DNA of 64,000 nucleotides. Source: Candidatus Altimarinota bacterium. GTDB taxonomy: Bacteria > Patescibacteriota > Gracilibacteria > CAIRYL01. The DNA lies in contig OZ252287.1 in NCBI GenBank assembly GCA_965250085.1, forward strand, positions 768,001 through 832,000, in the 5' to 3' direction. A program made the position numbers and the translations under genes. The notes below the pieces were generated by a model, which saw nothing but the letters and a program-made list of their open reading frames with translations, was not told the DNA's origin and ran no database searches. Positions 1 to 64,000 of the stretch are shown in pieces (position 1 is the first letter of the stretch; every line of letters begins with the position of its first letter).

Positions 1-2
1 GC

Positions 3-1545
3 ACTACTCAGTGTCAGGATGGTTTAGATAATGATCAAGATAGTGTCTCTGATGCTGCTGATCCGGGATGCTGGACTGATCCGAATGATTCTCAAACATA
101 CGATCCAACTGATAATGATGAGTCCGATGGCACTACTCAGTGTCAGGATGGTTTAGATAATGATCAAGATAGTGTCTCTGATGCTGCTGATCCGGGATGC
201 TGGACTGACCCGAATGATTCTCAAACATATGACCCAACTGATAACAATGAATCTGACGGGACGACTGAATGTCAGGATGGAATAGATAATGCAGATCAGG
301 ACGGAGTAGCGGATGCTGCTGATCCGGGGTGCTATGATAACCAAAATGTCTATCAGCCAACCGACAATGATGAATCTGATGGGACGACCGAATGTCAGGA
401 CACGAATGATAATGATCAGGATGGCGTCAGTGACTATCCGGCTGATCCGGGATGTTCTTCTCCGCAGGATGATGATGAATCCGACGGAACTACTGAATGT
501 CAGGACGGTATCGATAATGCAGATCAGGACGGAGTAGCAGATGCTGCTGATCCGGGGTGCTATGATAACCAAAATGTCTATCAGCCAACCGACAATGATG
601 AATCTGATGGGACGACACAGTGTCAGGATGGTGGTGATAATGACCAAGATAATCTCACTGATTATCCAGCCGATCCAGGATGTTCTTCACCTCAAGATGA
701 CAATGAATCTGATGGGACTACTGAATGTCAGGACGGTATTGATAACAGTGATCAAGATGGTGTAGCAGACGATGCTGACCCCGGATGCTGGACTGATCCA
801 CAAGATCCTCAAACATATGATCCTACTGATGATGATGAGTCTGATGGAACTACTCAGTGTCAGGATACTGGTGATAATGATCAAGATGGCGTCAGTGACT
901 ATCCGGCAGATCCAGGATGTTCCTCTCCGCAAGACAATGATGAGTCTGATGGGACTACTCAGTGCCAGGATGGGGATGATAATGATCAGGATAACCTTAC
1001 TGACTATCCAGATGATCCAGGATGTGACTCTCCGCAAGACAATGATGAGTCTGATGGGACTTCTCAGTGCCAAGACGGACTTGATAATGATCAAGACAGT
1101 GTCTCTGATGCCGATGATCCCGGTTGTTGGACTGATCCACAAGACCCTCAAACATATGACCCTACCGATGATGATGAGTCTGATGGAACCACTCAGTGTC
1201 AGGATACCTTTGATAATGATCAAGACAGTGTTTCAGATGCCGATGATCCCGGTTGTTGGACTGATCCACAAGACTCTCAAACATATGACCCTCTTGATAA
1301 TGATGAATCTGATGGAACTACTCAGTGTCAGGACACACAAGACAATGACAATGATCAGGTAGCAGATGCCGATGATCCCGGTTGTTGGACTGATCCACAA
1401 GACTCTCAAACATATGACCCTCTTGATAATGATGAATCTGATGGAACTACTCAGTGTCAGGATGGTGAAGACAATGATGATGATGGACTGACCGACTATC
1501 CAGATGATCCAGGATGTGATTCTCCAGGCGACGATGATGAACAAA
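3..1545 (+). repeat. About 13 intragenic tandem repeats CQDGxDNDxDxxxDxxDPGC in long and short variants
   Basis: Recurrent tgtcaggat/tgccaag starts spaced about 105-129 bp apart. Confidence 0.9.
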
Positions 1546-3392
1546 GTGGAGACATGGATTTTGGTGATGCTCCAGATGATGCCTACAGAACCCTTATGAG
1601 TAGCAATGGTGCAAAACACAGAATCGTTCCTGGATTTTACTTAGGAGCCAGTGTTGACCCCGAAGCCGATGGACAGCCAAGTGTAGGTGCAACAGGAGAT
1701 GATGCAGCGCACACCGATGATGAAGACGGAGTTGTGTTTAATGATCCTCTTATTCCCGGAGCAACTGTTTCTGTAGATGTGACGGCTTCCTCAAGTGGAT
1801 ATCTGGATGCATGGATGGACTTTAACTCTGATGGAGATTGGAATGATGAAGGGGAAAAAATATTCTCAAGCGAGGCTCTTGCGGGAGGAGTGAATAATCT
1901 GGAATTTACTATTCCTTTTTACGCATCTCTTGGTGACACGTATTCTCGTTTCCGATTCAGCTCATCAGGAGGACTGGCTTCATACAATCCAGTATTCACT
2001 GCTGCTATACAAATCGTAATACCAATAGACGAAGCTCCTGCTCCAGACGGAGAAGTGGAAGACTATATGGTGACCATTGTAGAAGACGATGGAGCACTTA
2101 TTATTACCAAAAGCGCTGATCCGAGTAGTCTTGTCACCGGACAGATAACCACCTACAAAGTCGTGGTTCAAAACACCCTTGCTACAAAAGAAAGCTTCGT
2201 TCTTTCTGATGTGCTCGAAGCCGGAACGAACGGAGGAACACTCACTCCTGATGGAGGAAGTGTCTCTACTACGTTCATCCCAGGCGGCTCTGGATCACTT
2301 TCCGGAAGCTATCCGACATTCTTTGTGGGTCTGGATCCGGAAGGAAGTGTCGAAATCACCTACGAGGCAACTGCCAGTAATGTGAATATTCCCTTCAATC
2401 AGAGTTCCAACTTTAAAAACACCGTAACTCTCTTTCCAGGAAAAGGAGGAGATGGCGACACTGCATATATTTCTGGTGATGGTGATGGAGACTATCCGAT
2501 GGCAATGACCACCGTAGTCGTCAGGGGTCCTGTCAAAAGCACTGGTGGTGGAGGTGGTGGAGGTGGCTCTACTGTATGCCGAGATGACAAAAGACCTGTC
2601 TTCTCAGACATCTCTCCAGCAAAACAAGCAGTTCTCAACGATTTAAACCAGGTTTCATTTGTGGCTAGTTCCAATACCGACGTTGGCAGTGCGTATATCA
2701 AAGTAAATACCGTACTGGTGGCGCACAATGTAGAAACGCTCGGTGACGGAAGTTATAGAATAACCGCTGATGTTTCTGGCATGAATCTCTCAGGGCAAGT
2801 ATTTATTGAGCTCTATGCTCTGTCTGAACCAAGATGCCAAAGAAATGCTGTGTACTATATGACAGTTGACCCAGATGCAGAAGAAGATAGCGAAGGTGTT
2901 CCTTTTCAAGAAGGACCAGGTGGGCTTCTCTTTTCAGATGATGAGGAGAACTGCTGGAGTGCAAACTTTGATTTAACAAGAGGCTGCGTCGCGGAAATGA
3001 TACTGGATAAATTTGGGGCGGACTATAGTGACCAAAGGGTTAAAAATTGCTATCCCGATGTCTCGACAGACCACCCTCGCAATCAGCCTATCTGTATGGC
3101 GAAAGAGTTGGATATTATGTGGGGATATGGAGATGGACTCTTCCGACCAGATAGAATTGTAACCAAGGCAGAAGCTGTAAAATCTCTCTACAAAGCCACT
3201 GATAGACGCTATGTTGCCGGATTACCTCTGGTGTGTGGAGACCTCATGACAGGTGCGTGGTATATTCCTTCGCAAAAGACTGGTATCTTTGACGGAGTCG
3301 TGATTCCTTCTGACCGAGAGATGTGCTACCCTGGTAAGATTCTTAGTCGTGGAGAATTCCTTGATCTGATAAATCTTTTCTTCGGAAGCTAA
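3..3392 (+). CDS. Large surface protein, 5' partial: Cys/Asp-rich repeats + GEVED domain + DUF11-like Ig domain + SLH-like C-terminus
   Basis: The frame of ORF 1554..3392 reads open from base 3 (TTQCQDGLDNDQDSVSDAADPGC...). Motifs DFGDAPD...DGEVEDY, LIITKSAD...TYKVVVQN and GYGDGLFRPDRIVTKAEA (SLH-like). Confidence 0.85.
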   Translation, partial: TTQCQDGLDNDQDSVSDAADPGCWTDPNDSQTYDPTDNDESDGTTQCQDGLDNDQDSVSDAADPGCWTDPNDSQTYDPTDNNESDGTTECQDGIDNADQDGVADAADPGCYDNQNVYQPTDNDESDGTTECQDTNDNDQDGVSDYPADPGCSSPQDDDESDGTTECQDGIDNADQDGVADAADPGCYDNQNVYQPTDNDESDGTTQCQDGGDNDQDNLTDYPADPGCSSPQDDNESDGTTECQDGIDNSDQDGVADDADPGCWTDPQDPQTYDPTDDDESDGTTQCQDTGDNDQDGVSDYPADPGCSSPQDNDESDGTTQCQDGDDNDQDNLTDYPDDPGCDSPQDNDESDGTSQCQDGLDNDQDSVSDADDPGCWTDPQDPQTYDPTDDDESDGTTQCQDTFDNDQDSVSDADDPGCWTDPQDSQTYDPLDNDESDGTTQCQDTQDNDNDQVADADDPGCWTDPQDSQTYDPLDNDESDGTTQCQDGEDNDDDGLTDYPDDPGCDSPGDDDEQSGDMDFGDAPDDAYRTLMSSNGAKHRIVPGFYLGASVDPEADGQPSVGATGDDAAHTDDEDGVVFNDPLIPGATVSVDVTASSSGYLDAWMDFNSDGDWNDEGEKIFSSEALAGGVNNLEFTIPFYASLGDTYSRFRFSSSGGLASYNPVFTAAIQIVIPIDEAPAPDGEVEDYMVTIVEDDGALIITKSADPSSLVTGQITTYKVVVQNTLATKESFVLSDVLEAGTNGGTLTPDGGSVSTTFIPGGSGSLSGSYPTFFVGLDPEGSVEITYEATASNVNIPFNQSSNFKNTVTLFPGKGGDGDTAYISGDGDGDYPMAMTTVVVRGPVKSTGGGGGGGGSTVCRDDKRPVFSDISPAKQAVLNDLNQVSFVASSNTDVGSAYIKVNTVLVAHNVETLGDGSYRITADVSGMNLSGQVFIELYALSEPRCQRNAVYYMTVDPDAEEDSEGVPFQEGPGGLLFSDDEENCWSANFDLTRGCVAEMILDKFGADYSDQRVKNCYPDVSTDHPRNQPICMAKELDIMWGYGDGLFRPDRIVTKAEAVKSLYKATDRRYVAGLPLVCGDLMTGAWYIPSQKTGIFDGVVIPSDREMCYPGKILSRGEFLDLINLFFGS

Positions 3393-3416
3393 GGAAAAAT
3401 AAACATCGGAAGCAAG

Positions 3417-3449
3417 AAGTCCTCTTGGAGATCCCAAGGGGGCTTTTTT
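3417..3449 (+). terminator. Intrinsic terminator
   Basis: AAGTCCTCTTGG/CCAAGGGGGCTT stem with 2 GU pairs, followed by a T-run. Confidence 0.6.
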
Positions 3450-3503
3450 GAATTGTTTTACCGCTTAAAAAAGAGTATAATGGACTGATATAATCATCTT
3501 GAA

Positions 3504-5255
3504 ATGAATACAAATACAAAATACACCCTTTGGGGAATCTGTGGTATATTCGCCACTTTTTTACTTCTGTTGGCACTTCCTGCATCCTTTGAGTGGAGCT
3601 CAGAAGAGCAAGAGGTCTTCTCTGCAGAAGACCGGAGTGCTCTTGAAGAATTAAATGAGCAGTTCGAAGTTACGAAAATCATCTCTCTCTCTCAAAACAG
3701 ACTTATTGGGGCCTCAAAAGAACTCCCCCTATATGCAAATGTTTTAACAGGGCTCAAAAAAGATGATGCTATTTCTCAAACAGAAATCCTTCTGCAGGCT
3801 ACAAATGGAGAGATTATGCTTTTGGAAAGTACCGCAAAAAATAAACAGGAGCAGATGATTGCTGCTTATTCAAATCTCCCCAGCATTACTGTTGCAGAAG
3901 AAAATATGAATGGATCTCTTTTTGCTTTTGACCAGCGAAAAGATGCCTCTAGTGAAAGCTTGCATTCTCCAGTGAGTTCGCCAACTTCTGAATCTCCAAT
4001 AGTTATTGCCGTCATTGATAGTGGAATTGATACAACGCATCCTGCCTTTTCTTCAGCCATGTGGAAAAACTCTCATGAATATAGTGGTTCTAGCAGTACA
4101 GATGATGACAGAAATAGTTTTGTAGATGATCGTCATGGTTGGAATTTTGCCGGAAATAATACCAATATCAGTGACGAAATAGGTCATGGAACCCACATTG
4201 CCGGTATTATTGCCGGTCAAAAAACACATCTGTCGCATGCACAAGGTGTGGCGTCTGATAGTGCAGATCTTATGATTCTCAAAATTACAGATAGGACAGG
4301 AATCCTCAAGCTTTCAAGTGTGATTAGCGCATTGAGTTACGCGCATGGGAAAAATGCAGACATCGTCAACATGAGTCTCGGATTCCCTCAGGAATCCGCG
4401 ATTTTAAAAGGAGTTCTTCAAAAAATGAACTCCGATGGCATTGTGCTCATAGCGGCTGCTGGAAATAGTACCAGTAGCACCAAGCAGTATCCTGCAGGAT
4501 ATCCCGAAACATTAGCAGTAGGAGCGTCAAATGTGTCTGGAGGAGGCTTGTGGAAAACATCAAATTTTGGAGACTGGGTAGACGTCTTTGCTCCTGCAAA
4601 ACTTGAAAGTGCTTTGCCAGGAGGAAAATATGGAAGCAAGAGTGGCACATCCCAAGCTGCCGCTTTTGTAACAGGATTTTATGCATATTATAAAAATCAG
4701 TTTCCTGAAAAAACACCTGAAGAAACAAGGAGAGCTCTTACCAAATATATGAATCAATTTTATAAAGGGTATGCAAGTTCTGACCTCCCTTCTCTTGCAC
4801 AGAACTCATGGATACATGAGTCCATAAATATGCTCAAAAATAATTCACTTCCAACGCTGGCAGACACCCTTCGTCTGAATCTTTCGAAACGAGTTACTTT
4901 TGAAGAAACTCAGGCTTTTCTTATCGAATTTTTTGGAAAACAAGCCCCTCTCCAAAAAATACTAGAAACGAAAGAGATCGTCTCTGCTCCTGACAGCATT
5001 GCTCCTCATGAGCTCTTGAGTAAAAAATACACAGCATCGCTCTTTGGTGAAAAAGAGAGCAGTTCCTCATCATCAAGTCTTACTCCCACTCGACTTGTAA
5101 AATCATATGAAGCTATTGCTCTGATGAGACGAGTCCAAACAGACGTTGGAGGATATGAGTCTCTTAAGTCATTCCCCCTTCGCACTGGCGTAGATCATCT
5201 GAAGTATATTTCGAGACAAGAGTTCCTGGAGCTTGCATTCCAAATCTTGGAATAG
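3504..5255 (+). CDS. S8 subtilisin-family serine peptidase with N-terminal membrane anchor
   Basis: Catalytic motifs VIDSG, GHGTHIAG, AAGN, SGTSQAA. Confidence 0.92.
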   Translation: MNTNTKYTLWGICGIFATFLLLLALPASFEWSSEEQEVFSAEDRSALEELNEQFEVTKIISLSQNRLIGASKELPLYANVLTGLKKDDAISQTEILLQATNGEIMLLESTAKNKQEQMIAAYSNLPSITVAEENMNGSLFAFDQRKDASSESLHSPVSSPTSESPIVIAVIDSGIDTTHPAFSSAMWKNSHEYSGSSSTDDDRNSFVDDRHGWNFAGNNTNISDEIGHGTHIAGIIAGQKTHLSHAQGVASDSADLMILKITDRTGILKLSSVISALSYAHGKNADIVNMSLGFPQESAILKGVLQKMNSDGIVLIAAAGNSTSSTKQYPAGYPETLAVGASNVSGGGLWKTSNFGDWVDVFAPAKLESALPGGKYGSKSGTSQAAAFVTGFYAYYKNQFPEKTPEETRRALTKYMNQFYKGYASSDLPSLAQNSWIHESINMLKNNSLPTLADTLRLNLSKRVTFEETQAFLIEFFGKQAPLQKILETKEIVSAPDSIAPHELLSKKYTASLFGEKESSSSSSSLTPTRLVKSYEAIALMRRVQTDVGGYESLKSFPLRTGVDHLKYISRQEFLELAFQILE

Positions 5256-5326
5256 CATTTCTAATAATATTCAGGATATCCCGTTTGTTCGCGTGATTGA
5301 CCTTGTCTGTAGTGCACTGAGTACGG

Positions 5327-6010
5327 CTAGCAGCTACTACATTTTATGATAGGTCGGTGTGGCTTGTGTATAAACATGGCGAGAAGAAATCCACTGATAA
5401 GAAAAATAATTCCTTCTGTAGAAACAGGAATATATTCCGTGAGATGTTCTCCAGCAAAAAATGCCAACATCCACACGAAAGCGATGATTCCTATGCTTAT
5501 TCCTTTGGCTCTGGTCGTTGTGAAGTAGTTTGAAAGAATAATGGTAATCAGAATATCCACAAGAAAATGAGCTGCAAAAGCAATGAATCCCAGAATATTA
5601 ATTACTTCCCCAGAAAAAGCATTTTGAAAGAGTATGTTCCTCACTCCTGCTTCTGGAAAAAAATGAAGGCAAAAAGCAGCACTTGCTAAAATATGCGGAG
5701 TGCTCAGTTCTGTGTGACAATGCTCATGTGTACATGGAACCCATTTTTTGAGTATAGGAAGACTCCAGAGCCAAGCAAAGAGCAGCAGAAAAGCTATTCC
5801 ACTTAAAAATTCAATGCTCAAAACAAATTCTAAGATGTCAGAAACGCTCCAACTCAATTCTGTCAAACTTTCTTGGTGATCTTGATGACCATGTCCTGTT
5901 TTCCAAAGCACCATAAATCCATGTCCCGTGAGATGAATAACCAAAAAAACGAAAGCTGGAAGTGCGATTATTTCCAAATAGTACCGAAGAGTGGGAAGTG
6001 ATGTACGCAT
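5327..6010 (-). CDS. His-rich integral membrane protein
   Basis: Several hydrophobic helices with His/Cys clusters (GHGHQDH, CTHEHCH). Start chosen at MRTSLP. Confidence 0.65.
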   Translation of the reverse strand: MRTSLPTLRYYLEIIALPAFVFLVIHLTGHGFMVLWKTGHGHQDHQESLTELSWSVSDILEFVLSIEFLSGIAFLLLFAWLWSLPILKKWVPCTHEHCHTELSTPHILASAAFCLHFFPEAGVRNILFQNAFSGEVINILGFIAFAAHFLVDILITIILSNYFTTTRAKGISIGIIAFVWMLAFFAGEHLTEYIPVSTEGIIFLISGFLLAMFIHKPHRPIIKCSSC

Positions 6011-6086
6011 AGTATGTGAGAAGAAAAAAACTTTCTTCAGTATGGATTTTACTATGATTTGCAACGAACGAGTAAAGCAAATTAAC

Positions 6087-6161
6087 TGGAGCCACCTTCG
6101 AGATTTGAACTCGAGACCCCTCCCTTACCATGGGAGTGCTCTACCACTGAGCTAAGGTGGC
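6087..6161 (-). tRNA. tRNA-Thr(GGT)
   Basis: GCCACCTTAGCTCAGTGGTAGAGCACTCCCATGGTAAGGGAG...GTTCAAATC...GGTGGCTCCA cloverleaf with encoded CCA. Confidence 0.97.
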
Positions 6162-6358
6162 GCGGATAGTTTGTAGAGTCCAAAGCTATACAGTTAAACC
6201 TCCGAACATTTTGCCGAGCAATTGTAAGTTTTTCACTATAAATTGTAAATTTATTTTCTAACTTTATCCTTGCTCTTGAGATAAGATTTACATATAATTC
6301 CTGCCGCTTTCTAGTCACTTTTGACTTTCTACTTTATACACTTTACAAACTCAGTTCC

Positions 6359-6538
6359 ATGGCTGTTCCAAAGAAAAAAACGGCACGATCGCGATCAAAG
6401 GTGCGATACCAAGCATATGTTCAAAAACAACAAAAAAAAATGTTCGACTTTATTGAAAAAGCAAAGAGAAACGAACGCGGCGCCAAAAAAGCGAAAACTG
6501 TATCTTCTTCTCAAGAGGTAACAAAAATTGAGGCTTAG
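6359..6538 (+). CDS. rpmF: 50S ribosomal protein L32 (no Zn-binding Cys)
   Basis: Hand translation MAVPKKKTARSRSKVR... (59 aa, absent from the ORF track), directly upstream of nusB-rnc. Confidence 0.85.
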   Translation: MAVPKKKTARSRSKVRYQAYVQKQQKKMFDFIEKAKRNERGAKKAKTVSSSQEVTKIEA

Positions 6539-6611
6539 TTGTCGTGGAGGTCTCTATAGAGACGATGATATACTTGCGCGCGCTGAGAGCAAGATCTTTA
6601 CCATAGGAACA

Positions 6612-7049
6612 ATGGCAAAATACAGACGTATTTCCCGGAAAACAGCCCTTCAAACACTTACGGCTCTTTTATTAAGAGGCGAAGAAGACTCACAAACAAC
6701 ACAAGAGGTATTTGAATACATAAAGCAAGAGTTTTCCCCAGAACTCGGAGATCAATATGAGTTTGCTCTCTCTTTGGTTATGGGCGTTGTCCAACACAGA
6801 CTTGAGCTGGATGATCTTATTACTGAGAGAGCTCCAGAATGGCCCTTAGAAAAACTTTCTCCTGTTGAAAGAGTTATTCTTGAACTTGGATCATATGAAC
6901 TCCTCTTTGAAAAAGAGACTCCCCTTGCTGTTATTATTAACGAATGGGTAGACTTAGCAAAAGAATTTGGAGATGAAACAGCGGGGAAATTTACAAATGG
7001 GGTGCTGTCAGCCATTGGGAATGACGCCAGGCCTCAGGAAAAAAAATAA
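6612..7049 (+). CDS. nusB: Transcription antitermination factor NusB
   Basis: RRISRKTALQ, VIINEWVDLAKEFG, FTNGVL. Confidence 0.93.
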   Translation: MAKYRRISRKTALQTLTALLLRGEEDSQTTQEVFEYIKQEFSPELGDQYEFALSLVMGVVQHRLELDDLITERAPEWPLEKLSPVERVILELGSYELLFEKETPLAVIINEWVDLAKEFGDETAGKFTNGVLSAIGNDARPQEKK

Positions 7050-7057
7050 TTGTACTT

Positions 7058-7774
7058 ATGAAACAAAAGCTCGAATCATTGCTTGGCCTCTCTCTTCAAA
7101 ATATATCTCTGTATGAACAGGCTTTTACTCATAAATCATTTTTGAATGAAAACGCCAATGCGCGCTCCAATGAACGCCTTGAGTTTTTGGGCGATGCAGT
7201 ACTAGAACTGGCAATCACTAAGTTTTTGTACCAAGAATACCCAGAAAAACCTGAGGGAGAACTTACGAGCTATCGGAGCGCATTGGTGCAGGGAAAGCAT
7301 CTTGCTGAGGTTGCAAAGGATCTGCAACTCGGAGAATTTCTTACACTTTCACGAGGAGAAGAAAAATCAGGAGGAAGAGAAAAAAACTATATTCTCGCCA
7401 ATACATTTGAAGCTGTCTTGGGAGCTATCTATCTTGACCTTGGTTTTCAAATTGCCGAAAATTTTATTCTTTCATACGTTGCTCCACGCCTTACAGACTT
7501 GGTAGAGCAGGGGCTTCATAAAGATGCAAAATCTCAATTCCAAGAATATACTCAAGAAACAATGGGGATAACTCCTCACTATGACCTTATCACAGCAAAA
7601 GGGCCAGACCACGAAAAAGAATTCATCATGGCCGCATTTTTAGAAGAGAAGCAAGTGGCTCAAGGTTCCGGATCAAGCAAGCAGAAGGCGGAGCTTGAAG
7701 CTGCAAAAAATGCTCTTAAAAAATATGAAAACGAGATTTCATCATGTGAAAATCAAAACAAGCCGAAATGTTAA
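7058..7774 (+). CDS. rnc: Ribonuclease III
   Basis: NERLEFLGDAVL signature and C-terminal dsRBD. Confidence 0.97.
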   Translation: MKQKLESLLGLSLQNISLYEQAFTHKSFLNENANARSNERLEFLGDAVLELAITKFLYQEYPEKPEGELTSYRSALVQGKHLAEVAKDLQLGEFLTLSRGEEKSGGREKNYILANTFEAVLGAIYLDLGFQIAENFILSYVAPRLTDLVEQGLHKDAKSQFQEYTQETMGITPHYDLITAKGPDHEKEFIMAAFLEEKQVAQGSGSSKQKAELEAAKNALKKYENEISSCENQNKPKC

Positions 7775-8686
7775 AATAATTGTAAGAACGATCGCAATGA
7801 TAAAGAGAAAGAAAAATATTTCTTTCAAAAGAGAAAATGTTGGCAGAGATCCCTCTTTGAGTTGATATCGTTCTCTTACAGTACAGAGGAAAAAACGTAT
7901 GGTCGCATTAAATATCCGACCTGCTCGTACAGGATTCCGAAGAAGCCGATATACCCATTCCAGACCCGATGTTTGCATCCATTGAGGTGCTCTTTTCTGT
8001 CTTCCAGTAAGAAAATCAAAGGCCCCTCCTACTCCCATTGCAAACCGAATGTTTGGCATTGCGCTAATATTACGCGCAATCCAAAGTTCTTGCTTTGGTG
8101 ATCCAAGTGCAACAAAAAGAGCTACTGCTCCAGAGTCATTTACTTTCTGTACAAGATTGCTATCAAATTCTTGTTCCACAAAATTGTCATAAAAACCAAC
8201 AACATTTGAAAATTGATTCGCAATTTCTTCAGCGGCTCCCTCTTTGCCTCCTAGGAGAAATACCTTTGATTGTGAAGTCGCAAGAAATTGTCCAAAAATA
8301 TCAACTCCAGTAACACGACGTTTTATTTCCCTCGTATAGTTTTTACGATCAAATGCAAATCGAAAGAGAGAGAGAATTCCGAGAATAAAATTTTCAAATG
8401 TGAGTTTCTTTTTCAGAGAGGTTTCAATACCTACTTTGTCTAAAGAAAGAAATCCAGACGCCCATAAAATGCCTGTGCCATCTGCCAAAGAGAGATTAGA
8501 TTTTCTTAGAATGGATAAAAATTTGGCATTATGAAGTGATTGAACTATCATTTCAGGATTTGGGGTAGTACAAATATACTGCTCTCCTTGTGGCAGCTGT
8601 GAATAATAATGAAGTTTGAGCAATGCTTGGGAAGGGCTCACCGTGTCAAATGGAACGCCGAGTACAAAAATACGTCTGGTTTCCAA
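7742..8686 (-). CDS. WecB/TagA/CpsF-family glycosyltransferase
   Basis: TPNPE, ADGTGI, LGSPKQE, GVGGAFDF, RAPQWMQ..GLEW. Confidence 0.92.
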   Translation of the reverse strand: METRRIFVLGVPFDTVSPSQALLKLHYYSQLPQGEQYICTTPNPEMIVQSLHNAKFLSILRKSNLSLADGTGILWASGFLSLDKVGIETSLKKKLTFENFILGILSLFRFAFDRKNYTREIKRRVTGVDIFGQFLATSQSKVFLLGGKEGAAEEIANQFSNVVGFYDNFVEQEFDSNLVQKVNDSGAVALFVALGSPKQELWIARNISAMPNIRFAMGVGGAFDFLTGRQKRAPQWMQTSGLEWVYRLLRNPVRAGRIFNATIRFFLCTVRERYQLKEGSLPTFSLLKEIFFFLFIIAIVLTIILTFRLVLIFT

Positions 8687-8774
8687 TGGAATTCAGAAAA
8701 ACAGGAATAGTATACGAAATTTTCTTATTCTTTTCTCTGGAAAAAGCTTGAAAATATTTTTAAATCTTAATCTT

Positions 8775-9485
8775 TTAAGAAGATTTTTGTGCTCGCAGGC
8801 AAATATTTTTACATCCAGAGATGTTTCCTTTGAACCCATTATGAGACCCCCAGTACTCGAGAATTTCAAAATGAGTGCTGCAAAGTAGCTTTTGGAGATG
8901 TTGAATATCAAATGAGTGATAATATCTCATTTTCTTATTTTTTCCCCAAGGAATAAGAAAATCTCTTTTTTTCCACCATGGGAGAAAACATGATCTCCAG
9001 AAAGCTTTTTTCTTTTGAATGACGTATTTTTTTTGATCCCACAGGTTCCAAACGGTGAGAACAAATTTTCCTCCTGGTTTTAAAATACGATGTATTTGCT
9101 GGAGTGTTTTTTTTCGTGCTGAAGCATTTGGTGCGTGATGAAATGCCGCGATGCACCAAACCTCGTCAAAACTTTGATCAGGAAAAGGCAGATCTAAAAA
9201 ATCAGCTTTGTAAAAAATGGTCTTTGGATGTTTTTTCTGAGCCAAATAAAGCAATCTTTCTGAAATATCTACTCCATGTATTTCACAATTTTTTTGCTTA
9301 AACATCTGCACAAGTCGACCATTTCCACATCCCAAATCGAGTATTTTAGATGCAGTAGGGGTGTCTTTGAACAGGAGTGAGAGCTCCCCCCAAGGATATT
9401 GACGCGTCGTATCAAACTCGTCGGCAATTTCATCATAGATTGATTCGAGTGCTTGGGCTGCCTGTCGTGGAGTCCAAAAAAACAT
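8775..9485 (-). CDS. Class I SAM-dependent methyltransferase
   Basis: ILDLGCGNGR, CIAAFHH, RILKPGG. Confidence 0.88.
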   Translation of the reverse strand: MFFWTPRQAAQALESIYDEIADEFDTTRQYPWGELSLLFKDTPTASKILDLGCGNGRLVQMFKQKNCEIHGVDISERLLYLAQKKHPKTIFYKADFLDLPFPDQSFDEVWCIAAFHHAPNASARKKTLQQIHRILKPGGKFVLTVWNLWDQKKYVIQKKKAFWRSCFLPWWKKRDFLIPWGKNKKMRYYHSFDIQHLQKLLCSTHFEILEYWGSHNGFKGNISGCKNICLRAQKSS

Positions 9486-9550
9486 ACAAAAACTGAGATA
9501 TTTTTAAATAACAACATGTTCTTCTGGTTCTTCATTTTTTAATTGTTGCC

Positions 9551-10876
9551 CTATTCTCCCAGTTCATACAGATCTATATTATCCTTCCCCACAAGTTTTA
9601 CTACTTTTTCTACTACTTTTGCCATTGGTATTACTTCTTGTGTTCCTTTGACCATATTACGAAGGATAGCAGTCCCTTCGCGAACTTCCACTTCCCCCAG
9701 AAGTATCGCCCAAGGTGCTCCAAATTTGTTTGCAATAGAGAGTTGATAGCTCATAGATGCTTTTCCCATGGCTCCTCGCGCATGTATTCCTTTGTCGTGA
9801 AGTTCGGCAAGTATTTTCATCGCTTTCTTTTTTGCCTCCCCCCCCAACTGAGCAACATATACATATATTTTGTCTTTTTCTGGAGGAGTTATGTGCTCTT
9901 CTTTCAAATGAGCCACAATACGCTCAAGGCCAAATGCGGCACCTACTGCCGGAGTAGGTCGTCCACCAAGAAGCTCGACAAGCCCGTCATAGCGTCCTCC
10001 TCCTCCAACAGCGTTCTGAGCTCCTTCATGCTTATCCCAAAATTCAAATACTGTATCTGTATAATAATCTAATCCGCGAACAAGAGTTTTATTTTCTACA
10101 TAGGAAACTTCTAGTTCATCCAAAAATTCTTTCACTTCTTGATAGTATTTCTCAGAGACATCATCTAGGAAATCTTCAAGCTTGGGTGCCAAAGAAACAA
10201 GTATTTGGACATCCTCATTCTTGGAATCAAGGATTCTCATTGGATTTGACTCAAGCCTACTGAGTTCTTCTTCTGGTAAATGTCTTTTTTTATCATAGAA
10301 ATAATTTTTAAGCGCTTCATTATAGGCTTTTCTCACTTCCAATGTTCCAATCGTATTGATCTGAAGTGTAAAATGATGACCAATTTTAAGATCATTTAAT
10401 ATGACCTGACACAGGTGTATAACCTGTGCATCTATAGATGAATCACGGGATCCAATAACTTCAAAATCAAGTTGATGAAATTGACGATACCTCCCTTTTT
10501 GGGGTCTGTCATACCGGAAATGTGGCTCAATAGCATAGAGTTGTACCGGCTGAGGCAGATTGACCATACCGTGTTCAATATAGGCTCTCACAATTCCAGC
10601 TGTTGATTCGGGCTTGAGTGTCATAGATTTTCCAGATCTGCTTTCCATAGAAAACATTTCTTTTTGCACAATGTCTGTGGCATGTCCAATTCCTCTGGTA
10701 AATACATTTGTATCCTCCATAACAGGAGTTGTGATACGGCGAAAGCCCGCTTGTCTCAATCGATGTCTCGCTACTTTTTTTATGAGAGTAGAATAGTCAT
10801 ATTCATCAGGAAGAATATCCTGAAATCCTCGAAGTGTCTGAAATTGCTGCTTCTTTGAAGCCGTGTCTTCTTTCAT
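9551..10876 (-). CDS. hisS: Histidine--tRNA ligase
   Basis: RYDRPQKGRYRQFHQ, LVRGLDYY, GGGRYDGL. Confidence 0.97.
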   Translation of the reverse strand: MKEDTASKKQQFQTLRGFQDILPDEYDYSTLIKKVARHRLRQAGFRRITTPVMEDTNVFTRGIGHATDIVQKEMFSMESRSGKSMTLKPESTAGIVRAYIEHGMVNLPQPVQLYAIEPHFRYDRPQKGRYRQFHQLDFEVIGSRDSSIDAQVIHLCQVILNDLKIGHHFTLQINTIGTLEVRKAYNEALKNYFYDKKRHLPEEELSRLESNPMRILDSKNEDVQILVSLAPKLEDFLDDVSEKYYQEVKEFLDELEVSYVENKTLVRGLDYYTDTVFEFWDKHEGAQNAVGGGGRYDGLVELLGGRPTPAVGAAFGLERIVAHLKEEHITPPEKDKIYVYVAQLGGEAKKKAMKILAELHDKGIHARGAMGKASMSYQLSIANKFGAPWAILLGEVEVREGTAILRNMVKGTQEVIPMAKVVEKVVKLVGKDNIDLYELGE

Positions 10877-10906
10877 GAGAAAAAACGAAATAAAAAGTTC
10901 CAAAAC

Positions 10907-11541
10907 ATTGTCTCAAAAAGATCTTCTGGAGACAATAAGAAGAAGAACCAAAAAAAGAGGGGAACAGCACATGTTTCTCAAACAGAGATAACAGAGGTGT
11001 TGATTCCCCTCTTTGTGTATACTCGAAAGGCGCTTATAAGAAGCAAAAGGACTTTCGAGCAAAAAGGATCTCACACATAGAAAAATCTATGAATGAGGAA
11101 GCTCCCTACCCCTTGGTACTCATTTTTTTCTAAGACCGAAGCACCATCGGTCTTCTATTTGAAGGCAATTCTATAGAAGAATCTACCGCGTATTTTGTTT
11201 TTGTTTTATATGTTCGAAGGCAGGCCATCCACCCCGCAAGTGCGGAGGGAGGCTACTCTTCGGTGGTTCCGGCTCTCACAGTCGAGAAGCCATCGGAGAG
11301 TAGGGAGGAAGGAACCCGCTAAACACATTCAAATGCGAACGAGCTCCTTCCTCCCCCCAAAGATATGAGGAAGCAAAAGAGAAAAATATGAAATGTAAAA
11401 GATCTTTTTTATTTGGACGAATCCCCTCATTATATCAAAAAAAAAGAGCCTTGAGAAGACCCTTTCTTTTTTCATCACAAAAAGGAGTGGGAAGCCATCA
11501 AGGGGTTTGGTATCATGACTGCACCCTTGTCTTCCCACTTC
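10907..11541 (+). ncRNA. Candidate large structured RNA / hairpin array (unassigned)
   Basis: About 11 consecutive stem-loops with A-rich linkers; several GU pairs favour the + strand. Confidence 0.45.
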
Positions 11542-11574
11542 ACTCGCTAGTAATTATATACTAAAATTATAAAA

Positions 11575-12162
11575 ATGTCAAACAACTTGGGTGTTCTTAT
11601 CCTTATTCTCGGCCCATCTGGAACTGGCAAAGGGACCACTATTGATCTCCTGCAAAAGCGTCATCCAGAATGGGTGTTCCCTCCCTCTGTCACTACTCGG
11701 CTTCCTCGTCCTGGGGAAAACGAAGGTGCAGTATATAATTTTGTATCCCTTGAAGAATTTGAAAAGAAAAAATCTATAGGTGAATTCTTGGAATGGGCAT
11801 GTGTTCACGAGTCTGACTATTATGGAACATTAAGATCAGAAATTTTGCCACCACTTGAAGAAGGAAAAATTGTCATTCGAGAGGTAGATGCACAAGGGTT
11901 TCTTTCTATTATAGAAAATTCAGAGATTCCCAGAAAAAATGTAATTGGAATTTTTTTATTCCCGTCTTCATCAGAAGAGCTTATTAATCGCATTACCAAA
12001 AGAGCACCCATTTCTCCGTTAGAACTTTCTCGAAGAATGGAAAGTCTGCAAAGAGAAATTGAAATCGCGAGCGCATGTGATTTTCAAATTCAAACTGAAG
12101 AAGGTGAATTAGCGCTTCCTGCAAATGAAATAGAACAAATTATAAAGCTCAAAACGCGTTGA
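11575..12162 (+). CDS. gmk: Guanylate kinase
   Basis: GPSGTGKGT, TTRLPRPGE, YYGT. Confidence 0.93.
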   Translation: MSNNLGVLILILGPSGTGKGTTIDLLQKRHPEWVFPPSVTTRLPRPGENEGAVYNFVSLEEFEKKKSIGEFLEWACVHESDYYGTLRSEILPPLEEGKIVIREVDAQGFLSIIENSEIPRKNVIGIFLFPSSSEELINRITKRAPISPLELSRRMESLQREIEIASACDFQIQTEEGELALPANEIEQIIKLKTR

Positions 12163-12197
12163 AAAATCTGTCCAAACTCGGCAAAATGATAAGGTGT

Positions 12198-12272
12198 TCG
12201 GGAGTCGCCAAGTGGTAAGGCAACGGGTTCTGGTCCCGTCATTCGGGGGTTCGAATCCCTCCTCCCGAGCCA
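12198..12272 (+). tRNA. tRNA-Gln(CTG)
   Basis: TCGGGAG/CTCCCGA acceptor stem, ACGGG-TTCTGGT-CCCGT anticodon arm, TTCGAATCC T-loop, CCA. Confidence 0.97.
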
Positions 12273-13804
12273 TTCAAGATTTTTGCTAAAAATAGAGAGT
12301 TGAAAGGTTCGTTAAGCTCTATTTCAAGCACCTTTCCGCCATGTGCAAAAATGTTTAGAACTGCCATTTCTGCGATTTCAAGTTTTTTATCACCGGAGAA
12401 GGTTTTATAGCTTGTAGACAGGCTTTTTAGCATGTTTAGAAATTTTTTAAAATCAGGTATAAATTTTGTTTCTTCTTTCTCCATTTTGCTTAGATCTTTG
12501 TTATAGTTTTTGATCTCATTTGTAAGTTCGGTTTTCTTTCGTCTGTATATTTTTCGCTGACTGGTATCATATTCTTTTCGATATAGCAGATGGTTTTCTT
12601 CAAGGTTGGTGAGATCGTTTTTTGCTTTTGTTCTTGAGCCTCTGATTCTTTTCTTTTCCTGTTCTCGTCTCTCAAACTCATCTTCAGAGTGTTTTCGAGC
12701 TGCTTTTATGTATTCGCGATACTTCTCTTCAGTGAACTTGGGACTAATATGCTTGAACTTACGATCAAGAGCCTCAACTATGTCTTTTGCTTGTATAGCC
12801 TTCAATTGAGACTTTGTGGGCACAGCAACTTTTTTCTTGTGGGCATTGTCTACAACATATCGGAGATATTTTACCTTTCCGTTGTTAATAATCTGTGGCT
12901 TATATTCTATGTTTGGAACGATCGCGTCGAAAATTTTTCCTCTCAAGGGTTTATCTACTTTTATATACTGACCACCGCTTCTTTCCATGCGCTGAGCTTC
13001 CCAATACTCTTCTTCCGTAATCATAGCTGGGAAATTATACTTTTCCCGAAGATCAACTTCCGAGTCTCCCTTCAGGTTCAAAATTCCACAATAAATCTTG
13101 TCTTTGAACATCTTGTTTATTTTTTGAGAAGTCATGTACTGTTTTTTTCTCGCTTTTTTTCCTGAGATCAGTTCTCGATAAAAACCTCTTTTATTAAGCC
13201 AATCGGCAATTCTTGGTTCTTTTTCTCCTGCTAACCTTTTTTGCCATGCTTGTTGTATGAGACGCCAAAATTTTCCTTTCGCGTATCTCTCTTTTTTAAT
13301 ATCATATCCAAATTTTGTTCTCCCCAGCGGGTGCCCTTCCTCATGTTTCCTTATATTTGCTTTCTTTACATGCGTACTGAGGTTGTCAGAATAATGTTTT
13401 GAAAAAACAAAGGATATTCCAAGGAGCATTTTACCGGTATCGTCTTTACTAAACTGTTGAGTACAGAACCTTAAATCAACAAGTTGCCCACTGTCTAAAA
13501 GGTCTATAATTTCACCTCCTTCAAACATGTTTCTTGCAAGACGATCTGGATGCCATGCGATAATGCCATCTATTTTTCCTGCTTTTATATCCTTGATCAT
13601 CTTTAGAAACTTAGGTCTTTGCCCGGACATTTTGGCAGACTTGCTTTCTTCTATTACGTTTACAACGGTAAGTCCATCTTTCTCTTCTAGTTTTTTGCAA
13701 AAATAAATTTGATCTGGGATTGAAGCAGCTTGCCGCTCCTTTTCTTCACTCGATTTTCGAGCGTAAATTACATACCGATCAGCTTTTTCTTGTAAAAAAT
13801 CCAT
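12239..13804 (-). CDS. Large serine recombinase (integrase)
   Basis: YARKSSEE catalytic Ser, WHPDRLARN, recombinase domain, coiled coil; stop codon lies inside the tRNA on the antisense strand. Confidence 0.93.
   Translation of the reverse strand: MDFLQEKADRYVIYARKSSEEKERQAASIPDQIYFCKKLEEKDGLTVVNVIEESKSAKMSGQRPKFLKMIKDIKAGKIDGIIAWHPDRLARNMFEGGEIIDLLDSGQLVDLRFCTQQFSKDDTGKMLLGISFVFSKHYSDNLSTHVKKANIRKHEEGHPLGRTKFGYDIKKERYAKGKFWRLIQQAWQKRLAGEKEPRIADWLNKRGFYRELISGKKARKKQYMTSQKINKMFKDKIYCGILNLKGDSEVDLREKYNFPAMITEEEYWEAQRMERSGGQYIKVDKPLRGKIFDAIVPNIEYKPQIINNGKVKYLRYVVDNAHKKKVAVPTKSQLKAIQAKDIVEALDRKFKHISPKFTEEKYREYIKAARKHSEDEFERREQEKKRIRGSRTKAKNDLTNLEENHLLYRKEYDTSQRKIYRRKKTELTNEIKNYNKDLSKMEKEETKFIPDFKKFLNMLKSLSTSYKTFSGDKKLEIAEMAVLNIFAHGGKVLEIELNEPFNSLFLAKILNGSGGGIRTPE
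12262..12272 (+). repeat. attL core CTCCCGAGCCA
   Basis: Last 11 nt of the tRNA; identical to 21642-21652. Confidence 0.8.
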
Positions 13805-13848
13805 AGGTAAATTTTAAATTATTTTGAATTTTAAGGTAAGCTATAGCT

Positions 13849-14202
13849 ATGAAACACTACGAAGACCTCACCGATAAAGAAGGAAAAGAGGAATACCATC
13901 AGCAGGTTAGCAAAGACATGAAGCTCTTGGAAGAGAAGGGGATTGTAACCAAGAAAAAGGAAAATTTTGAGGGAAGACCGCTTTGGGAAACCTGCGTTCG
14001 TCCGGATTTTATTGTGAAGGCGATAGAACTCGCAAAGAAAGAAAAGGGAGATCCCAACAAGGTAATTATCAATGGGCAAGAGGTGTTACTCAGTTTTTTG
14101 CCATTCTTATTCTTTCTCAATGTAACCGACGAAGAGCAACATCGGAAAGCAGAAGAGTATTTGAAACAGCTCATGGCTAATGCAAAACTCGCAAGTCAAT
14201 AA
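13849..14202 (+). CDS. Hypothetical protein divergent from the integrase
   Basis: 117-aa ORF starting 44 bp from the integrase start; no recognisable motif. Confidence 0.6.
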   Translation: MKHYEDLTDKEGKEEYHQQVSKDMKLLEEKGIVTKKKENFEGRPLWETCVRPDFIVKAIELAKKEKGDPNKVIINGQEVLLSFLPFLFFLNVTDEEQHRKAEEYLKQLMANAKLASQ

Positions 14203-14346
14203 GCAAGGGTAGCCTTTCGCCACGTGTTCGCTTGTGTGCCGACAACTCCTCTTTTTCGGAGATGATTGCCACCTTTGGCAAAAACGCGACATAGCGAAAA
14301 CGTGTGACACGTGTGCAAATTGAAGAAAATGCTGAAACTTACTTGT

Positions 14347-14760
14347 TCACTTGTTCATTCCTGAATTAAGAGGTTTGCTTCCATCAAAGTCTTGCATGAT
14401 TTTTTCCAAATTCTCTGGATCTCCCTGCATGGAAAATACTACATTCCCGCGCGTTTGGAGATTGATTTGGAATATGTCTTCGAAGTCCTCCTGCACGCCC
14501 TTAAGGGCAGTAAGACCATTTTTGAACTTCGCGGTGCTATCGAATCCCTTGATCACGAGTCTGCCATATTTAGTCTGCATCTCATAGTCTATAGACTCTT
14601 TTAAATCGATTAGAGTTGGTTCATCTGACTGGTCTTGAAGCTCTGTCACCTGTGAATCTTCGAGTCTGCTGATAATTTCTTGGATATCTGGAACGGACGA
14701 CGGTGAACATCCCGTCAGGATTGCAGCCATGATGACGACTACTGCTATAAATGGGAACAT
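14347..14760 (-). CDS. Hypothetical lipoprotein
   Basis: MFPFIAVVVIMAAILTG-C lipobox. Confidence 0.65.
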   Translation of the reverse strand: MFPFIAVVVIMAAILTGCSPSSVPDIQEIISRLEDSQVTELQDQSDEPTLIDLKESIDYEMQTKYGRLVIKGFDSTAKFKNGLTALKGVQEDFEDIFQINLQTRGNVVFSMQGDPENLEKIMQDFDGSKPLNSGMNK

Positions 14761-14978
14761 GAGGAAAATATAAAATATACACAAAATGGGACGACCCTTT
14801 GAGCAGTCTCCCATCAGCTCTTGCGAACATCCGAAAGGCTAGAGCCGCCCCTCTTTATGCCCTTTTAGGCAAGAGGAAGCTGCTCGCAAAAAGCCAATGA
14901 TGATAGGAAACTGCTCAGCTACATACTACGAAAAAATCTTACTGGAGAGCAAGCAGTTGTTTTTAGAGCTCGCCGAGA

Positions 14979-15006
14979 TTGACATATTTTAGAAAAAGTG
15001 TATTAT
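14979..15006 (+). promoter_or_regulatory. sigma70-type promoter
   Basis: TTGACA-16 nt-TATTAT. Confidence 0.6.
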
Positions 15007-15022
15007 GAGATACTGTCTTACA

Positions 15023-16448
15023 GGGAGCGTACCAATTTGGGGACCTGTTCTGTCATTTTTTGCGGTTGAGATTGATACAAAAAGGAATCCAATCATGAGA
15101 ATGGAAGTCGAAGCCAAATAGGTTTTTTGGATGAGCAGCTTGAAGAGGAGATTGACCATTCAAGTGCTTGAATTTTGTTTTACAGTCGGTGAATTTCCAG
15201 AATCTTCTCCTGAGAATAAGAGCATTTATATAATTGGCAGCAGTTTCTTCATGCTCAAACCCACGAATACCACTGAGCCTAATCTCCACAGAGGTGCTGT
15301 GATAGCCTTCAATGAGATTTGTAGTTCTTGGAATATCAAGCTCAGGATGGTTGATAGAGGCAATAATCAAATCTCTTTTCTTGTAGTAGTTATCATAAGC
15401 ATCTCGTATTTTTTGAGCATGTGGATATTTCTTTAAATCCATTCCAGCAATAGCGATATTGAGCTCGTCTTCTAATTTATTGAGGTCTTCTGTCGTCATT
15501 GCCGACCAAAATATTTTCTGTAAAATATGCTGAACAGTAATCAGGTAGTGGTATTCATGTTCAATATCTGCTAATTGATTGCTCAATTCCACAGCCTTAT
15601 TCTTATTATACTTGTGAGAAGATATGAGAATGCTCTTACCGAGATGAGCTAGTTTTTTCTCCAAGGAAGATATTTTTCTTTTGGCACTGTTCACCTTCAT
15701 ATTCCTATCTAATGCAGCACTATAGTGAGTAAGGCAGAGCTGAACAATAACATCGGGAAAGATTCTCTTCGCCACACTCATCGTCTCTCCCATGCTCTCA
15801 TCACAAACAACCACCTTCAGCGGATAGCCAATCTCCCTGAGCATTAAAAATCCTTGCTCAATATCATGCATATTCTCTGAAGCTGCCAAAATATGAACAG
15901 GAATATCGTGAGATTCATAATCCATGAAGGATATGTCTACAAGCCCCTTCTTTGTCTTCGCTTTTCTTCCGGTGACAGTCTGCTTGGAATCCTTTACTCC
16001 AATACACTTACCATCAACCAAAACAATCCCACAATAATTCTGAGGACACATCAAACGAGTCAGCTCATTGGAATCAATTAGTTTTGGCGTTGTCTTGTTT
16101 ATGATTTTGCAAATCGTCTTTTTATCCATCTCATTTTCTACGGCGAGAATACGGCATGAGTTTCTGTTGAGATGAGCCTTCAGGATTTCTTCTGCTTTTT
16201 TGTTTTTGTCGTTGAGAGTTATTTTCTTGCCGCAATCATGGCAGTAAATACGAAGATGGTTCCGGTGACGCCCTTTTCTTATAGTGTTGAGTCCTTCACA
16301 TACAGGACATCGAAGTTTTTTTTGTATTTGTCATAAATAAATTAAAGAAAAAAAGAAGAAATATTCTACTTTATCTCGATAACTTTCTCCAGAGCTTTAC
16401 CTCAAGCCGTTATTCTTAAATCACAGGCCCCCAAATTGGTACGCTCCC
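15023..16448 (-). mobile_element. IS256/Mutator-like insertion sequence
   Basis: 26-bp TIRs GGGAGCGTACCAATTTGGGG(A/G)CCTGT with 1 mismatch; 9-bp TSD TGTCTTACA at 15014-15022 and 16449-16457. Confidence 0.92.
15053..16334 (-). CDS. DDE transposase with N-terminal Zn ribbon (+1 shift or non-ATG start needed)
   Basis: VLVDGK, VVCDES, QLCLTH (CxxH), TTNLIEG; the frame extends upstream as KKLRCPVC...YCHDCGKK to 16330. Confidence 0.85.
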
Positions 16449-16611
16449 TGTCTTACAAGACTTTTGTTTTGTTCTTTAAAAACATCACTTTTGCCTACTG
16501 GTTGGCTTTTCTGCATTGAATAACTTCAGGAAATTCAACTGGTAGGCAAAAACGGCAGGCAGGAATAATTGATTTCTGTCCAACGATCCACACAAACGAA
16601 AGAGGCTAGAA

Positions 16612-17409
16612 ATGAAAGCGACGAACCGCTCCTCCCTCCTCACCACCCTTCTCGTACTGCTCGTTCTCGGTCTGGGCGCTTGCGCCACGACCGACCAACA
16701 GCAGCCGAGCGCCATTCAGAAGCTCGTCTTCCAATTCACCCCCAGACTGGTCGCCGAGCACGTCACCCCCGGAGTCTACGAAGTCCTGGCAAAGAATCTC
16801 GTCATGCAGTACGACTGGCGAGATCCGGAGAGCCCGGATCCGATGAGTTCGCGCTTCCAGATCGCGAATTGGAACATCCGAGGCGCCTATTACCGCGCCC
16901 ACGATGTCAACTGGGATTACGAGACCAGGACTGACCCGCGAAAAACCAAGCTCCCCGAGATGATCAACCTCGTCGTCGACAACGCCCGCTTCTTGCCCGA
17001 CGACTTGGTGGTCGGGCAGGCGGAGATCCTCAAGGAAGAGATCTCCGTTCTTGCTGCGGGAAACGACAGCTTCGATGCTGAAGAGGTGCTGGGCTCCTAC
17101 GCCGACAACGCGGAGCACTGGGCGGGGCTGATCGAGCTGTATCTCTCGGACAGGTACGGACTCATGGCGCTCGCTCGCACCATGGATCCGATCTACGAAA
17201 GCTACGATCGGCATCGCATCCGCACCGCGGAGGAGGAGCTCTACGATAACGAGGTCTACGGTCACCTGTTCAAGGAACAGCGTAGCAGGGACTTCGTCTA
17301 TCTGCTCCTCTGGTGCGAGCGCCGCGCCGTCAAGAGCTCGGGTGTGGACAATCTGCGCGCAATCGCCAACGCCCTGAAGCTCGGGGCGGAGACATTTCGC
17401 AGCAGCTAG
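16612..17409 (+). CDS. GC-rich hypothetical lipoprotein
   Basis: MKATNR..LLVLLVLGLGA-C lipobox; AGAGG RBS; about 60% GC in the lines counted. Confidence 0.8.
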   Translation: MKATNRSSLLTTLLVLLVLGLGACATTDQQQPSAIQKLVFQFTPRLVAEHVTPGVYEVLAKNLVMQYDWRDPESPDPMSSRFQIANWNIRGAYYRAHDVNWDYETRTDPRKTKLPEMINLVVDNARFLPDDLVVGQAEILKEEISVLAAGNDSFDAEEVLGSYADNAEHWAGLIELYLSDRYGLMALARTMDPIYESYDRHRIRTAEEELYDNEVYGHLFKEQRSRDFVYLLLWCERRAVKSSGVDNLRAIANALKLGAETFRSS

Positions 17410-17447
17410 TGGAACGCGACCAACCTGCCTGCCAACGGTTGCTACCC

Positions 17448-17585
17448 ACACTTCTCCGGTGCTAGGACTCGCTTCGCACATCCCGTGCAACAGCTGAGAC
17501 GGCGCACTGGCAAAAGTGTGTCATCTCAGCTATTCCTTGACCTCTGCAAAGAGTGTTGAGGGATGCGATTCCTAGCCCGGAGTGT
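17448..17585 (+). ncRNA. Four-way-junction structured RNA element (unassigned)
   Basis: Basal stem CTCCGG/CCGGAG + GCTAGGA/TCCTAGC + TCGC/GCGA, three arms, GU pairs, GCAA tetraloop. Confidence 0.55.
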
Positions 17586-17604
17586 CCTCACTCTGGGCTT
17601 TTTT
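17574..17604 (+). terminator. Intrinsic terminator
   Basis: AGCCCGGAGTG-TCCT-CACTCTGGGCT followed by a T-run. Confidence 0.75.
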
Positions 17605-18227
17605 CAATCTATTTTTTTATTCCTCTTCCAAAACGCCATCACCCCACCTGTACTCCGATATCCCAACTTCTCCGCAATCTCCCGCCATTTCTTCCTTCCC
17701 TTCCGCATCGCCCGGATACTTGTAATCTTCTCTCCGGAAAGAGTACTGCGCTTCTTTGGTCTACCGAGAATAACACCTTTTCTTCGGGCTGTTTCCAATC
17801 CCGCTTTGGTACGCTCGGAGATGATATTTGCCTCAAACTCTGCAAATATGCCCATCATCTGGAGAAACATCTTGCCCTGAGCGGTAGTCGTATCGATCTT
17901 GTTTTCAATAAAAATTATTTCTTTGCCATTCTCCTGAATCCGATTCACCACATTCTGCAAATCGATGTTATTCCGGGCAAGCCGGTCAATCTTCGTACAG
18001 ATCAGGATATCAAAACAATTCGTCTGTAACGTCTCACGTAACTTCGGGCGTTTCTTCAAATCCTTGGCACTGGCTTTCTCAATCACCACTCTCTTGAGCT
18101 TTATATGTTCATACTCACAGTATTTCCGAATCTGCTCTTTCTGGTGGTCGATCGAGTGCTTCTGTTTGTTCTCATTCGTACTGATCCGCACGTACCCTAT
18201 AGCCTGAGTTGGAGTCGATTGCCTCAT
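17604..18227 (-). CDS. Small serine resolvase/invertase
   Basis: GYVRIST, KIDRLARN, FAEFEANIISERTKAGL, GRPK, C-terminal HTH. Confidence 0.93.
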   Translation of the reverse strand: MRQSTPTQAIGYVRISTNENKQKHSIDHQKEQIRKYCEYEHIKLKRVVIEKASAKDLKKRPKLRETLQTNCFDILICTKIDRLARNNIDLQNVVNRIQENGKEIIFIENKIDTTTAQGKMFLQMMGIFAEFEANIISERTKAGLETARRKGVILGRPKKRSTLSGEKITSIRAMRKGRKKWREIAEKLGYRSTGGVMAFWKRNKKID

Positions 18228-18278
18228 TATAAAGCGAAAAATCGATCACGTGTTACCTCTGTAGCGACTGCAAGTCAA

Positions 18279-18300
18279 CTCATAAACGGTCGTTTATGAG
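18279..18300. promoter_or_regulatory. Putative res/crossover-site palindrome
   Basis: CTCATAAACG-GT-CGTTTATGAG, about 50 bp upstream of the resolvase. Confidence 0.55.
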
Positions 18301-18339
18301 ATAAGGAAATGAGGGTTTATGCCTAAAAATAGGCAGATA

Positions 18340-19244
18340 TAGCTAACTCAAAATAAATTGATCTAAAATAATGCATGAGAAAAGAGATCAGAAACGGAAC
18401 ATCGTTTCTGTTTTCTGACAGCTTTTGCTTGACCCCATTTATGTTCAATAGGATTGAGGTCGGGAGAATAGGGAGGGAGATAAAGAAGGGTGTGCTCTGC
18501 ATCCTCAAGAGCTTGTTTCATGTCTAAACGTTTGTGGAACATGGCGTTGTCCATGACGACCACAGAGTTAGGAGGAAGCTGTGGTATGAGATCTTCAGTA
18601 AGCCAGGCATAAAAGACATCTGAGTCAATGTTACAGTCAAAAAGGCAAACAGTGAGCAAATGGTTGTTTATGATAGCTCCAATAACATTGACTCTCCCTC
18701 TGGCATGCCAATCTTGGACTCCGTAGCACCTTTCTCCTCTTGTGCTGTATCCATGAGTTCTCGGCATATCATGGGCGAAACCACTTTCATCAAGATACAC
18801 AATAACTCTTCCTTCTCTTGTATATTTTTCTATCTTCCTGAGAAATGCTCCCCTGAGTACTTCATCTGCTTTGGGATGATACAGAGTTTTTTTTATGACT
18901 GACTGCAAGCCTGCGTAAAGCATACAGAATGCCATTCGGACTCACTCCAAATTTTTTCGCTCTTTCCCATTGGTAATCATCTGGATATTGTTTCACATCC
19001 TTCTTTAATTTCTTCATATCTATTTTTGTTGCTGGCTTATTTCTTTTTAAACACGGTTCTATCCGCCTTGCCCATCGGAATAGCGATGCTATTCCCACTC
19101 CAAATCTTTTACTGGTTTCTAAGAATGTAAGTCCTTCCTTTCCTTTGATCTTCATTACTTGCTGACGAAATTTAAGTGGATATGACATATCGAATGGGTG
19201 AAAGAATATCACCCACAGTATATCATATTATCCTGAGTTAGCTA
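18340..19244 (-). mobile_element. IS630-family insertion sequence
   Basis: TIR TAGCTAACTCA at both ends, each flanked by TA (18338-9, 19245-6). Confidence 0.9.
18363..19188 (-). CDS. IS630 transposase in two frames (HTH ORF 18862-19188, DDE ORF ending 18363)
   Basis: MSYPLKFRQ HTH; YLDESGF, VMDNA, LPPYSPDLNPIE; frames overlap at A8 run 18887-18894. Confidence 0.9.
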
Positions 19245-19287
19245 TAGATACGATCGAGATGCCAGAAATGAAGTGAACTTCTGAACA

Positions 19288-19482
19288 TCATTCCTGCTCT
19301 TCGTACGCTTTGTTCATATTCACCAGCAGGATGTTCAACATGTTTACCAAATCCTGATCATCATTTTTTTCATACTCCATTATCGTCCGGATTACTTCGT
19401 CGCGAAGTCTTAGCAGTAACTCTGTTCGTTCCTCAGATACAAGTTTTTTGAGTTCGGCGAGAGTGAACAGCTGATTTTTCAT
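19288..19482 (-). CDS. Small hypothetical protein
   Basis: 64-aa helical ORF with ATG start. Confidence 0.45.
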   Translation of the reverse strand: MKNQLFTLAELKKLVSEERTELLLRLRDEVIRTIMEYEKNDDQDLVNMLNILLVNMNKAYEEQE

Positions 19483-19967
19483 AATCTCGTGGAATACATC
19501 AAAACACTACGTATTTGGTTTTATACAGTCAATAAAACAAATTTGAGCTTTATTCTAAAACCCCGAAAAGTGTCACTTTTTGTAACATTCAATCGAGAAA
19601 AGTAGCTGAAACAAGCCATTTTCATATTTTCTCTGAACAGCTATTTCTTAGAAAGAAACAACAGAATGCTATAAAGAAGTTTCAAAATTGCGAATTTTTG
19701 GCTTTTTGAAGTCAGAAAAACAGATTTGTGCTTTATCTAGAAACCCTGATAATTGTTCATTTTTGTACACCTGAATCAAAGAAAGTAGCTTAAATAAGCC
19801 ATTTTATATTTTCTCAAAAGAGCAGATTTTTCTATTGTTTTACGAAAGAAAGCCAAAAAAACGGTGAAAAAGTGTGAAAACGGTGAAAAAATGTGTGATT
19901 TTTTGTGACGGGATTTTTCTAAAAAACCTATATTGATTGACTGATTTCCATCTTCACCTTTAAGGAA

Positions 19968-20354
19968 TCAGAAAGGCAGATCACCCTTCAAGTATTCTTT
20001 TGCACGATTGTAGTTCATGTCTGTATTGTCTTTCTTTTTGTAATAAATTTCGAGAAATTTAACTTTCATTTCTTTAGGATAGAATGCGTAGATTACTCTG
20101 ATCCCGCTTCTATTTCCTTTCCCTTTCAGAGATTTGCAGGCAAATTTTTTAATTTTGCAGATCTCAATTGTTTCGTAACAATACCCGGAGACTCTCTGAA
20201 CGCTGTGATTATCAATACCTTGAACATGGAAAAGTTCTATGGCATTTCTTTTCACAGTTTCTAAATCTTCTCCCAGAGTGGAGTATTTTTTGAGCAGCCG
20301 TTTCAGGTCTCGTTCAAACTCATGAGTCTGATTATACTGTATTTTCTTCTTCAT
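19968..20354 (-). CDS. RelE-like toxin
   Basis: FERDLKRLLKKY...KGNRSGIRVIY...LEIYYK; overlaps the 3' end of the upstream antitoxin gene. Confidence 0.75.
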   Translation of the reverse strand: MKKKIQYNQTHEFERDLKRLLKKYSTLGEDLETVKRNAIELFHVQGIDNHSVQRVSGYCYETIEICKIKKFACKSLKGKGNRSGIRVIYAFYPKEMKVKFLEIYYKKKDNTDMNYNRAKEYLKGDLPF

Positions 20355-21108
20355 ATTGCCGTACTGAGGTTTGTGGAGTGCGATAGAAAACAGCCTCATA
20401 ATCAATAGGCTTTCCGTCTTCAGCTGTAATCCATGGCACGTCCTCGTGAGAAAGGTCACTCAACTCCTTTGCACTTTTTCCAGAGAGTCGACCTAAAACG
20501 TTATCTATATGTTTGATTTCTCTTGCTGAAAGAAAATCGATATTTGGTTTTTTGATTGGCAAGTATTTTGTTTGATCATATTTAAAATACTTTGTTTTTA
20601 CTTCTTCTATTTCTTCATCTGTAATCATTTCATCGACAATTTTACGAAACGCTATCGGAGTAGGACCGAGGCGATTTTTAATGTAAACAGCCCCAACCAG
20701 TTGCTCCTCAAACTTTTCGTAATAATCAAAGTCACAAAAATACAGCAATTTATAGAGAACAGTTTGTCCTATGTTCGGCAATGCTCCTACTTTCTGTGTT
20801 ATGTAGAGCAATACTTGCTTGAATTTTTCTACGTTTTCCTGGGGAACGCTAATTCGGATAGCTGCTTCTAGAGACTTTTTGTCCTTAGTCTTTTCTAAGT
20901 CAACTTCGTATTTCTCTTCTTTTTCGTTTAACAACGTTCCCAATGAGATATCAAAAATTGTAGCAAATTTCTTTGCTTCGGAAAGAGTCAACTCTCTTTC
21001 TCCAGAAAAAATCTTTCCAACAGTTGGTCGCGAAACCCCCAACTCTTGAGAAAGAAACTCCTGAGAGAAACCTTTCTTCTTGCGAAGTTTTTCTAAAAAT
21101 GTATCCAT
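20332..21108 (-). CDS. XRE-HTH + Panacea (DUF4065/SocA) antitoxin
   Basis: N-terminal HTH (LRKKKGFSQEFLSQELGVSRPT); LYKLLYFCDF, GP, LSDLSHEDVPW. Confidence 0.85.
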   Translation of the reverse strand: MDTFLEKLRKKKGFSQEFLSQELGVSRPTVGKIFSGERELTLSEAKKFATIFDISLGTLLNEKEEKYEVDLEKTKDKKSLEAAIRISVPQENVEKFKQVLLYITQKVGALPNIGQTVLYKLLYFCDFDYYEKFEEQLVGAVYIKNRLGPTPIAFRKIVDEMITDEEIEEVKTKYFKYDQTKYLPIKKPNIDFLSAREIKHIDNVLGRLSGKSAKELSDLSHEDVPWITAEDGKPIDYEAVFYRTPQTSVRQYEEENTV

Positions 21109-21123
21109 TTGGCAAGGGTAAAT

Positions 21124-21360
21124 TTAGCCGCGAGGCGGGAATTTATCTCTACTACGAGGATAGGTATTCTTTTCATGGATTACGCCATCTCGACGCTGTA
21201 CCACCATCTCCAAACCTTGATTTTTTGCTACCTCACGAGCAACTTCTCTTGCGTCTTGCTTGTCCTCAATAACGCGAATTGCCCGCTCAGCTCCAGGTTT
21301 GTGAACTTTCCAGTCGCCATGACCGGCGGGTGAAACCCAAATTTGATTATTATTAGTCAT
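21124..21360 (-). CDS. DUF2188-like small protein
   Basis: WKVHKPGAERA...AREVAKNQ...RRDGVIHEKNTY...PPRG. Confidence 0.8.
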   Translation of the reverse strand: MTNNNQIWVSPAGHGDWKVHKPGAERAIRVIEDKQDAREVAREVAKNQGLEMVVQRRDGVIHEKNTYPRSRDKFPPRG

Positions 21361-21504
21361 AAAAAATGTTAATTACATCCTCAGTTTATCGTTTGTAATT
21401 TTTTTTGTCAATAGCTTTGTAAAACTTTTTTACAAGAGACTTAAAAGACCCTACCAGAGATAGTGTTTAGAATCCAGAACGGCTAATCATTTAATAATCG
21501 GATT

Positions 21505-21642
21505 TTATAGCTTCACACCTGCAAAATCCCGCTTCACTGAATACGCTTTTTTTGAGAACTCTGAGAACCTCTGTACCAAAAGACCTGCACTTTTGCGGTT
21601 TTCCTGCATATACTGCATCAAGTGTTTAGCAACTGCATCCAC
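21505..21642 (-). other. Predicted alternative C-terminal segment of the integrase (45 codons + TAA)
   Basis: Stays in frame with the integrase after an in-silico attL x attR join. Confidence 0.6.
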
Positions 21643-21652
21643 TCCCGAGCCA
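21642..21652 (+). repeat. attR core CTCCCGAGCCA
   Basis: Identical to tRNA-Gln 3' end 12262-12272. Confidence 0.8.
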
Positions 21653-21735
21653 ATGCTATTTTATGGCTTTAAAGTAGACTAGACGAAAAATTAGCAGCAA
21701 CTGTGCTAAGTATTTTTGGGAGAAGTAATAATTTT

Positions 21736-22935
21736 TTATGTTATTTTCGTTAGTGGTATTTTTATACTTCCAGTACGTTTAAATAAGTGCTTTGATGTTT
21801 TTGGCGGAAAAAGATTTTTGCTCATCCCCATGACTACTACTTCACCTTTTGTTACATTCTCATTCTCTCTCCAAGAGGATACCTGTACTCCTTTGCTCTG
21901 ATAATCTACAAAATGAACAGGTATAGTGGAAAACGCCATTGCCTTCAAGATAGCATATCTATGATGCCCATCAAGAATAATAAGAGTTTTTTGATCAACA
22001 ACAATAGGTTCAACATACCCATTTATTTGAATATCTTTAGAAAGCTTATTGCAATATATTTTATCTATTTGTTCATGCTGTTTAAGTTTTTTTATAGGGA
22101 CTAATTCAACTTTTTTTTTAGATATATAGTGTATTTTTTTTTCTTGCTTTGAGAATAGTAATGAAGCATTTTTTAAATCAGTATCATTATCGATCTCATA
22201 CCATTGTATATCTTCAACCAAGTGCGCATAGATTCCTGTTGAAGATACTAAAGACTCAAAAGCTACTTCGTAATAATCATTTTTCCCATGATTGCTCATA
22301 TAACTTTCTAAAGTAGGTATAAAATATTTTTCAAAAAACTGCTTTTTAAACAAATATATATTAATAGTTTTATATTTATCTATAAAATAGTTTTTTGTTT
22401 TTTCTTGATTCTTTGAACCAATAAAACTTTTTATTTTGCTAGTTTTTTCATCCATTGTAATTACAGTTCCAGAAATAGCTTTGTCATATTTCGCTACCAA
22501 AACTAAATTCTGATGATTGGCATCCAAAAGAGGTGTTAACATTTCTTTTTCAAACACAAGATCTCCTTCAAGGCAGATAACATCATTTTTTATATAATCT
22601 TTTGTAAGCCACAAAGAATACATATTATTGGTTGAAGCGTGATCCTTATTGAGCACATACATTATTTTCATTCCTTTATAAAATTTTCCAATATGCTCCT
22701 TTATTTTTTCAGCTTTATGCCCCACCACAATTATTACTTCTTCAATTTTTTTTAATTCAGCAAGATGATTTAAAGCTCTTTTTATAATGGTTTCACCGCT
22801 AACCTCAACCATGACCTTGGGAATGTTCTCTGTCAGTGGCAGCAATCTGCTTCCACTTCCGGCTGCCAAAATTATAGCCTGCATTTTATTTGTTTTTTCT
22901 GTTGGCTTTCCTTTCTTTAAGTTGTGATTTGACAT
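21736..22935 (-). CDS. LicC-like cytidylyltransferase fused to a ParB/SerK-like kinase domain
   Basis: ILAAGSGSRL..PK, LEGD, WYEIDN; C-terminal LKQHE, ILDGHHR, VDY, FPPKTSKH. Confidence 0.8.
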   Translation of the reverse strand: MSNHNLKKGKPTEKTNKMQAIILAAGSGSRLLPLTENIPKVMVEVSGETIIKRALNHLAELKKIEEVIIVVGHKAEKIKEHIGKFYKGMKIMYVLNKDHASTNNMYSLWLTKDYIKNDVICLEGDLVFEKEMLTPLLDANHQNLVLVAKYDKAISGTVITMDEKTSKIKSFIGSKNQEKTKNYFIDKYKTINIYLFKKQFFEKYFIPTLESYMSNHGKNDYYEVAFESLVSSTGIYAHLVEDIQWYEIDNDTDLKNASLLFSKQEKKIHYISKKKVELVPIKKLKQHEQIDKIYCNKLSKDIQINGYVEPIVVDQKTLIILDGHHRYAILKAMAFSTIPVHFVDYQSKGVQVSSWRENENVTKGEVVVMGMSKNLFPPKTSKHLFKRTGSIKIPLTKIT

Positions 22936-22938
22936 AGG

Positions 22939-23526
22939 TTATATTAGTAAAGTAGTAACTAAAATAAGATTAATTATCATAATAAATATTATAAAATAAG
23001 TACTATATTCCTTCTTTATAAGAATGCTCGAAATCATCATAATGCCAAAGAATATGTATAAGATTGATAAATAAACCGGAACTATATTAAGGAGAATGGC
23101 CGTATAAATCAGATGCGAAGGAGGAGAAATACTGACTCCCTTTCTATAGCCTGAAGCTGTTTTTTCAGCATTGAACCTGGCAAGCCTATATATACCGCAA
23201 CCCGCCATGAACACTGATGATATTAGTAAAATATTATTATCAAAAACTATAGCAATAATGAATGGGGGCGCAATAAAAGCCATCACATCAACAAGGGAAT
23301 CTAAGTCTGTCCCAAGAGGAGAAAACATTTTAAATTTTCGTGCTACGTATCCATCTGCAATATCAAATACGTCTGTAATCGTTAAAAATATAATTGCTAT
23401 GATAATTTGATCATTCAAAATCAAATAAATTCCAATTAATGCGAATAGAAGCCCTCCAAAAGTTATCACATTTGGGATTGTTGCGTTGGGAAATCTTTTG
23501 TTGATTGGAAACAATAAACTTTTCAT
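22939..23526 (-). CDS. CDP-alcohol phosphatidyltransferase (PssA-like)
   Basis: DIADGYVAR...G.DLDSLVD signature; RLARFN. Confidence 0.9.
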   Translation of the reverse strand: MKSLLFPINKRFPNATIPNVITFGGLLFALIGIYLILNDQIIIAIIFLTITDVFDIADGYVARKFKMFSPLGTDLDSLVDVMAFIAPPFIIAIVFDNNILLISSVFMAGCGIYRLARFNAEKTASGYRKGVSISPPSHLIYTAILLNIVPVYLSILYIFFGIMMISSILIKKEYSTYFIIFIMIINLILVTTLLI

Positions 23527-23816
23527 ATTTCTTAAAAAATAGCCCTCCCTTATTAAAAAAATAAGGGCGCCAGCCATAGTAACACAATTGATGCCAAAAT
23601 GGGATGGTGATTCCCTACGGCAATAAAAAATTGAGGGTTGTGATGGAGCTTCGGCTTGAACCTGAAAACCACATTGTGAAGGCAATGCTGAAGAAGCATG
23701 TCTTTAATAATCCAAAAAAACTAGATCTCAGAAGGGAAATGCCTTGAATCTCTGGAAATGGGAGATCTTCTCATTCCATCTTTCTAAGCATTTAAGATGA
23801 CAAAGGCTCCGTTGTC

Positions 23817-24536
23817 CTACAATGAAAGAGAGCTCGCTATTTTTCCTATGAGGTATCCAACCACTGCTGCAGCACCCGCAAAGAGTGCCATCTCTATACC
23901 GGATTTCCACCATATGCGGCCGGTAAATTTTGTGATAAATGCTCCCAGAAGAAAAAGTCCGATCAGGGCACTTAAAAGTGACAATACGAGCGCATCCTCA
24001 AGGGAAGCAAGAAAAAGATAGGGAAGAAGGGGGATGGATCCTCCAAGGATATAAGAAATCCCCATGTATAAGCCATTTTTCCATGGGATTTCAAATTCAT
24101 CAGGAATGATTTTTAGCTCTCGAAATGCCATCTCTTTCAAAAAGAGATCTTGATTTTTGGAAGCTTCTTCCGCCATAGAGCCTGCGAGATCTTGAGGCCA
24201 GCCATCATGAACATACATGTCTCGAAGTTCTCGTATCTCTCCTAATAGATTTTTTTCGATTTCAATTTTTTCTTCTGCCATTTTTTTCTCCAATATTTCT
24301 TTTTCTGATTTGCTCGAAAGAAAAGACCCCACTCCCATAGAAATTGACTCAACAGCAATAATGACCAGTCCAGCGAGAATAACCGTAAAGTGATCCTGTG
24401 TTCCAGCAGCAATGCCAGTGATCACTCCTACAGTTGACACCATGCCATCTTCTACTCCAAAAACCACTTCTCGTATAAGAGAAGAGAGGTTTTTTCTCTC
24501 AGAATGATTATATTCTGACTGATATTCAGATGTCAT
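23817..24536 (-). CDS. VIT1/CCC1 metal transporter
   Basis: REVVFGVEDGMVS, SISMGVGSFLS.KSE. Confidence 0.9.
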   Translation of the reverse strand: MTSEYQSEYNHSERKNLSSLIREVVFGVEDGMVSTVGVITGIAAGTQDHFTVILAGLVIIAVESISMGVGSFLSSKSEKEILEKKMAEEKIEIEKNLLGEIRELRDMYVHDGWPQDLAGSMAEEASKNQDLFLKEMAFRELKIIPDEFEIPWKNGLYMGISYILGGSIPLLPYLFLASLEDALVLSLLSALIGLFLLGAFITKFTGRIWWKSGIEMALFAGAAAVVGYLIGKIASSLSL

Positions 24537-24660
24537 AAAAATGGAAAGTTGCGCCAGCAAAGAGTACGACATTTCTCTTTTTTGGGAAAACAATATTTTG
24601 GGGACATATCTTACGACTTATTATTGCATGTGATATCATCTTTATGATTTTTAAAGACAC

Positions 24661-25635
24661 ATGTCTCTGCAATCTATTCATGAAAAAAACATTGTATTTT
24701 TGGAAGTAGAACCAGAGGATATGCAGATTCTACAAAAAGAATTTCCTGAAGCACAAATTGAGTCTGAACCGCTCTCAGAAGACAAAATCATACAAAAGTA
24801 TGCTGATGCTGAAATTATGTGTGTATTTATCTACTCTCAACTTACTTCAAATGTTATTGAGAACCTCCCGAACCTCAAATTGATTGTTACCAGATCCGTA
24901 GGATATGATCACATTGATCTTGAAGCAGCAGAAAAAAAGAATGTCGTTGTATGTAATGTTCCCAACTATGGAGCACATGTCATTGCCGAACATGTTTTTG
25001 CACTTCTTCTCTCGAGCGTACGATGTATCAAAGAGGGGGATGAACGGGTAGAAAAATGTTTTTTTGATTTTCATGGACTCAGAGGAGTCTCTCTCAAAGG
25101 AAAAACCCTGGGAATTATTGGAGCTGGAAAAATTGGGCAAAATGTTGCTCGTATTGCCTCTTTAGGATTTCTTATGGACGTCATCGTTTCTGATGCACAT
25201 CCAGATGAAGACATTGCTCGTGAATATCATTTCCAATATGTGTCTTTGGAGCAAGTATGGGAAAGAAGTGATTTTATTACCCTGCACGTCCCACTTATCC
25301 CCAGCACAAAACATATGATTAACTCTGAAACCATTGCCAAGATGAAAAATGGAGTCGTTATTATTAATACTGCCAGGGGTGGTATTATCGATACCAAGGC
25401 TCTCATTGCCGGTATTACCTCTGAAAAAATATCTCATGTGGCATTAGATGTTTTGGAGCACGAACAAAATATACAAGAAGATAAGGAGCTCATTTCATTG
25501 CCACAAGTAATCACCACTCCTCATATTGCTTTTTATGCTGATGATTCTATGAAAAAAATGTATGAAGAAGCATTTGTTTCTCTTCATCAATTTTTGGAAG
25601 GTCAGGATTTGAAATACCAGGTACAAGGGGTGTAG
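24661..25635 (+). CDS. D-2-hydroxyacid (D-lactate-like) dehydrogenase
   Basis: RSVGYDHID, GIIGAGKIG, INTARGG, LDVLE, TPHIAF. Confidence 0.92.
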   Translation: MSLQSIHEKNIVFLEVEPEDMQILQKEFPEAQIESEPLSEDKIIQKYADAEIMCVFIYSQLTSNVIENLPNLKLIVTRSVGYDHIDLEAAEKKNVVVCNVPNYGAHVIAEHVFALLLSSVRCIKEGDERVEKCFFDFHGLRGVSLKGKTLGIIGAGKIGQNVARIASLGFLMDVIVSDAHPDEDIAREYHFQYVSLEQVWERSDFITLHVPLIPSTKHMINSETIAKMKNGVVIINTARGGIIDTKALIAGITSEKISHVALDVLEHEQNIQEDKELISLPQVITTPHIAFYADDSMKKMYEEAFVSLHQFLEGQDLKYQVQGV

Positions 25636-25892
25636 ATGCATACCACAATTGTCACTTGCAAAAAGTGTCACACTTTTTTCTTGTGTACGTATATTACAAA
25701 TGAGCACTCATGTGTTTTTTTTGTATATTACCTGCAGTCCATGGGATTTATTGCGTAAAAATATCAATGGGAATGTTCTTTAAAAAATAAAGAAGGAAAA
25801 AGATAATGGAGAGGGTTCTTTTCGCATGAAGGAGGAGAGAGCGGCAGGGGCTTTCTCTCCTTCAGTTGTAAAAAATGATATACTGCCCGCTG

Positions 25893-26438
25893 ATGAAATC
25901 CCAGCACTCTGAATTTATTGACCATTATCAGGAGTGGAAACACAAAGTGTTCAGCTTCTTTCTATACCGTCTTGGTGGAAAGAGGGAAGTGGCAGAAGAT
26001 CTCACCAGTGAGACATTTATAAAGGCATACGAACATTTTGAGGGATATGATCCTGCATACGCTTTCAGTACTTGGGTCTTCACCATCGCCAGAAACACAC
26101 TTATAGATCATTTTCGAAAAGAAAAACAAGTCTTGCCTCTGGAATTGATGCCAGATGAAAGTGATGAATCATTTGCAGAAGAGCAAATGCAGCGCGACGC
26201 AGACGGATCTTTCCAGAAAGAAAAATTATTAGTTGCTCTCAGTTCACTTCCAGATGTACAGCAAGAATGTATTACCCTCAAATATCTCAACCAGATGAGC
26301 ACAAAAGAAATTTCAAAAATAGTACATACTTCAGAAGCAAATGTTCGACAAACTCTCAGCAGAGGGATAAAAAAACTCAAAATATATTTTCAGGCATGTA
26401 TCGTTCTTTTTCTTTTCTTTTTCCATATTCTTTCTTGA
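25893..26438 (+). CDS. ECF RNA polymerase sigma factor
   Basis: AEDLTSETFIKA, FSTWVFTIARN, region 4 HTH. Confidence 0.9.
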   Translation: MKSQHSEFIDHYQEWKHKVFSFFLYRLGGKREVAEDLTSETFIKAYEHFEGYDPAYAFSTWVFTIARNTLIDHFRKEKQVLPLELMPDESDESFAEEQMQRDADGSFQKEKLLVALSSLPDVQQECITLKYLNQMSTKEISKIVHTSEANVRQTLSRGIKKLKIYFQACIVLFLFFFHILS

Positions 26439-27820
26439 TGAAAGATCCAAAAAATAATTTTCGGCTTCCAGTACAAAGACTCTCGTTTGTAGCAGATATG
26501 AAGATACGCTGGAAACTCTTTGTTCTTTCTTTTATCAAATCATTCTCCACATTTGGAAGATGGAAAGTGCTTATTCCTGTACTGCTTCTCACGGTCCTGC
26601 TTCCGCTGGGAAATATGGGGGTGGCGTCATATGTGTATAACAACGAACAGATTATCAGAGGAGATTTTTTATATGGATATAAGAGAAATCTTGAAAAGAA
26701 AAAACTTTACAAAAGAGAAATCCCTTCTGAAAAAGCTGAATACTACCTTGCCCTTTCTGAACGTCGTATACGAGAGGCAGAAGTTGCTCTTCAGAGGAAT
26801 GGGAGAAGCATAGCTGGTTTCCCAGGAATGACCGCTTCTAAAGTTCTTGTAAAAAACAGAGAATTCCCTGTTGTTGTATCCGATGATATTACGGCAGGCC
26901 TCGTGACCGAAAGCTCTCACTTTCTCTCTCTTTCCGTTGAAGAAGGAGGAAGGATTGTAGAAAATATTGAGAAAAGAGTGTTTTTGCAGCACCTCACAAG
27001 TCACTCCGAAAAAACAGAACAGTCTCTCAAAAAACTCAAGCATACGACATCCAAGCAAACAACAAGAGAAATTGCTGTATTAGCACAAAAAATTAACACC
27101 ATCTATCATCAGAACGCGCGAAACAATCTCGCATACGATTCTGATGATCTTCGACGTCTTCAGCCTATTTGGCTTAATGCTGAGGAAGGCGTCGTAGGAG
27201 ATAATCAAGAAATTGTGGAAGAATGGAAAAATCTCTCTGAGTCAAAAAGACAAAACGTTCATAAAAGACGAATCGCACTTTCAGACACAGATGATTCTTC
27301 CCTTTCTCAAGCCGACTCGACCACTCCTTCAGCAGCGCCAAGTTCCACTGCTCTCTTGAAAACGAGAGAAAATGAAGATCTCTCTGATGGCCGTGAAATT
27401 GGAGAATTTTCAAACAAAATAACAGGAGAACCAATTCTTTCTGAAACATTAGAGCCTGCAAGTGAAAGCCAAGGAAGGACAGAGGATGCTGAGCCAATGC
27501 TGATAGTAGAATTTGCAGAAGCAGAAGTAACAGATGATATATCTCCAGGATCCTTTGAATGGGCAGATGAATGGGAAGAACGATTTGCTGATCAGGATAA
27601 TTGGCAAGAGTTTTTGGAAGAAGACTTCGATAAAGAGGGAGAAACCCTGTGCTCTCAAGGAGAGCAATGGGCTATAAATGCTCAAGGTGAATGTAAAATA
27701 TTTCCAACTCCCTGCGATATTCCAGAAGATGAAGGTTGGGAGCTTGTAGAAACATGTGAAGGAGAAAAGAAAGATTCTCAAGATGAAGGTGGATTTTCTC
27801 ACGATGGCAGAGGGGAATAA
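26438..27820 (+). CDS. Membrane protein with DUF5667-like domain (candidate anti-sigma)
   Basis: TGATG coupling to the sigma gene; one TM helix; GDFLYGYKRNLE...ERRIREA. Confidence 0.65.
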   Translation: MKDPKNNFRLPVQRLSFVADMKIRWKLFVLSFIKSFSTFGRWKVLIPVLLLTVLLPLGNMGVASYVYNNEQIIRGDFLYGYKRNLEKKKLYKREIPSEKAEYYLALSERRIREAEVALQRNGRSIAGFPGMTASKVLVKNREFPVVVSDDITAGLVTESSHFLSLSVEEGGRIVENIEKRVFLQHLTSHSEKTEQSLKKLKHTTSKQTTREIAVLAQKINTIYHQNARNNLAYDSDDLRRLQPIWLNAEEGVVGDNQEIVEEWKNLSESKRQNVHKRRIALSDTDDSSLSQADSTTPSAAPSSTALLKTRENEDLSDGREIGEFSNKITGEPILSETLEPASESQGRTEDAEPMLIVEFAEAEVTDDISPGSFEWADEWEERFADQDNWQEFLEEDFDKEGETLCSQGEQWAINAQGECKIFPTPCDIPEDEGWELVETCEGEKKDSQDEGGFSHDGRGE

Positions 27821-27860
27821 AAAATTGAAATTCCCTTAAGTTCTGGTATAGTGCACTCGT

Positions 27861-28706
27861 ATGAATGTACGAATGGTACTTGCAATGGGAGAAAATCGAG
27901 AAATCGGTACAAGCGGTTCTCTCCTATGGGATCTTCCTGATGATTTGAAACACTTTAAAGAAAAAACCTTGGGAAAACCGGTGATTATGGGACGCAAAAC
28001 ATTTCAAAGTATTGGAAAACCGTTGCCGGGCAGAACAAATATCATTGTAACCAGAAATGAATATTTTGAAGAAGCAACGTCTCGTGTTGTCCACTCTCTT
28101 GAAGAAGCATTTCAAGAAGCTCTTCAGGAAAACCCTGAAGAAATTTGTGTTATTGGAGGTGGTGAAATCTGTACATTAGCACTCCCCTATACTTCCCACC
28201 TTTCTCTTACCTTTGTAGATGGATCTTTTGCAGAAGCGGATGTGTTTTTTCCGGTTATCGATGAATCTGACTGGAAAGAAGCTTCTCGTGAACATCATGT
28301 TCCAGATCAAAAACATAAATATTCTTTTACGTTTATAGGATTTGAGCGAATGACTCCAGTCCAACCATTGCCGATATTGGGAACGGCAAACACTGAGTAC
28401 GTCCCTCAAAGTGAAGAATCTCAAGAAGAATCCATTCCAGAGAAAGTGGAAAGCACGGAAACAGAGGTGGCCGAAGATATCCCTGAGAAGGAAAACTCTC
28501 CTTCTTCCCCTCTTGCAGAAGAATCTGAAGAAAATACTTCTCAAAATGAAGAACCTCCCGTTTCTGAAGAAGTTATCTTGGAAGAGATCGTACCAGAAGA
28601 AAATACTGAGAGTCCTCCTTCAGAAAAAATAGAAACAGAATCTGAAAAAAAGGTTCCTGCCAATTCTGAAGAAATCGGTGCCGATGATCTGTCCTCATTG
28701 TTTTAA
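27861..28706 (+). CDS. folA: Dihydrofolate reductase with acidic C-terminal tail
   Basis: DLKHFKEKTLGKPVIMGRKTF, PLPGR, VIGGG. Confidence 0.93.
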   Translation: MNVRMVLAMGENREIGTSGSLLWDLPDDLKHFKEKTLGKPVIMGRKTFQSIGKPLPGRTNIIVTRNEYFEEATSRVVHSLEEAFQEALQENPEEICVIGGGEICTLALPYTSHLSLTFVDGSFAEADVFFPVIDESDWKEASREHHVPDQKHKYSFTFIGFERMTPVQPLPILGTANTEYVPQSEESQEESIPEKVESTETEVAEDIPEKENSPSSPLAEESEENTSQNEEPPVSEEVILEEIVPEENTESPPSEKIETESEKKVPANSEEIGADDLSSLF

Positions 28707-28744
28707 ACAATTACCATTGTTTCTTCATTGGAACAAATTTTTCT

Positions 28745-28836
28745 GTCCCGCTTAAAAAGGGGGATCTTCGAGGGGGATTATTTGGAGAATATTTTACAAT
28801 AAACCCCTCTCAATCTCCCCTTGGGAAGGGGAGAAG
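28745..28836. repeat. REP-like palindromes
   Basis: TCTCCCCTTGGGAAGGGGAGA plus a degenerate inverted copy upstream, between convergent genes. Confidence 0.5.
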
Positions 28837-28945
28837 ATTTTTAATTTTTCCACCGAAACCCCGCAGTGCGGATTTGGTTCTTTTTGGCTTCAAAAAGAAC
28901 ATTGTTCAATGAGGTGATCATCACTCGCTATCGAGCGACCTCTGC

Positions 28946-29000
28946 TTATTTCTTGTTTCTTATTTCTTAATTCTTGATTCTTAATTCTAAATTCTAAATT
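28946..29000. repeat. Degenerate 7-bp tandem repeat
   Basis: ttatttc ttgtttc ttatttc ttaattc ttgattc ttaattc taaattc. Confidence 0.7.
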
Positions 29001-29015
29001 TTGCATTCTTCCTTC

Positions 29016-29807
29016 CTAAATTCCCAGGAAGCCTCCATACCATCTCCATATCCCTTCTCCCCAAAAATACGCGACAAAGGTGCCCAATACGAGAAAAGGG
29101 CCAAAGGGAATCATTGATTTTCCTTTTTTTCTTTGCAGTACAATCAAAATAATTCCCACAGCCGCCCCCAGGAAATAAGCAAGAAAAAGTGCTACCAATG
29201 TGTTTTGCCATCCCAGAAGAAATCCCATAATTGCTCCCAGGCGCAGATCGCCCAAGCCAATCCAAGCTCCTTTGGAGATGAGAAACAAAAGACCAAAAAA
29301 TCCTACTGGAATCATTGCTCCCCACACCGCACTTTGCCAAGAAGGCGTAAAGGAGAGGGGAAGAGAAAAAATAAGAAATATGAGCAGAGGAAGTGAAATC
29401 TCATCTGGAATCTCCATATATTTCAGATCATAGACAGTAACAATCAACAGCGTGGAGAAAACGATCAAGGAAAAGAAAAATTGCATCCACTCAGCAGATG
29501 GAGAGGGAAATGAAACGCTTTGGATCCATGTCAAAAATCCCCAAAGAACACCCATGCTCAGTTCCACGAGTGGATATTGAATTGATATCTTTTTATGACA
29601 ATATCGGCATTTGCCTCTAAGAAAAAGCCAAGAAAACACAGGTACAAGATCTGAGACACCAAGTACATGCTTACATTTGGGACACTCCGATCGACCAGTG
29701 CAAATCCCTTTTTGACCACTCCAAAGCCTGAGGATCACAACGTTTGCAAATGATCCAACAAAAAGGCCACATATGCTTGCAAGAAATGGAAAATACAAGA
29801 AATTCAT
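29016..29807 (-). CDS. pilD: Prepilin peptidase (A24A)
   Basis: GSFANV, RSECPKC, GKCRYC, YPLVE, GLGD, PFGPFL. Confidence 0.93.
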   Translation of the reverse strand: MNFLYFPFLASICGLFVGSFANVVILRLWSGQKGICTGRSECPKCKHVLGVSDLVPVFSWLFLRGKCRYCHKKISIQYPLVELSMGVLWGFLTWIQSVSFPSPSAEWMQFFFSLIVFSTLLIVTVYDLKYMEIPDEISLPLLIFLIFSLPLSFTPSWQSAVWGAMIPVGFFGLLFLISKGAWIGLGDLRLGAIMGFLLGWQNTLVALFLAYFLGAAVGIILIVLQRKKGKSMIPFGPFLVLGTFVAYFWGEGIWRWYGGFLGI

Positions 29808-29909
29808 ACGTGCACAAGTATACGTGGTTTTGTCTGAGAAAAGGAGAGGAGAAAACTTGTAAAAAACATAAGAATATGATAAGATGATAGGATTATAAAA
29901 AATAAAAAT

Positions 29910-32900
29910 ATGAGGAGTTTTTTATTTCTCCGGTCCTCTTTTGATTCCCCTTTTGGGGAAAAAAGGAGAATATTTCAAAATGTTTCACCTGCGGAAGGGC
30001 TAAATTTGGAAAATAGGGAGGACGATGAAGAAGATGAGAAAAAGGGAGTGCAAAAGGAATCTTCCGAAAAAAGAGCAGGGCTCAGGGAAGACGTTAAAAA
30101 GAAAGAAGATAGTATCTTTAAAGATATAGAGTTTCTTTCAACAAAAGGAATAGACCAAAAAGATCATACTCATGAAATACAATCTATTTATGAGGAAATA
30201 AAAAAGAATCGAAAAGCACGGAAAATATATGAACCGCTTCAAGAAAGTGAAAAAGAGGGGGTGATAGCCCTGATAACAGCGCGGCTTCAGTCAGATGGAT
30301 ATGACCTGAAGGGACTGGATATAGGTGTAGGAGACTATGCTCTATTACAAGATAACACTAGGAGCATCAAAAAACTTGCAGAGGAAATCGTTTCGATCTG
30401 TGCAGAAGAAGAGGTCCGCATGAACCCTGATTGGCTAAATAAGTTATTTGAAAATCAAAAAAATATTCCTTTTGACTGGGGTGAATATAAGAATGGGGTT
30501 CCTGAAGAAGAAAACAAAAGGGTGCTGAATCATGTAAGAGCATGGGCAAAAAGTATACAAGAGCAGTTGCAAGATAGAAGGAGTGAATACGATAGGGAGA
30601 ATGAGCCACTGAATAAGGAAAAATTTAATCTTGAGTTTGAGCAAATGAAGCCGCTCGGACAATGGAGATATGAGCGCCCATTGAATATTCTTCCTATGGT
30701 TACTATATGGTCTGATATAGAAAGTTGGACCTTGGATACTCATGGTGACAATGTAGAAATATTTTATGACCCAGAATCAAGGGAGGTCAGGACAGAAAAT
30801 ATCAATATCGAAAAAATTGCAATTATTGATGAGAAATTACGAGTATTCTCCGCGATACTTTTAGATCCGGAAAATGGTAAGAAGTCACCATCATCCACAT
30901 TTTTTTTAAATACTTTTCCGGAAAGACTGGAAGAAACTCGAGTGCTTACAGACGATTTTATGGGAATTAGCGAAGATCCCGATAAGCAAACAGCAGAAAT
31001 ACTGCCCCTCATCTCTTCTCGCGCAAATATGCGTGTTGAAAGATACATGCTTCCTGTTATTTTGGGATGGAAGGGATCAGAGAAATTTTTGGCAGAAAAT
31101 GCGGAGCAGTATTGGGAACGCGGCAAAAAAGAATTTGCGAACAGATTTACCACCATCGAACAAAAGGAACTTCTTGTAAAAAATCTTGATCATGCGCTTG
31201 AGAGTACAGAAAGGGAGAGGGTCGATTTTGAAGCGGTGCTTATGCCAGATAACTTGCGAAAAAAAGCAAATAAACTCAGTCTTGAATATTGGCGTGGAGA
31301 AAATATTTCTGAAGAGCGAAAAAGGGAAATTGAGCAGTGGTTTGAGGGTGGCATGAGCTGGTTCAACGAAAGTATGCAAAGGAGTGAGGTTCGAAGTATT
31401 CGTCGTGGCGAATTTATGAGTGAAGAATATGAAAATACATGGAATACAATCCAAAAATTTTGCTATAGGCGAGAGCAACAAATACCTGGATTTACAGCTT
31501 GGCTGAGGGAAAAAATGAAAGAATATAAAGAGGAGATTGGGGAAGATATTGAGAAGCTCAAGGCTCACAACAAGGCTATGGATCAAATCAGAGAAGACCT
31601 TATTGAAGAAAAAACATCTCTTATAAAATACCTCAGAAATAGTAGCATAACCCCTCAAGACCTTGAGATTGATTTAGAAAAAATACATGAATACGCTCCT
31701 TGGTATACACTGGAAGATCATGCTTTTAATTTAGAAGACTTGGGCAGAATCGCACTCTCTCCAGAAGATGCTTCAAAATATCGAAAAGCAGAGGGTGAGA
31801 TTCTCAAGGCTATGAAAAAGAAAAAAGAGCAAAGTGAAACGCAATATAAAGAGCTTTCTGAAGCCATGTCTCAGATGAGAGAGGACCTGTTGCCACAAAA
31901 AACGATCTTGGTGGAATATCTTAAAAAGCATGGCGTAACCCCTCAGGACCTTGAGATTGATTTAGAAAAAATACATGAATACGCTCCTTGGTATACTCTG
32001 GAATATCATGCTTTTAATTTAGAAGCCTTTGGTAGAATAGCAATCGGTATAGGAGAAGTCCCAGAATATCGCAAGGCAGAAGAAGTGGTAATAACTGCAA
32101 TGGAAAAGAAAAAAATACAAATAGAGAGACAAGGAAAAGTGGAGACTGAAGCAGAATCAGCAGGAGAGGCAAAAGAAAGAATAAAAAAAATAGATTTACA
32201 AAAAGATGCAGACTTTATCCGTAATCAAGAGTTTATTGAGACAAATAACATATCTGTGCGACGGGAATCTGTATCAATAGAAGGAAAACCGGTCTACATT
32301 CATGTCTTTGAAAAGTCAGGTCATAATAACAAGCGAAATTTTATTGTAGTACACGATACAGAAAATACGGCCTTTGATACTGCACTTCAAGCCATCAACG
32401 ATGGAGGGAAAGTTATTGCTCTTGAGTCAAATGAAGGAAGACATATTATTGGCACTAATATAGAACCTAATAGAGTATTTCTCGATGGTGGCAAATATGC
32501 CGCACTTGGGGAAAAAATGACCGAACTCTTGGGAACAAAAGGTCGCATTATTGCTCTCCACAATAACTATGATGGTGTTAATGGACAAGAAAAAGAAGGA
32601 AAGGGGAATTGGGATATTGAACAACTTAAAAATAATGGATATAAAAATATAAAAATTTTCCGAATCCCAGGTGAAGATACGGATAATGCTGTTTGGATGT
32701 CATCCTCTGTACCATATGAAGAAAGTGAAAAAGGGAGACGGGAAGTGCAATGGTTTTTAAAAAACCAAATGAATGTAGTATACGAATACGTACCAAAAAA
32801 TAACCCGAATGACACATCTCTTGCCAATTGGGCCGCCATTAATGATCGAGAATACTATAATGTGGAGATCCAACATGGCAATGCTGAGGCGCAAAAGAGA

Positions 32901-32933
32901 TATCTGGATGCAGTACTAGAAAAAGACTTGTAA
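29910..32933 (+). CDS. Large protein with internal duplication and C-terminal M14-like zinc hydrolase domain
   Basis: 1007-aa ORF; HDTE, PNRVF, ALHNN and YYNVE in M14-like order. Confidence 0.7.
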   Translation: MRSFLFLRSSFDSPFGEKRRIFQNVSPAEGLNLENREDDEEDEKKGVQKESSEKRAGLREDVKKKEDSIFKDIEFLSTKGIDQKDHTHEIQSIYEEIKKNRKARKIYEPLQESEKEGVIALITARLQSDGYDLKGLDIGVGDYALLQDNTRSIKKLAEEIVSICAEEEVRMNPDWLNKLFENQKNIPFDWGEYKNGVPEEENKRVLNHVRAWAKSIQEQLQDRRSEYDRENEPLNKEKFNLEFEQMKPLGQWRYERPLNILPMVTIWSDIESWTLDTHGDNVEIFYDPESREVRTENINIEKIAIIDEKLRVFSAILLDPENGKKSPSSTFFLNTFPERLEETRVLTDDFMGISEDPDKQTAEILPLISSRANMRVERYMLPVILGWKGSEKFLAENAEQYWERGKKEFANRFTTIEQKELLVKNLDHALESTERERVDFEAVLMPDNLRKKANKLSLEYWRGENISEERKREIEQWFEGGMSWFNESMQRSEVRSIRRGEFMSEEYENTWNTIQKFCYRREQQIPGFTAWLREKMKEYKEEIGEDIEKLKAHNKAMDQIREDLIEEKTSLIKYLRNSSITPQDLEIDLEKIHEYAPWYTLEDHAFNLEDLGRIALSPEDASKYRKAEGEILKAMKKKKEQSETQYKELSEAMSQMREDLLPQKTILVEYLKKHGVTPQDLEIDLEKIHEYAPWYTLEYHAFNLEAFGRIAIGIGEVPEYRKAEEVVITAMEKKKIQIERQGKVETEAESAGEAKERIKKIDLQKDADFIRNQEFIETNNISVRRESVSIEGKPVYIHVFEKSGHNNKRNFIVVHDTENTAFDTALQAINDGGKVIALESNEGRHIIGTNIEPNRVFLDGGKYAALGEKMTELLGTKGRIIALHNNYDGVNGQEKEGKGNWDIEQLKNNGYKNIKIFRIPGEDTDNAVWMSSSVPYEESEKGRREVQWFLKNQMNVVYEYVPKNNPNDTSLANWAAINDREYYNVEIQHGNAEAQKRYLDAVLEKDL

Positions 32934-33073
32934 GGACTGAAGGTATGATGCATTAAGCAGTTCTTTTGCTTCATATTTTTACCGCTTTGACAAGATGAGA
33001 GGTCTTGAGAAAAACCCTCTTTTTTGGTATAATGGTAGGATACATTTATACAAAATAAAAAAAAATATTTCAC

Positions 33074-36000
33074 GTGGAAGTTCTCCCATCTCTCCTTAGT
33101 CGGCATGCGTTTCAAAGATTCCCTATAAAAGAGGGGTATTTTGAGAATCGCAGAGTGTTTCAGGCTGCAGAAGCAAGTCCTGAAGCAGCTTCAGTTGACT
33201 TGCCATCAGATCCAAAAGAAATACAAACACCATCAGAAATGGCGGAGTATCTGGAGAATAAGATGGATGAACTTGGTACCTTGGAAGCAAGGAAAAAATA
33301 TTTTCAAGATCTTGCCGCTAGTGAAGTACAGCATGTTTCCAAAGTTTTAGGTCCGGATGAATTGAGGAACACATTTGTCATCGCAGGTCTCTCTGAGATC
33401 AAAATCGATAAAGATGAGATACACCAGCTTGTGTCTGAGCAATCCACCAAGAATGTAAGTATCATCAGGTCTTTGATTATGAACGAATCTGGAGGACATC
33501 TCTTTGCCGTATCTCCAAAAGAGGCATTAGGTCTTGCACAAATGATGCCATCAAATTATGCAGATAGATGGGAATTTAATCCTTTTGTTCCAGAAACAGC
33601 AGTCCAGTACGCGGTAGAATATTTGAAAGAAGCGGAGAAAGACTTTCTTGCTTCTGAACTCAATCAAGCAAATCATCTCTTGGCAACAATAGCATCATAT
33701 AATGCTGGAGTATCAAGGGTGAAAGAAGCAATTGAGAACGCCCAGAAGAAAGGCGATATAAGTGGCTTTCGAAAACATCTTTCAAAAGAAACTCAAGAGT
33801 TTATAAAGGGTGTGCTTACTTTTAGTGATGTGTCCCTAGAAAACATGGAATTATCCGAAGAGGAGAAGAATGTTATGCAAGATGCAAGAGGATACTCGGG
33901 AGATATGCTCGAAAAGATTAAGGCTTGGTGGAGAGGTCTTGAGGATATCCCCGTGCCGGCGTGGATGGATCCAGAAAATTACCATCAGCAATGGCCTCTC
34001 AGAGAAAATTCAAAAAAAACAAAAGAATATCTCAAAAAACGATCAGAGGCAGGGAAGCTTGAAAAATTAAAAAGTAAAATGGATGTAGAGGAAGTGAGAG
34101 GCGAAACCAAGTCAGAGCTTGAGCAGGCAAGGGAGGCATTTGAGCAGCAAGAAAAGGTAAAAAGCACGGTAGAAATGAGCTGGCACAATGCTTATATGAA
34201 CTACCGTGACTCTCTTTTACCAGAAAAAAGAAGTGAATGGGTGGGAGGGAAGGATCCGCATCCAGAATATTTCGCCGGTAATCCCGACGAGCAATCTGTC
34301 TGGTTTGATACAGATGGCAGCCTTAATCATGGAGTATTAACAAGTGTACTGGATGAAATTATTCCTCCAAAAGGATCTATAGTGATAGATCTAAACGGAA
34401 CAAAACAATTCATTCCAGGTACTGCACTTCTGAGAATGTTGTATTTGAGTAATGAGGAAGCAAAAGATGGAAAGATACTTGAAGCGGAAGGAATTCAAAA
34501 AGGCTTCACCCATGAGACCGCTCTGGGGTGGGTTGAGGGATTAGAAAAATATATTTACGATCAGGAAAAGAAAAATGGAATCCAGGCGAATACACGAAGT
34601 GCTATGGAGGAGGCTAATATTGATTTGAATAAACTCAGTAATGGACTTGGGGACTTTGGCTCAGGACTTGTAGAAAAACTCATAGATGGAGATGCAACCG
34701 ACAAAGCAGAAGTTGCTGTCTTTGCCTTTGCACTCTGGAAGCTTTATAAGTCTTCTGCCGATTCAGTAAAAAATCTTATGTGGGGAGGACTGGGACTGTA
34801 TGTATTTGACAAAGTGCAGGCCGAACATACCGATCTCTTTGGGGGGCAGAGAATACTCGATATGATTGCCGGAGGGCAGATTGCTGATATCCGCGAAACG
34901 CCACTGGCCGCATTCCTCCATTCGGAAAAGAAAACAAGTGATATGGAAAAAAAAGCAGGACTGGTAATGCTGGAAGTTCCCATTGACTGCCTCTTAGATT
35001 GGGCAGGAAATGTGGAAGCAGCACCAGAGCCAGATCTGTTTGCTGATAGTGAACGACCAAAAGCTTTGTACTATGACACGATGCCCGGTATGCTCAAAGC
35101 AAATTTTCACCAGCTGTTTCCAGAATACAAAACACAGAATGACTTCCAAGCGGCAGAAACCATGTGGCAAGTGTTTGAAGCATTCCTCCTGAGTTCTGCC
35201 AAAAAAGCAAATGCCTTTGATAACAACATCGAAGTCACTCGCGCGCAGGGTCTGGATTACCTGAGGGCAAAATATACGGGCGACAAGATCTCTGGAGAAT
35301 TTGAACAATACAGAGACCACATTGGCCGACTGCATACACAATATGCTACAAAATCACCAACGTTCTCTCGGGTACTCGAACATGAAATCACCAGACGCGA
35401 AATTCAGAAAACTATTGCTGAAAATCAGACACTATTAGAAAAAGTTATTTCTTTTGGAAAAGAGCAGTGGATCAACTGGGTTCCTCTTTTAGAAGGCACG
35501 TGGGATTGGTCACTCGAACAATTGGGACTCGCCATGACATGGCTTGAAGACACCGGATTCCCAAAATCAGAAGAGTTTATCCGCAAACTCGCGGCAACTG
35601 GATGGCGCATCAGTAAAGATGGCTATAATCGTGTAGAAGGAGCTGTGACTGGATTTTTTGGAAAGGAGGAAGTGCAAGTGACTCTTCAAAAAATTGGAAA
35701 AGGTGCAAAATGGGCGATTATTGCTCCGTTTAAACTAGGAGCATGGACCATAGAAACAGTACAAGAAAAAATTCCAGATGCTCTTGAAAAGGTAGGCCAT
35801 GTGACAGCTTGGGCAGGGGGGATGTTTGAAGGTGCATTTGACCTTGGAGAGAGAGGTAATGAACTTATTTCTATATCAAGTGGAGAAGATATCCTTGCAG
35901 TTTTGAGAGACTCCGGAATGGCCAATGATGTAATGGCTTCATTTGGTCTAATACGAGAAAACGATCTTAAAAATTTATGTGATGCTATTTTTGATCAAAA

Positions 36001-36790
36001 AGGATCATGGATGAAAAAGATTTTACAACAAAAAATTATTCGTGAATCCGCATTACAAAGAGATTGGCCACTTGCAGAAAATCCAGAAAAAACGGGGAAA
36101 ATTCAAATTGAAGATGCGAACAATATGAAGCTTCCCAGAAAATTAATACCCCAGTTTTTCTTTTTGAATATTCCTGGATTGGGAGCTTTGCAATGGACAG
36201 CAGACAAAGGAACTGCAGGAGTTCAAGGATTGTTTGATGGTTTAAAAATGGTTGGAAAAGTGGCTTCCTTAGGAAGGAATTTTGCAGAAGGTCCACTTTG
36301 GAGTGGCATAGAGGCTGTGTCTCCCGACACATCTCCAAATATACAATCTATAGAAGCCATGTCATATATTGAAAATCTCATTGACGAGAAATTTGATAGT
36401 GCTTCTGATGAAGATCCTATTAGTGTTTGGAGAGCAAAACATGTCAACCAGCTCTTGATTCAAGTCCTAGAACAATTCTCAGGTCCACAGAGTGAAACAT
36501 CTACAGTTCAAGAACAATTCACGGCAAGACTTGTTCGTGAGAAGCCTTCGTGGGTTTTAAATGGACTTGGTAAAAGTCCATCAAAACAGAAGGTAAAAAA
36601 CAAAATACAAGACGCTCTACAAGAGATAGACAGTGATGATATTCTTGGACGTGATGAAGACCTCTCTGACAAATTAGATGATCTGGGTCTAATGCCTAGT
36701 GGAGGTGAAGAAGATGAAAACGGAAGTGGGAGTAATGGTGGTGGACGTGGATGGCTTCGCAAAACTCTTGATTGGTTACGGCGTGGATAA
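33074..36790 (+). CDS. Large protein with N-terminal lytic transglycosylase (SLT) domain
   Basis: IMNESGG, ALGLAQMMP, ASYNAG, ETQEFI. Confidence 0.8.
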   Translation: MEVLPSLLSRHAFQRFPIKEGYFENRRVFQAAEASPEAASVDLPSDPKEIQTPSEMAEYLENKMDELGTLEARKKYFQDLAASEVQHVSKVLGPDELRNTFVIAGLSEIKIDKDEIHQLVSEQSTKNVSIIRSLIMNESGGHLFAVSPKEALGLAQMMPSNYADRWEFNPFVPETAVQYAVEYLKEAEKDFLASELNQANHLLATIASYNAGVSRVKEAIENAQKKGDISGFRKHLSKETQEFIKGVLTFSDVSLENMELSEEEKNVMQDARGYSGDMLEKIKAWWRGLEDIPVPAWMDPENYHQQWPLRENSKKTKEYLKKRSEAGKLEKLKSKMDVEEVRGETKSELEQAREAFEQQEKVKSTVEMSWHNAYMNYRDSLLPEKRSEWVGGKDPHPEYFAGNPDEQSVWFDTDGSLNHGVLTSVLDEIIPPKGSIVIDLNGTKQFIPGTALLRMLYLSNEEAKDGKILEAEGIQKGFTHETALGWVEGLEKYIYDQEKKNGIQANTRSAMEEANIDLNKLSNGLGDFGSGLVEKLIDGDATDKAEVAVFAFALWKLYKSSADSVKNLMWGGLGLYVFDKVQAEHTDLFGGQRILDMIAGGQIADIRETPLAAFLHSEKKTSDMEKKAGLVMLEVPIDCLLDWAGNVEAAPEPDLFADSERPKALYYDTMPGMLKANFHQLFPEYKTQNDFQAAETMWQVFEAFLLSSAKKANAFDNNIEVTRAQGLDYLRAKYTGDKISGEFEQYRDHIGRLHTQYATKSPTFSRVLEHEITRREIQKTIAENQTLLEKVISFGKEQWINWVPLLEGTWDWSLEQLGLAMTWLEDTGFPKSEEFIRKLAATGWRISKDGYNRVEGAVTGFFGKEEVQVTLQKIGKGAKWAIIAPFKLGAWTIETVQEKIPDALEKVGHVTAWAGGMFEGAFDLGERGNELISISSGEDILAVLRDSGMANDVMASFGLIRENDLKNLCDAIFDQKGSWMKKILQQKIIRESALQRDWPLAENPEKTGKIQIEDANNMKLPRKLIPQFFFLNIPGLGALQWTADKGTAGVQGLFDGLKMVGKVASLGRNFAEGPLWSGIEAVSPDTSPNIQSIEAMSYIENLIDEKFDSASDEDPISVWRAKHVNQLLIQVLEQFSGPQSETSTVQEQFTARLVREKPSWVLNGLGKSPSKQKVKNKIQDALQEIDSDDILGRDEDLSDKLDDLGLMPSGGEEDENGSGSNGGGRGWLRKTLDWLRRG

Positions 36791-36825
36791 AGAACCTATT
36801 TTAAACCTCTTCCTAAAATATTTTT

Positions 36826-38232
36826 ATGACTGAAGACTGGAGAAATGACCAAGGCTTATGGGGAGAAAATACTCCTATATCGTCTGATGAAATTCTTGAC
36901 GAAGATACTTCTGAAGATCTCTCAGAGACATTCCTCAAGACCTCTTTCGGTGATCCTGATTATCCAAATCCAGATACCCCCCCTGTTCCAAGTGAGACCG
37001 CGGAAATTCCTGCTATGGATCCTGAAATTGAAGATATTTTAAACGATACCAGGCAAAAAATTTCGATTTTACAAGTAATAAAAAACTTTAAACCAGAGAT
37101 GTACGGAGCACTTACTTATTTGGGAGTAAATGCATTGGTTCCATTTGGAGGAGTTATTGCTGGTGTGCCACTTGGTCTCGCAGTATGGAACTATCAAAAG
37201 GCAAAAAAACGCGCGGAAGAAGCTGGAGACGACTCTGTTATGGGGATTCGAAAATTAACCAATACTCTTGTCTACAGTGCTATTGGGGCGGTAATTCCGG
37301 GAACAGATTGGATTTGGGGGGGGGCAGGAGGAGCAATACTGAGTACCGGCATTCAAGAGACAAAGCATCATTTGGGTTCTGCAAAGCATGAAAAAAATAT
37401 GCAAATAGTAAATGTGCAAAAAAGTTTTCCAAAAGCAATAAAGCATTTTACCAGCGACTCTGGCAGAACCGTGATCCAAATATTGGATGAATCCTTTCCT
37501 ATGCCTGATGGCATAGAGGAAAATGAAGAAATTGAGATTGTCTGGAGCCATATACTGCAACAAGCTGAAGGACAGGGTGTCTCCTCTCCTCATCTAGAAA
37601 AAAAACTACAAGAGATAGAAAAAAAATGTAAAAAGCTTGAACGATGGTGGACTACTATACCCCAAGAAAAACAATCAGAAATTGTCCATCCGCTCCTCCA
37701 AACGGACGAAGCAAAAGATTTTCTCTGGGAAAAACTCTCAGAAGAGAAAAAGAGGAGAATTATAGCCAGAGGACCTCGCATAGATAGTCCCGACAGTCTT
37801 GCGGTATGGAAAACTATTGCTTCTTCAAAAGGTACGAGTGATGCCCAAAAGCAAGAAGCTATGGGCGAACTACGAAAAATCTTAAATGGAGGAGGACGGA
37901 CAGAAGAAACAAGAGAAGTAACCGAAGGTGATTTTATGAGAAATTGCTCTGATGCAGTTGCACTCCAAACCTTTCAGAATAATCCAAGGTTAAAAGCTCT
38001 GTTCTTGACAGGGCAATTAGAAAATGTAATATTGGAAATCCATGATAACTCTGACAAGGAAGGTCTTAATAAAAATGGCTTCATGGATATTTTAAAACGA
38101 TATGGAATTAATATGGCAAGTGATGCTGTAAAGAATCCAGTGGGATTAAAAAACCCTATAACTTGGCTTATAAATCTAGGTGAAACTTTTTTGGAGGAGT
38201 GGCGAGATAAGGACAGTAGCAAAGGAGAATAA
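36826..38232 (+). CDS. Hypothetical protein with Gly-rich hydrophobic segments
   Basis: 468-aa ORF. Confidence 0.7.
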   Translation: MTEDWRNDQGLWGENTPISSDEILDEDTSEDLSETFLKTSFGDPDYPNPDTPPVPSETAEIPAMDPEIEDILNDTRQKISILQVIKNFKPEMYGALTYLGVNALVPFGGVIAGVPLGLAVWNYQKAKKRAEEAGDDSVMGIRKLTNTLVYSAIGAVIPGTDWIWGGAGGAILSTGIQETKHHLGSAKHEKNMQIVNVQKSFPKAIKHFTSDSGRTVIQILDESFPMPDGIEENEEIEIVWSHILQQAEGQGVSSPHLEKKLQEIEKKCKKLERWWTTIPQEKQSEIVHPLLQTDEAKDFLWEKLSEEKKRRIIARGPRIDSPDSLAVWKTIASSKGTSDAQKQEAMGELRKILNGGGRTEETREVTEGDFMRNCSDAVALQTFQNNPRLKALFLTGQLENVILEIHDNSDKEGLNKNGFMDILKRYGINMASDAVKNPVGLKNPITWLINLGETFLEEWRDKDSSKGE

Positions 38233-38272
38233 TTTCTAATGATAAGTACCTTTTTCACATATAAAAAATACT

Positions 38273-39178
38273 ATGTCTTTCATTCAAAATTTTTCAATAA
38301 ATGGCTCTTCCCATCAAAAAATATTTCGAAACAGAAATAATATTCCTGCAGAAAATAATGTGCCACAGCCTACATCTTCAAATTTTCCTGACAGACTCCA
38401 CAACGTTTTTTCTGCTCCTCAGGGATTTTGGAGTACCGTCGCATGGCCGGTAGTAACTTCTTGGAAATTTTTGGGCTTCACAGCTGCAGAAGCTTTTGGG
38501 AAAATTCCATCCGCTGTTATGGGTACAGTTAATGCAACGCGTTGGAGCATTGGAAATATATTTGGCTCTCAAAAAACAGGGACGGAAGGGTTAGTGCCAA
38601 ATGTAGCCAAAAGAGGCTACAGGTTTATAAAGCGGGGCACGTGGGATGCCGCGGGAGCACCAGTAGTGAATGCTACAAGAGCAACAGCGTATAATGCTCT
38701 CAACTGGGCAGCACATGTCCCCGCAGATGTTCTGAAACTTCCCAAAGCCGCTTTTGGGGCGTTTGAGGGCATACGACTCAAGCTTATTCATATACTAGGT
38801 GATGTAGTTGAACCCGTATTTAAGGCGTTAAAAATGAATAAAATAATTGATTATACCGATCGAGTTGGGATACTCGCAAATGACTATGGCAAGGCTATTC
38901 TCGATCCATTTCGAAACACAGCATCCGCACTTGGAAGGGAGTATGACATTGCCTTCGACGCTGTACTTGATGCTCCTCGTGGGCTTACAACGGCATATAC
39001 AGGAGCTATACATGAACCCTGGACTTCAGGTGTCAATGACTCATTTAGAAAAGTCGCTAATGAGCCTGATATCTTTGCGGCAATGGGTGCCAGTAGAGAT
39101 ACAATGAATGGATGGCTGAAGACATTCCTTCGTCCAAAGCACCTCCGTGGAGGAGATATGGAAATGGCGGCAGTATAA
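38273..39178 (+). CDS. Hypothetical protein
   Basis: 301-aa ORF. Confidence 0.7.
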   Translation: MSFIQNFSINGSSHQKIFRNRNNIPAENNVPQPTSSNFPDRLHNVFSAPQGFWSTVAWPVVTSWKFLGFTAAEAFGKIPSAVMGTVNATRWSIGNIFGSQKTGTEGLVPNVAKRGYRFIKRGTWDAAGAPVVNATRATAYNALNWAAHVPADVLKLPKAAFGAFEGIRLKLIHILGDVVEPVFKALKMNKIIDYTDRVGILANDYGKAILDPFRNTASALGREYDIAFDAVLDAPRGLTTAYTGAIHEPWTSGVNDSFRKVANEPDIFAAMGASRDTMNGWLKTFLRPKHLRGGDMEMAAV

Positions 39179-39503
39179 TGTATCATAGAAACCCACTCGG
39201 ACCTCCCTCCTGTCTGTTGACAGACATGGCTCAAGGGAGAAGCTTTTTTACTCAAATCGAACTATTGGCACAAAGTATAACCTTTAGCTCTTTTCTTTGC
39301 GTTTCTTTTAAGTTCTTTCACTCAAAACGGACTTTTTCCATATCTCATCACGCCCCAAAGTGGCCCCTTTGGAGTTCTGCATCCGAGAAGGTTCTGTTTG
39401 GAGTAAAGAAATCATAAAAATAGAAATGGTACTTGCTTTCGCATCATTATTTATGATATGATTTTATCACACTATATTTTCATATTATTTTATAATATAT
39501 ACC

Positions 39504-39728
39504 ATGAGTACCCTCTCTGTCCCCCTCAATGCTGAATTGGAAGAAGCAATCGACATTCTTGTGAAGAATGGTGTAGGACCCAATAAAGCTGCTGTTGCCC
39601 GAAAGGCAATTCAAATTCTCGCAGAAGAGAACGCAATTGAAGCAGTGCTGCAGAGCGAAAGAGAAGTGCGGTCTGAAAAAATTCTCAAAGGAGACTTGAA
39701 GGAAATTTCCTGCGCTCTTTCTTCTTAA
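39504..39728 (+). CDS. RHH-type antitoxin
   Basis: MSTLSVPL...NKAAVARKAI; lies 2 bp before the toxin. Confidence 0.7.
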   Translation: MSTLSVPLNAELEEAIDILVKNGVGPNKAAVARKAIQILAEENAIEAVLQSEREVRSEKILKGDLKEISCALSS

Positions 39729-39730
39729 AA

Positions 39731-39994
39731 ATGATTTCGATCTGCTATACACCCACATTTATACGACAGTATAAAAAATTGGAGCCTGCCTTACAGGACG
39801 AAGTGTATGAAAAGATTCAGGTCTTTCAAAATGACCCTGCTCATTCTTCTCTCAAAACACATAAACTCAAAGGAAGACTTAAAGGGCGATGGAGTTTTTC
39901 GGTAAATTATAAAACACGTATTGTGTTTATGTATTCTTTGAAAAAAACAGCTGTCTTGCTGGCTGTCGGAGACCATGATGTGTATAAGAAGTAG
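39731..39994 (+). CDS. RelE/YafQ-family mRNA interferase toxin
   Basis: FIRQYKKL, SLKTHKLKG, WSFSVNY, VGDHDVY. Confidence 0.85.
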   Translation: MISICYTPTFIRQYKKLEPALQDEVYEKIQVFQNDPAHSSLKTHKLKGRLKGRWSFSVNYKTRIVFMYSLKKTAVLLAVGDHDVYKK

Positions 39995-40292
39995 ATTTAC
40001 ATATCATATAAACCCACCCAGCCTCCCTTTCCAAGGGATGAATTTTATTTTTCAAATCGAACGGTTGGCACAAAGTGCAACCACAAGGTGGGAACTTCTC
40101 GTCCCCTTTGGCTCTCCTCTATATTTTTTTGCTTTCTATTCAAAACGGACTTTTCCCCATATCTCATCACCAGAAAAAAAGGGGGTATACTTTTTCTATT
40201 ACTGCCATATACGCTTTGGAGCGATGCTGTATTGCAAATGATCAAATATTACAACCTGCAAAACTCAAACAGATCATGAGAGACACCTGCTA

Positions 40293-40562
40293 TTATTGAA
40301 AAAACACTTTGTATGCCCTTGAGCGATGTCTAATGCCGAAGATTTGAACTGTTCTTCCTTGAATTATATAGAGCACACGATAGTTCCCAACCCTTAAGCT
40401 TCTTGCGCCCGAAAGAGTATACTTAAGGGGCTTCCCAAATACTTTTGGATTTCTAGTAAGCTTTTTATCAATAACGGCTAGTATTATTTTTGCATTTGTT
40501 TTCGAAAGCCTTGGGATATCAGTTTTTCCTACAGCTCTTGCGTATTTAATTTTATATTTCAT
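40293..40562 (-). CDS. RelE/ParE-family toxin
   Basis: FGKPLK..LSG.RSLRVGNYRVLY...IRHRS; ATGA overlap with the antitoxin. Confidence 0.87.
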   Translation of the reverse strand: MKYKIKYARAVGKTDIPRLSKTNAKIILAVIDKKLTRNPKVFGKPLKYTLSGARSLRVGNYRVLYIIQGRTVQIFGIRHRSRAYKVFFQ

Positions 40563-40780
40563 GACCAAGCTTCTTCATGAGAGATAAACCCTTTGTTGTT
40601 TGCTATTCTTTCATCAACCAACTGGCTAAAATATATATCCTCTTGCAGTTCAATAGCTTCTTTGAGCAGCTCCACAGCTTTTGTAGAGAGAGGCATCTCA
40701 TCTTTTTTTGCGAGCTGGATAAGAGCTTCTTCCATCCATTTTGGAAGACTGAGATTTAGACGTTTTTTAGTAGTAGGCAT
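40559..40780 (-). CDS. RelB-like antitoxin
   Basis: KRLNLSL...AIELQED...ISHEEAW. Confidence 0.78.
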   Translation of the reverse strand: MPTTKKRLNLSLPKWMEEALIQLAKKDEMPLSTKAVELLKEAIELQEDIYFSQLVDERIANNKGFISHEEAWS

Positions 40781-40923
40781 AGAAACTTAATAAAAGTGTA
40801 ACACCATTGTAACACCTTTTCCCAGGAAATATCAAGATATTTTTGTGCAATCCACCACACAAACCCACCTCGCCTTCGGATTCGTCTGAGCTCATCGTCG
40901 AAGACCTTTTTAAGGGAAAGATT

Positions 40924-43320
40924 TTATTTCTCAAATCGAACGGTTGCACCTCGTTTTTTCAGTTCCTTCAGAATTTTTGTCCAGATCTCATCACGTTCTG
41001 TATCAGTGAGAGTTCTATCAGAAGCACGAAACTCAAAGGAAAGAGTGACGGATTTTTGCCCTTCAGGAATTCCCTCGCCCTCCCAGACTTCCATAACTTC
41101 TGAGTGTGCAATACGATCGTCAAGCTTTGTAAGTCCTTGCACAAGATTCTGTACCAGCATTTTTCGATCACAGAGAACAGATCGATCGAATGGAATTTCT
41201 TGGAATCGAGGCAGTGCCTTCATTTTTTGTGCCTTGTGCTTCATCACAGCAAGTGGTGAGAGCTGTAAGGAAAGAAATGATGTTTCTGTCGGAAGATCAA
41301 ATTCTTTGGAAACGCTTGGATGAAGCTGAGAAATGCTGATTCCACTTTTTCCAACCTTAAGAACGGCACTTTTTCCCGGATGTTCAAAGGAAAGTGGGAC
41401 TTGTGCTTCTTCGACTCGCGCTTTCCATCCATGAGCCGCACAGAGGACTTGGGCAAGTGATTTGGCAGCAAGAAATCCTTCTCCGACAAGAAGAGCCGTG
41501 ATGCGATGGTCTTCTTTTTTTTTGTTATTTCCAAAATAAAACACATTCCCGCTTTCAAAAATTCTGAAATTCTCCCGATACCTTCTGTTCTTTTCTGCCG
41601 TTTCCAGAAGGCGAGGAAGAAGGGCGGGTCTCATAAGACTCAGGTCTTCGGAAATTGGATTCTGAAGCGTGACAAAAGGAGCAAAGAGGTCACACTGTGA
41701 TCTTTTGAGCAGTTCTCCTCCCAAGAAATTCAGAGTGACAATTTCATGGCATTCATTACGAGTGAGCACTTGGGAAATACTTTTTTCCAGTTGTCTCTGG
41801 CGCTCAGGAGAAAACATCCGCACTTCTATCGCTGGAGATGTTTCTGGAATAGTGTTCAGTCCATAAATACGCATGACCTCTTCCACAACATCTTCTGGAA
41901 TACAAATATCTTTCTGTCTCCATTCGGGAATAGTGACGGCATAAGAATTTTTTTTGACTTCTACTCCAAATCCAAGATTGGTAAGAATTTTTTTGATTTC
42001 GGCATCTTTAATTTTTACACCGGCGATGCGATCTATGAGTTCAATAGGGACAGCGACTATTCGTTTTTTTTCTTGTATGTTCTTCTGATCCATAATTTCT
42101 GATGCGATCTGAGCATCAGGGAAAATATCAAGAAAAAGTTCAAGTGCTCTCATGAGTCCTTGTTCGGCCATAACAGGTGGAACAGATTTTTCATAGATAC
42201 CAGAGGCATCAGTACGAGGTCCTACATTCAGAGCAGTTCGGCGAATTCGTACCGGATCATAAACAGGAAAATGGAGAAGCAGATTTGTAGTCTCCTTTTG
42301 TACTGCAGAACTTTCTCCTCCCATTACTCCACACAGATCAAAAATACCGCTTTTTTCATCTTCAAACACTATTGTCTCTGGAGTGAGTTTGCGTGTTTCA
42401 CCATCGAGTGTCTTCATCGTCTCTCCTTTTTTGGCAAGCCTCATCTTCCACTGTTTCCCCACAAGACCTGCATCAAAGGCATGATTGGGGGCGCCATATT
42501 CCAGCATGACATAATTGGTAATATCGACAATGGCGGAAATAGGGCGGATATCACACGCATTGAGGCGTTTTTGCATCCATTCTGGAGAAGAAGCGTTGCC
42601 GTCTACTCCAGTAAGATATACCGCCAGGTAGCGGGGGCAAATGTCTGCATCTTTGGGAATGGTGATCTGAATGGGAAGTTTTGTTTTCGGAATTTTCTTT
42701 TGTAGTGGCACAAAATTTTGTGCCCCTTTTGTTTTTCTGAGTTTTCCCAATCCACATGCCGCTACCTCCCTTGCAAAACCAATATAGGAAAACAAATCCG
42801 GACGATTGGTAATAGTCGTGTTTTCAATATCGAGTACTGTATCTCCTCCAAATTGGTAGTCAAAAAAGCTTTTCCCGACAGGAGCATCTGTTCCGAGCAA
42901 ATAAATCTCTTTATTCTCAGAAGCTCCCATGTGCAGCTCATCAGGAGAGCAGATCATACCGTCGGATTCTTCTCCGCGAATTTTTATTTTCTTAATTTTG
43001 ATCTCACCCCAGAGATTAGCCCCTGGAAGAGCTACGGGGACACATTCTCCTTCTTTGAGATTGCTTCCTCCACACACAATATGGTGTATTTTGCCATTTC
43101 CCACATCCACTTGGGCACACCAGAGCGTGTCGGCATTTGAATGTTTAGCGACTTTCATAATTTTTCCTACTACGACATTTTGCAATGCTTCCTTCTCCTC
43201 ATTCTTCATTATGATTTCATCAACTTCCGCCGCACGCTCGGTAAGAACTTCTGCAATGTGGCTCGGGTCCGACTCGGTAAAATCTACAAAGTCCGAAATC
43301 CATTCAAGTGATATTTTCAT
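40924..43320 (-). CDS. pheT: Phenylalanine--tRNA ligase beta subunit
   Basis: MKISLEWISDFV, TNRPD, VDITNYVMLE.G.P.HAFD, C-terminal FDX-ACB domain. Confidence 0.96.
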   Translation of the reverse strand: MKISLEWISDFVDFTESDPSHIAEVLTERAAEVDEIIMKNEEKEALQNVVVGKIMKVAKHSNADTLWCAQVDVGNGKIHHIVCGGSNLKEGECVPVALPGANLWGEIKIKKIKIRGEESDGMICSPDELHMGASENKEIYLLGTDAPVGKSFFDYQFGGDTVLDIENTTITNRPDLFSYIGFAREVAACGLGKLRKTKGAQNFVPLQKKIPKTKLPIQITIPKDADICPRYLAVYLTGVDGNASSPEWMQKRLNACDIRPISAIVDITNYVMLEYGAPNHAFDAGLVGKQWKMRLAKKGETMKTLDGETRKLTPETIVFEDEKSGIFDLCGVMGGESSAVQKETTNLLLHFPVYDPVRIRRTALNVGPRTDASGIYEKSVPPVMAEQGLMRALELFLDIFPDAQIASEIMDQKNIQEKKRIVAVPIELIDRIAGVKIKDAEIKKILTNLGFGVEVKKNSYAVTIPEWRQKDICIPEDVVEEVMRIYGLNTIPETSPAIEVRMFSPERQRQLEKSISQVLTRNECHEIVTLNFLGGELLKRSQCDLFAPFVTLQNPISEDLSLMRPALLPRLLETAEKNRRYRENFRIFESGNVFYFGNNKKKEDHRITALLVGEGFLAAKSLAQVLCAAHGWKARVEEAQVPLSFEHPGKSAVLKVGKSGISISQLHPSVSKEFDLPTETSFLSLQLSPLAVMKHKAQKMKALPRFQEIPFDRSVLCDRKMLVQNLVQGLTKLDDRIAHSEVMEVWEGEGIPEGQKSVTLSFEFRASDRTLTDTERDEIWTKILKELKKRGATVRFEK

Positions 43321-43445
43321 TCCTCCAAAAGAAAAATTCCTGCAAATTATAGAGGGAAAGAGCAAAACTCCCAAGAGAATACGGGAATGTTGAATGATAT
43401 CGTTGGCGATATTGTGTATCATTGTATCAGTGATCTTGAGATACG

Positions 43446-43535
43446 AATTTTTAATTTTAAAATAATTTTTAATTTTTAAGATTTAAAAATTAGTTTTTAT
43501 TTAGAAATTAGAAGTTATGAATTAGAAATTTTTAA
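43446..43535. repeat. Degenerate AT-rich 7-bp repeats
   Basis: aattttt and aaattag units. Confidence 0.55.
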
Positions 43536-43624
43536 AAATGTGCCCCTTCATAATATCTACTCTACAGCTCGATACTTGACACATATCTATGGTTATGTAT
43601 AATAATCTACTTTTTGTTTCCGGC

Positions 43625-44467
43625 ATGAAAAATCTCTTTCTCCTTGTTTCCAGCACTCTCCTTCTGATTGCATTTGTCCATGTTTCTTCTGCAAACGTAG
43701 GCAGGACCAATAGATCTGGATGCCATGTATGCACTCACAATTGTGAAGCATTACGACTTGCCGAGGGAGAGTTGCATTGTCATTTAAAAATCACCTCTAA
43801 ATTTTTAACTGTTTCTTCTCCTTTTTGCCCAGAAAAATCTTCATATAATCGATCTCATGGAAGGTGTCAGTGTTTTCAAGGGCACTTTGCCAAAGGAGAC
43901 AAATGTGTGCCATATATTCCTCTCTCTGAAAGGTGTGCTTTTCCGGAGAAAGACCGAAGATACTTCAATCGTCCATGGTGCACTCAAGAGCCTTCAAAGC
44001 AAGCAATGTGCCTAAGAGAATTTGGGAAGCATGCGGTTTATACATCTCAGGCAAAATCGTGTACATGTGCAGATGGATATACCATGACTGCTCAGGGAAC
44101 GTGTAAAGTTTTTGCTCCCTCTAAAAATACACAAAGTATTTCTGAAACATCTCACTACCAAGCGTTCACGAGAGAGCCTGTCTCTCTCGGAAAATGGATT
44201 TTTACTTCTCAAAAATTAAAAAGAGGACGGTCTCTTTTTGGAGAACTTTCTTGGAGTTTTTCTGATAATACGCTTACTACTCAGGTCAGAAAATATCGCA
44301 TACAGGTAGGAGATAGGACTCTCGGTAAGTGGGTGGAAGAAAAATATGTCTCCTCTTCAGTTCATAAAATACAATTTCCATACTCAGAAGATCATTCTTA
44401 TAAAGTATTCCTAAAGGCATTTGATGCAGACTGGAAAACGATTCAGGAAATTATGATTGAACTCTAA
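43625..44467 (+). CDS. Secreted Cys-rich protein with YHYH-like N-terminus
   Basis: Signal peptide; GRTNRSGCH...LHCH; EGF-like CxC..G motifs. Confidence 0.7.
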   Translation: MKNLFLLVSSTLLLIAFVHVSSANVGRTNRSGCHVCTHNCEALRLAEGELHCHLKITSKFLTVSSPFCPEKSSYNRSHGRCQCFQGHFAKGDKCVPYIPLSERCAFPEKDRRYFNRPWCTQEPSKQAMCLREFGKHAVYTSQAKSCTCADGYTMTAQGTCKVFAPSKNTQSISETSHYQAFTREPVSLGKWIFTSQKLKRGRSLFGELSWSFSDNTLTTQVRKYRIQVGDRTLGKWVEEKYVSSSVHKIQFPYSEDHSYKVFLKAFDADWKTIQEIMIEL

Positions 44468-44532
44468 AAATCGAGTGAAAAAAAGAAGATGACCATAGAG
44501 ATTGGCTTTATCTTTTTGTTTCTTACGACCCA

Positions 44533-45402
44533 TTACATCTTGCTTCCCACGTTCCAGAGTTCTTTTGCCGCTTGCTCTGCCGCATTTTTTGCGCATTCTA
44601 TAAAAAGATCTTCTGGGGCATTTTTTTGTCGATAGGCAAAAAGAATTCCTCGTGAAGAGTTTATGATAGCTCCTTTTGCTCCAGCATAAAATGCTGGCTG
44701 CACATCTTCTGCTCCTCCTCCTTGAGTGCCATAGCCAGGCACAAGGAATATCTGCTGAGGCATGTCTTGTCTCAGAAGTTTTATTTCATCTGGGTATGTG
44801 GCTCCTACTACAGCTCCAACAGAAGAGAGTTTACTTTCCCCTACAAAATTTTCTCCCCAAAGAGCAACTTTTCTCGCTACGTGTTCATGAAAAAGTTCAT
44901 CTCCTACTGCGAGATCTTGAAATTCACCGCTACTTGGATTTGAAGTTTTTACGAGAACAAAAATTCCTTTCTCATTTTGAACACATTTTTCAAGAAAAGG
45001 AGTAATGCCATCGATTCCCAAAAATGGTGTTACCGTCAGTGCATCGTATGGTTTTTGTGCTCCCAAGTATGCCTCTGCATAAGCTTTTGCAGTGGATCCG
45101 ATGTCATTTTTCTTTCCATCGGCAAGAACAAGAAGGCCTCTTTTTTGTGCAAAAGTACAAATCTGTTCCAACGCGTCTATGCCTTCTGCTCCAAAGATTT
45201 CAAAAAAGGCGAGTTGTACCTTTACAATCGCAGTGTACTCAGAGACAGATTCTATAATCTCTGAACAAAATGTTATGAGTGCCTCTTTTGGACGTTGTTT
45301 TTGAAATTTTTTTGGTAACAGATCCCAATGTGGATCAATCCCCACACATAATGGAGATTGCTTTTTTTGAACTTGCTCGGAAAGTTTGTCTGCAAAATGC
45401 AC
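44533..45402 (-). CDS. pyrF: Orotidine-5'-phosphate decarboxylase
   Basis: LCVGIDP, DGKKNDIGST, KTSNP, VVGAT, PGYG.QGG, NSSRGI. Confidence 0.95.
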   Translation of the reverse strand: MHFADKLSEQVQKKQSPLCVGIDPHWDLLPKKFQKQRPKEALITFCSEIIESVSEYTAIVKVQLAFFEIFGAEGIDALEQICTFAQKRGLLVLADGKKNDIGSTAKAYAEAYLGAQKPYDALTVTPFLGIDGITPFLEKCVQNEKGIFVLVKTSNPSSGEFQDLAVGDELFHEHVARKVALWGENFVGESKLSSVGAVVGATYPDEIKLLRQDMPQQIFLVPGYGTQGGGAEDVQPAFYAGAKGAIINSSRGILFAYRQKNAPEDLFIECAKNAAEQAAKELWNVGSKM

Positions 45403-45443
45403 TTCTTAAAATAATTTAAATTTTAAAATTCAACATTTAGAAT

Positions 45444-45821
45444 CTATGCAAATTCCCTTCTTTCCTGAGAGCCTTTTTGAATACGCTTTTGAAGCCTTCT
45501 TAAATAGCGGACCTTGCGATAGACAAAATAAAGAACACAAACACTCAGCACAGCAAACCAGATTCTCATAGAAAGAACTGGGAGAGATTCAAGTTGCGCC
45601 CAGAGCAAAAGAAGATACAAAATTCCTAAAAACTTGAGCCCAAAAGAGGATTTCTTAAATGTTTTGTGTAGTGCTTTTGATGAATTCTTTGAAAATATAA
45701 TTTTTCCAAAAACTCCCAGAAGAACGAGTGCTGATCCCCAGCAAAGAATAACCGCTAAAATCCAAAGAGGCTCTGTTTCTCCTCCTTGCTTGCTTGTGAA
45801 AAAAATCTCTACGATATCCAT
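45444..45821 (-). CDS. Small membrane protein
   Basis: Three hydrophobic helices; LPVLSMRIW. Confidence 0.65.
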   Translation of the reverse strand: MDIVEIFFTSKQGGETEPLWILAVILCWGSALVLLGVFGKIIFSKNSSKALHKTFKKSSFGLKFLGILYLLLLWAQLESLPVLSMRIWFAVLSVCVLYFVYRKVRYLRRLQKRIQKGSQERREFA

Positions 45822-45900
45822 GTGTTTCAAAAAAATATTCGCTGACATACTGTATCATGTCTCTTTAGGGGAAAAAACTACTTTTCCCTCTCATGATAAA

Positions 45901-46773
45901 CTACTTTGATACAGTATCTTTTTCCCCTTGAGGCATTCTTCTCTGGTTGTGATGGGGCAAAATTTCTGGATGTGTAAAGATTAAGAGGAAAAATCCAGAT
46001 CCAAGCATACAGAAAAAGCTTAGAACTTGAGATATTCTCAAGTCTTCAAAAAACCAAAACGAAAAAGTTGGAACAGAGTCCCCTCTAAAAAATTCCAACA
46101 TTGTATTTCCAAAAAATACAAGGAATACAAGTGCTGCAAAGAAGGTGCCATGCTTTTGAAATTTATCACTTCTCCACCATCTGAGTCCTACATAAAATAA
46201 AAATCCGTAGTAGAGGGCTGTATACAGTTGTACTGGGTGGAGTGGTACCGCATATCGGACTTCTTGTACTGCATACGTTATGCCCAAAAAAAATCCATCT
46301 GAAACCGGCTTCCCGTATCCCCAGCCGGAAAAAAATGATCCAATGCTCCAAAAAATAAGGAGGAGGATTGTGGGAAGAACGAAGGCATCAAGCCATTTCC
46401 ACAAATCTTCTTTTTGACGATATGCAACAAGAAAAAAAACTGCTAAAAATCCAAGGGCGGTCCAAAAGGGATCAAGCCCTCCATGCCAAAAAAAGAAAAA
46501 TTTTTCCAAAAAGAGAGAGGTCTTTTCAAAGAAATGCATGTTGTTGGATTCACTTTGAAAGTGTGACCAAAATTTAAAAATTTCTCCAAGTCTGCCTGCT
46601 ACAAACGCTACTCCCGCAAAAAGAAACAGGTTTTTATAAAGAAACATAAGTGAAAGTTCCTTTTCATGGACCGTGCGTGTTAGGACCCAAGTAGCAGAAA
46701 TAACCCCAAAAAGGAATATCGTTCCCCCTGTGGAAAATGAAAAAGGTCCGATTGGAAAAAGTGCAAGATTCAT
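45901..46773 (-). CDS. lgt: Prolipoprotein diacylglyceryl transferase family
   Basis: AGRL, HGGL, IGSFFSG..YG, HPVQLY, LEFFRGD. Confidence 0.8.
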   Translation of the reverse strand: MNLALFPIGPFSFSTGGTIFLFGVISATWVLTRTVHEKELSLMFLYKNLFLFAGVAFVAGRLGEIFKFWSHFQSESNNMHFFEKTSLFLEKFFFFWHGGLDPFWTALGFLAVFFLVAYRQKEDLWKWLDAFVLPTILLLIFWSIGSFFSGWGYGKPVSDGFFLGITYAVQEVRYAVPLHPVQLYTALYYGFLFYVGLRWWRSDKFQKHGTFFAALVFLVFFGNTMLEFFRGDSVPTFSFWFFEDLRISQVLSFFCMLGSGFFLLIFTHPEILPHHNQRRMPQGEKDTVSK

Positions 46774-46795
46774 AAAGCAATTAATGAAATATTTC

Positions 46796-48217
46796 TCAAA
46801 AATTTACGACATACAGTACATAAAGTACAAAGCTGCCAAGAGAGCTCAGTGTAAAAAGAACATGCCTCCCTTTTAAAAAATAGTGCCAAATACTAATATT
46901 AGCAGAGGCAAATAAAAGGAATGCGGTGAAAAAGAAAAGAAATGGTGTGGAAAAAAGGCTTTGGAAAAATGGAGTTAAAAATGAATTTCCCTTGAGAAAG
47001 GAATATCCGGCTATGAAGAAAAAAAGCACATAAAACGAGAGGAGCCATCCGAGAAAAAGACGTAATTCACTTAAGATGATGTGAAGTGTCCTCGAGGAAT
47101 TAAATCGTGAAAAAGTTCCTATCACAGAAGAGTTTTCTTGTTCTTCTTGTCTTTTTTTAGAAATCTCTCTGATATGTGCCCATTTTTGCTTTCGATCCTC
47201 AGAACGAAGTGTCAAAAGAGCATCTGTAATAAGCTTTGCTCGTGTAAATGCATAATGCATTCCTGATTGTAATTCAGGAGAGGTTTTTGCCTCTGGAAAA
47301 AGGTTATTTGAGCTTTTTTTTGCTATTTTGGATAGATGCCCTGAGATAGATTTGAGTTGACCCAATGTCATCGTATTTTTTGCTGATTTTTTATGAGTCG
47401 CGCCCTGCATTATCTCTTGAAACTTCTCCTCCAAATCATCTTCTCCTGTGTGTTTTTTGTGACGAGGTGATGCAGTAGTGTCATACCCTGTATCGGCAAC
47501 TGCAGGCGATTGATTCTGAGCGATGACTTGCTGAATACTCGTTAAAAGCTCTTCTGCAAGTTGTTGCATATATGAAATATTGTTTGAAAGGCGAAGTCTC
47601 ATCAGAGTGTCTACATTATTTTTGATATTTCGAAATTGTTCTCCACTCATATGTTTTTTATGTTTTTCCAATATCTCCTCTCCTTTTTTTGTAACAATCT
47701 CCATTTCCTCCAGAATTGCCTTTCTTTGTTGTTCAAAATTTGCATCAACAACAACGGTATTAGCCTCTTCCGTGCTTTCTGGTTTCGCAAATTCTATGCC
47801 CAGTTCTTGCTCAATTTGTTTTTGAAGTTCTGATAACCCCTTTTTTCCTTCTTCTTCACGATTCTCCTCTGGAAGAGTGGCATTGCATACAGAAAGTACT
47901 TGAAATCGATATTCTGACACGAGTCTTCTGTATGCTGTTCCGCGATTCTCTGCATCTATTGTTCCGGTTGTTTTTTTCCCATTTTCATCAAGAACAAGAA
48001 ACCAAAAACTTTTTGCTGTATTTGCTGTTTTCTCCTTCTTGCTTATCTCTTCAGCGTCTTCAGTCTGAATGTTTTGATCTTGCTCTTCTTCAGAAACTTC
48101 TAAAACAGAGAGTCCCATTTTATGGAGTTCTTCTTTTGCGCTTTTTGCATCCTGGACATCTATAGTCCCTGTTACTTTTTGATATTTGCTATTGAGAGCT
48201 ACATAGAGAAACTGCAT
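46796..48217 (-). CDS. Membrane protein with two PilC/GspF-like N-terminal modules
   Basis: FLYVALN...TGTIDV.D and FLVLDENGKKTTGTIDAEN; C-terminal TM helices. Confidence 0.6.
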   Translation of the reverse strand: MQFLYVALNSKYQKVTGTIDVQDAKSAKEELHKMGLSVLEVSEEEQDQNIQTEDAEEISKKEKTANTAKSFWFLVLDENGKKTTGTIDAENRGTAYRRLVSEYRFQVLSVCNATLPEENREEEGKKGLSELQKQIEQELGIEFAKPESTEEANTVVVDANFEQQRKAILEEMEIVTKKGEEILEKHKKHMSGEQFRNIKNNVDTLMRLRLSNNISYMQQLAEELLTSIQQVIAQNQSPAVADTGYDTTASPRHKKHTGEDDLEEKFQEIMQGATHKKSAKNTMTLGQLKSISGHLSKIAKKSSNNLFPEAKTSPELQSGMHYAFTRAKLITDALLTLRSEDRKQKWAHIREISKKRQEEQENSSVIGTFSRFNSSRTLHIILSELRLFLGWLLSFYVLFFFIAGYSFLKGNSFLTPFFQSLFSTPFLFFFTAFLLFASANISIWHYFLKGRHVLFTLSSLGSFVLYVLYVVNF

Positions 48218-48333
48218 GTATTTTCACAATAAAAAATCATCCATAAGTATACCAAATTTACATGACATAAGAACAATCTTGTCAGTTCTGTATATTTTTG
48301 TGACAATCATAAAGTATCAAAAAGAACCAAACT

Positions 48334-49803
48334 ATGAATCGTTTTTTGTTTTCATTCCTTGCAATCTCGCTTGCAATCTTCTGTATTGGAGCGCTTCGAT
48401 TTTTTTATCCAGAGTTATTTTCAGAAAACCTTATCCCTTTCGTTCAGAATATTATTTCATCTGACAAAGACACTGTTCCTTCTGAAGACTTAAAAAATGG
48501 CGAAGTCGAGAATAAGGATATCCAGGATTACCTTTCTGATACCATTGCCGAAAAGACACCAGAAGATGAGCATGCTCTTTTTGAGCGCGCTCAAAAGTTT
48601 TTTTTGCACAATGCCCTTCTCTTTGCAGAACGAGACCTTCTTGTCCTCATAGAAAAAAATTCTGAATATAAAGAAGCTCGTTTGCTTTTGATAAAACTCT
48701 ATATTCGCAAGCGTGATTTTGAAACAGCTGAAAAAATAGCAAAGGAATCCCTTCAATTATTCCCCAACGATCAGAAGTTTTTAGTGCCTTTAGGCGATTT
48801 ATTTTTGCAACAGGGGCATATTGAAGAAGCAAAAACTACATTTTCTGCATTGTTGGAAACTGCTGCTGAAAGAAATTTTTTTCTGGGTATCATTGCTTTA
48901 GTAGAAAAAAACTATACCGAAGGAAAGTTGCTATTGGAGGCAGCAAGTGAAAATGAAATTTTTCGTACAAGAAGCAATCTGCTCTTGGCAGCATTTAAAG
49001 AGTATGATCTCTTCCCAGACGGGAGCCCCTTACACTTGGAAACGTTGCTTGCAAAAGTGTTAAATGATATTGAATTTTTTGAGCTTTCGCTGCTTCTTTC
49101 AAAAAATGTTCTTTTAGAAAACACAGAATATAGAGATGCATGGCTCATAAATGGGTACTCACACCTGAGTATGGGGAAATATGAATTTGCACAGAATGCA
49201 TTCCAAAGAGCTTTTGAAATAGATCCTGTCAATCCGGTAACAGCATATTATGTCGGAATAACTCTCAAAAGATTGCAAGACTTTGATACGGCTCTTAATT
49301 TTTTCCAACGCGCTCAAAAAAACGGATTCTCTCCTGAATCAGAGATTCTTCGTGAAATGGCAGACACCTATTATTTGCAAGAAAACTACACTCTTTCTCT
49401 GGAGACGCTAGAGCAGTCACTTACTCTTTCTGTACAAGATGTCAGTGAGTTTATACGACCAATACATGTCGCTCTCAATTTTTTAAAAAATCCAGAACTT
49501 GGTATAAAATTTGGAAATTCTGCGGTAGAAAAATATCCTGATGTCGCTATGGCGTACAATCTCAGAGGATGGGCCTATTTGGAGAATAATGATCTTGTGA
49601 GTGCAGAAAATGACCTCCAAACAGCACTGCAAAAAGACAATCAGCTTTCTGCCGCGTATCTGAATCTTGGAAAACTGAGAGAAGTTCAGAAACGCTGGGA
49701 AGAGGCTCTTGATTTATATGAAAAAGTATATGAACTTGATCCTTTTAGCGATATTGGTCGATCTGCTGTACAGCGCTATAATGCACTTGTTGATCTCTCA
49801 TAA
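48334..49803 (+). CDS. Membrane-anchored TPR protein
   Basis: Repeated TPR patterns (AYNLRGWAY, AYLNLGKL...YELDP). Confidence 0.85.
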   Translation: MNRFLFSFLAISLAIFCIGALRFFYPELFSENLIPFVQNIISSDKDTVPSEDLKNGEVENKDIQDYLSDTIAEKTPEDEHALFERAQKFFLHNALLFAERDLLVLIEKNSEYKEARLLLIKLYIRKRDFETAEKIAKESLQLFPNDQKFLVPLGDLFLQQGHIEEAKTTFSALLETAAERNFFLGIIALVEKNYTEGKLLLEAASENEIFRTRSNLLLAAFKEYDLFPDGSPLHLETLLAKVLNDIEFFELSLLLSKNVLLENTEYRDAWLINGYSHLSMGKYEFAQNAFQRAFEIDPVNPVTAYYVGITLKRLQDFDTALNFFQRAQKNGFSPESEILREMADTYYLQENYTLSLETLEQSLTLSVQDVSEFIRPIHVALNFLKNPELGIKFGNSAVEKYPDVAMAYNLRGWAYLENNDLVSAENDLQTALQKDNQLSAAYLNLGKLREVQKRWEEALDLYEKVYELDPFSDIGRSAVQRYNALVDLS

Positions 49804-49903
49804 ACTTCTTTCTGCTTTGTCGCAAAGCAAGAAAGTATTTTTTTCCTTCTCGAAGAAACAGGGTTCTTAGGATGCCTCCAGAATAAGAAATGCAATGGGG
49901 CTT

Positions 49904-51577
49904 TTAATAAACGTGCTCTAAATAACACTCCTCACAATATATTTTCTCAGGTCTTTCGGGAGAATAGGTGGTTTGTATTGATTTGCTGCATTTGTCACAG
50001 GCCCTCTTATACAGCTTCCTCGTATTCCTCAGTGCCATCCTCTTCTGGTGTCTTACGTCTGGATGATAATGTGGTATCGGAAGATGTTGTTTTCTATAAA
50101 ACTCAAGCTCTACCTTCTGGATCTTGAACAGCTTCTTCGTCTCTTCACACTCTATTGCCCAAGAAAGAATATCGTCAGGAATGTCTTCTATGTTCGGAGG
50201 AAGTTTCTTGGCTGCTATCTTCTTCGAAATATCTTCAAGTTCTGACCTCTCTTCTTCTTTCCACTTCCAGCCTTTCTCGAGGACTTCTTCTTTGGTGAGT
50301 GGATAGTATTCTTGTGCTACTGTTTCGTTATAACAGAAGGGACTCAGTTCCACAGGAAAAAACTCTCCCCACTCTCCTGTCTCTCTCATATGTCCTATGA
50401 TCTTCGGTACTAGCTCTTCATATTCTTCCTTGCTGTATTGCTTGTTCAGGATGCAGTACTTCTTCTGTCGAAGACTTACACTTCCAAAACAATTTTGACA
50501 TGAAAGGCATAAATAACAGTAATAGAGATCAGAAATTCCACCCCATGAGTATAGGCTCCATAGTATATTCATAGCTCCCTCTCCAACCCCGCAGCACTCA
50601 TAGCAGAACTCTGCTGAGTTCCCCCATCGAGTAATGTCATAACAGTTTTTTCCTCCTCCCTTCATATTGGTGCAATATTTAGAGTCCTCCATATGACTAC
50701 AGTCAAAACACCATTTCGAGTTCTTACAATTATACAAATAATCACCTGAAGAGTTCTCAGTATTCTCTCCAGTGAAAGACTTTCTTGGATGTTCAAGCAG
50801 TATACTTTGTCTGTCCTTTTGAGACATATTTTTAAAAACTTGGGAAAGTTTTTGTTCGTATTCCTTTAAAGGAAATTGTTGGTTATATAAGCAATATTTC
50901 TTATTTTGTAGTCCCACACATCCGAAACAATGAGTGCAATTTCGACAATCATACAAAGAAGAAGAATCTGAACACTCTGAACAATTTTGAGAAAATTGTA
51001 AATTATAGCAACTATTACAATCTATACATTCATAACAAAGTTCTAAGCCATAGCTATGAACAGAATCAAGTGTATTTTTACAATTGAGGAGATCTTGAGA
51101 ATAGAGACAGTCTTCACTATGATCGGTGCAGAAGCAAAGATAGCAGTTTTTATCCCAGCCTGCGTAGTTTACATATTCAGAATTTTTATTGTCAGCAACC
51201 ACAAGGGCCATGGTGGGGACTTTGTGAAATAATTCTTGAAATTGAGAAAAAAAGGGGCGTGTAAAATCGAAATCTCTTCCATAGGAAAGAGGATCCCATT
51301 TGTCGCTCCACCAATACGGATTTTCACAGACAGTTGCAAGACTCTTTGAAGAATATATAGAAAGCACTTTCCTTCCTGTCATGTCACATTTTCTCCAGTA
51401 GAGATTCCGTATGTTGACGATAGCATTCCTCTTTTGAAGACGACATTCCATACATAGTCCTGGTGATGGAATGTTATATTTTTCACCTCGGAATATTGGA
51501 GAAATTTTGTCATAAAATTCCAAATCTGTATCCACGATCTCAAACTCAGCCACGCAGTGAGAGCAGATTCTATTCAT
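49904..51577 (-). CDS. Cys-rich repeat protein of a family typical of CPR genomes
   Basis: YWWSDKWDP..YGRDFDF.RPFF.QF, CFG.V.L..KKYCILNKQYSKEEY, YCEECY. Confidence 0.8.
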   Translation of the reverse strand: MNRICSHCVAEFEIVDTDLEFYDKISPIFRGEKYNIPSPGLCMECRLQKRNAIVNIRNLYWRKCDMTGRKVLSIYSSKSLATVCENPYWWSDKWDPLSYGRDFDFTRPFFSQFQELFHKVPTMALVVADNKNSEYVNYAGWDKNCYLCFCTDHSEDCLYSQDLLNCKNTLDSVHSYGLELCYECIDCNSCYNLQFSQNCSECSDSSSLYDCRNCTHCFGCVGLQNKKYCLYNQQFPLKEYEQKLSQVFKNMSQKDRQSILLEHPRKSFTGENTENSSGDYLYNCKNSKWCFDCSHMEDSKYCTNMKGGGKNCYDITRWGNSAEFCYECCGVGEGAMNILWSLYSWGGISDLYYCYLCLSCQNCFGSVSLRQKKYCILNKQYSKEEYEELVPKIIGHMRETGEWGEFFPVELSPFCYNETVAQEYYPLTKEEVLEKGWKWKEEERSELEDISKKIAAKKLPPNIEDIPDDILSWAIECEETKKLFKIQKVELEFYRKQHLPIPHYHPDVRHQKRMALRNTRKLYKRACDKCSKSIQTTYSPERPEKIYCEECYLEHVY

Positions 51578-51718
51578 ATAAAAAGAATACTCTCTCTTCA
51601 TTCTCTTTTTCAAGGGAGGCTTCTTTTAAAATACTGAGATCGAAGTTCTTTACTCCACTTTTTCTCTTGACCTTTTTCTCTATAACCTCTACCATAGGTT
51701 ATGGTTTTATAGTTTAAA

Positions 51719-51997
51719 ATGAAATTTGATCATAAGCAAAATATTCAGTTGGCACTCAAAAAAGCACTCGGAACTCTTAAAAAAGTGTCGCACATGGTGG
51801 AAAAAGATGAATACTGCATAGATGTCATGCAACAAATAAATGCGGTTATGGGGCTTTTAAGAAATACCAATGCTCGTATTGTCAAAAATCACTTGGAAAC
51901 ATGTGGGTATCAAAAAATGAGTTCCCAACGAAAAAAGACTCGAGATGAGTTTGCCAACGAACTTCTCAAAGCTCTCGATCTTTCTTTACGAAAATAA
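51719..51997 (+). CDS. CsoR/RcnR-family metal-sensing repressor
   Basis: MVEKDEYCIDVMQQINAV...NHLETC. Confidence 0.88.
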   Translation: MKFDHKQNIQLALKKALGTLKKVSHMVEKDEYCIDVMQQINAVMGLLRNTNARIVKNHLETCGYQKMSSQRKKTRDEFANELLKALDLSLRK

Positions 51998-51998
51998 A

Positions 51999-52610
51999 AT
52001 GATCATGAATACATTTGAATATTGGCTTATGAATAATCCTCTTAGGTCGTTTCTTCAAGACAAACTGGAGATGAAGATAATTCGGAAACATGTTTCACTT
52101 CAAGATCCAGAAAAAATTTTGGAGATTGGTTGTGGGCAAAGCGTAGGTACAAAACTGATAAAAAAATATTTTAACCCGAAAAAAATATGTGGCATAGATC
52201 TTGACATGCGAATGCTCCATAGAGCTCGGAATCAAAATTCCGATCCGTTGATTGAATTTATGCAAGCTGATGCCACAAAACTTCCTTTTGCCGATGACGC
52301 ATTTGATGCGGTATTTGACTTTGGAATTATTCATCATATATCCAATTGGAAAGATTGTTTGTTGGAAATAAAAAGGGTCGTGAAGCCAGGAGGAGTCTTG
52401 GTTCTTGAAGATGCTTCCCTGGAAACATTTCAAGGTAGATTTTGGGGGAGTTTGCTAAGGAAAATGACAGATCATCCCTATTTATCAATGTATACATATC
52501 AGAAATTTTCTAATTTTTTAAAAGACATAAATCTCAATATAGAATTCCAGGAAAAATACTCTCCATTAAGTATTTCTTATTTTCTTATTATAGCGCGTAA
52601 ATATGGTTGA
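51999..52610 (+). CDS. Class I SAM-dependent methyltransferase
   Basis: ILEIGCG, DATKLPF.DD.FD, RVVKPGG. Confidence 0.87.
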   Translation: MIMNTFEYWLMNNPLRSFLQDKLEMKIIRKHVSLQDPEKILEIGCGQSVGTKLIKKYFNPKKICGIDLDMRMLHRARNQNSDPLIEFMQADATKLPFADDAFDAVFDFGIIHHISNWKDCLLEIKRVVKPGGVLVLEDASLETFQGRFWGSLLRKMTDHPYLSMYTYQKFSNFLKDINLNIEFQEKYSPLSISYFLIIARKYG

Positions 52611-53646
52611 ATCCTGCCATCATCATATGCAGAAAAAAAAACCGGACATTCTCCTGTGGGGATCTCTCTTTGTGATTGTTGTTGCGTATTTTTTGCATCT
52701 TTTTGGTCCTGCTCTCGGAGAAATTTCTCCTCTTCTGAGTGAATTTTTTAAAGCTGTATTTGAGTTGATGAATCAAATGTGGTGGGGGCTTGTCCTCGCT
52801 ATTGTCTTTGTTGGAGTTTTAGAATATATCCCTCAGAATCTGATCTCTGGAGTCTTGGGAAAAGGGGGTACATTTTCGGGGCTTGTAAGAGCCGCTGGGG
52901 CAGGGGTGCTGCTTGATCTTTGTTCTCATGGCATTTTGTTGGTAGGAATGAAGCTGTATAAAAAAGGAGCTTCGCTCGGCCAAGTGATTGCTTTCCTTGT
53001 GGCGAGTCCCTGGAATTCTCTTTCTCTTACGGTTATTCTTTGGTCACTTGTTGGGCTCAGGTGGACATTAGTTTTTTTGCTTCTTTCGCTTGCGATAGCA
53101 TTGATATCTGGAGGTGTTTTTGAATACTTAGTACAAAAAAACATACTGCCAGAGAATCCCTTTCAAGAGAACACATCAAAAGAATTTGAGTTTCGCAGAG
53201 AATTTTTTCACTGGATAAAAAATATCACCTGGAAACCAAAAAGTTTTTTTGTGCTGCTTTCTCATGGAATTCGAGGTTCACGAATGATTTTACGATGGAT
53301 ATTTTTTGGAGTAGTTTTGGCAGCACTCTTAAGAATTGCACTCTCTCCAGAAAGTTTTGCTTTATTTTTTGGACCCACCCTCAGAGGATTGGGGCTCACT
53401 CTTGTGGGCGCTACAATATTAGAAGTATGTTCTGAAGGCTCCACTCCTCTTGCTGCAGAGCTGCTCACTCGCGCAAAAGCTCCTGGCAATGCCTTTAGCT
53501 TTCTTATGGCTGGGGTTTCCACCGACTATACAGAAATTATGGCTCTTAAAGAGACAACTCTTTCATGGAAAATCGCACTTTTTTTGCCCTTGATAACGCT
53601 CCCCCAAATCATTTTTCTGGGGATAATTCTTAACTCTGGTCTTTGA
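52603..53646 (+). CDS. ArsP/DUF318-family permease
   Basis: DLCSHG, FLVASP, EVCSEGS.P; two-repeat membrane topology. Confidence 0.82.
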   Translation: MVESCHHHMQKKKPDILLWGSLFVIVVAYFLHLFGPALGEISPLLSEFFKAVFELMNQMWWGLVLAIVFVGVLEYIPQNLISGVLGKGGTFSGLVRAAGAGVLLDLCSHGILLVGMKLYKKGASLGQVIAFLVASPWNSLSLTVILWSLVGLRWTLVFLLLSLAIALISGGVFEYLVQKNILPENPFQENTSKEFEFRREFFHWIKNITWKPKSFFVLLSHGIRGSRMILRWIFFGVVLAALLRIALSPESFALFFGPTLRGLGLTLVGATILEVCSEGSTPLAAELLTRAKAPGNAFSFLMAGVSTDYTEIMALKETTLSWKIALFLPLITLPQIIFLGIILNSGL

Positions 53647-53968
53647 TATGAAAATACCTTTGGATCCCCAGTTCTGTTCCTAAGTATATACTTCCTGCAC
53701 CACATTCGGCACAACTGAATTGTAGTTTTTTTCCTTTTATTTTTTTTGTCGCCCTGACACTTTCGCATTCTTTACAATAAAAGATGATATTCTGGGATTT
53801 TGCTTCTTCATCTCCTTCTGGTATTTGCTCTTGCACAGTAATATTCAGAAGCTTGGTATAATTAATATCTCCTTGTTTTTCTTCTGATACATCACGTTCT
53901 ACAAACTCATATGGAGTATTATCTGACGAAACATTTTTTGCTGATGACGTATTCTTTTTTTTATTCAT
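53630..53968 (-). CDS. Small Zn-ribbon protein
   Basis: FYCKEC...CAECG. Confidence 0.65.
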   Translation of the reverse strand: MNKKKNTSSAKNVSSDNTPYEFVERDVSEEKQGDINYTKLLNITVQEQIPEGDEEAKSQNIIFYCKECESVRATKKIKGKKLQFSCAECGAGSIYLGTELGIQRYFHIKDQS

Positions 53969-54578
53969 AATCACCGAGTGACATTTGGTTTTCAATTGGT
54001 GGTTCTGCTTCCAAGTGTACTGATGAAGCATCAATGTTATGTGGACGAGAGAGTGAATCCTTCACATATGCCCTTTGCTCATCTTGTCTTCCTACCCATC
54101 CTCCAGAAAATAAAACACACTGAGCAAAAAGAGAAAGAAATACTCCTATCCGTACAGAAGATTCACTGTCAGCATTCTTCATAGCATATGAGCTCAGAAC
54201 GAAGAGCGCGATGATAATCGTATATGCTCCTATTCCTCCCAGAAAGAGCCACCAGTATGAATGTGATATTCCTTTATAGTCTTTTTTCTTTCGGAACATC
54301 TCTCTTCCTAAAAAAATAAGAGTAACTATCATTAAAAGAAATAATATCCATCCAAAAACAGGAAATAGACCAAATGCATGGAAATTTTCAGTAGCAAAAT
54401 CCAGAGTATTTTCATCAACGATGAGCTCCCCTGTTTGCGTATCTCTTGCCAATTTATGTCCCCATGGGAGAAAAAGAAAGAGTACTCCCAAAAAACCTCC
54501 CGTTAAAACCAGTTTTCGAGAGAATGAAAGATACTTAATTTCCTTTTGAAGTGTTTTTAGATTCACAAAAAGTTTCAA
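53961..54578 (-). CDS. Membrane protein
   Basis: Four hydrophobic helices; FLPW. Confidence 0.65.
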   Translation of the reverse strand: MKLFVNLKTLQKEIKYLSFSRKLVLTGGFLGVLFLFLPWGHKLARDTQTGELIVDENTLDFATENFHAFGLFPVFGWILFLLMIVTLIFLGREMFRKKKDYKGISHSYWWLFLGGIGAYTIIIALFVLSSYAMKNADSESSVRIGVFLSLFAQCVLFSGGWVGRQDEQRAYVKDSLSRPHNIDASSVHLEAEPPIENQMSLGDYE

Positions 54579-54634
54579 AATACTGAGTAAATGTAGTCAA
54601 GACACTCCAAAAATGCAAAGCGTTTTTCTTATAT

Positions 54635-55684
54635 TTATTTTGAAAGAAGAATTTGGGCTATGTGTTTTGCAGAATTAAGAGGGGTGAGGAGAGCGATATT
54701 TTTGGCGAGCATCTTTTTACGATTTTGATTTTGTAGGAGCTTTAGAATTGTTTCTTGAAATTTTGCGGAGGTAAGATCTTCTTCTAAAAGGATTTTCGCA
54801 GCTCCGCATTGTTTAAAAAATTCAGCATTTTTGACTTGATGGTTATTGGCCGCAGAAGGAAGTGGAATAATTATTACTGGTTTCTGCGCAGCGGCAATTT
54901 CAAAAAGAGAATTGGCTCCAGCTCGGGATATCACAATGTCAGATGCCCAAAGCACATCGCCAAATTCTTCTCCTAAGTATGAAAAGTGACGATATGCAGG
55001 TGTGGGGCTTTCAACAGACTTCCCTTTTCCTGAAATATGGACTACATTCGCATGATTTCTTAGAAATGCGAGTGAGTGTATCACCAATTGATTTATGGTT
55101 TCTGCTCCTTGACTCCCTCCCATAATAAGTATGATTGGCTTGTGGGTAGAGAATTTGAGAAATCTTCTTCCTCGTTCAGTCTCTCCAGAAAGAATATTTT
55201 TACGGATTGGAGTCCCTACATGTAAGGCATTGGGCGTTGGAAATGTAGAAAGTGTACGAGCTGCTAGTCTGTGCAGTATTCGATTTGCCAACCCCGAGAC
55301 ACTATCACTTTCGTGAATAGTGAAGGATATATTCTGAAGTCTCGCAGCTATTCCCACTGGAAGCGAAACGTATCCCCCTTTTAAAAAAATCATATCCGGT
55401 TCCTCTTTTCGAAGAAGAATATATGCATCAAGTATTCCCTTTAGAAAGCGAAAAAAATCTCCAATATTCTGAAGAGAGAAGTACCGACGGAGTTTTCCTG
55501 TGGAAATTGATATACGCTTGTATGTGTATGGATGCGCCGAAAAAATATCATTATCCAGCTTGCTGTGAGAGCTAATAAATACAATCTTGCAAGTAGTGTC
55601 TTGTTTTCGCACTTCATCAGCAATAGCGAGGACTGGTGTGATGTGGCCCCCAGAGCCGCCAGCAACAAATAAAAGTTTTTTCAT
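54635..55684 (-). CDS. murG: MurG glycosyltransferase
   Basis: GGSGGHITP, GKLRRY, KGGYVS, GGSQGA, SRAGA, HQVKNA. Confidence 0.95.
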   Translation of the reverse strand: MKKLLFVAGGSGGHITPVLAIADEVRKQDTTCKIVFISSHSKLDNDIFSAHPYTYKRISISTGKLRRYFSLQNIGDFFRFLKGILDAYILLRKEEPDMIFLKGGYVSLPVGIAARLQNISFTIHESDSVSGLANRILHRLAARTLSTFPTPNALHVGTPIRKNILSGETERGRRFLKFSTHKPIILIMGGSQGAETINQLVIHSLAFLRNHANVVHISGKGKSVESPTPAYRHFSYLGEEFGDVLWASDIVISRAGANSLFEIAAAQKPVIIIPLPSAANNHQVKNAEFFKQCGAAKILLEEDLTSAKFQETILKLLQNQNRKKMLAKNIALLTPLNSAKHIAQILLSK

Positions 55685-56931
55685 GAAGTATGAAATTTTC
55701 TGAGTAAAGAATTTTTGGAAAAAGATTCACGTGGAGAAAGCGTAGAAATATGAAGCAATACTCCAAGTGCAAAAAGAGTCATTGCCAGCGACGATCCTCC
55801 ATATGAAAGAAATGGCAATGTGAGGCCTGTGAGAGGGAAAACTCCAAGTGCTACCAAAATATTGATCAACGCTTGAAATACGATCCAAGCAGTAATACCG
55901 ATGGCTACAAGTGATGAGAATCTGTCAGGTGCATTTTGAGCAATAAAAAATCCTTTGATTCCGATATAGAAAAAAAGTGAAATAAAAATTAATATTCGAA
56001 TAAATCCCATTTCCTCAGCAATGCCAGCAAAAACAAAGTCCCCTTGAATTTCTGGAAGCCATCCGAACTTTTGGGTACTGTTTCCAAGTCCTACCCCAAA
56101 CCATTCACCACTCCCTACGCCCATGAGTGATTGTTCTATTTGGTATTTATCACTCTCATTGGTCAACTCTGGAAAGAAGAGTGCTTGGAATCGAAGGCGA
56201 ATATATGCATGTGAAAGTATGATAGGCCATGCCAGCAGAGACGCAGTGAGCCCTCCTGCAAAAATTTGAAATATATTTCCTCCGGCAACAAAAAACATAG
56301 ATGCTGCAATAAATCCGAGTACGAGCACGGCCCCAAAGTCTGGTTGAAATGCAACCGGAAGAACCATAAGAGAAACGAGTATAACAAATGGAAGGAACCC
56401 TCCTTGGAATGTTTGAATATCATTTTGTTTCTTGCTCATCCAAATAGCAAAATAGAAAATAATTGCTACTTTGGCGACTTCTACAGGCTGCAGTGAATTA
56501 AGAAGAGGGATAGAGAGCCAGCTTTGAGCAGCTCCATAACTTGTTCCCAATGGTGAAAATACAAGCAGTAACAAAATGAGAGCTCCTAAAAAAATAAGAG
56601 GTGCTAATGTCTGCCATACTGCCATGGGAACCATGTATCCGACAAAGGCAAAAATAAGTCCTATTGCTGCACTTTTTACTTGGCGTTTAAAATATAGATC
56701 ATTGCAATTATTATTTTGAGGCTGACAATATTCAGCCGCTTTCTCTCTTCCTTCTCCAAATCGACAGTCTTCAATTTCTGGATGATCCTGACAGTATTCG
56801 ACAATAAAACTACTCGATTCCTTAATGTATGAATTATGAACGCTTAGTGAACTCAGCATCATGAGTCCAAATGCCACCAAAAAAAGTGCTGCGGTGAGGA
56901 GGCCGTAATCTGGGGAATACTTTTTAAGCAT
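55681..56931 (-). CDS. ftsW: SEDS peptidoglycan polymerase FtsW
   Basis: QPVEVAK, QPDFG, LPEIQGDFVFA..AEE.G, LPFLSYGGSS; adjacent to murG. Confidence 0.9.
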   Translation of the reverse strand: MLKKYSPDYGLLTAALFLVAFGLMMLSSLSVHNSYIKESSSFIVEYCQDHPEIEDCRFGEGREKAAEYCQPQNNNCNDLYFKRQVKSAAIGLIFAFVGYMVPMAVWQTLAPLIFLGALILLLLVFSPLGTSYGAAQSWLSIPLLNSLQPVEVAKVAIIFYFAIWMSKKQNDIQTFQGGFLPFVILVSLMVLPVAFQPDFGAVLVLGFIAASMFFVAGGNIFQIFAGGLTASLLAWPIILSHAYIRLRFQALFFPELTNESDKYQIEQSLMGVGSGEWFGVGLGNSTQKFGWLPEIQGDFVFAGIAEEMGFIRILIFISLFFYIGIKGFFIAQNAPDRFSSLVAIGITAWIVFQALINILVALGVFPLTGLTLPFLSYGGSSLAMTLFALGVLLHISTLSPRESFSKNSLLRKFHTS

Positions 56932-57051
56932 CCTAGCGATTGTGACAAAAAAAGGAGTAAAAAACAATTTTTAAGACTTGCTTTTTAGGACTATTCTCTC
57001 TTGCAAAACACCTCCCTTTTTATAAGAATCTTTGAGACTGAAGAAAAAAAT

Positions 57052-57777
57052 ATGATCACAATAAAAAATCTCACAAAGATCTATCCTGGTTCAAAAATTC
57101 CAGCTGTGAATGATATTTCCCTACATATTGCCAAAGGAGATGTTTTTGGCTTTTTAGGACCCAATGGCGCCGGAAAGACAACGACTGTTAAAATATTGGT
57201 GGGGCTCATGAAACCAACAAAAGGGTCTCTCATGCTGCTGCATTCTTCTCCACAGGATTTTGAAGCAAAGAAAAAAATTGGATTTTTGCCGGAACATCCC
57301 TATTTTTACCAATATTTAACGGGAAGAGAATTTTTACAAATGTGTACAGAGATTTTTGGAATGTCTGCAGAAAAGGGGCGTGTGTGTATTGAAAAAAATT
57401 TGCATATGGTATCCCTTTCTCCTGATGCATGGGATCGAAAAATTGGTGGATACTCTAAGGGGATGCAACAGCGCCTCGGTGTTGCCCAGGCCCTTGTTAA
57501 TGATCCAGAATTGGTAATACTGGATGAACCTATGAGTGGTCTGGATCCTATTGGAAGAAAACAGATGAAAGATTTAATTTTAACTCTTAAGAAAGAAGGA
57601 AAGACTGTGTTTTTCTGCTCTCATATCTTAAGTGACGTAGAAGATCTCTGTAACCGCATTGCAATTATCCATAATGGACACATCGTTCTTTCTGGCAATG
57701 TGGATGAAGTGACAAAAAATTATTCCATTCCTCTAGAAAATATCTTTGTAGACACTCTTTCAGCCTTAAAAACATGA
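57052..57777 (+). CDS. ABC transporter ATP-binding protein
   Basis: GPNGAGKTT, YSKGMQQR, LDEPMSGLDP. Confidence 0.93.
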   Translation: MITIKNLTKIYPGSKIPAVNDISLHIAKGDVFGFLGPNGAGKTTTVKILVGLMKPTKGSLMLLHSSPQDFEAKKKIGFLPEHPYFYQYLTGREFLQMCTEIFGMSAEKGRVCIEKNLHMVSLSPDAWDRKIGGYSKGMQQRLGVAQALVNDPELVILDEPMSGLDPIGRKQMKDLILTLKKEGKTVFFCSHILSDVEDLCNRIAIIHNGHIVLSGNVDEVTKNYSIPLENIFVDTLSALKT

Positions 57778-58517
57778 AGCTTCTTTTTTCTCTTGCTAAA
57801 AATACATTTCGCGAAGCGGTGCGAGACAAAATCTTTTATACCATTTTCTTTTTTGGATTTGTGTTTCTTCTGTCATCACCTCTTATGGAAAGTATTTCAT
57901 TCGGTCAAGAGGGTCGTATTATGATCAATTTTGGTATTACTATGATCCATATTTTTGGATTGTTTATTACTATTTTTTTAGGAAGTCGTTTAATTTTTCA
58001 GGAAATAGAACAAAAGACTATTTTTCTTTTGATTCCCAAGCCTGTTCGGAGGAGTTCTATTATTTTGAGTAAATTTCTGGGACTGGGAGCGGTATTATTT
58101 TGTACGACTCTCCTCATGAGCATTGTATATTTTTTGATCGTTCCGTTTTCTTGGGGACTGCTGCTCACCATTGCATTTCTGTATCTTTCATTTCTTTTGC
58201 TACTAGCAATTGTATTGTTTTTTTCTGCTTTTATGTCGCCACTTATGGCATCTATTGCAGGAGCGCTTATGTTTGTAATTGGCAATATTACTGCGTCAGC
58301 AAAGCTTTTTGTGAAAGGTGAAATGTTGAAAAAAATTGTAGAGATTGTGTACCACCTCTTTCCCAACTTTACCAATCTTAATCTCAAAAACTATGTTGTC
58401 TATGGTATTGAATATGCCGCAAGCGATGTTCTTCGCATTCTCCTGGTGACAGGATTATTTATTGCTCTCTTTCTCTTTTGTGGCATTCAGATTTTTAGTA
58501 GAAAAGAATTTTCTTAA
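57774..58517 (+). CDS. ABC-2 type permease
   Basis: NTFREAVRDK, EIEQKTI...KPVRR...KFLG. Confidence 0.87.
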   Translation: MKLLFSLAKNTFREAVRDKIFYTIFFFGFVFLLSSPLMESISFGQEGRIMINFGITMIHIFGLFITIFLGSRLIFQEIEQKTIFLLIPKPVRRSSIILSKFLGLGAVLFCTTLLMSIVYFLIVPFSWGLLLTIAFLYLSFLLLLAIVLFFSAFMSPLMASIAGALMFVIGNITASAKLFVKGEMLKKIVEIVYHLFPNFTNLNLKNYVVYGIEYAASDVLRILLVTGLFIALFLFCGIQIFSRKEFS

Positions 58518-58528
58518 TCTTTTATCTC

Positions 58529-59425
58529 ATGAGATTCGAAAAACAATTCGGAATTTTCATCCTGGTGTGTTTTTCCTTCTTTGCAATTTGGAAAAATCAT
58601 TCTGCACTTTTTCCGCATTTCACCAATAAATATTTTTCAAAAGTTGCTCAAAAATCTGTTTTACAAAATGGTGAAAAAATAAAACCGTTTTTACTGGGAT
58701 TCGATGCATTCATCGCAGATATATATTGGCTCAGAGCAATTCAATATATAGGAGGTAATGCTGCTGCTGGTACATTTCCTGTACTCGAAGGATATGCCAA
58801 CACTATTACTGATTTTGATCCTCAATTTAGATATGTATATCATTTTGGAGGACTTTTTCTGCCAACTCTTGGAAAATATGAATCAGCGCGAAAGCTATTG
58901 GAAAAAGGAGAAAGGAACGTACCAGATGACTGGCAGATTTCATATGACCTCGGATTCGTTCATTTTTATTATCGAGATGATTATGAGAGTGCTATCAAGG
59001 CATATCAGCGATGTCTCCAGAAAGAAGGATGCCTTCCTTCTTCCCATACACTTATTAATACACTCGAAGCAAAAAGAGGAAAAGTGGAAATTGCCTTTTT
59101 TAATATGCTTGAGCAGTATAAAAATTCTTCTAAAGAAGATCAGGAATTTTATGCCAAAAAAATAGAGGAACTTGGGAAGCTCTTTGTTCTCCAGCATGCT
59201 GCGCAATACGCTTCTCCTACAGAAGACATTCAGGAACTCTTGGGAGTGCAACTGGAGATGACTAAAAAAGTACAAAGTGCAATACAAGTGCTAGAATCTC
59301 TTACAGGGAAGGATCTTCTCGATGAACGAGGGGCGATACAGGAGGAACTTTTAAGAAATCCTTTCGAATTTAATCCTTTCTTTTGGGATAAGGAAAAGCA
59401 AGTAGTACGTCCAATTCAATGGTAA
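58529..59425 (+). CDS. Membrane-anchored TPR-like protein (PilG-like, tentative)
   Basis: ADIYWLRAIQY, DPQF..Y, P.DWQI.Y..GF. Confidence 0.6.
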   Translation: MRFEKQFGIFILVCFSFFAIWKNHSALFPHFTNKYFSKVAQKSVLQNGEKIKPFLLGFDAFIADIYWLRAIQYIGGNAAAGTFPVLEGYANTITDFDPQFRYVYHFGGLFLPTLGKYESARKLLEKGERNVPDDWQISYDLGFVHFYYRDDYESAIKAYQRCLQKEGCLPSSHTLINTLEAKRGKVEIAFFNMLEQYKNSSKEDQEFYAKKIEELGKLFVLQHAAQYASPTEDIQELLGVQLEMTKKVQSAIQVLESLTGKDLLDERGAIQEELLRNPFEFNPFFWDKEKQVVRPIQW

Positions 59426-59500
59426 AAATGAGAAGAATGTGCCGCCTTGCATTTTTTAGACAATTTCCGTAGTGTTGATGCAAATATTTCCCTTTTCCCC

Positions 59501-60079
59501 ATGAAAAAGATACTTCCTCTCGGGCTTATAAGCATATTGCTTGCCTTTATAATCTTTCCTGTGTCTCCTGTATTTGCCGAGTGCGCTGATAATGATGGAG
59601 ATCGATACTATAGCTGTGATAATATTGATGATGAGCTTCCTCCCTTTGCAAAAGGCAGTGAAGAGCTTCGTTGTGACCAAGCAACGATTGATGAAAATTC
59701 TGATGATTATGATTTGGTCATTTCTCCAGAAATTACTTCAATAGCTGGAAATAAGGTGCACCCTGGTGCTATAGAACCTCCCAATAGTCAGGTAGATCTC
59801 AACTGTGATGGAAAAATTACTGGATATCTTCCTGAAGGTCGCGAGGGCGGTACTGACTTTTTTGAACTAATGGAAAAGGTCATTGTGCTTATTGGGCAGG
59901 TCGCAGTGTTTATTTCAGTAGGAGCTTTGGTCTATGGAGGGATAATGTTTGCTACCGCCTCTGGTGAAGAACGCAAGCTTCAAAAAGCAAAAAAAACTAT
60001 CGTCGGAGCAGTGGTGGGACTTATTATTGGTCTCATTGCATGGAATATTGTTGGATTTGTAACTGGAATATTTGGATAG
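59501..60079 (+). CDS. TrbC/VirB2-like pilin with N-terminal Cys/Asp metal-binding-like motif
   Basis: Signal peptide; LVYGGIMFATASG...KAKKTIVGAVVGLII; DNDGD...HPGA.E...DLNCDG. Confidence 0.78.
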   Translation: MKKILPLGLISILLAFIIFPVSPVFAECADNDGDRYYSCDNIDDELPPFAKGSEELRCDQATIDENSDDYDLVISPEITSIAGNKVHPGAIEPPNSQVDLNCDGKITGYLPEGREGGTDFFELMEKVIVLIGQVAVFISVGALVYGGIMFATASGEERKLQKAKKTIVGAVVGLIIGLIAWNIVGFVTGIFG

Positions 60080-60099
60080 TTTTATAGAATGTAAAAAAG

Positions 60100-60128
60100 A
60101 AAAGCGAGAAGATTTTTCTCGCTTTTTT
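60100..60128. terminator. Probable bidirectional terminator
   Basis: AAAAGCGAGAA...TTCTCGCTTTTTT. Confidence 0.65.
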
Positions 60129-60162
60129 ATGTACTACTTATGTTCTCTCTTTAAAACAACAC

Positions 60163-60573
60163 ATGCTCTCTGCTCTTCAGGAAATCATAGAAGAACTCCA
60201 AGAAATCGAAGAATCGAATGAGAAACTCAAGTTTATACTCTCTCTCGCAGATGAACTTCCTGAGTTTTCGGAAAAGGAAAAAACTCCGGAGAACAAAATT
60301 TCTGGATGTGCATCAAATGCCTATATCGTTTCAGAATACAAAGATGGAAAAATATGCTTCCGTGGTGACAGTGATGCACAAATCCCTAAAGGGATATTGG
60401 CACTCTTTATTCTCGGCTGTGAAGGCGTGTCTCCTGAAGAAATTGTGAAACTCGAGCCAGAATTTTTGGAACATACAGGATTGAAGAATATTCTCTCCCC
60501 GTCTCGCGTGAATGGATCATATCAGATCTATAAACGCATACAGGAAGAAGCGAGAAAGTACGTTGCTGAATGA
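60163..60573 (+). CDS. sufE: SufE-family Fe-S sulfur acceptor
   Basis: ISGCAS, GDSDA.I.KG, LSPSRVNG. Confidence 0.88.
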   Translation: MLSALQEIIEELQEIEESNEKLKFILSLADELPEFSEKEKTPENKISGCASNAYIVSEYKDGKICFRGDSDAQIPKGILALFILGCEGVSPEEIVKLEPEFLEHTGLKNILSPSRVNGSYQIYKRIQEEARKYVAE

Positions 60574-60628
60574 TATTTTTCTTGAAAATTAAAACTTCTT
60601 TTTACATTTTGAATTTTGCATTATGAAT

Positions 60629-61639
60629 TCAGAAGAGCTCCATTTGCGAATCTGATTTCTCAGAAGATACTTTGGAAGTACTCGAGAGAGGTGTTTTTTT
60701 GGCTTCCTCCAATTCCTGCCAGAGAGCATCCTCTTCTTTTTCTTCATCCGTCATATCCGCAGGAGAAAACGTTTTTTTAAGTCGATTGATAAGTGAGTGA
60801 AATTGAAATTTTCGGAAAAATGACTCGAGTTCTTCTGGAACAATGTTGGAGATATGCCCCCCTTCAAGGGTATATCCATCTAAGTTCAGATCTCTATGCA
60901 GGGTTGTCATCTCTTTGGTGAGGAGTGCAATCTTTGTTTCTTTTTGAATCCTTTCTCCCATCGCACCAGGAATCTCATGGGCATGATGGCAAATACTTTC
61001 CAAAGTGCCATATTGTTGGAGCAACTTTGAAGCCGTTTTTGCCCCCACTCCTGGGACACCTTTCAAATTATCAGAAGTATCCCCCACCATTCCTTTATAA
61101 TCCGGAATTTGTTCTGGATACACCCCCAGTTTCTGAAATACATCTTCTCTCTTGAGATGCAAAGGGGGATGTCCACCACTTTGAGGAAGTCCGAGAACAA
61201 CATTCTCTCCCACAAGTTGAAAAATATCATGATCACCGCTCACGATTTCTATATCAAAATCTTTGTTTCCTCGATACATTTCTGAAATCGTAGCAAGGAT
61301 GTCGTCTGCCTCCAATCCTTCGTGGGAAAAGAGGGGGATATGAAACGCATCAAAAATATTGAATATTTTTGGGAGTTGTGAAACCAACTCTGGAGGCATT
61401 TCTGGACGATGCCCCTTGTAATCTGGAAATACTTCATGACGTCTGGTTTTTCCCTTTTCATCCTTTGCTCCAAAAATATAATCCGGCTTCTCTGATCCAA
61501 TAAGGGAAAGTAAAATCGAACTTACCCCAAAAATAGCATTAATAGCATTGCCATCCGCATCCGTCATAGTTTTTGGAAGTGCAAAAAATGCTCGAAAAAA
61601 CAGATGTGAGACATCTAAAAGTAGGATTTTTTGAGACAC
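60629..61639 (-). CDS. Stand-alone 5'-3' exonuclease (PolA N-terminal-like / flap endonuclease)
   Basis: LFFRAFFA, YKGHR, EADD, SGDHD, GDTSDN..GVPGVGAKTA; GTG start assumed. Confidence 0.88.
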   Translation of the reverse strand: MSQKILLLDVSHLFFRAFFALPKTMTDADGNAINAIFGVSSILLSLIGSEKPDYIFGAKDEKGKTRRHEVFPDYKGHRPEMPPELVSQLPKIFNIFDAFHIPLFSHEGLEADDILATISEMYRGNKDFDIEIVSGDHDIFQLVGENVVLGLPQSGGHPPLHLKREDVFQKLGVYPEQIPDYKGMVGDTSDNLKGVPGVGAKTASKLLQQYGTLESICHHAHEIPGAMGERIQKETKIALLTKEMTTLHRDLNLDGYTLEGGHISNIVPEELESFFRKFQFHSLINRLKKTFSPADMTDEEKEEDALWQELEEAKKTPLSSTSKVSSEKSDSQMELF

Positions 61640-61742
61640 GTTGAGAAATATGAAAAGAACAAAAAAATTTTGCCACATCCCCCCTCTTTCTGAAAGAGCA
61701 ATAGTGTATAATTGTCGCATCTGTTTTGGCATGGTTCCTTCG

Positions 61743-62135
61743 ATGAATTTCCTTATCCTACGTATCCTTTGCATATTGGGCTTTTTACTCTCTCTCTATG
61801 CTCTTCATATAAAAAGATGTCTGGAAAAAGACATCCATCATCGTTCTGTATGCGATATAAATGACAGAATTTCTTGTACCAAAGCTATAAAAAGCGGCCA
61901 TGGCGATCTGTTTCTCATCCCAAATTCTGTATGGGGCATGCTTTTTTATGTGACCATGTTTATGACCTCATATCTGACTCCTCAATTTCTTTTCCCTCTT
62001 GCCATAACCTCTGCAATTGCATCTGTGTACTTAGCCTTTGTACTGTACACAAAAATAAAAAGTGTGTGCCTGGTGTGCACGAGTATTTATATTATAAATA
62101 TTTTTCTGCTCGTCATCAGCTGGCCAGTGAGTTGA
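61743..62135 (+). CDS. VKOR-family protein
   Basis: CDINDRISC..A..S, PNS..G, CLVC. Confidence 0.88.
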   Translation: MNFLILRILCILGFLLSLYALHIKRCLEKDIHHRSVCDINDRISCTKAIKSGHGDLFLIPNSVWGMLFYVTMFMTSYLTPQFLFPLAITSAIASVYLAFVLYTKIKSVCLVCTSIYIINIFLLVISWPVS

Positions 62136-63111
62136 GTGCTTCACTCATAACAAAACTCTCATCACGCAAAATCTTATGAGAGATATCGACTCCAGAAATA
62201 AATGTGTTTTTGCCGATGACTGCATTTTGTATAGAACAATTGTCTAGTGTGACCCCTTCTAAAATAAGAGAATTTTCGAGAGAAACATTTTCTCTGACCA
62301 TAACATTGTCTCCCAAAAAAACGGATCCTCGAAGAGATGTGTTTGGGGCAATTGAAGTGTTTTTCCCCTGTACTATTTTCCCTTCCAGCAAGTGCAGATT
62401 GGCAGCGAGATATGCAGAGAATGAGCCAATATCAAACCACTCCTCCTGAAAAGAGAAGTACCGTACTACGTGTTTTTCTTCCAAAAGATATTCAAATATT
62501 TTTCCAAGATCATCTCTGTTTTTTTCAGAAAAAGAAATAAGATCTTTTATATTTTTTTGAGGAAGGACAAAACATCCGGTCGCTACAAGTGTCGATTTTG
62601 GATGTTCTGGTTTTTCTTGAAAACTTTGTATAACTCCTTTTGCACTCTTGTGTGGCACCACAACCCCAAAGAAGCTTGCCTTTTGTGCATCTTCGATATC
62701 ATACACTGCCAAGAGCACATCTTCTGCAAAGGATTGAAACTCAACAAAAAACTGATCAAAAGAAAATCCAAAATAATTATCCCCTGCTATTACTAAAATA
62801 TCTTCTTGAATTTTTTTTTCTTGTATCACTAGAGAAGTTGCGTACAGAGCTCCTTTTTTTCTTTTTTCGCTCTTACTATCTTCAATAAATATTTCTATTT
62901 TTCTTTTGGGAAAATATTTCTTTTTCCATTCTTGAAAATCGTTTGCAAATACTGCATTGGTAGAAACAAATATTTCAAGATTTTCTGGAAGAGATTCTAT
63001 AATCCAGGAGATCAGTGGCTTTCCTGCAAGCGGTACCAAGGGCTTTGCTGTTTTTTCGGTAAGGGGCCAAAGGCGTGTCGCAAATCCTCCTGCTAAGATA
63101 ATCACTTTCAT
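62116..63111 (-). CDS. Sugar-phosphate nucleotidyltransferase
   Basis: LAGGFATRL.PLT...KPL, FQEKP, WFDIG, beta-helix tail. Confidence 0.9.
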   Translation of the reverse strand: MKVIILAGGFATRLWPLTEKTAKPLVPLAGKPLISWIIESLPENLEIFVSTNAVFANDFQEWKKKYFPKRKIEIFIEDSKSEKRKKGALYATSLVIQEKKIQEDILVIAGDNYFGFSFDQFFVEFQSFAEDVLLAVYDIEDAQKASFFGVVVPHKSAKGVIQSFQEKPEHPKSTLVATGCFVLPQKNIKDLISFSEKNRDDLGKIFEYLLEEKHVVRYFSFQEEWFDIGSFSAYLAANLHLLEGKIVQGKNTSIAPNTSLRGSVFLGDNVMVRENVSLENSLILEGVTLDNCSIQNAVIGKNTFISGVDISHKILRDESFVMSEALNSLAS

Positions 63112-64000
63112 TCTTGATGCTTTTTAAAAAAGTAGAAAACATAATTCCACATACTCCATATGATTATTTTGATATCTTGCCAAATGCTCCAGGTATGGAT
63201 ATAGGTAAGATCGGTTTTGAACATAACTTCTCTGTCATCTCTTTGTCCCTGTATTTTCTTCAGCTGCCATGGCCCCAACATGCCCGGACGAAGTACCATC
63301 CTCCTTTTAAAATGTGCTGGAAGATTCTTCCATTCTTCTGGAAGTTCTGGTCGAGGCCCTACAAAACTCATCTCACCCTTGAATACATTTAAAATATTTG
63401 GAATATCTCGAACAAACTCTCTTTTACTGTGATATCGAAAAAGATCGAACGATTTTCCTCCAGCGCCGATTCGTCTTTCTGTTCGAAAAAGTTTTTTTTG
63501 CCCTTGGAAAATTTTTTGAATACAAAAGACAGGAAAAAGAAGAACCAGGAGCGTCACTGCACATAACAAGTCGCTTCCTCTCTTCCAAAATTGTCCCCAT
63601 CCAAAGAGGGGTGAATGTGAAAGTGTCAGAAAAGTTTTTCCAGAGATTGATTCTGGGAAAATATTTTCCCGAAAAACTCCAAGAATTTCTGGTGCAATAC
63701 GAAGCCCTAAAAACCTTCCTTCTGCAAAGAGAAGAAGATTCATCATCTGTTCTTCTGCATCACAAAGCAATATTTCATGAATATCATATTCTTCACTTAT
63801 TTTTTCGAGTGCATCTAATTTTCCACATATGGGGACATTATGAATGTGCTTTTGTGTGGCTCCAAAGGGAGCAAGTATTGCCACGGGTTGGTGTCGGGAT
63901 TTATTTTTTTTGAGCAAAGAAATACTTTTTTCAGCAGCTTTATTTGCCCCAATAACAAGTACTCTTACAATATCTCGTCCTTCATTTGCTTTTTTTCTTT
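63108..64000 (-). CDS. Polyprenyl-phosphate sugar-phosphotransferase, 5' partial
   Basis: KRGSD, NVFKGEMSFVGPRP, RPGMLG, DL.YI..WS...D; frame stays open to the window edge (RVLVIGANKAAE). Confidence 0.88.
   Translation of the reverse strand, partial: RKKANEGRDIVRVLVIGANKAAEKSISLLKKNKSRHQPVAILAPFGATQKHIHNVPICGKLDALEKISEEYDIHEILLCDAEEQMMNLLLFAEGRFLGLRIAPEILGVFRENIFPESISGKTFLTLSHSPLFGWGQFWKRGSDLLCAVTLLVLLFPVFCIQKIFQGQKKLFRTERRIGAGGKSFDLFRYHSKREFVRDIPNILNVFKGEMSFVGPRPELPEEWKNLPAHFKRRMVLRPGMLGPWQLKKIQGQRDDREVMFKTDLTYIHTWSIWQDIKIIIWSMWNYVFYFFKKHQE

What the first reader, a model, noticed from the sequence alone, without database searches (positions are those of the whole stretch)
12239..21652. Serine integrase gene split by its own att site: integration would swap its C-terminus
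Seen in sequence: the integrase ORF crosses the 11-bp core CTCCCGAGCCA and ends ...KILNGSG-GGIRTPE* on the antisense strand of tRNA-Gln. The same 11 bp recur at 21642-21652. Joining the two ends in silico keeps the frame and gives ...KILNGSG-VDAVAKHLMQYMQENRKSAGLLVQRFSEFSKKAYSVKRDFAGVKL*, a 45-aa tail with its stop at 21505-21507, while the tRNA and its CCA are restored. Established: att sites inside genes are known for archaeal SSV1-type tyrosine integrases and for the repressor of mycobacteriophage BPs, and large serine recombinases normally control direction through their C-terminal region plus an RDF. Inference: the element makes two integrase isoforms, one from the circle and one from the integrated state, which could act as a self-encoded direction or stability switch. 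I know of no characterised case for a large serine recombinase.
Basis: partly seen in the sequence, partly recalled or inferred. Interest (0 to 1): 0.88.

Follow-up and report, generated by a model that had tools for sequence, protein, structure and literature searches.

The report
Integrase gene that integration itself rewrites
A small mobile element sitting in a tRNA gene carries a serine integrase whose gene runs across the element's own joining site, so the free circle encodes a conserved 45-residue tail that the integrated copy loses, and this layout is shared by a whole family of such elements.

Summary
tRNA-Gln(CTG) is at 12198-12272. The 11-bp core occurs only at 12262-72 and 21642-52, in the window and in the whole 1.37-Mb genome. 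The 521-aa large serine recombinase (12239-13804, minus strand) ends 7 codons into the antisense tRNA. Reading on from the second core copy, in frame, gives a 45-aa tail.

This is a family trait, not a curiosity of one locus. In 59 related loci the integrase ends inside an antisense tRNA, and 49 of them use the window's codon phase. A tail of 42-50 aa lies at the far end of at least 15 further elements, always in frame. It is homologous within clades. Synonymous sites are saturated while the protein is kept (pN below pS in 90 of 91 pairs). It also turns up as 64 database clusters of orphan mini-ORFs. Two relatives of the window's integrase carry tails homologous to the window's.

So two isoforms are encoded, and the circle-only tail is under selection. 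That it acts as a direction or stability switch remains inference. Structure and complex predictions were uninformative, and the public contigs show only the integrated state.

There are precedents: Dehalococcoides DsiB (a serine recombinase, noted in 2011 but never characterised) and Mx8 IntP/IntX (a tyrosine recombinase). I rate this a new variant of a known kind.

The parts
12198..12272 (+). tRNA-Gln(CTG), intact, CCA encoded; the integration target (attB side)
   Evidence: ARAGORN
12262..12272 (.). attL core: 11-bp identity with attR, equal to the last 11 nt of the tRNA
12239..13804 (-). Large serine recombinase, integrated isoform, 521 aa; the last 7 residues and the stop are encoded by the antisense tRNA body
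   Evidence: the fold of the relative P0014 matches full-length serine integrases
12283..12290 (.). P-arm half of an 8-bp inverted repeat (TTGCTAAA), inside the last integrase codons
   Evidence: in the reconstructed attP the best symmetry centre lies in the core, with arms at 16-23 nt on either side
13849..14202 (+). 117-aa ORF divergent from int ('orfY'), no Pfam, NCBIfam or PHROG family; conserved at the same place in the related element L033
   Evidence: 40% identity, E 1e-21
14347..14814 (-). 155-aa ORF with a hydrophobic N-terminus, no family; cargo
15023..16448 (-). 1426-bp insertion sequence with a 358-aa transposase (weak IS256/IS1249 matches); a secondary insertion into the element
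   Evidence: separate contig at about double depth; second identical copy in the genome
16449..17560 (+). High-GC patch (56-61% against 40% for the genome) with a 265-aa ORF, no family
17604..18227 (-). Small serine recombinase (resolvase/invertase type, 207 aa)
   Evidence: Pfam Resolvase E 1e-39
18363..19212 (-). IS630-family transposase in two overlapping ORFs (HTH_Tnp_IS630 plus DDE_3)
19968..21108 (-). HTH-SocA/Panacea antitoxin-like gene (258 aa) overlapping a 163-aa ORF; a candidate toxin-antitoxin pair
21124..21360 (-). DUF2188 protein, 78 aa; the first gene after the tail on the circle
21505..21641 (-). Circle-only integrase tail: 45 codons plus the stop (the first codon GTG takes its G from the core at 21642). 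In frame with int across attP; homologous to the tails of L033 and P0014
21625..21632 (.). P'-arm half of the 8-bp inverted repeat (TTTAGCAA), inside tail codons
21642..21652 (.). attR core, the second copy of the 11-bp identity; host DNA resumes at 21653

Best explanation
Window 12273-21652 is a 9.4-kb integrative element inserted into the 3' end of tRNA-Gln(CTG) by its own large serine recombinase. Later insertions brought in two IS elements and a high-GC patch. The recombinase gene runs across attP. On the circle, or next to another copy in a tandem array, it encodes the catalytic, recombinase and zinc-ribbon-like/coiled-coil domains followed by a conserved tail of about 45 aa. Strand exchange in the core cuts the gene after ...NGSG and fuses it to the antisense tRNA, giving a tail-less protein with 7 arbitrary residues. 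The tail codons are stranded, without a start codon, at the far end of the element. Shown by sequence: this geometry, its codon phase, and protein-level selection on the tail, across a family of small (3.5-9.4 kb) tRNA-targeting elements found mostly in Patescibacteria/CPR-type genomes. Inferred: the tail can only be translated from the excised or tandem form, so it must act there. It most likely tunes the attP x attB reaction or the stability of Int, and its loss makes the integrated copy behave differently, with less re-excision or a changed response to a directionality factor. My odds: two isoforms are really encoded and the tail is functional, 0.85; the isoforms differ in direction or stability, about 0.45.
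For: Geometry in the window.

The reconstructed attP has an 8-bp perfect inverted repeat placed 16-23 nt either side of a centre inside the core.

Family pattern: 50 of the 71 metagenome loci with a complete int 3' end have an antisense tRNA overlapping the stop. Of 59 int-tRNA overlaps, 49 share the window's codon phase, 10 have phase 0 and none has phase 1, across Pro, Val, Ile, Met, Ala, Leu and Gln tRNAs.

A second recombinase of this kind in the same genome ends antisense in tRNA-Ile in the same phase.

Tails: an HMM built from 8 tails found further tails in a six-frame search. All were on the int strand, upstream of int, and ended at a stop. All 14 loci (13 elements) that have a tRNA anchor are in frame with int through the shared GTCG or a longer core.

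Window clade: the window tail against the L033 tail (also 45 aa) was reached by 0 of 5000 shuffles. P0014 against L033 gave 0 of 5000, and the window tail against P0014 gave 30 of 5000.

Selection: pooled pS is 0.71 (saturated) and pN is 0.41. pN is below pS in 90 of 91 pairs.

Database: the tail profile hits 64 clusters among 1.84 billion representatives, all 41-159 aa long. In 59 of 64 the tail ends at the C-terminus, and 44 of the 53 with enough upstream residues have [S/G/C]-R (the codons xGT CGx of the core) just before it.

Natural int-tail fusions exist: L099, L088/L089 (also P0185), L044, P0074, P0014 and the partial P0164.
Against: No functional data of any kind.

AlphaFold2 models of two natural fused proteins give confident bodies (mean pLDDT 82) but tails below 50, so nothing places the tail on the enzyme.

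The only public data for this genome are contigs from one sample. They show only the integrated junctions.

The window's element carries two IS insertions and foreign high-GC DNA, and may no longer move.

One close relative, L032 (52% identical integrase), has only 7 in-frame codons after its candidate attR core.

The phase-0 relatives have short tails where they could be reconstructed (L012: 14 aa counted from the first residue of the core copy). Overlap alone therefore does not imply a long tail.

No tail was found for the genome's second recombinase of this kind.

The related elements are kin, so the frame counts overstate independence.
Confidence: 0.6

Rival explanations
1. Compaction without a switch. 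attP simply sits at the 3' end of int. Both isoforms are equally active. The tail is kept for a reason unrelated to direction, such as solubility, translational coupling to the next gene on the circle, or because its first codons double as the P' half-site.
For: The tails are predicted to be unstructured. In the Pro-tRNA clade a conserved small ORF overlaps or closely follows the tail's stop in 11 distinct elements, which fits coupling. The 8-bp P' arm lies in tail codons. In more distant relatives and in L032 the tail is short.
Against: Conservation extends over all of the roughly 45 residues, including the C-terminal Y-x-Y end, far beyond a half-site of about 25 bp. Synonymous sites are saturated while the residues are kept. 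Tail length is held at 42-50 aa in 18 aligned tails.
Confidence: 0.28
2. The tail is an independent small gene at the far end of the element, for example an excisionase-like factor, and its being in frame with int is incidental.
For: Gene callers predict it as a separate protein of 41-159 aa in 64 clusters. In the window a GTG at the core boundary could act as a start codon.
Against: The sequence upstream of the tail is host DNA that differs from site to site. In-frame stops lie 1-8 codons upstream of the core in L056, L100, L049, L068, L048/L091 and L063/L090; the absence of any start codon between stop and tail was checked by eye for L056 only. All 13 anchored elements are in frame with int, where one third would be expected. 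The codons of the core (xGT CGx) precede the tail in 44 of 53 orphans. Natural fusions to int exist.
Confidence: 0.05
3. Suicide or lock model. The tail is essential for any activity, so the integrated int is dead. Excision happens only where a tandem neighbour or a resident circle supplies the full-length enzyme.
For: Tandem arrays restore full-length int in the chromosome: L044 has int fused to the tail of a second element that itself ends in tRNA-Pro, and L099 has two different copies of the small ORF flanking int. McMurdie et al. raised the same idea for DsiB.
Against: The tail-less protein keeps every recognised LSR domain. Integrated int ORFs are intact in the 50 metagenome loci with a complete 3' end and an antisense tRNA, which would be unexpected for dead genes unless the insertions are all recent.
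Confidence: 0.15
4. Chance repeat or assembly artefact. The 11-bp repeat and the open frame are coincidental, or the two ends were joined wrongly through the two-copy IS.
For: The IS at 15023-16448 has a second, identical, inverted copy 500 kb away, and short-read contigs break at it. Open runs of 48 or more codons are common in this genome (24% of positions and frames).
Against: The core is unique to these two places in the genome. The tail is homologous to tails of two related elements. attP shows inverted-repeat symmetry centred in the core. The same architecture recurs in dozens of unrelated contigs.
Confidence: 0.02

Closest known systems
Dehalococcoides ssrA genomic islands: serine recombinase DsiB (McMurdie et al. 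2011, BMC Genomics 12:287; PMC3146451, passages read)
   Same: A large serine recombinase of about 540 aa lies at the island edge, reads towards the target RNA gene, and 'always' overlaps attL at its 3' end, with its stop outside the island. Tandem islands occur. The authors speculated that it may be fully functional only on the circle or next to an adjacent island.
   Different: The target is tmRNA (ssrA), with insertion in the T-loop and a 20-bp repeat, not the acceptor end of a tRNA. The authors reported the overlapping part as divergent and in the passages I read did not show a conserved circle-encoded tail. A small serine recombinase, DsiA, is adjacent in an operon; here the 207-aa resolvase lies 3.8 kb away among IS debris. 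Sequence kinship of the window's integrase to DsiB was not tested because I held no DsiB sequence. No function has been tested in either system.
Myxococcus phage Mx8 IntP/IntX (review PMC6070905, passages read; the primary papers Tojo 1996 and Magrini 1999 were not held)
   Same: attP lies inside the int coding sequence, and integration creates a recombinant gene with a new 3' end. According to the review the change modifies integrase specificity rather than inactivating it. That the target is a tRNA gene is my recollection.
   Different: Mx8 Int is a tyrosine recombinase with different chemistry and arm-type sites. By my recollection, a much larger part of its C-terminus is replaced.
Archaeal SSV1-type integrases and RAP44-like Riemerella phages
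   Same: The att site lies inside the integrase gene, so integration splits it. For RAP44-like phages the 19-bp att is at nt 25-43 of int and the target is tRNA-Ser (PMC12169736, passages read). For SSV1 I rely on recollection; the review PMC8371274 was seen only in a search listing.
   Different: These are tyrosine recombinases, and the split is near the 5' end, so the integrated gene loses its start or N-terminus instead of swapping a C-terminal tail.
Integration-dependent immunity of mycobacteriophage BPs (recalled; Gordonia phage note PMC4929511 seen in a listing)
   Same: Integration rewrites the 3' end of a phage gene and thereby changes the protein's stability and activity.
   Different: The rewritten gene is the repressor, not the integrase, and the recombinase is of the tyrosine type.
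Canonical large serine integrases (phiC31, Bxb1, A118/LI)
   Same: Same domain order and fold. Foldseek's top hits for the P0014 model are full-length serine integrase cryo-EM structures with E values from 3e-18 to 1e-11. att sites are short.
   Different: In those systems attP lies outside int and direction is set by a separate RDF acting on the coiled coil (textbook knowledge, recalled). The window's clade has lost the zinc-binding cysteines. The target is a tRNA gene, which is unusual for serine integrases.

Membership tests
Large serine recombinase (serine integrase) | N-terminal resolvase-type catalytic domain with the nucleophilic serine | tested here: met
   Pfam PF00239, E 3e-24, residues 12-157. 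R16 and S18 are invariant in the 21-sequence alignment.
Large serine recombinase (serine integrase) | Recombinase domain (PF07508) after the long alpha-E helix | tested here: met
   PF07508, E 3.4e-7, residues 182-273. PHROG 95 'integrase', E 1e-45, covering residues 6-495.
Large serine recombinase (serine integrase) | Zinc-ribbon domain with an embedded coiled coil | tested here: inconclusive
   PF13408 is not detected in the window protein, and the four Cys present in more distant homologues are absent from the window's clade. The AlphaFold2 model of the clade member P0014 nevertheless has the beta-strands and a long helical hairpin at 358-445 and matches full-length LSR structures.
Large serine recombinase (serine integrase) | Short attP with inverted-repeat arms around a central crossover dinucleotide | tested here: inconclusive
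   There is an 8-bp perfect inverted repeat 16-23 nt from a centre inside the 11-bp core, but only 13 of 26 positions are symmetric overall. The crossover dinucleotide has not been determined.
Integrases whose gene contains attP (Mx8 IntP/IntX type) | The att core lies inside the int ORF, so integration replaces the C-terminus | tested here: met
Integrases whose gene contains attP (Mx8 IntP/IntX type) | Tyrosine recombinase chemistry | tested here: not met
   The protein is a serine recombinase. It works like Mx8 Int in this one respect but is not a member of that family.
Integrases whose gene contains attP (Mx8 IntP/IntX type) | Both gene forms are expressed and differ in activity | not testable with these tools
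DsiB-type ssrA island integrases | [quoted passage not shown] | tested here: met
DsiB-type ssrA island integrases | Integration into ssrA (tmRNA), with an adjacent small serine recombinase DsiA in the same operon | tested here: not met
   The target is tRNA-Gln. The 207-aa resolvase at 17604-18227 is not adjacent to int.
DsiB-type ssrA island integrases | Sequence kinship with DsiB/CcrB | not tested
   I held no DsiB sequence. The NCBIfam CcrB model matches only the catalytic domain, at 53 bits against a cut-off of 900.
Integration-dependent immunity (BPs type) | attP inside the repressor gene | tested here: not met
   attP lies in int. The HTH gene at 20332-21108 is not crossed by the core.

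The most novel reading that the evidence does not exclude
A widespread family of very small tRNA-targeting elements in CPR-type bacteria uses the recombination event itself to edit its recombinase. The conserved tail of about 45 aa is present only while the element is excised, or tandem, and acts as a built-in sensor of topological state. It sets direction or commitment without a classical RDF, or by gating access of a small partner protein (orfX or orfY). That would be a self-contained directionality switch in large serine recombinases.
Probability: 0.4. Interest if true: 0.85.

Novelty: new variant of a known kind. Interest (0 to 1): 0.68.

Why it matters
Large serine integrases are prized genome-engineering tools because they are strictly directional, yet reversing them needs a separate RDF that is hard to find. 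Here the protein's own C-terminus is rewritten by integration, and the removed piece is under purifying selection. That offers a natural experiment on how the end of the DNA-binding domain influences direction, stability or partner binding. Both isoforms and all four att sites can be read directly from the sequence, so the question is testable at once. It also shows that the small genomes of Patescibacteria-type bacteria host many 3.5-9 kb integrative elements built on one module. It explains a class of orphan mini-ORFs in databases (64 clusters) as stranded integrase 3' ends. Finally, it gives a sequence rule for finding the far end of such islands: look for the tail, in frame with the core.

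Tried and rejected
Empty-site test in relatives. No genome of the same genus is held. The best integrase match in 40 relatives was 31% identical. The gene to the right of the island (21736-22935) was not found with this query in the 11 other genomes of the family. The pre-insertion attB therefore could not be checked.

Excision evidence. The 4 runs that hold the stretch come from one sample and are kept only as contigs. Laid on 11500-22500, they cover attL and attR in the integrated arrangement, break only at the two-copy IS, and show no joints. Contigs drop rare variants, so this says nothing about circles or empty sites.

Structure. AlphaFold2 models of two natural int-tail fusions (the L099 ORF and P0014) gave tails with pLDDT below 50. 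Complex prediction with the L056 integrase body against the tail alignment returned 'no answer', with scores 0.00 and 0.00. Neither result is evidence for or against binding. The protein atlas gave no usable hit for the window's tail.

Word-index searches for more natural fusions. A search restricted to the tail region of the L099 ORF found nothing. The tail profile searched against longer proteins found only P0185. Both searches are weak by design.

Adding tail-only peptides to a full-length alignment misplaced them (A2), so that alignment was not used for folding.

Direct-repeat search for the far end of the genome's second recombinase of this kind. An 11-mer at G000:333366 lies in a GC-rich, RNA-like stretch, and its in-frame reading does not look like protein. 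I took it as chance. Neither tail HMM finds a tail elsewhere in the genome.

The genome-contig scan with the single protein returned only 11 distant loci. The viral-contig scan returned 6 distant loci, none informative.

Literature. Searches for a described case in large serine recombinases found only McMurdie 2011. In the passages found for my terms, the tycheposon preprint mentions large serine recombinases at tRNA sites but no overlap with the gene.

Full report
OBSERVATION. ARAGORN places tRNA-Gln(CTG) at 12198-12272 on the + strand, with its CCA encoded. The 11-mer CTCCCGAGCCA is the tRNA's 3' end (12262-12272) and recurs once, at 21642-21652. None of 100 shuffles gave two matches. The whole 1,368,807-bp single-contig genome contains only these two copies.

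The minus-strand ORF 12239-13804 encodes 521 aa with Pfam Resolvase (E 3e-24) and Recombinase (E 3e-7) domains. It ends ...KILNGSGGGIRTPE*, and its last 7 codons and stop are the antisense of the tRNA's acceptor and T arm.

Read in the same phase from the second core copy, the minus strand is open for GSG plus 45 further codons, to the stop at 21505-21507. The other two frames close after 10 and 8 codons. Length alone is weak evidence, because 24% of all positions and frames in this coding-dense genome have 48 or more open codons ahead.

THE ELEMENT. The 9.4 kb between the cores carries these features on the minus strand unless stated:
- int;
- a divergent 117-aa ORF (13849-14202, + strand);
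- a 155-aa ORF;
- a 1426-bp IS (15023-16448);
- a patch of 56-61% GC with a 265-aa ORF (+ strand) of no known family;
- a 207-aa resolvase-type recombinase;
- an IS630-family transposase in two ORFs;
- a 64-aa ORF;
- an HTH-SocA/Panacea antitoxin-like gene overlapping a 163-aa ORF;
- a DUF2188 gene;
- the tail.

There are no phage structural genes. The IS has a second identical, inverted copy at G000:1284368-1285793, and public short-read contigs break at it.

The reconstructed attP has an 8-bp perfect inverted repeat (21625-21632 and 12283-12290) placed 16-23 nt either side of a centre that falls inside the core (CTCCCG|AGCCA). This is the layout expected of a serine-integrase attP. Overall symmetry is only 13 of 26 positions.

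A FAMILY TRAIT. The word-index search gave 918 homologues with E up to 1e-3, and the best 120 were listed. Their C-termini very often read like antisense tRNA, for example ...GRGERTRTFDL...GGGEIRTPAPG and ...GFEPDL. Named hits come from Peregrinibacteria, Patescibacteria, Microgenomates, Woesebacteria and CPR2.

With DNA in hand I could count (80 metagenome loci, 11 GTDB loci). Of the 80 metagenome loci, 8 integrase ORFs run off the contig. Of the 71 scored as having a complete 3' end, 50 overlap an antisense tRNA called by ARAGORN. Of the 21 that do not, 5 have fewer than 70 nt left after the stop and 9 show a T-loop-like motif near the end.

I anchored each overlap on the T-arm geometry. Of 59 overlaps, 49 put the first base of the CCA antisense at codon position 3, as in the window. 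Ten put it at position 1 and none at position 2. The 59 comprise the 50 metagenome loci, L106, seven GTDB loci and one paralogue in the window's own genome. The targets are Pro, Val, Ile, Met, Ala, Leu, Gln, Asn and Asp tRNAs. The ten phase-0 cases are the distant GTDB relatives and a group (L034-L036) with in-frame TGA where relatives have Gly.

The window's own genome holds a second recombinase of this kind at G000:361065-362683. It ends ...SYNGGPGKT* antisense in tRNA-Ile(GAT), in the window's phase.

THE TAIL IS CONSERVED CODING SEQUENCE. I searched upstream of each integrase for a second copy of the tRNA end and read on in the integrase frame. This gave tails of 46-51 aa for L056, L093, L072/L077 and L106, where the other frames closed after 1-34 codons. 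These tails resemble the C-termini of integrases that do not end in a tRNA (L099, L088/L089, L044, P0074).

An HMM of these 8 tails was searched against all stop-to-stop pieces of every locus in six frames. It found tails in L100, L065, L049, L083, L068, L052, L098, L094, L063/L090, L048/L091 and L066. All were on the integrase strand and upstream of the integrase, and all but the weakest hit (L066, split over two stretches) ran to the stop (E from 5e-14 to 4e-4).

For all 14 loci (13 elements) with a tRNA anchor, the tail frame equals the integrase frame across the shared core. That core can be as short as GTCG. Nine of these were found without regard to frame. The inferred element sizes are 3.5-6.9 kb.

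The 18 aligned tails are 42-50 aa long. Their consensus is xATxxELLxPLxxSILxxWDxxxFDExLL...YNxxYEY. Codon comparison of 14 of them gave pooled pS 0.71 (saturated) against pN 0.41, and pN was below pS in 90 of 91 pairs. The conservation is therefore at the protein level and is not a DNA-site footprint.

THE WINDOW'S OWN CLADE has a different tail type. P0014 (558 aa, 42% identical to the window's integrase) carries a natural tail. L033 (51% identical, inserted in tRNA-Val) has a 45-aa tail 4.5 kb upstream of int, in frame through T-GGTGG-x-CGA. That tail was found by a two-sequence HMM in the six-frame search (E 0.0025).

In Smith-Waterman comparisons against 5000 shuffles, none reached the observed score for the window against L033, none for P0014 against L033, and 30 did for the window against P0014. 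The shared motif is K-H-[FL]-[IM]-x-[FY], and the tails end in a basic residue followed by a hydrophobic one.

The divergent 117-aa ORF next to int is also shared with L033 (40% identity, E 1e-21). The integration module of this clade is therefore orfY, int, attP and tail.

One counter-example: L032 (52% identical) has a 9-bp candidate core 7.9 kb upstream, but only 7 in-frame codons follow GGR.

DATABASE SCALE. The tail profile searched against 1.84 billion cluster representatives gave 64 hits with E up to 1e-3, 12 of them at 1e-10 or better. All are 41-159 aa long (median 61). In 59 of 64 the tail runs to within 2 residues of the C-terminus. Of the 53 with at least 3 residues before the tail, 44 have [S/G/C]-R there. 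Those residues are the codons xGT CGx of the core, in the integrase phase.

These hits are stranded 3' ends called as mini-genes. One, P0164, is a partial natural int-tail fusion. Full-length fusions are rare among what I retrieved. At least L044 is a tandem array: the fused integrase is followed by a second element whose own integrase ends in tRNA-Pro. L099 is probably also tandem, because two different copies of a small ORF flank int. McMurdie et al. envisaged the same situation for DsiB.

PARTNER GENES. In the Pro-tRNA clade a conserved small ORF ('orfX', pieces of 57-282 aa, mostly 57-134) either begins at or just after the tail's stop (11 distinct elements) or lies directly upstream of int. 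No homologue was detected in the window (same search).

WHAT COULD NOT BE SHOWN. AlphaFold2 models of two natural fusions have confident bodies (mean pLDDT 82.5 and 82.4). Foldseek matches the P0014 model to full-length serine-integrase cryo-EM structures with E values from 3e-18 to 1e-11. The tails, however, are below pLDDT 50, with two short helices of low confidence. The complex prediction gave no verdict. Public data for this genome are contigs from one sample and show only the integrated junctions. No close relative allowed an empty-site check.

MECHANISM. Shown by sequence:
- Strand exchange inside the core necessarily converts a gene encoding body plus conserved tail into one encoding body plus a few tRNA-antisense residues (3-32 residues in the family).
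- In the integrated state the tail codons lie behind host DNA that differs from site to site, with in-frame stops just upstream of the core in six elements.
- The tail is nevertheless under purifying selection.

It follows that the tail is used when the element is excised or tandem. I infer that it modulates the integrative reaction or the fate of Int. It directly follows the last elements of the second DNA-binding domain, near the base of the coiled coil where, in studied integrases, direction is controlled (recalled knowledge). Its removal would then make the resident enzyme behave differently. I put about 0.45 on a real difference in direction or stability. The alternative of compaction or translational coupling without a switch gets about 0.28, and a lock model in which the short form is dead gets about 0.15.

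COMPARISON AND NOVELTY. The layout has been noted once for a large serine recombinase, DsiB of the Dehalococcoides ssrA islands, without analysis of a circle-encoded tail and without experiments. It is characterised for the tyrosine integrase of Mx8. Related splits occur in SSV1-type and RAP44-like tyrosine integrases (SSV1 recalled).

What is new here:
- the scale, with dozens of elements and many tRNA targets;
- the fixed codon phase;
- a conserved tail of about 45 aa under selection;
- the explanation of 64 clusters of orphan mini-ORFs;
- the conserved small partner genes.

I file it as a new variant of a known kind. It is interesting to specialists because it makes control of direction by the integrase's own C-terminus directly testable.

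Noticed in passing
window 15023-16448; second copy at G000:C1:1284368-1285793 (outside the window): A 1426-bp IS with a 358-aa transposase (weak IS256/IS1249 matches, no Pfam hit) is present as two 100% identical, inverted copies 500 kb apart. Public short-read contigs break at it and it shows about double depth. Recombination between the copies would invert a third of the chromosome and separate the two ends of the island.
   Followed up: partly
window 16449-17560: A patch of 56-61% GC in a 40% GC genome holds a 265-aa ORF (16612-17409, + strand) with a lipoprotein-like N-terminus and no Pfam, NCBIfam or PHROG family. It lies on the same public contig as the island's right half, so it is not an artefact of this assembly alone. 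Origin unknown.
   Followed up: partly
window 17604-18227 (-): A 207-aa resolvase/invertase-type serine recombinase sits inside the island between the high-GC patch and the IS630 element. Dehalococcoides islands pair DsiB with a small serine recombinase, DsiA, but here the two genes are not adjacent. Whether it partners the integrase is open.
   Followed up: no
window 19968-21108 (-): An HTH plus SocA/Panacea-domain protein (258 aa) overlaps a 163-aa ORF of unknown family. This is a candidate Panacea-type toxin-antitoxin pair that could stabilise the element.
   Followed up: no
G000:C1:361065-362736 (outside the window): A second large serine recombinase (27% identical to the window's) ends ...SYNGGPGKT* antisense in tRNA-Ile(GAT), in the same codon phase. 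Its far end and tail were not found.
   Followed up: partly
G000:C1:about 333366-333700 (outside the window): A GC-rich stretch that looks like a structured RNA is followed by a tRNA-like 3' end (T arm plus acceptor, on the antisense strand) that ARAGORN did not call. It may be a tmRNA or another RNA gene, or an att remnant. It was not run against Rfam.
   Followed up: no
loci L034-L036; proteins P0012, P0015, P0016: These integrase relatives (43-44% identical) have in-frame TGA, or W in the database proteins, at positions where the others have Gly. That fits hosts that read TGA as Gly. This group overlaps its tRNA in a different codon phase (0 instead of 2).
   Followed up: partly
loci L056, L093, L100, L049, L065, L068, L052, L098, L099, L106, L063 and others: A conserved small ORF ('orfX', shared motif ...V.T..SV.T....A......M.D..GKRIT...) starts at or just after the tail's stop, or directly upstream of int. 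It is always co-directional with int. It is a candidate partner or directionality factor for the Pro-tRNA clade.
   Followed up: partly
L044:720-8729 and L099: Tandem arrays at one tRNA put the outer element's integrase in frame with the inner element's tail, which restores a full-length gene in the chromosome.
   Followed up: partly
window 21736-23685: The host DNA just right of the island has very low GC (25-34%). It encodes an NTP-transferase protein of 399 aa and a CDP-alcohol phosphatidyltransferase. The 399-aa gene was not found in the 11 other genomes of the family, so this flank may itself be variable.
   Followed up: partly
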